From Magallana gigas (lineage: Eukaryota), in assembly GCF_963853765.1 (NCBI RefSeq), contig NC_088860.1, forward strand, positions 10,230,001 to 10,294,000: 64,000 nucleotides of DNA. The letters are read 5' to 3'. The translations under genes were made by a program, and so were the position numbers. How positions within the stretch are numbered: the stretch's first letter is position 1; every line of letters begins with the position of its first letter. Positions 1 through 64,000 of the stretch are shown in pieces. Below the pieces are notes generated by a model. It had not been told where the DNA came from. It did not search any database and saw only the letters and a program-made list of their open reading frames with translations.

Positions 1-34126: not shown

Positions 34127-35283
34127 AAACCCGTGTGTCGGCATCATCGTCAGATGTCAAAATCTTTTCAGAAACTATGACTGGATGGCATACGCTGGGA
34201 ATAGACAGTTTGTAAACATTTGGATAAGAAGACAAAGAGATCTGACAAGTCATCAACCAAATAATCAGAAAAAGACAACATAATAGGACTTAAAAAGACA
34301 ATAAAATACTTAGCAGTGATCAACAAAGACAGCATAAAGATTTGACAAATAAGTCAACATCATAGGGTGTCGGAAGCAAATTCAAAGTGGGAAGTGGCAG
34401 ACTTATCCAAAATCTTGTCAAGCAATTAAAAAAAACAACACCCCCCCCCCCCTCCAAAAAAAAGTATTCGCCAGTCCTGTAATCCCCTAGGAGGAGAGGA
34501 GTGTTACCGCGGTGCATTGAAAAATTTAATGATAGTTTTAGTATGCTACTATTCAGGTTAATTTTTTCCAGATTAAAACACTTAAGCCTAGTACTGAAAT
34601 ATTAGATAAATGCCCGATACCTTGGTCTTTACAAAAAAAGTTTAAAACAAGGACGTACGGTCAATAAAGAGTTCACAGGGAGTGACTGGGCCTTACACCA
34701 TTGCAAACAAAAATAAAACTCCGGTTTTGCTGGGTTTCTTACTTTAAATGAATAACGCTCTGAAATATGTATTTATTTTATATTTTAAATGAATAAATTA
34801 TAACATAACTTGTGTTTAGCAAGTTTGTATATACATAGAGGATCTTAAAATTGATAATTGATTCTATTTCCAAACCAGCGAATCAAACACTTGACATAAA
34901 AACAAATCCTTTCATCTGTAGATAATTTCAAATACATATGTTTATCAGTTATTATTCATGCAAAGCATCCATCTTTGAAAAGAAACGTTTTAACGGCAAG
35001 TGCCTACAGGTGCGACGAATCTTAATTTGATCGGGTTCGATATTCGTTTTAGTTTACATCAAATTGGTTTCCTTTTTCTGACACAGGTAGAATTTCTACA
35101 AGTTCTGACAAATCAATATATTCTACAATCATGGGTGATGGGTATGTATTTACTATAAAAGTAAGAATTCTCTGCGCAGCCATATTCAAAGCAAACGATC
35201 TTCGATCGTGAATTAATTAGAATAAAGATGTAGTGATCAGCTGACCAGTTGCACTCATTCATAATTTGACCTTATTAGTGAGT

Positions 35284-38200
35284 ATGGAGGCTGAAAAGAT
35301 GTCGGATACATCCTTTAGCGTGGCTAAATTTTTGTCTAGCAAGAAGTCAATGCTACAGAGTTTATTTGATAAATTTACATCTAAAGGAGAACAGGAAAAT
35401 TCTGTTGGGTATGTAGAAATTATATTTTACATGGGGAGGGGGGGGGGGGGGGGGTGGGGTGCTTGTATATTGTGTATTGTTGGAAAGACTTCAATACTGT
35501 GTATTGTGCATTGTTGGGAAGGCTTCAATGAAGGTCTTGTGTATTGGCTAAAAATCATATTAAGTCATAAATAGACCCATGTTATATATCTAAGTGGTTC
35601 GATAGATATTATGATTTGTAAATCATTTTAAAAGTTTATGTTATTACTTTGTAATCATTTTCGATAAAAATCATAGCCAATCTATTTACTGGTAGGTCAT
35701 GCATCAGTTCCAAATCTTCTTAAATAGCCTTTATATTTTATCCAATAAACTTTTTTCTAAAATGTGTATGTTGAGAGGTGGTAAATTTTCAAACCAGAGT
35801 TTGGCAGTCATGTAATTCATAGCGAGATAAAGTTAAAATCTGAATAATATTTAAAGGTTGGTTGGGAATGATACACATCCTTGCTCCTGATACATCATTC
35901 TTTATGATAATTGTTCTGATATGTTTGCTCATTGCAGTTTCACTGATATAGATAAGTAAGTAGAGGCCTCATGATTATTCAACCCATTGAATGCAGAACC
36001 TCCTGTGAACTGTTCATTCAACAAAGAACATTCCCCTCCAGTCTGATGGATTACTAAAACAAATTATTACCGTACCTATTTTTTTTTATTTTCAAGAATG
36101 TGAATCCCAGTGTTTCATTAGTTTTACCTTGGTATAAACTATAAGTCGGTTCATAAAAGTCTGATAAAGCAGTGAAAACGTGAGAAATCCAAAGTACTGT
36201 AATGACTTTTTTTAATTGCCATTCGATCATACCATGTACATGCAATGAAATTTTAATGGAAAATGTATACCCATTAACAAAATTATAACATTTTGATGCA
36301 TTTGATAGTAATCCCCTTTCTGTTGTCCTGTCAGCATCATATCTTATTACTTTAACACAAACATGCACTTTTGATTACCATCAATGTTTTGGGGATACAT
36401 TCTGGTTTTACCTATAGCGATTAAAAAAAAGAGAGGTGTTCACACTGTTTTGAGAAGTCTGTAAGGTAATAAATCAATCTGAATTCAAGGTTTGAAGATT
36501 TTGATTTACAACAGCCCTGCACCTTAACATTGATGTGCCAAATGACACAAATGTGTACTGTGGAATTATTTTTATTAATGGGGGTCAATGTTCATGGGTG
36601 GCCAAAATTTTCCTGGTTTGTGGGGACATAATTTCGTTGGTAGCAAGCATGAATTCTGGGAAAATAGTCCTCTGGATTGCATAAACTAGAACGCAATAGC
36701 CATATCTGATGTCTTTGCAGTGCTTAGAACTGAATCGTTATTGGACAAATTAAAAGCTAACAACATTCAGCTTTTACATATACGGCTGCAAAGGCTGATA
36801 AATTATAGTCGTATGACCAAGTTAATGGAGCATTTTATCCTGCTATATACAAGTCTAACATGTGACTGTGATAGACAGACTATGTAAACAGTAAAAAGCA
36901 ATTACTGCTTAACAGTTTGGGACTACTCAAAAGTTCATTACAGTATTACTTTATTACTTATCTTATATTGTTACTGTCATTTTTTGATTCATTGTATTAA
37001 ATAATGTTATTATTTTTTCTGTTCAAATAAACACATCGATTTTCTCCTTTATACATGACCACATGGGTCCGAATGTATCAGTCATTTTATGACAAAAAAA
37101 CAGCTAGTGTAATAAATATTCATCAAATGCTTGAATACAATTTGTTGGGATGTAAAATTCATGGGCAAGGGTAACCCGTGAAAGCCATAAACATTGGTCT
37201 CCCACAAACAATGATGATTTAACAGTATGTTTGATCCAAGGTCACTGCATTATCCCTCTACTAAGGAAATGTGAAAAGACAATTACAAGATTTCAAGAAG
37301 TCTTAAGTAGGCACGTATCGGGTACCTACTATATTTTACCAATGATTTTTCACCTGTTTGGTTTACAGACCAAGTTTTGAAGAGGTCAACTCCATAGCTC
37401 AGAACATTTTGGGTCGTGTGAAACACCGTCCAAAGATCGGCATCGTGTGTGGGTCCGGTTTAGGTGGTCTAGCAGACGATGTCCAGGATGCTGAGATTCT
37501 CCCTTACAGCGAAATACCGACTTTCCCAGTCAGTACAGGTAGGTCAAGGTTAATTCAAGGTTAAATGTTGACTACAGTTCTTTATCTCATATATAAGTAT
37601 AGGGCCAAGGTTGTTCATTCATCTGGATTGTTTGTCTTCAGGGTTCTCCTTTTATTTTTCTTTGAATAGTGATTATGAGTGAAGGAGCAAGTACATGTAT
37701 AGAAAATCACTTTGCTTGCAAATAACTTTACCATAAATAATTTAGTATAACAAAGTAAGTTGGAGTTTTAAAAAAGTTTTTGTTATACATTGTACATAGC
37801 AATATATGACTTCTGTTCTTCTAGTTCCAGGACATATGGGAAAGCTGGTGTTTGGTATACTGGAGGGTAAAACCGTGGTGCTAATGAGGGGACGGTTACA
37901 CTGCTATGAAGGCTATCCTATGTGGAAGGTGAAGCACTGCATGATTGAAGACTCAGATTGATAAATGTATTATGTTCCTGAGAACTAGAAATTTCCTTGT
38001 TCCACTCCGATCAAATCCATTCCATGGGGAACTAAATGTATTGTCATTATAGACTAAAAGGATTGACACGTCACTTCCAACACATTAGGAATAAGAGTGT
38101 CATTAATTGTTTGGTAGATTTATGTCTCTATTAACTCTTGATGAACATTTCATGGGATATGTCAAAGAATCTATTCTTTATGTGCCAAATATTTTATTTT

Positions 38201-39864
38201 CCATGCTCTTTAGAAATAACCATTGCTTTAACTGTAGATTAATACTATATTAAATAATGCTAAACATATAAGAATTTAAGGAGATTAATAATGCATAATT
38301 TTATTTGTATCTCTGAATATTTGCTATTTCTGCTTTATTGATTATTGAAATACATGTATTAATATTGGAAACCTACTGGTATATTAACATTAAACAAAGA
38401 ATTGATTTTGAACTCAGACCACAATTCCAATCCGAGTAATGAAGGCTCTGGGGGTAACTACTATATTCCTGACAAACGCAGCCGGTGGCATCAACCCAGA
38501 CTTTAATGTTGGCGACATGATGATTATTCGGGATCACATAGATCTTCCTGGCTTAACTGGCGAGTGTGTTCTTCGCGGAGCCAATGATGAGAGGTAGCAG
38601 TTCATTGATTTTGTTTTGTAGGCACCATTACATTTAGAGCCCAAATTATAATGTTTCTGTAGCTTACATGATATTACTCAGTCTTATCGATCATATGTTA
38701 CAAATTCATGAATTTTCATGAATTTTCTTCCATCATGGTCCCATCCAATTTCTGTCTGATATAATGACAACAGTTACGACTCTCCTATTTCTGTAGGAAC
38801 TGATCTTATCTCTGCAGATTTGGACCTCGTTTTCTTGCCACAGTTGATACTTATGATCCGGAGCTTCGAGCTACCTGCAAAAAGGTTTTCCAAGACCTTG
38901 GTCTGAGTCAGCTCATGAGAGAAGGAACCTATGTCATGATCGGGGGACCGACGTTTGAAACAGTGGCCGAGTCAAGGTTACTGAAAGCCTTTGGGGGTGA
39001 TGCAGTCGGTGAGAATCTATAATTTTGGATGTAAAAAATCTTAATAATTAATTCATGTGTTTGCAAAATTGAAGTCAATTGGGATTGACTGAAATTGTCA
39101 CAGCAAAGCTACCATAGAATAAAACTTGTTGACAAGGTTAACAGGCAACAGTTGAACTGTTGGACTGAAGTGTAAACTTTAAACGTGGGCAACTGTTTTA
39201 TTGCTGTCAGGTTTGGACCTCGTTTCCTTGCCACAAATTCAGCCTTGAATGCCAGTCAACATAATAATTACGATTTATCATCATGGATACTCAAACATCT
39301 TCATTTATGTATTTGTCAAGACCTTGTAAAGTTTTAAGTGAGGTATTGAGAGAGGATTGAAGTTAACAGATCCTTAAGACAAAAAACCCTTTTACACTTT
39401 TGAAATAGGTTCATTTAACCATGTGGTTAACTTTAACACTGAGTATTACATAGAGTTAACACATTATTAGGGTCAGTTTAAGATCTTTTTGTTGCACTTG
39501 TCAGTTACTAAGACAATGTTGCTTAAAAGATTTACACTATTTAATATTAAGAATCCTGAATAAAACTCATTATCACAAATAATATCTAGACAAGTATCTG
39601 GTTTGCAAATACTAAATAATACAAATAAAGGGACATAATTCCTATCCTTTCGTTTTAGGTATGAGCACCGTTGCTGAGGCCATTGTGGCCCGACACATGG
39701 GGATGCGGGTGTTTGGCCTCTCTCTGATCACTGACATGTGCTGCCTGAGTTACGACACTGCCAACCACACCACCCACGAAGAAGTTCTTGCCATTGGTCA
39801 GAAAAGAGCTGAGGATCTGAAGGCTATCGTCATGCGTCTTCTGAAGGACACAACTGTAGAATAA
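35284..39864 (+). CDS. PNP: Purine nucleoside phosphorylase, trimeric (mammalian) type, about 323 aa, Asp at the Asn243-equivalent position
   Basis: Exons 35284-35408 (start ATG uncertain), 37369-37538, 37825-37928, 38418-38593, 38818-39008, 39659-39864; GT-AG, 972 nt in frame. Internal exon sizes 170/104/176/191 match my recollection of human PNP. Motifs [43 protein letters not shown]. Confidence 0.95.
36556..37227. mobile_element. TACTGT...ACAGTA MITE, apparently interrupted by a ~480-bp insertion, in PNP intron 1
   Basis: Left end tactgtggaatt, right end tttaacagta; MITE-like halves at about 36556-36650 and 37135-37227. Confidence 0.5.
39208..39337 (+). pseudogene. Vestigial duplicate of PNP exon 5 inside intron 5
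   Basis: 26/28 nt identical to the exon-5 acceptor and start (38815-38842); both differences synonymous; in-frame stop at 39335-39337. Confidence 0.7.
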
Positions 39865-42800
39865 TGAAGGACATGGTTTTTAGGAGTTAGTGAGCCATTT
39901 GCTGGATTTTTGGGTTTTGTAATTTTATTTTTAGCTTGTATTTTACCACCTAATTCCTGTCTTCCCGAGAGAGATTTTTCAAAAGACCAGGGAAAACATA
40001 TACATGTACTTGCTTTTTTTTATTTTATATGTAGAATATTAGTTTTACTTACAATTTTTTGTTATTTTTTTTTGTTATATTGCATGTGCTTATAGTTTAT
40101 TCATGTTGACCTAGTACTTTTATTTATTTAACATCCATTTCCCTTAGAATATTTAGTCCCATGTCTTTCATTTTGCAATTTTCTTCTCACATGACCATAT
40201 CATGATTTAAGATAAGAACAAGTATTGGCATTTATACACTCATTCCTACAATAATTTTTTGCAGTTTTCATTTTTTTTTACCAGCACATTGATTCCAAGC
40301 AAAAATAATTGGTAAAGGGGAATACACATGCAAGTTTTTAAGATGCATTACTGCATATTGGTTCTGAATTGTTGAAACCCTTCTGCCCATATTTTTGGCC
40401 CTTTTCTTTAAAATGCATAAGTTTCAGCATAATTGAGAATATTTTGTTACCTACCATCTCCTGCATATGAAGAATTTCAATATTTTAATAGGAGAGGATT
40501 CTGTTTATTTACCTTTCTCTTTTTTTTATGATTTTTGTTAAAATCTTAAAGCTGTATGATCCAAATCAAAGTCTTATTCAGGCAGAACAATACTGGGTTG
40601 AACTGATTACCCTATTCATTAAATAAATGAGAAACTCTTAAATTATTTTCATATCATTTGATATTATTATGACTTTGCAGAGTTAAATAATGTTTACTAT
40701 GATGGACCTTTTATAATTTTTAAAAACAACTTTCATAGTTATGTAAAAAGTTTTTATCAATATTAAAGATATCAAAAGTATTTTTAAGGAGGTCAGGCAA
40801 TAATGCATTTTATCAGACCATACACCTTTATTTATTAGTCATTACAAAAACAATTGCTTAGTGGTCATCTATCAATCATATTTAATCCAGACCAAATTTC
40901 TTTTTTTCTTTCCTTATATAGTGCCATATCTTAATTCAGGCAAGGTACTTGAAAACAATCTTAGTTAGTCAATCATCATTTGCTAAAATTCCTGTCAATA
41001 TGATTATTTTTAGTAATGGTGTTTTTATTTGCATTATTTTGCCCAGAAATTAATTTAAAATCACTTTAATCAAAGTCCTGTTGCTATTGTATGGCAGTGC
41101 CGAAATTACAGATCATTTTACACTGTGATATTAATCTAACAGTTCTTAATTATTGCATTGTTGTTGATAGAAAGGTTGATGAAATTTTGATATAAAATTA
41201 TCAATTTCATGTTTTCCACCAGTTAATGATGATAAGTTATTTGAATTTTTGAAAATATATCTGTTTCTTTTTATATATAGAATCAATGTTATTTTATTGT
41301 TACTTGTTATTAAGTCCAGGTGGTTTTGGACATCTTCAGATATTTAAGCGACTACCATACATGGTCATTAATTTGTTTTTGTGTATGCATGTATCAAAAA
41401 CTATTTGTGCTAGCAGAGTGATGCATTGTAAGTAAAAAAAAAATAGAACAGTAAATTCCTTTCTTCTGTTAGCAGGGTTGAATATTGTATCAATTTGAAA
41501 ATGATGGATTTTGTGCTTGCTTGCAAATTTTCTATTAAAAAAAATGTACTGTATGTGCACTTGTAATGCTGGTATGCATAATGTAGATTTTTTTCAATTC
41601 TTGTTATAATGGGATGAATTCATTAGGTCCCAAATTTGTGTAGATCTACAAATTTTCAATGATCCTACTAAACATGTTCCTGATATATGCTTACAAACTT
41701 CCAAAGGAATATTGAATGATGTCAAATTCATCTGCATCATGAAAAATGCAAATTTTTTTGTTTCCCTCTTTTTTTTTTTGAAAAATTATGTAGTCATACT
41801 TTTTGTATTCAGTGCAATATTTGAAGATAAGGGGACAGCCAGTACTCTATGTATGAGATTTATTTGGTTAATTACATAACAGAGAATGCATCTCATTTTT
41901 GACTTGTGTAGCAATGGAATGCTTACAAAACTTTCTCTCTCTCAGGAAACTTCAATATCTTGTCATATCAAGTGTTTCTATATCTATAGATTCTCTGAAT
42001 CTCAAGCGTTCTATATTAAGAGAGCACCGTGGCGTTTTCTTATTATTTGTTTCACTTCCTTAGTTAATATCTCAGGTTTAATCTCTGAACAAGCAAAATA
42101 TTATTGGCATTTACTGGTACAATATTTAAGGTTTTGTATGTTTCTTCCTAAATTTTATCCATTTAATCTATATAAACTTGCAGATATTTAATTAATATTT
42201 ACACAGACGTTACGAGTTATGTACAACATTTCATATCCAACAGTACAGCTTCACAATGTTAAGGCTTATTGTAATGTTCCTCACACTTGCACATTAATAT
42301 GAGAGCCTTAGCATTATGGAGATGTAAAGAGTGTAATGACCGTTAACTTTGGATTGTTCAGAATTCTATTGTTATCCATCAATAAAAAAGACACACTGGT
42401 ACGTAAATTGGAGTTGTTTTATTTCATATTCTTTCATCAGTAATTATAACTATCAACTGATCAAGAACCAGAAATTTTCCAGGAGGAAAAACTCTGTCTT
42501 CTTCATTCAATGATCATGCAATGGATAATATGATTAGAATAGTTGATTGAAAAATGTTGAACAATTGATTATATGTAATAATTGGCCAATGAATAAATAT
42601 ACTAGTTTTAGATAAACCTAATAAACTGCATGAAACAAAACAATAGTCATATGTAACAACTAAATAGGAACATGTACACTGATGGAAATTTTGACAATTT
42701 AGCAGCTAGATTACCAGTGAGTAGATTGGCAAAACTCATAAACCTTGGGATAACATACTATCCCTAATAATTTACATACCCGTTTTTTTTTAATTTGGAA

Positions 42801-43074
42801 ACGAATCAATTAAAGAACTGTGGTAGAGATTAAAAAGGTAAAAGTTAGACATAACTCAATAAACTTCGAAAAACATTTTAAAAAGTATTAAATGAAATAT
42901 ATATAATTAACGGTTGGTTTGCTGGAATTGTCTGTGTACCTTGTGTCCCAGCACAAGTATGTGTTCACATCTGGACACAACAGAAGTATACAAAAGATCC
43001 CCGTATGATTACCACAAACCAGTCGAGACAGAGACAATGCTCTATTCATTCCTCTGATTATGTAAATCATTAGT

Positions 43075-45520
43075 TTATTTAATGCACAAGAGTCTTTCTG
43101 TGTCTTTAAGCCACAGCTGGGTCTTGAGGATTATATGGTCTCTTGCAGACATATATCCTATGGTTTGACACTGTGATAACATACATAAACTGTTCCCATA
43201 TCACTGAAATTCAAAATTAAAACTTTATGATATATCATGCATGAGACCAATATTAAGCAAACAATTAACATTCAATGCCTATAAATTTGATGATAATTTA
43301 TCAATTCAATAAAATGAAGAAAAAAAATCTTTAATTTTTAATGTGGCAAAATTGACATGTATTAACATTTTTACAAGGCACTGATCCAACAAGCAAAGGA
43401 TTCTGAAGATATTACACAGACAGATGTCCATGTCAAGATGGGTGTAGTTTGCCTGTATCCTCAAAAATAATAGTTGTCCTCAATTCTTAAGGTTACCAGG
43501 GAACCATGTTTGATGTCTGTCAACTAAATGTTTAGACTACTGGTAGTTAAAAGATGATAAATGGGTGATATCTATGGCTTAAGTGGTCTTAGGAATCATC
43601 TACTTCTTAAGGAGTGCCTCTGTAATAAGTTTGATGTCTATCTAGCAAATTGCTCTAAAGAACTGATTTGACAACGCATAGTCTACCAGTCAATCTCCAA
43701 GTAGACTGAATCTTCACCTTTGACCCTATGACCTCAAAATCAACAAAAGTTGTTTGCTCTCCAGGTGGTATCTACCAGTATGTACCAAATTTGTACCTGT
43801 CTCCTTGATAGGTGATTATATATGATATCCAAAATTAAGTATAGAATGATGTGTTTATTTGATAAAAATAACTCATTGATATATTGATTGGACAAAAGTC
43901 TACAAATTAATGTCCAGAGTAGTTTGACCTTTGATCTTGTGGGTTCAAAATCAATAAGGTCATCATCTGTTTATTGGGTATTCATGTACCAAACAGGAAA
44001 GGGTCCAAAAGACATTGATTGGACAACCCTTAGTCTACCTACCAACATGCCAGCCAAAATCTTAACACTAACCTGAGATTTTGTGAAATGTTTCTCTCCT
44101 GTCTGGTGACACAGGTATCCTACTTGCTGTATAAACAAGTTTGGTCAATCTGTCAGCCAATGCCTCCGCATTTTGTAAATCACCTCCTGACTGAAAATAA
44201 AAAAGAGCTTTTTTGTTTCATTGTAGTGTATAAAATATAACAGCAACAAGTTGTTAAAATGTGAGTTTCCGGGTGGCAGGTAATAGAACTACAGTTACTG
44301 TGATCAAGCTCATAAATGATACACCTGCTAAGAAAATATCAAAACTGAAGTATTTCTCTATTTAAAAAAAAGGGATGCTTCTTTTTGTTAGTGATATTGA
44401 ACTAGCACAAATTACCGCAGCTCAAGTCAGACACATATTTACAGGTCACAAGCAACCTTTGTGTTAAATTTTAGCTTCTTATCATTTTCCATTACAAGAT
44501 AGGACCCAGACAGGAATTGAGCATATTTTAAACAATGACCTTGAACTTGCACAACTGACCCTAGGTGAAGATCACATCCTCAAGTCATAAGCAATGTTAG
44601 AGTAAAGTTAAAAATTCCAATGTTTCTCCATAAAAATACTTATGGACTGGACATAAATTTGGAACTTTTCCTGCCAGTGATCTTGACTTTGCCAAATTAC
44701 CTTGGGTCAAATTCCTGACACATCATCAGGTCATAAGCAATGTTTGTGTGAAGTAAGAACTTCCAATGTTTCTCAATAAAAGATACGGACCAGACACAAA
44801 TTTTGCTTAGAGGGACAGACAGACAAAGTGATTCCTATATATTGTGGGGGTGTAATAAGATAAACAATATTTTGGGCCTATTGACTTATATATGGGAATC
44901 AGTTTACAATTTTTACGCCTATAAAATATAAGCTGATCACAGTGTCCAAAGGATGTTTCCAACAAATAGCACTATCGATCAAAATTATTTCTTAGACCAA
45001 TTAACACCATTTACCTCCTTTTGCTTATTGCATCACAATGCAGTGTATACAAATAATCACACTGATCATTTCTTTGCTCGATATTAAAAATGCAATAATC
45101 ATTATATATATATATCAAAACATTAATACTTATAAAATATAAACTAATATATATAGTTCCTTTAGAATTTTCATTTCATTTAAGAATAAGGAATTATTCT
45201 TTGAGTATTATGAGGTGATAATTTCGGTCGGGGCATGATCAAATCCAATAAAGTCCGAAGGGCTTTAAGATAGATTTGATCACTCCCCTACTGAAATTAT
45301 CACCTCATAACATTCAAAGAATGATTCCTTTTACTTATATGATTTTAAACCATTGTACGATTAAATATAAACAAACCCCCCTGGCGCCCCAATTATACGA
45401 CATTTGAAGTTATGGGTTATATAGTACAAAATCGATATGTAGTGTTACCACAGGCAAAGACACTGAAAAATGTAAAGATTAGTGTATATGTTACATTCTA
45501 ATTTGACATGTACTTCTGAT

Positions 45521-45556
<36 letters not shown>

Positions 45557-47591
45557 TTGGATAATACATAAAATGTGTATTTCTTATGCCCATTGATATT
45601 AGGTAGAATGGGTAAGTCTTATGTCAGATAGTACGTAGAACAGGTATGTCTTATGTCAGATAATATGTATACTCTGTCCCAAGATATCCTGGATTCACAT
45701 TTTGCTTAATTGCTTGATATTTATACATTTGTAATTACCTCAAGGTTCAAACGATTTTCTTTTAAAAGTATGAAAAATTTCCAAGATTTCTAAGTCGAAA
45801 CGCCCGTTAGCTTATCAGGTTTTAATACATGTACAATGCCAAAAAATGTGATGTCTACGGGGATTTTGTATTGCAGCAAGCCCAGTTGATAACGTTGAAA
45901 AATTGCACGATGTATTCCAAGTGTAGAAAAGATGTAATCATTCCCCATTATAAATCAACGTAGGGAATGTTCGTTCCTGTGATTTTTTCTGAGTGAAAGA
46001 TAATAATGTGTCAATGAAATTATCTTGGAAATTATCCCTTTTAACTATTTCAATTGCACTTCTTTCACAGGTATGTGTATTTTTATTAAAAATCGTCCAA
46101 ATGTGCTGCATAAATATCTTGGGACAGACTATAGAACGAGAGAGAGAAAGATACTTCAGAAAGTTACATGTGCTTAATACACCAAATAAGCTTGTTAAAT
46201 ATCGTTGGAGCTAGGCCCTAAATTAGTTGAAGTCCTATGGTCATGTTCCATTTGGTTTCCTCGCAAATCTTGCAAGTTTTAGTCCAAGTTTAATGAAAAA
46301 AAATAATGAATATAAATGTAAATTAAGTCATACAAAGAAATTAATAGAAGTCCTTTATATGTATGTGTAGTGTTTTTTTTTATTTGTTTATGTTAGTTTT
46401 AATGCATAATAAAGATGTTTTGTTTTATTTGTCGTCATATAATCACTAGGTAGCCTAATGGCATCCTAACGACATTGGTCGTCTTAGGCAGAGGCCTAAT
46501 AATGTTAGGTGCACAGGCCCTATTGCTTGGTGCCTAACGCCTAATGGTGGCCTAATCTTGTTAGGTAGCAAGAAGCCCTATTATTTGGAGCCGAATAGAT
46601 GCCTAATAGGAGCCTAACTATGTTAGGCTGTTATCTAGTATAAATACATCGTCGGAAACCCACGGTCGGTCTCGCTTCTCTTAGAAGCGAGACCGACCGT
46701 GGGTTTCCGACGATGGTATAAATATAGGTTGAGAAAATGTGTAGAAGCACTTCTCCATTATTCCTGCCTTACTTGCTGTAATATTGGTGTACAATACAAT
46801 TTGTTATACAAAAGTACGGTGTTATTCTTCATTGATCTATAAAGATCACAAATCCGGCGCATGTGTTGCGGGTTGCACAGGACCGAAGTAATTTTTGTGA
46901 CGTCTGAGGTTGAAGTGGAGTTATACATATTTGTTAACATCATCACCCCCAGTCGTGTTACAAATGTTATTATTCAAATTAAGTGTAACAAGTTAACCAA
47001 GCGCCTAATGTGGCACACGTTTTAGGGTAACGACTCATAGGTCCCCGCGAGATTACATTATAAGTTAAACATTTCAATTTTTTATACTTACACTTATTAC
47101 AGCACCTTCCTCAGTCAAAACCAAATATCCAAGAGAGTCTTGAATCTTATCAACCCCTTGAACATTTGCCATTATGATCTAAAATAAAAAGAAAATGGTG
47201 TTTTTATTGTTAAGTATTTTTGAAAGTATATAAATTTTCTAATGCACTTGGTACTTGCACAATTGGACAGTTTGAGAGCATTACATAGGCAGATACTGAG
47301 ATAGGCTCTAATAACAACTAAAGTTGTACAATCCTATTCTCTTTTGAGAAGTGGACAGGCATTGTAGGCTATGCCTGCCTGTCCACTTCTCAAAAGAGAA
47401 TCTAGAATAGTACAATCCAAGTGAATGATTTGCTTTAACCAACAATAGGGCACATAATGAATCATAATCATAAACAAAATGAAATAAAATGCATACCATA
47501 AACTCAAAATCAGAATGGAGAAAATCTCCCAAAAAAAATAATCTTACTCACCACCACTTAGCAGACAACCGGAAGTACTGGTTTTCATCAT
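43075..47591 (-). CDS. Uncharacterised ~123-aa protein, 4 exons
   Basis: Exons 47552-47591, 46773-46903, 44073-44190, 43075-43157; GT-AG with matching phases 1/0/1; 372 nt. Protein MMKTSTSGCLLSGDVTKITSVLCNPQHMRRICDLYRSMKNNTVLLYNKLYCTPILQQSGGDLQNAEALADRLTKLVYTASRIPVSPDRRETFHKISGYMSARDHIILKTQLWLKDTERLLCIK. No family recognised; N-terminus uncertain; last acceptor is weak. Confidence 0.6.
45181..45337. repeat. ~157-bp imperfect foldback palindrome
   Basis: aaggaattattctttgagtattatgaggtgataatttc pairs with gaaattatcacctcataacattcaaagaatgattcctt; inner pair gatcaaatc/gatttgatc. Confidence 0.8.
45522..45554 (+). repeat. (AG)n microsatellite
   Basis: About 16 AG units. Confidence 0.95.
45670..46135 (+). 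repeat. Diverged ~460-bp repeat, inverted partner of 48355-48815
   Basis: Collinear shared blocks with the reverse complement of 48355-48815 (ccccattataaatc, gaaacgccc, cttttaac, ctttcaca, ttattaaaaatc, cttgggaca). Confidence 0.75.
46647..46715. mobile_element. 69-bp perfect hairpin MITE with 9-bp target-site duplication (Mutator-like)
   Basis: 33-bp perfect inverted arms, 3-nt loop (ctt); gtataaata directly on both sides (46638-46646, 46716-46724). Confidence 0.85.
47336..47401. mobile_element. Palindromic mini-element, copy 3
   Basis: attctcttttgagaagtggacaggca ... tgcctgtccacttctcaaaagagaat, perfect 26-bp arms. Confidence 0.75.
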
Positions 47592-47904
47592 GTGACCTCA
47601 ATTCTCGTTAGTAAAAAAACTAGAACAAGATTAAATAAAAGCTTTCTGTTATGTTTATGATTTTCATGGAACCAAACTTTGGTGTGTGTTTTATCACTCA
47701 TTTTGATGCCGAGGAAAAATAAGGCACAAAACGCCTTCCACCCGCAAAAGCATTTTTTCATATAGGAAGTCACGTGAACAGATACGAGATGTTGAAAATG
47801 GTGGGCCCTTTGACACCTCCTTCGCAAATCGATAGATAAATCTAGTTGTCTTTAAAGTATGAGGAACTTTGACACACATAATAAATTATGGTTTATTGAA
47901 AGCA
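47569..47904. promoter_or_regulatory. Bidirectional promoter between the unknown gene and UVRAG, with ETS and E-box (CLEAR/M-box) motifs
   Basis: Divergent ATGs at 47591(-) and 47905(+); CCGGAAGT 47569-47576; TCATGTGAC 47588-47596; GGAAGT 47765-47770 overlapping GTCACGTGAA 47769-47778. Confidence 0.65.
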
Positions 47905-50900
47905 ATGGATTTTGTCAATACATCAAACGTTTTTGAGCTTCCAAGTTATCAGGTTAGATTTTTTTATTTATGAGATGCTGAATATTGATTTCAGCTTGTA
48001 CAGAATATTAACACATCTGTACCTCTGTACTTATGCATTTATATAATGTAAACATTATGCCAGTCATATGTTGCAATTTTACAGGTAACATATATTTTCG
48101 TATTATTTTATTTCTTAGTTAAACAACCCTACAAGAATTATATATATTTATCGTCAAGTACACGCAAGGGGAGTTTATAAAAAAAATAATAATAATAAAA
48201 GTAGGACCCTCTTTTGGGGGTAAAATCGGGTTAAGTGAATTTTTGGCGTTCCTATCCTTCTATTTTTATGCATGCACATACAATGTATTTAATATATATA
48301 TTTACAATAACTTCCAGCGCTCATGGATACATACATCTATAATTGGTTACTATACTTATAGTTTGTCCCAAGTTATTGCTTCCATCGCTTTTTGATGATT
48401 TTTAATAAAATTACACATACTTGTGAAAGAAATACAGTTGAAATCGTTAAAAGGGAATATATCCAAGATATCTTCATTGAACAATTATCCCTTTCCACTC
48501 AAACGAAAACAGATTCCTTACGGAGATTTATAATGGGGAATGTTTACATCTTCTCTCCATTCGGAATACATTGCGGAATTTTTTAACGTTATCATCCGGG
48601 CTTATTAATGGCTGTTGCAATGCAAAATCTCCGTAGACTTTCAATTTCGGGATGTGTATTGAAACCTGATGCGGTAGAGGGGGCGTTTCAAAACAGATAA
48701 TCTGGACATTTTTTATATTGGTGGATGAACGTAGTTTGAGCACAAAGGTATTTACTATTATTGAAATATCAAGCAAAAAGTGGTGGAAGCAAAAACTCGG
48801 GACAGAGTATAAGTAGATTGAAAAAGTTAAACCCAGGATATCTATATACAAATATAGAACTCTAAGTGGGATCACAGGACAGTATCCCAATTTGGACCCT
48901 GGGCAAGTTGACTCCCCAGAAATTTTTTAAAAGTGATAAACACAAAATATTCCTTAAATCTATAAAAATCTGAAAACAATGAAGAAAATTTAATTTTCAT
49001 ACCACCCCTTACCCTCACATACATGAGAAAAAAAATGAAAAGTATGCTTCTTTGGTTTGTTTACATCATTACTCCTCATAACATTTCAAAACAATGTAAC
49101 CTGTTGCCACTTTAATTTTTGAACAATTACAGCTATACTCTAGCATTAGGAACCTGCGTCAATCACTGAATTCATTAAGAATCTTGCAAATGTAGCATCA
49201 CCTTATTTTAATGTCTTCAAAAGATGGTTTTCCATTTATAATTCTAAATAAAACTTACATTGTTTGAAAGAGAATGCATTAAATTTTCATGCTGAGTATT
49301 TTCTCACTTTCAAAAAGTCGTGCTACACAAGCTTTGCTTACACCTCTGTCAAATAGTCTGTAACATGATCAAAACAAGCATTGAAAGCACATGGTATTGT
49401 TGATTCATTTCTTCTGTACAATCAGCTTGAAGGGAAGATGTTAACTGGCAACGACTTTGCAAGTTTAAATTTTAAAAGCATGAGGAGAAATTAAAACTAC
49501 TACTATAGTCTTTTGTAATCTTATTAAACCATGTCAAATTAGATGGATTTTTTTTTTTCAAAGTAATTGTAACATATTTACATAAGTTACCATAGATGAC
49601 ATGTACACTCTGATATGGGTTTTCATATGAGGAATCTTAAATTTTTGCAAGGAAATAAATATCTGCATCTGATTTTCTCAGATATGATGTTATCTTATAT
49701 TGACTCAAGATTTTTACTTCAGCTACTGTTTCAAATCAAAGTGGCATACATTTTCTTACTAAACGTGACGTCTTAATTTAACATTACGTCGGTTTCATTC
49801 AGCAAAACATGGTTACTCCAATGTATGTTGTATAAAAGCTGTTGGTTAGAAGTAACGGTGCTCTTTATCTAACTCTGAGCACTGTTGATTAATGTCAGAT
49901 GATTGAAATAAAATGGAAAAGTAACAAAATAATACAGTTAAAAAGGGCAGATTTTTGAATTAATGTGGAGCATTTAATGCTGTTTTATATTTTTATTCAT
50001 AAATTGATAAGAATATGTTCAAAAATGAAATGGTTTTTTTGTTAAAGTGCTTGGAACCTTTTTTCATGCATAAAGTTGTTGACTTCTTGTAGTAAATAAG
50101 TTCTGCGGCTCATGATTATGATGTTTATACAAAAGATTGAACTCCAACAGAAGACGTTGTATAACATGTGATTAAAGCAATCTCTCATGATTTGCAATGA
50201 TAAATGATTTTTATCCAATTTATGTGTTTTCTAACTAAAAAACACACAACATTTACAAGTTAAAATCATATACATGTACCATCTCTAATCATCAGAGATC
50301 CTGTGTATGTATGTCAGGTAGTCCCCTTCCAGAACCACAAACTCACAGAATCAACTAATGGTACCGAATGAGGGTACTTTATCAATGATTATGATACATA
50401 ACTCTTACATATTAATAATTAATATAATTAACAAAAATTCCTACATTCATTACTGATACTTGTAACAAAAATTCCTACATTCATTACTGATACTTGTAAC
50501 AAACTTCTTGATTTATATTGCATTTGGGTTTAACCAAAAATCAGAAAAAAAAATCCAACAGCTGTATGTTGAGGAGACTTGCATAACAAGATATTTCCCC
50601 TTCTAATTGACACTCGGTACAAAGTTTACATACAGGAAAACTGAGTTGGTTCTGATGATTGAGCCAGTTAAATGATTATCATTCTATTATACATGTATCT
50701 AAACTGTTGAGTGTCCATTGTCAATTTTTGTGGTTATACGCACTCCAAAACTGCATATACTGGAAAGTGCAGGGTTATTGAGAATCATATATAAAATCAT
50801 CAGCTCTTCTTTATTTTCTTTTTAGATGTTCTAGCATTCTGTCACTACATTGTATAAATATTAAGTGGTACATGTGTATTAGAAATAACATTGAGAGTAA

Positions 50901-53900
50901 ATGATTATATAATATGAAATGCATTAAACAGAGATATGTTTATTTCCTATTCATATAATATATACTGGTTCAATAAATATTACTATAGCGGACCAAAATT
51001 AGCTAATCGTCCATTTTCATAAACAACCATCCTTTTCTTATCATAGAGGCGATTGCGCCATTTGAAGCTGGTCGCTGTACGAAATTTGAAATGCCAATTT
51101 CAATCGGGAAAAGAACTGAGCGATCTAGAGACATTTTTCTGTCTCCACAAGGACAGAGATAGCAAAGGTATTGAACGTACTAACACATATGTGACTATTA
51201 TAAAAATCAGTCCTTTTTTTCTACTGTGTGATGATAAAGTACTAGTATTTGACAATGTCATATGTTAACTGTTGATGTCATTGTATCACGTGCATGGAGA
51301 CGTTTAGCATTGACTTGTGTAGGACTTGCTGACTTGTGTCACATCATACTAATATTCAATTCAGTTCAATGGTTTATTGACATCACCATGTTGGCATACA
51401 GTCAAAATGAAATCAAATGACAGACAAAAGAAAATTATAACATAAAGGCTACAGCATGCAAAACAGTTTCATACAATACTTCATAGTCCCTGGAACTGTT
51501 TTCTCTGCATAAAACATTTATCCAAGTAGATACATAGACATTTTGTAGCATTATAATCACATGGATTAACAATTTCTTTTATGGGATCAATACCACAGTA
51601 CAATTTATCATTAAAAATATAAATAAAATATAGATGATATCAGTTATCCAGCACATGAAAACAAGTACTCTCAAAGTTTCCATTTACAATACATGTACTG
51701 TAATATACACTGAGTCAACATTTAGCATAGCATACCAAGGTAGGGTCAATAAGAACTGATAGCTATACCTTATTTATTGGTATTTTCATTACCCAGTTTG
51801 GAACGCAAAGTTTTTATTTTATTAAATCAAGTACGGTAAAAGTATCTGGTGACTTACGGTAATTTTCTGAGATTTTGTTGATAGCACTCGCCAACAAATT
51901 AATTTTCTCAAAAATTCTGAGACCTGGTCTTTATTTGATGTCAGTAAATCTATATATATCCACTCAAACCTTTAAAAACAATTGACTGTCCATGAAACTT
52001 TGTTCCTACAAATATAATTTTTTTGCAGATTCCACAGTATCGTATATATTCCAATTAAATCAACTGTATTTGACAAATATAATTTGGTTAAAATCTTATT
52101 TTATAGAAATGCAGTAAAATTAATCATGTCCACAATGTATCGTACAACTATACTATCATAATTCAATATTTTGTGTTGTTCATGTCTGAATAAATATTGA
52201 CTAGGTCTTTGATTTGTATTCAGAGTTCTACCAAAGTGAAAGAATTACAGCATCTCTGGTGAGTACATGAAGCTAACTCAATTTGCCTTCATGATTCTGT
52301 TATGGCCTGCAGATATAGTTCACTTAGAACACTCGGATGACATAATGATATCCACTTTCATATGTTGTCATGTGTTAATCATAAACTTTGGAGTATTTTC
52401 AGCCTCTTCTCATAAAATCCTTAGCCAGTCTTGACCGTATTTGGTGTGAAGCATGTGTAAGGCAGGGAAAACAAAAACATGTTTATCCCCCACCCTTAGG
52501 GGCAATAAGTTTTTGGTTAAAATTGTTAAACTAAAAATCTCTTTTTACCTGGGTATTCCTGTGCATCTGCTAGCAGACAAACTAAGGAAATTATAAGTTA
52601 TGATAAGCAAGGAAGTCTCAACCAAAATTGTGAAATATGGGATCTCTCTGTGAGAATTATGTTCTTGTGTTATCATGCAGCTGGTGTAATTGGTTATATT
52701 ATATACTAGTAAAAATTCAATTATTCTTTCCAAAAATAATTCTTTTTCTTGACATCTAGCAGACCAAATGAGTGCATGGTTAAGATGTACATAAAACTTT
52801 AAAAGATGCTAACAAAATTGTATTGTAAAATTATTGACCCCTTGGTCAATGTTCTGGTAGGGGTCTTTTGATTATGATATTGAAATTCATTACTGTACAC
52901 AGGGAAATATTCACCTTATCTTATTTTTGCCCCTTTTACCCACATTGTCAGCAGGCAAATTTAAGACTACCGGTAGGTGAATTCTTATGTCTCAAATTAT
53001 CTCTCTTTAAACACAATTACATATGTATTTCTAGATGAATTTAAGATTGGGCGAAACCATTTGCAAGTAAAGAAAGGGGAAAATAACCTTGTAAACAGTA
53101 ATTTATTTTTGTATAATTCTTCAGTTCTTAGCTCCTTTAAGTCTAGCAGACAAAATGAGTGTATGTTAAGTCTCTACCAAATTTATGATGCTAAAAGTTG
53201 TCATAACAACCCTTCTCCCACCTAAGAACCCTTTTCTTTTACTCATGTGTCAAGAATTGTATAATACCCTGAATACTGCTCAGATCTGCAATCTTTGGAT
53301 GCATCCTTCTTTTCAAATTTTTTTGCAAGCCAACATCAATTACATAATGAACTGGAAAGTATTGCAATAATTAAATACAGAAACCATTCCTCAGTCTTTG
53401 TTGGGCTATTTTATACTCAGATGTCCCTTAATGCCTGTTAGCCTCTTGTATATTTAATTACCAATTTCTATGAAGTGATATAATTGGTGTTGATATTTCA
53501 TTGATTGCTTTAAGCAAGATCTGAGATTTTTATGCAACAAGGAAGTTTGAATTATTGCTTGTCTTTGACAAGTACCGGTGCAATCATGTGCTGTAGGACA
53601 CTAGTTGATCATTGAAATATTTTCTATTTTAATCGGATAAAGTCATTGCATTCCAATGCTTTATTATGCTGAAAATCATCATAATACATAATATGAATAA
53701 TACAGAGTTTGTTTTGTTTTTATTCACAATAGAATCCTTCCTGGCAGAGCTTCGATATTAGCAGATATGAGGACAAAATTAACACCACTAGTCAATGTAT
53801 CCTTTACAATTATAAAGCTCAAAATCTTTTTGTAGATCTACAAAATAAATATAGAATTGTTCTTTTCCTCTCGGGAAACACTCTACTTTGTTGATATTTA

Positions 53901-56900
53901 ATTTTTTTATACAGAGCATAGGAAGATTTTTCAAAACTTAATTGATACATGTATTTTAGTTAAAACATGGACAAATTCTTTTTACACCTCATGACTTGAT
54001 ATGTATCAAAGATGATAAACATTGATTTTGAAATTCCTAGCCAAAACTGATTTTCACTCACAATGGAATGAATTTAGACAATTTGCACAAAGTCCATTGT
54101 GTAATGTTAACATGATTCCAATTAGTACATGTACTTAAAGAGGCATCTCTGATTTATAACATGTATTTCTCTGCCTGTACATTCTGTTTCAGAAGGAAAT
54201 AGACATATTTTCTAATTTTCATGCCTAATTTATAAACTTAACTCCAACAGCTCTGCTGGTACGAGTCTGGGTAAAGAACAAGACAAGTACCCGCCTCCTC
54301 CTGGACTGGATGGTGGAGCTAAACGCCCTGGAATATCTCGCAGACAAGGTAATGTTTACCCATCAATTAGACGATGCTAACCCATACACCCAGGGTAATG
54401 CTTAATGTTCCACCCCAGGTAATGCTTACCCACCCACAAGGTAATGCTATCTTATCCATCCCACTTCCCTATCCATCCCAGGTAATGTTTACCCATCCAC
54501 CCCAGGTAATATTTACCAATGTTTACCCTTCCACCCCAGGTAATATTCACCTATCCACCCCAAGTAATGCTTACTTATTCACCCCAGGTAATATTTACCC
54601 GTCCACCTAAGTAAATGCTTACCCATCCACCCCAGGTAATGTTAAATTACCTATCCACCGTAGGTAATTCTCACCTGCCTACAAGGTAATGCCAACCTAT
54701 TCACCCCAGGAAATGGTTACCCAACCATATCCTGGTAAAGCTTACCCATCCCCAGGTAATGTTTCCTCATCCACCCCTCATCCACCCCTAGTAACATGCT
54801 TACTCATCCACCTCAGGTCAAGTTTGTCTACCCATCCCCAGGAAATGCTTACCCATCCAACCAAAGTTATATTTTCCTATCTACCCAAGTAACCTGCCTA
54901 CTCATCCACTCAAGCTAACCTGCTTACCTACTCATCCACTCCAGGTAATGTTTACACACCCAGGTAATGTTTACCCATCCACCTCTATTAATATTTACCT
55001 ACCTACAAGGAAATGCCTACCTATCCATGTAATGCTTAACCACCCATCTCGAGGTAAAACTTGCCCATCCATTCTAGGTAATGATTACCAGCCAATTATC
55101 AGGTAATTTTTACCCATACACCCCAGGTAATGCTAACTAATGTTTACCCATCCACCCAAGGTGATATTTACCTATTCACCCCAGGTAATGATTACTTACC
55201 TATCCCCAAGTAATGCTTACTCATCCACCCCAAGATGGTAATGCCTTCCTACCCACCTCCAGCTAATGTTTACCGATCCACCCCAGGTACAGCATACCAA
55301 CTGATCCTCAGGTAATGTTTACCCATTTACCTAATGTAATGTTTACTCACCTATCTAATTAATGTTTGCCCATTCACCTCATATAATGCTTCCCACCCAT
55401 CATTAGAAAGTGCTTACCCATGTACCCCATGTATTGTTTACTCATCCACCACAGGTAATGCTTGCCTGCTCATAGTCAGACAATGCTAACTCATCTACCT
55501 GAGGTAATGCTTATCTATTCAACTCAGGTAATGCTTACCCATCTACATCAGGTAATGCATATCCATTTGCCTCAGGTAATGCTTATCCATCCACCCCAGG
55601 TAATGTTTACCCTTTCATCAGGGAATATGAACTAATCCACCTAGAAAATCTAGATTTTGTAATTTATGCATTGTATCATTCAAAGACTGAAACATACTTA
55701 GTTTAATACAGACCATTTCTGAATGATGGTAGATGACAACAAACATGTTAAAACAGTGTAACTGGTAAATACATCTTTCTGTATATCTCATATGTAAAAC
55801 ATATTACTTATTTTATATATTAGCTCCAGCAGGATAAAGGCATTAAGTATGCTCCAAACACTCTCATCTTTGGAATGTTTGATCAATTCTTCAGAGCCCC
55901 TGAAGTGAAGCCTGTGGTAAGATCTTTTTTGCATAACATTACATACATATATGTTTAATATATTGTTTAAATTAGGCATTTCGAATCTCTTGAGGGCCCT
56001 TAATTATTGAATAAATGATGAACATATGCTAATGCTGTCTGACTGTTAACCATTTATCAGTAATGTATTTGCAAAATACTGGTTTATCTATGAAGAAAAA
56101 TGTAATTGTAATTCAAGACTAACATGCATATACATGTATATGGATATCAAGTATTGTTTTTTTGCCCGCCAATGGTAAGTTTGGAATAGAGGCAATTTTC
56201 TGAATTTGATGTGTAAAATGAGATTGGGATATGTTTACAGGGAGTGGGTGTTGGAGACCCAGGAGTTGAGGCAGAAGATGATAAATCCAATAAGTCACAA
56301 TCTGTGAGCACACAGTGCTTCCTCAAGGTGGAAATAGCCAGCACCAAGAAGTCTTACACAGCCAGTTCTTTGTCCAGGTAAATGTAAAAGTATGTGAGAC
56401 AAGCAGCACATGTAACAGTTCACAGTCAGCTTTCTAAAGCCTAGCCTTGAAGAAATTATAACCTGTACTCATTTTCTTGAAACATAGTTTGGGCTTACAC
56501 TAAACAATCTGAAAATCCCTTAAATACCTAGCAAATTGACTGCGTCAAGATTTTCTCTAATTCATACCCAATTTTGTGGTACACCTTGATAACTGAGTTC
56601 AAACGTTTGTCCTTTGGAAGACGAATTATCTTCCAGATGGATTCTAATTGGAAGAAAACTGAGATTGTAGGGATAGAGAAAATTAATCAAATCTTCACTG
56701 CAGTATTAAGTGTCCCATAATATAAGGCAGTACATAGATTTGACTTAGTAGAGACCTACTGATGTGTCTCATATTTTTCAATATTTAAATGAAAACCTTG
56801 AAGGACTCCTTCCTTTAAACTGATAAAGAAATTCTATTGTATATCTTACAGAATATACACCGTCTTAAGAGCAATCAAGCAAACTCAAGCCTCGGTACAT

Positions 56901-59900
56901 AAAGTTCGAAGGTCAATTGAGGACAAGTTATTGTCCTCACAAGAGACAACAAGGAAAAGGGCAGAGCATGAGGACCTGCTCCTCAAGAGGGAACAACTGT
57001 GTGCAGAAGTGACGTGGAGGACAGCCTCCGTCAACAAGATGAAGGACCAGGCAGATCAACTCCACAGGTCCAACCAAGAACAAGGTGGGGTTCTGTGACA
57101 TGCGTTAGTTCTGCCTCTGGAATTTGTAAAAAATTCGATAATATTTTTCTATATGTACCATTCATTTGTAGGCTTCAGTAACATTCACAATATGCTTTTC
57201 AGTAAAGATATGATTTTTGTGTTTTACACATTTGAAGTGTACACAGTTTTATGGAAAAAGTGCAAATTAAATCTTTGTTATCCAATTGATCTTTACAAAA
57301 TTGACATGATATGTTTTGGAATTATTGTTTGTTTATTTTTTGTTTTGTATTTTTTCATACAAAAATTTCCTATTTTCATTACCAGAAACAGCAATGAAAA
57401 AGAATAAAGAGAAATTGGAAGAGAAACAGAGAGAACAGGCAGAAAAGAAGAAGGATTATGACCAAACAAGGTATTCAAGTCTTCCATAGGAAGTATCTCT
57501 ATTTGTATCCTGGAAAGTTAAAACGAAACCTAAAAAATTGGTAATCTGTGATTTATTGGGAACAGAAGGATTTGAGCAGGTCAAATATGCCAAAGATGCA
57601 TTTTTCAATTTTGTCGATGAATTAACTAAACTCTCAATTACAATGTAAATACATGTACATTAGCAAGGGATTAATGACATAAAAGATAAAGGTTGAGTGA
57701 CTGAATAGTACAACATGTACTAGTGATTCCAATTAATCTATTTTTGAACTTCCTGGAATATTGTAAATCTACATGTAGTTCCATTATCATTAGTAGCTTA
57801 TTGTTGAACACACTCCCTCCCTTTTTACTTCATGTATAGAACTGGTAAATTGTGTAGAGTCAAATGGATGATGTATATCTGAAATAGAATTTTTTAACAA
57901 TTTGTAGCTCAAATCTGATTACCGGTACATGTGTAACTCTATTGAGTGTATGATTTATGAACATTTCTATTTTCAATATAGAGAAAAGCTAATTAAAGAG
58001 AGTGCTCAACTTTTCATCAGAAGGAAACAGCTGATCCGTGAATTAGCCACCTACATTTATCCAATTACTGAGGTTTTTATCTATATCCATTCAACACCAG
58101 TAATTTGACTGCACTATGAAATATTTTTTCTTTAATCATACTTCTTTCTGTTCGAATGTTCCAATAAATTAAGATGCTATAGCATGAAATAGATTCTTCA
58201 GTGAACAAACTTTTATTTGGAGTTACAGTCGGTATATGTATAAACTGGATTCATGTTCATTCATTACAGTAAAACCTGCTTATAAGGAACCTCTCTGGAT
58301 GTATCTTTTAATCGTAATGACACTAGACTTTGACCCGTGTGTGCAAGGGTTGAAATTGCATATGATATCAGACATTTAAGAAATAGATACATCGACACAC
58401 CATATATTGTTGACATTTGCATAACCAAGCTTTAAGCCTACAATAATGCTATTAATTTCGCTACACTTTGCTGAGTTGAAATAATCTAACTGTGTTACGG
58501 GAAAGGCCTTCACCACAGTTAAAATGCCTCCCATATACCCGTAATGTAGCAGAAAATTGGAGAAAATTAATAAAGTTGCGTTGAAAATAACAGTCAAATT
58601 GTTCATAACAAACTATTTTGAAGCTGTAAATACCTTTCTTCGAAAAGTCTCATTCTTTAATTGCAGGATTCAACATCTTTTCAACAATGTTTTTTACCCA
58701 CCATGTTGACATTCGAAACTCTCGGGATTTTTATAGTAAATGCACTTTGTTAGAGCTGTCTCCCTATTTCGTTTGATGAACAGAAAAATATTTCCAATGA
58801 AAATTTACAGGCATTTGTTTTATCGTTTCTGAGTTATCCATGCAAATGTGATATTGTGGAAACATCAAATAAAGAGCGTTCTGTGATTTAGCGTGAATGT
58901 AATGCGCATGCGCAAGATTGTAGATTCCCAAAAATTCAGATGATTTCCGTAAATTTTTGAGGAATTTTCATTAATTATTAATAAGCCAACTTTGATTGAG
59001 AAAAAAATGAAAACAAATTGGTACATGTAATCTTTAAGTACCAATGATGTTAAAAAAATATATAAAACAAAAGACAGTATTCTTCCGATTTATCGGTATT
59101 AAAGCCCAAAAAGTCGAGTCTATTATTTTAATATATTAGTATAGATGTTTAAATAAAATCATTTCCTTTCTGTCCTCTTCACTATGTTCCTTATAAGTAA
59201 GATTTATTGTATATGTACCGGCAAGTTTAATTAATTATTGTTAAATGTGAATGTGTGAAAATATGATATTAAGTGAGTTTACTTTTCTTAAATAAATCTT
59301 CAACCCTTTTCATTGTAGAAAAAAGGTCTATATTACATTGCGAATGTGTACTTGCCTAATTCAGAAGATTTCCAAGGTAAGTCTCAAACATCTTACAAAT
59401 TTTACATCTTAGTTTGTGATTGTATTTGAATCATATGATGTGATTAATGTTTCTGATTTGTTGTACGTGTGTATTGTTGTATGGATATTGTTTTAATTTG
59501 CTTGTTGTTGTATGTTGTTCTCCATTGTGAGAATGCATGCTCTGCAAAACTCTGAAGCCGACTGGCATCGCATTTTGCCTGCCTCGCACATTGCTTGTAT
59601 TTTGTATTTGTATACTACTGGGTATACTGATGTGTATAATGGCTCAAAGTTGAAATAAATATCCTGGTAATAATATTCCTATGTAGCTTGTAACATGAGA
59701 TCTGATTGGCTAATACTGAAAACCAACTTTTATTCTCATGCGAAAGATTTTCGCGAGATTCACGACAGCCTCAATGTCGTGAATATTTCTCGCCGCGAAC
59801 CAGTCCTCCAATGTCTTTGGTAATATTTTCTTCAGATAAATTAATCGCCGTGAACCAGTTTTTCTTCGGTAAATTGCAAAATAAAGTAGCCGCGAACAAA

Positions 59901-62900
59901 AGTTGGTTTACAGTAAGCCGGGTGTAAATTTCTGTACACATGACTTGAGCCGGAGGTAAATAACGTGACATCATAATGCATTAAATGTGATGTCACAATA
60001 CATTAAAGGGGCATGGTCACGATTTTGGTCAAATTTTATTTTTCTGTTTTTATTTTTTACAATGCTGTAGAAATGCATTCCTAATGATCAAATGAAATTT
60101 GGGTGCCAGTCGATGAGATTTAAGCAAGATACAGGGCTCACAACTGTTCGTCATGTAAACAAGGCTCGTGCCCTGTTTTTGTTTACATAGGTTTAATATA
60201 CCAATAAAAATTCTTTTTTAAGCTGATTCGTCTATTTTATTATTCATTTTTAAGCATAAATAAACAGTTCCTTACGATCAACACATTCACTGTAGGTCTA
60301 CAATGCACTGTGCACTTGGGTGTACTGTAGGCCTAAAACGGAAATTTTCACTTCAACATTCAAAATGTAAACAAAAGCTTTGTTTACATAGCGAAGAATT
60401 GTAGGCTCTGTAACTCGCTTATAACTCAACAAATGACAGTAAAATTTTGGTTGCCTATTGAAAATGCCTTACTGAAGCATCGTACACATTGAAATCGGAA
60501 AAATAATTTTTGACTAAAATCATGACCATGCCCCTCTAAATGTGTAAATGGTAAATCTTGAAAGTGTAATACACCCTTGATTGGGCATGAGAAAAGATTT
60601 ATTTGGTTTACATAGGAAATAAATTCATTATCCAGGTCTGATAATACTCTGATTTGCTTGTCTTACATGTATTATACATGTATATGATATATGTATGTTT
60701 CAGGCAAGGATGACAACATGATAGGAGTTTCCCTGGGCTACACCTGTCATCTGTTGTTGATGATTTCTGGTATTCTGGACATTCCACTCCGGTACAGCAT
60801 GACTCATCTAGTGTCCAAATCAGTCATCCGTGACGACATCCACAGCAGACTGGAAGACAAAGAAAGGGAGTAAGTAATTTGTGACAGTTTTTTGGGGCAG
60901 CTCCTTTAAACTGAATGTATAATGATGTTTTTCCTGATCAACCTTTCATTACCCAACATATCTTGATCAAAGGACTATCATGTGCAGTATAGTCAAATAT
61001 CTGCCCCTGATTTCAACCAATTTTTAAATAGTTTCGTATAAAAATCAAATCTTCACAAATCAATGTATAGAGGATGCCTATAACTTTAATCTTGATTTTA
61101 GTCATCATTGCTCACTCGCTGTTTATCTATGACGTCACCTAAATGACCTAATACCCGCAAATTTGCAAACAAATGAAGATATTATCATTTTTGCACTATA
61201 TTTTGCATTCGGAAGTATAGAGCGCAGGTCTGCTCAAGTGTGATTTTAACATATGTTTTTCTTCAGGTAGGTATACATATTACACTAAAAAATGGTACTT
61301 GAGCAAGCCTGCGCTCGATGTTTCCCAGTCGAAAAACCATCGGAAAACACCCATATTTTGCTACAAAACATCAATTTATCAAAATAATGCAATCTTCATG
61401 ACGTCATTTCTACATTATGACGTCACTGTGGTGATAACCTTTAACACCTTTATTTCCAATATGATTTTTTCTATCTTTCACCTTATTTTTGAAGCTCTTT
61501 CTAAAACTTTGATTTTGGGGGCAAAAAATGCATAAAACCGCACGTAGTCCTTTAAAGGCAACATTGATTATTTTAGACAAGACATGACAGTTTTGACTGA
61601 ATTGATGAATTCTTAGAAAATTTATAGGAATTGATTCATGGTCAGAAGCTCATGCCATGCCGGACTAGCCATGGAATTTTGATAATGACAATCTTCTAAA
61701 TTTGAATGTTATTGACATTTATAAACTTTTTAATAATCTTTTATTTATTGAATGTTGTCAGTTATGAAAACTTTTCTCTGTAGTTAAATGCTAAGTTCGA
61801 TGCATATTTAATGTTACCTATTTTAATACATGCATCTTTTTTATATAAATTTTCAGCTTCCCTTTATATTCCAAGGGCAAGGAACAAAATTTATTCCGAT
61901 ATGGAGTGTTCACCCTGAACAAAAATATCAGTCAGGTATCAGTAGACTCACTATAATAGCTGGATTCAAAAGCTGAAGTTTTGGCGCCAAGCATCAGAAA
62001 GATATGTGAAAAATATTCATTAAATTTTAGATGCGGTTTTATTTGGGGATGGGAACGGTGGACCTGAGAACCACTCTGATGAATATAAAGACGTTGCTGG
62101 AGAATAGACTAGGCTTGAAACCGTAAGTACCTATTCAGTCCACAGTTTACAGTATGCAACAGGTGGTGAAAAATCAAGTCTCAGTTGGGACTCGAACCCA
62201 ATGGCGCACCATGCCAGTGCTCTGACCACTTAGCTGAGACTGAATATATTGACGGACAGTCATGCATCTGTGAGAAGTAAAGCAAGACTCGGGGACTCCC
62301 AGTGGTTACATTTCAGATGGTTGGCAACCAGACCTAATAAGACATGCACAACCAAATGATCCAGATATAGTTTTGCTTCTAGCAACTTTAGATATAACAA
62401 GAATATATTTTTCAATTGCCTGTTACACAATTTATTTCTTATTTTTATTAAATTACGTTGAATAACCTGAAGTATTTTGAAGTTTCAAGGTATCCAGGTC
62501 TTAAGGAGAAGTCACCCTATGAATCATGTTTTAAACAACTCATTTTTTCTACAAACATTTTTAATATGCTTCATAATGTACATGTATAGCTAAATTCTCC
62601 CACTTTTGGTCAGAGCTTTTGTGGGGTTATCTTTTGATGTGGTCAGGTGGTCCGTTACATGTTATAGAAATATCTTGCATGTAATAAATAATTCTCTTTT
62701 GTTATAATACATAAAGCTAACACCTAATTGACCACAAATGTATTTCATTACTGGCAGTTAATATTATGTTGGAGACTATCATTTTATTTTTCTAAGATTT
62801 ATTGATGGTTATTTCCCTTTGATTACAGAGAGAGTCAGACTGCACAACTTCGTCCAGCGAGTGAACCGGGTGACAGACAATACAGTGACTTTGACAGAAC

Positions 62901-63318
62901 AGACACGCGAAGTTCCCTGGCGTCCTATGGTAGGATGGCAGTGGACTTCCGGAGGGAACTTTCTGTGCCGCCCACGGAAGAATCTTCTAGACAATCCTCG
63001 CCAAATCTTCACGAGGTGGAGGAAAAGGAGATTTTCCATCCAAGCAGTGATGACAATTTCTTCAAAATTTCAAACCCTGTGTCGGAGAGATTGGCAGATT
63101 TTGAGAGTGAAATCAATGGATGTGCACAGGACACAGTGAATTTTCATAAGCCTTCGGACAATCGCCAGCAGACTTGTTGGAACGGTGTAGGAAGCAATGA
63201 CTTTAATGCTGGTGATCAGCCTGAGGAAGACCATATATATGAAACTGTTAATGTCAGAAAGACAGCCAGTGAAAGTTTAGATAAATCACCGAGTCCATCA
63301 AATATTCTATCATCCTGA
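47905..63318 (+). CDS. UVRAG: UV radiation resistance-associated protein (PI3KC3-C2 subunit), 629 aa, 15 exons
   Basis: Exons 47905-47952, 51047-51167, 52224-52258, 53733-53796, 54251-54348, 55824-55916, 56241-56377, 56852-57084, 57386-57470, 57982-58072, 59319-59376, 60704-60869, 61857-61935, 62031-62122, 62829-63318; 1890 nt in frame. Motifs ELPSYQRRLRHL, EFYQSE, NPSWQS, coiled coil, YIYPI, LPNSEDF, LGYTCHL, IPLRY, FPLYSKG, YGVFTLNKNISQ, DLRTTL. Confidence 0.95.
48355..48815 (-). repeat. Diverged ~460-bp repeat, inverted partner of 45670-46135, in UVRAG intron 1
   Basis: Collinear similarity by eye to 45670-46135 on the opposite strand. Confidence 0.75.
50430..50503 (+). repeat. 34-bp perfect tandem duplication
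   Basis: aacaaaaattcctacattcattactgatacttgt at 50430 and 50464. Confidence 0.9.
52891..53100. mobile_element. TACTGT...ACAGTA MITE inserted in a degraded repeat
   Basis: Ends tactgtacac / gtaaacagta; ~210 bp. Confidence 0.55.
53797..54250 (+). other. Putative U12-type (minor spliceosome) GT-AG intron, UVRAG intron 4
   Basis: 5' site GTATCCTTT; branch-like CTTAAC at 54237-54242, about 10 nt before the AG; no polypyrimidine tract; flanking exons join in frame. Confidence 0.8.
54345..55620 (+). repeat. Degenerate ~24-bp minisatellite (ccaggtaatgYttacccatccacc) starting at the exon-5 donor
   Basis: About 1.3 kb; roughly 25 AGGTAAT cores counted by eye. Confidence 0.9.
59714..59915. mobile_element. 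TACTGT...ACAGTA MITE
   Basis: Ends tactgaaaaccaactttt / aaaagttggtttacagta. Confidence 0.75.
60007..60535. mobile_element. Non-autonomous Kolobok-like DNA transposon
   Basis: TIRs aggggcatggtcacgattttggtcaaa / tttgactaaaatcatgaccatgcccct; flanked by TTAA and CTAA (decayed TTAA). Confidence 0.75.
60971..61551. mobile_element. Second Kolobok-like non-autonomous element
   Basis: Short TIRs aggacta / tagtcct with further partial match; flanked by TCAA and TTAA. Confidence 0.55.
62150..62236 (-). mobile_element. tRNA-derived SINE fragment
   Basis: On the minus strand: cagctaagtgg A-box-like sequence and ggttcgagtcc B-box; no complete cloverleaf. Confidence 0.6.
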
Positions 63319-64000
63319 TGAGTGCTGAATGTTAGATGTGTGAAAATTATATACCTACTGTATACTCGATGATGAACTTACTCCTTTGGCCTCAACCCGC
63401 AAGTCTTTGCTTACTCAAAAAAGACACGTGATTTTAAATCTGAAAACTGACAGAAATGATTTCAAAACATGTCCAAATTGCTTTTCAGTGGAAAAACAAT
63501 TGGGTGAATTCATCCTTGTATACAGTAATTGTTTATTTGAAGAATCAAATTGTGCAATATAGTTATTAAATATTGAAATAATTAAAGAATATTTCAAAGT
63601 AATAAGGGACAGGTTTGATGTTTGACACAAGGACAGAAATGATATCAAAGTTAACTTTTTGTCATAAGGTATCCATTTGATAATTTGCATAATTATTATT
63701 TTTAAATTTAATTTCAATGTATGTAGTACATGTATTTATTTAATACAGATACCAATAGTTGCATCAACTTCAGGCAGAATGTCCTGACGATTCAGTTTTT
63801 AAAAGAAATGTCCTTACATTGACAAACTTGAAGGAAAGTGTGTATTTGAAGTTGAAATATTTTGAGCAAACTAAAACATGCATATATCATGTGGACTGAT
63901 CTTGAATAGAAAAGTCAATAAATGATCTAGAAATCTTTCAATTGACTGTAAAAAGTTAATAATGACTCTGTATTTACCTGATATGCTTTGTTAAACAAAA

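Follow-up and report, generated by a model that had tools for sequence, protein, structure and literature searches.

A natural Asp243 form of trimeric-class purine nucleoside phosphorylase in oyster and other molluscs: a candidate adenosine phosphorylase

The genome of Magallana gigas contains an intact, spliced and transcribed gene for a purine nucleoside phosphorylase (PNP), which is under strong purifying selection and encodes aspartate at position 243, where human PNP has asparagine. Asn243 is the textbook determinant that bars adenosine from the trimeric PNPs of animals; the mammalian enzyme excludes this nucleoside. The exchange is not a singular event in the oyster. It marks an old and widespread mollusc paralog, which the databases simply label 'purine nucleoside phosphorylase(-like)'. 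The kind of enzyme, a trimeric PNP, is known, and what is new is its natural, clade-wide Asp243 form in molluscs. Reviews hold trimeric PNPs to be 6-oxopurine-specific (PMC5074518, PMC6983109), and when the literature was searched for an animal PNP with natural Asp243 or for a mollusc adenosine phosphorylase, nothing relevant came up. Bivalves and gastropods with the Asp243 clade probably possess a PNP able to cleave adenosine.

Gene structure and expression

The gene lies on the + strand of the window, i.e., the stretch of 64,000 nucleotides that was analysed (contig NC_088860.1, positions 10,230,001 to 10,294,000), to which the gene's coordinates refer. It has six exons with a coding sequence at 35131-39864 and a product of 285 amino acids. 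All five introns are of the GT-AG type, and RNA contigs from two studies span them, as do raw polyA reads.

Exon 1a (35072-35141, +) comprises the 5' UTR, the ATG at 35131-35133, the codons for M-G-D and two bases of Gly4, and is followed by the donor GT at 35142-43. In the RNA contigs of runs X15 and X16, position 35072 comes first and is preceded by adapter sequence. The joint 35141->37369 is covered at depths of 121 and 179 and by two raw reads. An alternative first exon, 1b (35299-35408, +), has its ATG at 35299 or, in frame and further upstream, at 35284. The resulting isoform has 318 amino acids, with an N-terminal extension of 37 residues. Its joint (35407/8->37368/9) is seen in one X16 RNA contig at depth 5, and the translation of exons 1b and 2 matches the N-terminus of the database protein P0180 (98.9% identical).

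Exon 2 (37369-37538, +; PSFEE...FPVST), bordered by AG and GT, encodes the phosphate loop GSGLGG with Ser33 and is joined to exon 3 in X15, X16 and X21. Exon 3 (37825-37928, +; (V)PGHMGK...YPMWK) contributes His64, Arg82, Arg84, His86 and Tyr88; its joint to the next exon, 37928->38418, is present in X16 and X21. Exon 4 (38418-38593, +; TTIPIRV...ANDE(R)) holds Ala116-Ala117-Gly118, Asp137 and Glu144-Cys145-Val146, and exon 5 (38818-39008, +; (R)FGPRF...GDAV(G)) holds Phe159, Phe200 and Glu201. The joints behind these two exons, 38593->38818 and 39008->39659, were each found in all three RNA runs. A second copy of the acceptor of exon 5, 28 nt long, lies within intron 5; it can be ruled out as an alternative exon, the RNA depth there being zero.

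Exon 6, the coding part of which spans 39659-39864 (+; (G)MSTV...DTTVE), provides Met219, Ser220, Thr242, Asp243, Thr255-Thr256 and His257. It starts behind an AG at 39657-58, and the Gly codon preceding its Met is interrupted by the phase-1 intron. From 39661 to 39864 (+) the frame is open and closes with TAA at 39862-39864; the 3' UTR extends to at least 40300 in an X16 RNA contig.

The critical codon is GAC at 39733-39735 (+). An earlier note on this DNA had placed it 24 residues past the exon-6 Met and equated it with human Asn243, and both statements proved correct. Translation yields the Asp at that distance, and residues 1-61 of exon 6 align without gaps to residues 219-279 of human PNP (phmmer against PDB), which puts the Asp into the column of Asn243. 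The residue is number 243 also in the oyster protein's own count of 285. The top PDB match of exon 6 is an engineered human PNP with D in this very column, 3gb9. The neighbouring Lys244 is Met in the reconstructed protein, again as the note had it.

The note had further called for GAC to be looked up in reads and transcripts. It is there. The X15 RNA contig does not differ from the genome in a single letter over 39658-40061, nor does the X16 RNA contig over 39658-40300, nor the X3 contig, which stems from an independent DNA run, over 39626-40073. Since exon 6 is thus free of variants in RNA and independent DNA, GAC is not an assembly error. A transcript of the sister species has GAC at codon 243, too. 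Against this transcript the gene shows 39 synonymous and 11 non-synonymous differences, corresponding to a dN/dS of 0.078.

The protein and its active site

As judged by domain content and homology, the oyster protein is a low-molecular-mass PNP of the trimeric class (NP-I, PF01048). Three of its exons each score above the Pfam cut-off for PF01048 (PNP_UDP_1), with 44.6, 36.9 and 44.9 bits, and all orthologs carry the domain. Over its full length the protein is 52-54% identical to mammalian PNP, and its 285 residues agree with the size of that type, about 285-290. The 38 PDB sequence matches listed have chains of 266-373 residues and all bear the name purine nucleoside phosphorylase, save one 'pentosyltransferase'; those that can be identified, including all of the best ones, are mammalian trimeric PNPs. 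A hexameric DeoD-type enzyme of about 235 residues is ruled out by these trimeric-class matches and their chain lengths. Nor is the protein an MTAP: the gene reads GMSTVAE instead of NMTTxPE, and the identity to mammalian PNP speaks against it.

P0191, which has the same length and is 96% identical, took the place of the oyster protein when fold, trimer and homologs were examined. Its AF2 model has a pLDDT of 88.7, and with Foldseek it superimposes on bovine and human PNP with TM values of 0.95-0.97 and an rmsd of 1.3-1.7 A; the 50 listed structure matches are, without exception, trimeric-type PNPs of cattle, man or mosquito. Three copies are predicted to form a homotrimer, with an ipSAE of 0.94 versus 0.00 for the best of three controls. 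This mark was reached by 21/30 proteins solved as pairs and by 0/23 solved as single chains, and the pass may reflect the model's memory of solved PNP trimers. The runs share at least 92% of the contacts at a pLDDT of about 90. The predicted interface includes residues 158-163 and 195-205.

The catalytic equipment is that of mammalian PNP, down to the numbering. The phosphate site (Ser33, His64, Arg84, His86, Ser220) and the ribose site (Tyr88, Phe159 from the neighbouring subunit, Phe200, Met219, His257) are complete, and A116, A117, G118, E201 and T242 are kept as well. The active-site residues from Ser33 to His257 that the note had listed as retained are therefore all in place at the same numbers, and so are the other substitutions it had pointed out: RGRL, DHID, CVL, LAT and VAE. 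Glu201, which contacts N1-H of the base, is present; Asn243, in canonical PNPs the hydrogen bond donor to O6/N7, is replaced by Asp.

Distribution and phylogeny

Asp243 is found in 40/40 of the closest homologues, and every named one is from a bivalve or a gastropod. At identities of 61-99% these are, among bivalves, Crassostrea virginica, Sinanodonta, Potamilus, Solemya and Pinctada and, among gastropods, Haliotis, Patella, Lottia, Gigantopelta, Pomacea, Littorina, Batillaria, Babylonia and Nucella. Heterobranch orthologs follow at 52-57%: Aplysia, Elysia, Plakobranchus, Biomphalaria, Physella, Lymnaea, Candidula, Bradybaena and Arion. By these sequences, Asp243 is fixed in an old paralog clade of bivalves and all major gastropod lineages.

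In a tree of 79 sequences, built with the trait columns 243 and 201 masked, the D clade has a support of 100/99 and requires one change of state; all 39 N-type sequences have Asn243, as do all non-mollusc animal PNPs retrieved by full-length searches. In a profile search, the D clade scored 475-543 bits and the next best full-length match, one with N243, 436 bits. Another profile, from a scaffold alignment of a fish PNP and five oyster exon pieces in which exons 5 and 6 were partly misaligned by MAFFT, still recovered the near-identical full-length proteins P0180, P0188 and P0191, which were used as later queries. When representatives were searched with exon 6 by itself, 22/150 had Asp; the matches were mostly fragments. 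Among the 8000 candidates scored, those with most shared words, no named D-clade member came from a cephalopod, chiton, mussel or scallop, which does not imply its absence there.

Both types coexist. The oyster genome has two tandem N243 paralogs on C3, a chromosome other than that of the D243 gene, and both D243 and N243 forms occur in Patella, Gigantopelta, Sinanodonta, Aplysia, Lymnaea, Bradybaena and Arion. The suspicion of the note that the gene is a diverged paralog is thus upheld by the masked tree and by the N243 copies, and the phylogeny it had proposed indeed finds an Asp243 clade beside Asn243 paralogs in this genome, in bivalves and in gastropods. In the best tree, the D clade and the N clade of molluscs are sister groups; the duplication on the mollusc stem that it would imply, at a support of only 48/87, is neither shown nor rejected.

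The clade is defined by 15 signature positions. Fixed changes are Q82R beside Arg84, N137D, ECV at 144-146, T162, and A255T and N256T, which flank His257 in the gate loop. R82, D137, V146 and T162 are clade-wide; VAE is specific to oysters. Eight of the 15 positions fall into the predicted inter-subunit interface that lines the active site (Fisher p = 0.0025). Bivalves and non-heterobranch gastropods keep Glu201 and every other 6-oxopurine contact. In the heterobranch D-type, Glu201 has become Ser, Cys or Ala (Thr in one transcript) and S33 has become T.

Presumed function and alternative readings

The unchanged pockets for phosphate, ribose and purine imply that the enzyme would still perform phosphorolysis of purine (deoxy)ribonucleosides. 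The side chain of Asp243 would not donate a hydrogen bond to O6 of hypoxanthine or guanine. Instead, like Asp204 of the hexameric PNPs, it may serve as hydrogen bond acceptor for the N6-amino group, protonate N7, or do both. With the one contact lost and the other gained, adenosine and deoxyadenosine should become good substrates, which would be split into adenine and (deoxy)ribose-1-phosphate, and adenine could then be converted to AMP by the APRT that the genome encodes at C3:34309412-34310624. From the mutagenesis of human and yeast PNP, adenosine phosphorolysis by the Asp243 enzyme can be strongly inferred. Because Glu201 is kept, a broad specificity is to be expected in the oyster, with adenosine at least equal to inosine, as in the N256D mutant of Kluyveromyces lactis PNP; the heterobranch orthologs, having Ser, Cys or Ala in place of Glu201, would be specialised for 6-aminopurines. 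Taken together, we consider it rather likely that the oyster enzyme accepts adenosine and deoxyadenosine via Asp243 with such broad specificity and that its heterobranch orthologs are specialised in this way.

A more far-reaching scenario is well possible, yet we would stop short of calling it likely: bivalves and gastropods would have built a dedicated 6-aminopurine nucleoside phosphorylase on the trimeric scaffold by the very exchanges that engineers of proteins were to use later, with N243D as the first step, loss of Glu201 in heterobranchs as the next, and compensation in gate loop and interface, which would give them a deaminase-independent route from adenosine via adenine to AMP that vertebrates lack. 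A replacement for a missing adenosine deaminase, as such, is rejected: genes of the A_deaminase family are on C5, C6 and C7. Two MTAP-like genes (NMTTVPEV) on C7, likewise a different chromosome from that of the D243 gene, match this gene only over short stretches, at 27-38%. Since the genome has A_deaminase-family and MTAP-like genes, metabolism does not depend on an adenosine phosphorylase.

Base specificity in this family depends, beyond residue 243, also on the conformation of the gate loop, as seen in Schistosoma mansoni PNP2 (PMC6128611), and the other fixed changes of the clade could redirect specificity beyond what single-site mutants predict. It is conceivable, though unlikely, that the clade evolved toward a preferred substrate other than plain adenosine, for example deoxyadenosine alone, adenosines with a substituent at N6 or at position 2, nicotinamide riboside or, as with SmPNP2, a pyrimidine nucleoside, for which the altered gate loop and interface would shape a new pocket. 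The clustering of signature positions in the interface by the neighbouring active site and the two that flank His257 fit this idea, as do the additional heterobranch changes S33T and E201S/C/A; also, SmPNP2 acquired its cytidine and adenosine activity by gate-loop changes alone (PMC6128611). The ribose contacts Tyr88, Phe159, Phe200, Met219 and His257 and the residues that sandwich the purine are, however, unchanged, as would suit an ordinary purine riboside that carries a 5'-OH. Moreover, the simplest interpretation of an N-to-D exchange is acceptance of 6-aminopurines.

Quite unlikely, in our opinion, is a paralog that has remained mainly an inosine/guanosine phosphorylase, in which Asp, perhaps protonated, stands for Asn and which differs from the N243 copies in expression, localisation or regulation. 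Inosine and guanosine may of course remain the main substrates in oysters, since Glu201 is retained there, and all the other 6-oxopurine contacts persist in bivalves and non-heterobranch gastropods. The K. lactis mutant N256D keeps an inosine activity of about 1/10 of wild type (PMC5074518), and the N-terminally extended isoform hints at a difference in localisation. The strict partition, however, with Asp in 40/40 and Asn in 39/39 N-type sequences and in the further non-mollusc animal matches, argues for a functional difference at residue 243; the loss of Glu201 in heterobranchs is hard to square with 6-oxopurine substrates; and adenosine activity rose sharply in both single N-to-D mutants with kinetics in the cited papers, human N243D and K. 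lactis N256D. Finally, an artefact, be it a GAC that arose in sequencing or assembly or a decaying, unexpressed pseudogene, is refuted to near certainty. Nothing speaks for it, the acceptor copy in intron 5 being the sole oddity. GAC recurs in the RNA of two runs, in the DNA of an independent run and in the sister-species transcript, and 40 orthologs have Asp; the frame is open, the splice sites are canonical, RNA confirms the junctions, and dN/dS is low.

Implications

In the mollusc clade, nature has in effect repeated the classic experiments on specificity reversal, and one of its lineages changed the engineered position 201 as well. If adenosine cleavage by the Asp243 enzyme holds true, the maps of purine salvage in molluscs will change, including those of aquaculture oysters and of the snail hosts of schistosomes, parasites that depend on host purines. 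Evolved and presumably stable Asp243 scaffolds would then be available for nucleoside-analogue biocatalysis and prodrug activation, and the clade would offer a clean system to study how a specificity switch is adjusted by residues of the second shell and the interface. Should adenosine not be used, this would be informative, too, because the N243D rule would then be context-dependent.

Relation to known enzymes

Hexameric PNPs such as E. coli DeoD (Asp204) and B. cereus AdoP, like MTAP, bind the base with an Asp at the structurally corresponding position and take 6-aminopurine nucleosides as substrates (PMC5074518). They belong to other NP-I subfamilies, with subunits of about 26 kDa in the hexameric PNPs and a hydrophobic 5' pocket in MTAP; the oyster protein is far nearer to mammalian PNP.

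Within the oyster protein's own family, bacterial PNPs of the PunA type read ...ITD... at column 243 in 20/78 loci (Paenibacillus, Clostridia, Bacteroidota, Chloroflexota), a sample biased toward D because the query fragment was itself D-type. The same switch thus recurs in the family, in bacteria by an origin independent of the mollusc clade. We know of no biochemical characterisation of these bacterial enzymes.

S. mansoni PNP2 (PDB 5cxs) is, as in molluscs, an animal low-molecular-mass paralog beside a canonical one; it stands outside the mollusc Asp243 clade. It phosphorolyses adenosine about as well as inosine and yet keeps Asn245; its specificity was changed by remodelling of the gate loop and by A118L, and it accepts cytidine, too (PMC6128611). 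The earlier note had called adenosine use an activity that canonical animal PNP lacks. The mollusc enzyme would, however, not be the sole animal low-molecular-mass PNP to cleave adenosine, as S. mansoni PNP2 shows (PMC6128611).

The closest model of the oyster configuration is K. lactis PNP N256D, which combines the trimeric class, the equivalent Asn-to-Asp exchange and a retained Glu. The wild type has no detectable adenosine activity (PMC5074518, PMC6128611); in the mutant, kcat/Km is 2.2e6 for adenosine versus 1.6e5 for inosine (PMC5074518). Unlike the oyster protein, it was made in the laboratory from a fungal enzyme and has undergone no evolutionary tuning.

The oyster protein resembles human and bovine PNP (EC 2.4.2.1; PDB 1rr6, 1a9t) in active-site numbering, in all contacts except 243 and in the predicted homotrimer. 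It differs by Asn243 -> Asp, by Lys244 -> Met and by the clade changes at 82, 137, 144-146, 162, 255 and 256. The engineered human variants N243D and E201Q:N243D (PDB 3gb9, 3ggs) have Asp243 in the same scaffold. Such human Asp243 enzymes act on substrates of the adenosine type (PMC2799393, PMC6128611): with N243D, kcat for adenosine increases some 5000-fold (PMC5074518, PMC6128611), and E201Q:N243D cleaves adenosine prodrugs (PMC2799393). The heterobranch orthologs alter the second engineered site as well, with Ser, Cys or Ala instead of Gln. Compared with the engineered enzymes, however, the Asp243 of molluscs arose in nature, is ancient and stands under selection; Glu201 is kept in the oyster, and further changes have co-evolved.

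Asp243 and the gene that encodes it

The last exon of the purine nucleoside phosphorylase (PNP) gene on oyster chromosome C8 encodes an aspartate where human PNP has Asn243. Its coding part (39659-39864, forward strand) directly follows an AG acceptor at 39657-58; translated from 39661, it runs to DTTVE and ends in TAA. The codon in question, GAC at 39733-39735, is the 25th if the exon-6 Met is counted as the first. Because residues 1-61 of the exon match human PNP 219-279 without a gap (phmmer against all PDB chains), the Asp is aligned to Asn243; translation and alignment thus bear out the position assigned to it in the earlier note. The residue is also number 243 in the oyster protein itself, and the top PDB match of the exon is 3gb9, an engineered human PNP with Asp in the same column.

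The earlier note had proposed to look for GAC in reads and transcripts, and there it is found unaltered: RNA contigs from two sets (X15, 39658-40061; X16, 39658-40300) and a contig of an independent DNA run (X3, 39626-40073) do not differ by a single letter over exon 6. Since RNA and DNA agree, an assembly error is practically out of the question.

The upstream open segments hold the remaining PNP motifs and are joined by canonical GT-AG boundaries into exons 2 (37369-37538), 3 (37825-37928), 4 (38418-38593), 5 (38818-39008) and 6, all on the forward strand. The region 34400-40300 was compared with the two RNA-seq contig sets, which stem from different studies, with raw polyA RNA reads (X21) and with the DNA run; all four internal junctions between exons 2 and 6 are spanned exactly. 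The RNA contigs also revealed exon 1, which starts at 35072 and is joined from 35141 to 37369. Because an ATG sits at 35131 in this exon, the main protein of 285 residues begins with MGDG|PSFEE. A minor junction, 35408 to 37369 (depth 5 in X16), marks an alternative first exon (35284-35408, forward strand). It adds an N-terminal extension of 37 residues, and the resulting 318-residue isoform is matched at 98.9% identity by the database protein P0180, which has 23 member sequences.

Other features of the window

Intron 5 contains, at 39208-39235, a 28-nt copy (93% identical) of 38815-38842, where exon 5 has its acceptor and first codons. Its open frame reads RFGPRFLAT and then diverges; as RNA depth is zero there, it looks like a small untranscribed duplication. 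G-run and C-run low-complexity stretches (35385-35581 and 34428-34452) are covered extremely deeply (a depth of about 4960 in the DNA run) and show strand-switching, back-joints and poly-G loose ends in raw RNA reads. These signals probably stem from a simple repeat of high copy number and from sequencing artefact, and seem to have nothing to do with the PNP gene itself. Two tandem arrays of 166-168-bp units, at 21287-22044 (4.5 copies) and 26571-27763 (7.1 copies), with 84-87% matches across both, are satellite or MITE-like DNA; the latter yields repeated short open frames in the six-frame listing.

Active site, fold and family

The residues of the phosphate site (Ser33, His64, Arg84, His86, Ser220), the ribose site (Tyr88, Phe159, Phe200, Met219, His257) and the base site (Ala116, Ala117, Gly118, Glu201, Thr242) are all kept at their mammalian positions, as had been claimed for most of them. 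The immediate base pocket differs only at 243 and 244, where Met replaces Lys, again in line with the earlier note.

An AlphaFold2 model of P0191, a 96% identical ortholog, has a pLDDT of 88.7 and superimposes on bovine and human PNP with TM scores of 0.95-0.97 (rmsd 1.3-1.7 Å). For three copies a trimer is predicted: ipSAE is 0.94, whereas the best of three controls scores 0.00; runs share at least 92% of contacts, and pLDDT is about 90. In calibration, 21 of 30 proteins solved as same-chain pairs came up to the mark applied here, and none of 23 solved as single chains did. Since PNP trimers have already been solved, the pass may reflect structures familiar to the predictor and points to likeness; it is no proof. 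By profile, fold, catalytic residues and predicted trimer, the protein belongs to the low-molecular-mass trimeric PNPs; it is neither an MTAP nor a DeoD-type hexameric PNP. It lacks, however, the one defining feature of the canonical 6-oxopurine-specific animal enzyme, Asn243.

Paralogs and phylogeny

A six-frame scan of the whole 564-Mb oyster assembly detected five PF01048 loci. Besides the gene on C8, there are a PNP pair on C3 (4905370-4906313 and 4922254-4924112), which reads SLITNCC, i.e., Asn243, and is about 42-60% identical to the C8 gene exon by exon, and an MTAP-like pair on C7 (4458610-4459489 and 4471371-4472123), which reads NMTTVPEV. The Asp-type enzyme thus coexists with canonical PNPs and MTAP-like genes in one genome. 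The copies within each tandem pair lie about 13-17 kb apart.

Homologues were sought with one full-length ortholog and with a 30-sequence profile of Asp-type proteins. Without exception, the proteins that are 61-99% identical to that of the oyster carry Asp243, in bivalves (Crassostrea virginica, Pinctada, Sinanodonta, Potamilus, Solemya) as in gastropods (Patella, Lottia, Haliotis, Gigantopelta, Pomacea, Littorina, Batillaria, Babylonia, Nucella). More divergent heterobranchs (Aplysia, Elysia, Plakobranchus, Biomphalaria, Physella, Lymnaea, Candidula, Bradybaena, Arion) share it, and in them residue 201 is Ser, Cys or Ala and residue 33 is Thr (P0283, P0284, P0287, P0289, P0294, P0305, P0307, P0313, P0319, P0325). 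Separate Asn243 proteins occur in Patella, Gigantopelta, Sinanodonta, Aplysia, Lymnaea, Bradybaena and Arion, and Asn is found in all arthropod, vertebrate, amphioxus, hemichordate, brachiopod, placozoan and cestode matches. Cephalopods, chitons, mussels and scallops are not represented among the named members, but since the search was prefiltered this does not imply absence.

With columns 243 and 201 masked, a maximum-likelihood tree of 79 sequences groups the 40 Asp proteins in a single clade (UFBoot/SH-aLRT 100/99). It includes a long-branched heterobranch subclade (100/100). The mollusc Asn-type clade is supported at 100/95, whereas a sister grouping of the Asp and Asn-type clades is at most tentative (48/87). 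One Asn/Asp change suffices for the pattern. The Asp243 clade beside an Asn243 paralog, for which the earlier note had advised to search, thus exists, in several cases within one species. That note had suggested a diverged, specificity-switched oyster paralog; the paralog status stands, while judged from the phylogeny we are dealing with an old bivalve and gastropod clade rather than an oyster peculiarity.

With the profile, clade members score 475-543 bits and a truncated 230-residue Potamilus entry 430, whereas the best single-domain protein outside the clade reaches 436; two entries with two PNP domains (roughly 520-560 residues) exceed 436 by summation. Two domains per polypeptide are seen in P0380 (Taenia asiatica, 562 residues) and P0381 (Callosobruchus chinensis, 522 residues), with Asn243 in both domains of the former and the C-terminal one of the latter, the N-terminal one being gapped there; a fusion of tandem genes or merged annotation may account for them. 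The C. virginica ortholog P0270 reads IVADQG where all relatives read IVCGSGLGG, which puts Gln in the place of Ser33 and Ala in that of His64; a mis-spliced gene model seems a better explanation than a true loss of the phosphate loop.

In the wider family, molluscs are not alone in having a natural aspartate in this column. It occurs in 20 of 78 bacterial PunA-type loci (among L023-L102), a sample fetched with an Asp-type fragment and hence biased toward Asp; the holders are several Paenibacillus species, Clostridia (Caloramator, Desnuesiella), Bacteroidota and Chloroflexota MAGs. They may be uncharacterised trimeric-class adenosine phosphorylases. The orthologs of the oyster gene are already in databases, labelled generically purine nucleoside phosphorylase(-like). 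A literature search, with most subscription journals outside its scope, found no paper noting the mollusc Asp or assaying any ortholog.

Selection and clade-specific positions

Compared with a sister-species transcript (L018), the coding sequence shows 39 synonymous and 11 non-synonymous differences (dS 0.22, dN/dS 0.078), and codon 243 is GAC in both. At fifteen signature positions, at least 85% of the non-heterobranch Asp clade share a residue that Asn-type proteins seldom or never have: Q82R, which adjoins Arg84, 93, N137D, 142, ECV at 144-146 in place of x-N-P, M162T, 163, 195, 199, 206, N243D, and A255T and N256T on either side of His257. Only N137D and N243D are invariant in both groups with differing residues. 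The predicted interface between subunits, 55 residues lining the neighbouring active site, holds eight of the fifteen (Fisher one-sided p = 0.0025). Among the further substitutions listed in the earlier note, VPE to VAE is not common to the whole clade.

Substrate specificity and comparison with known enzymes

In human PNP, Asn243 hydrogen-bonds O6/N7 of 6-oxopurines and so enforces specificity; in N243D, kcat for adenosine rises about 5000-fold (PMC6128611, PMC5074518). Asp also occupies the equivalent position of adenosine-accepting hexameric PNPs (PMC5074518). The sequence-level predictions of the earlier note are all supported, and the phylogeny strengthens its interpretation. We consider substantial adenosine activity of the oyster enzyme reasonably probable. 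The adenine released could be converted to AMP via APRT, the gene of which is present in the oyster genome. The later loss of Glu201 in heterobranchs provides independent evolutionary support for this reading, a sign that enzymes of the Asp clade are no longer under selection for 6-oxopurine use.

Caution is advised by the additional fixed changes in the clade and by the precedent of Schistosoma mansoni PNP2. That the clade prefers a different substrate is unlikely; slightly less likely still is an essentially unchanged 6-oxopurine PNP.

The closest parallel is the yeast enzyme. Adenosine activity of K. lactis PNP is undetectable, yet its N256D variant, with Glu retained, reaches a kcat/Km of 2.2e6 for adenosine, above that for inosine (1.6e5) (PMC5074518). 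Because this Asp + Glu configuration is exactly that of Asp243 and Glu201 in the oyster, we infer a broad-specificity PNP that would accept adenosine and deoxyadenosine. Human E201Q:N243D, which cleaves adenosine-type prodrugs (PMC2799393), resembles the heterobranch enzymes, where residue 201 is altered too, a second natural step at the same site. S. mansoni PNP2 acts on adenosine and cytidine by remodelling of its gate loop (PMC6128611). Adenosine activity of the oyster enzyme would, accordingly, have a precedent among animal low-molecular-mass PNPs; the schistosome protein, however, keeps Asn where that of the oyster has Asp243.
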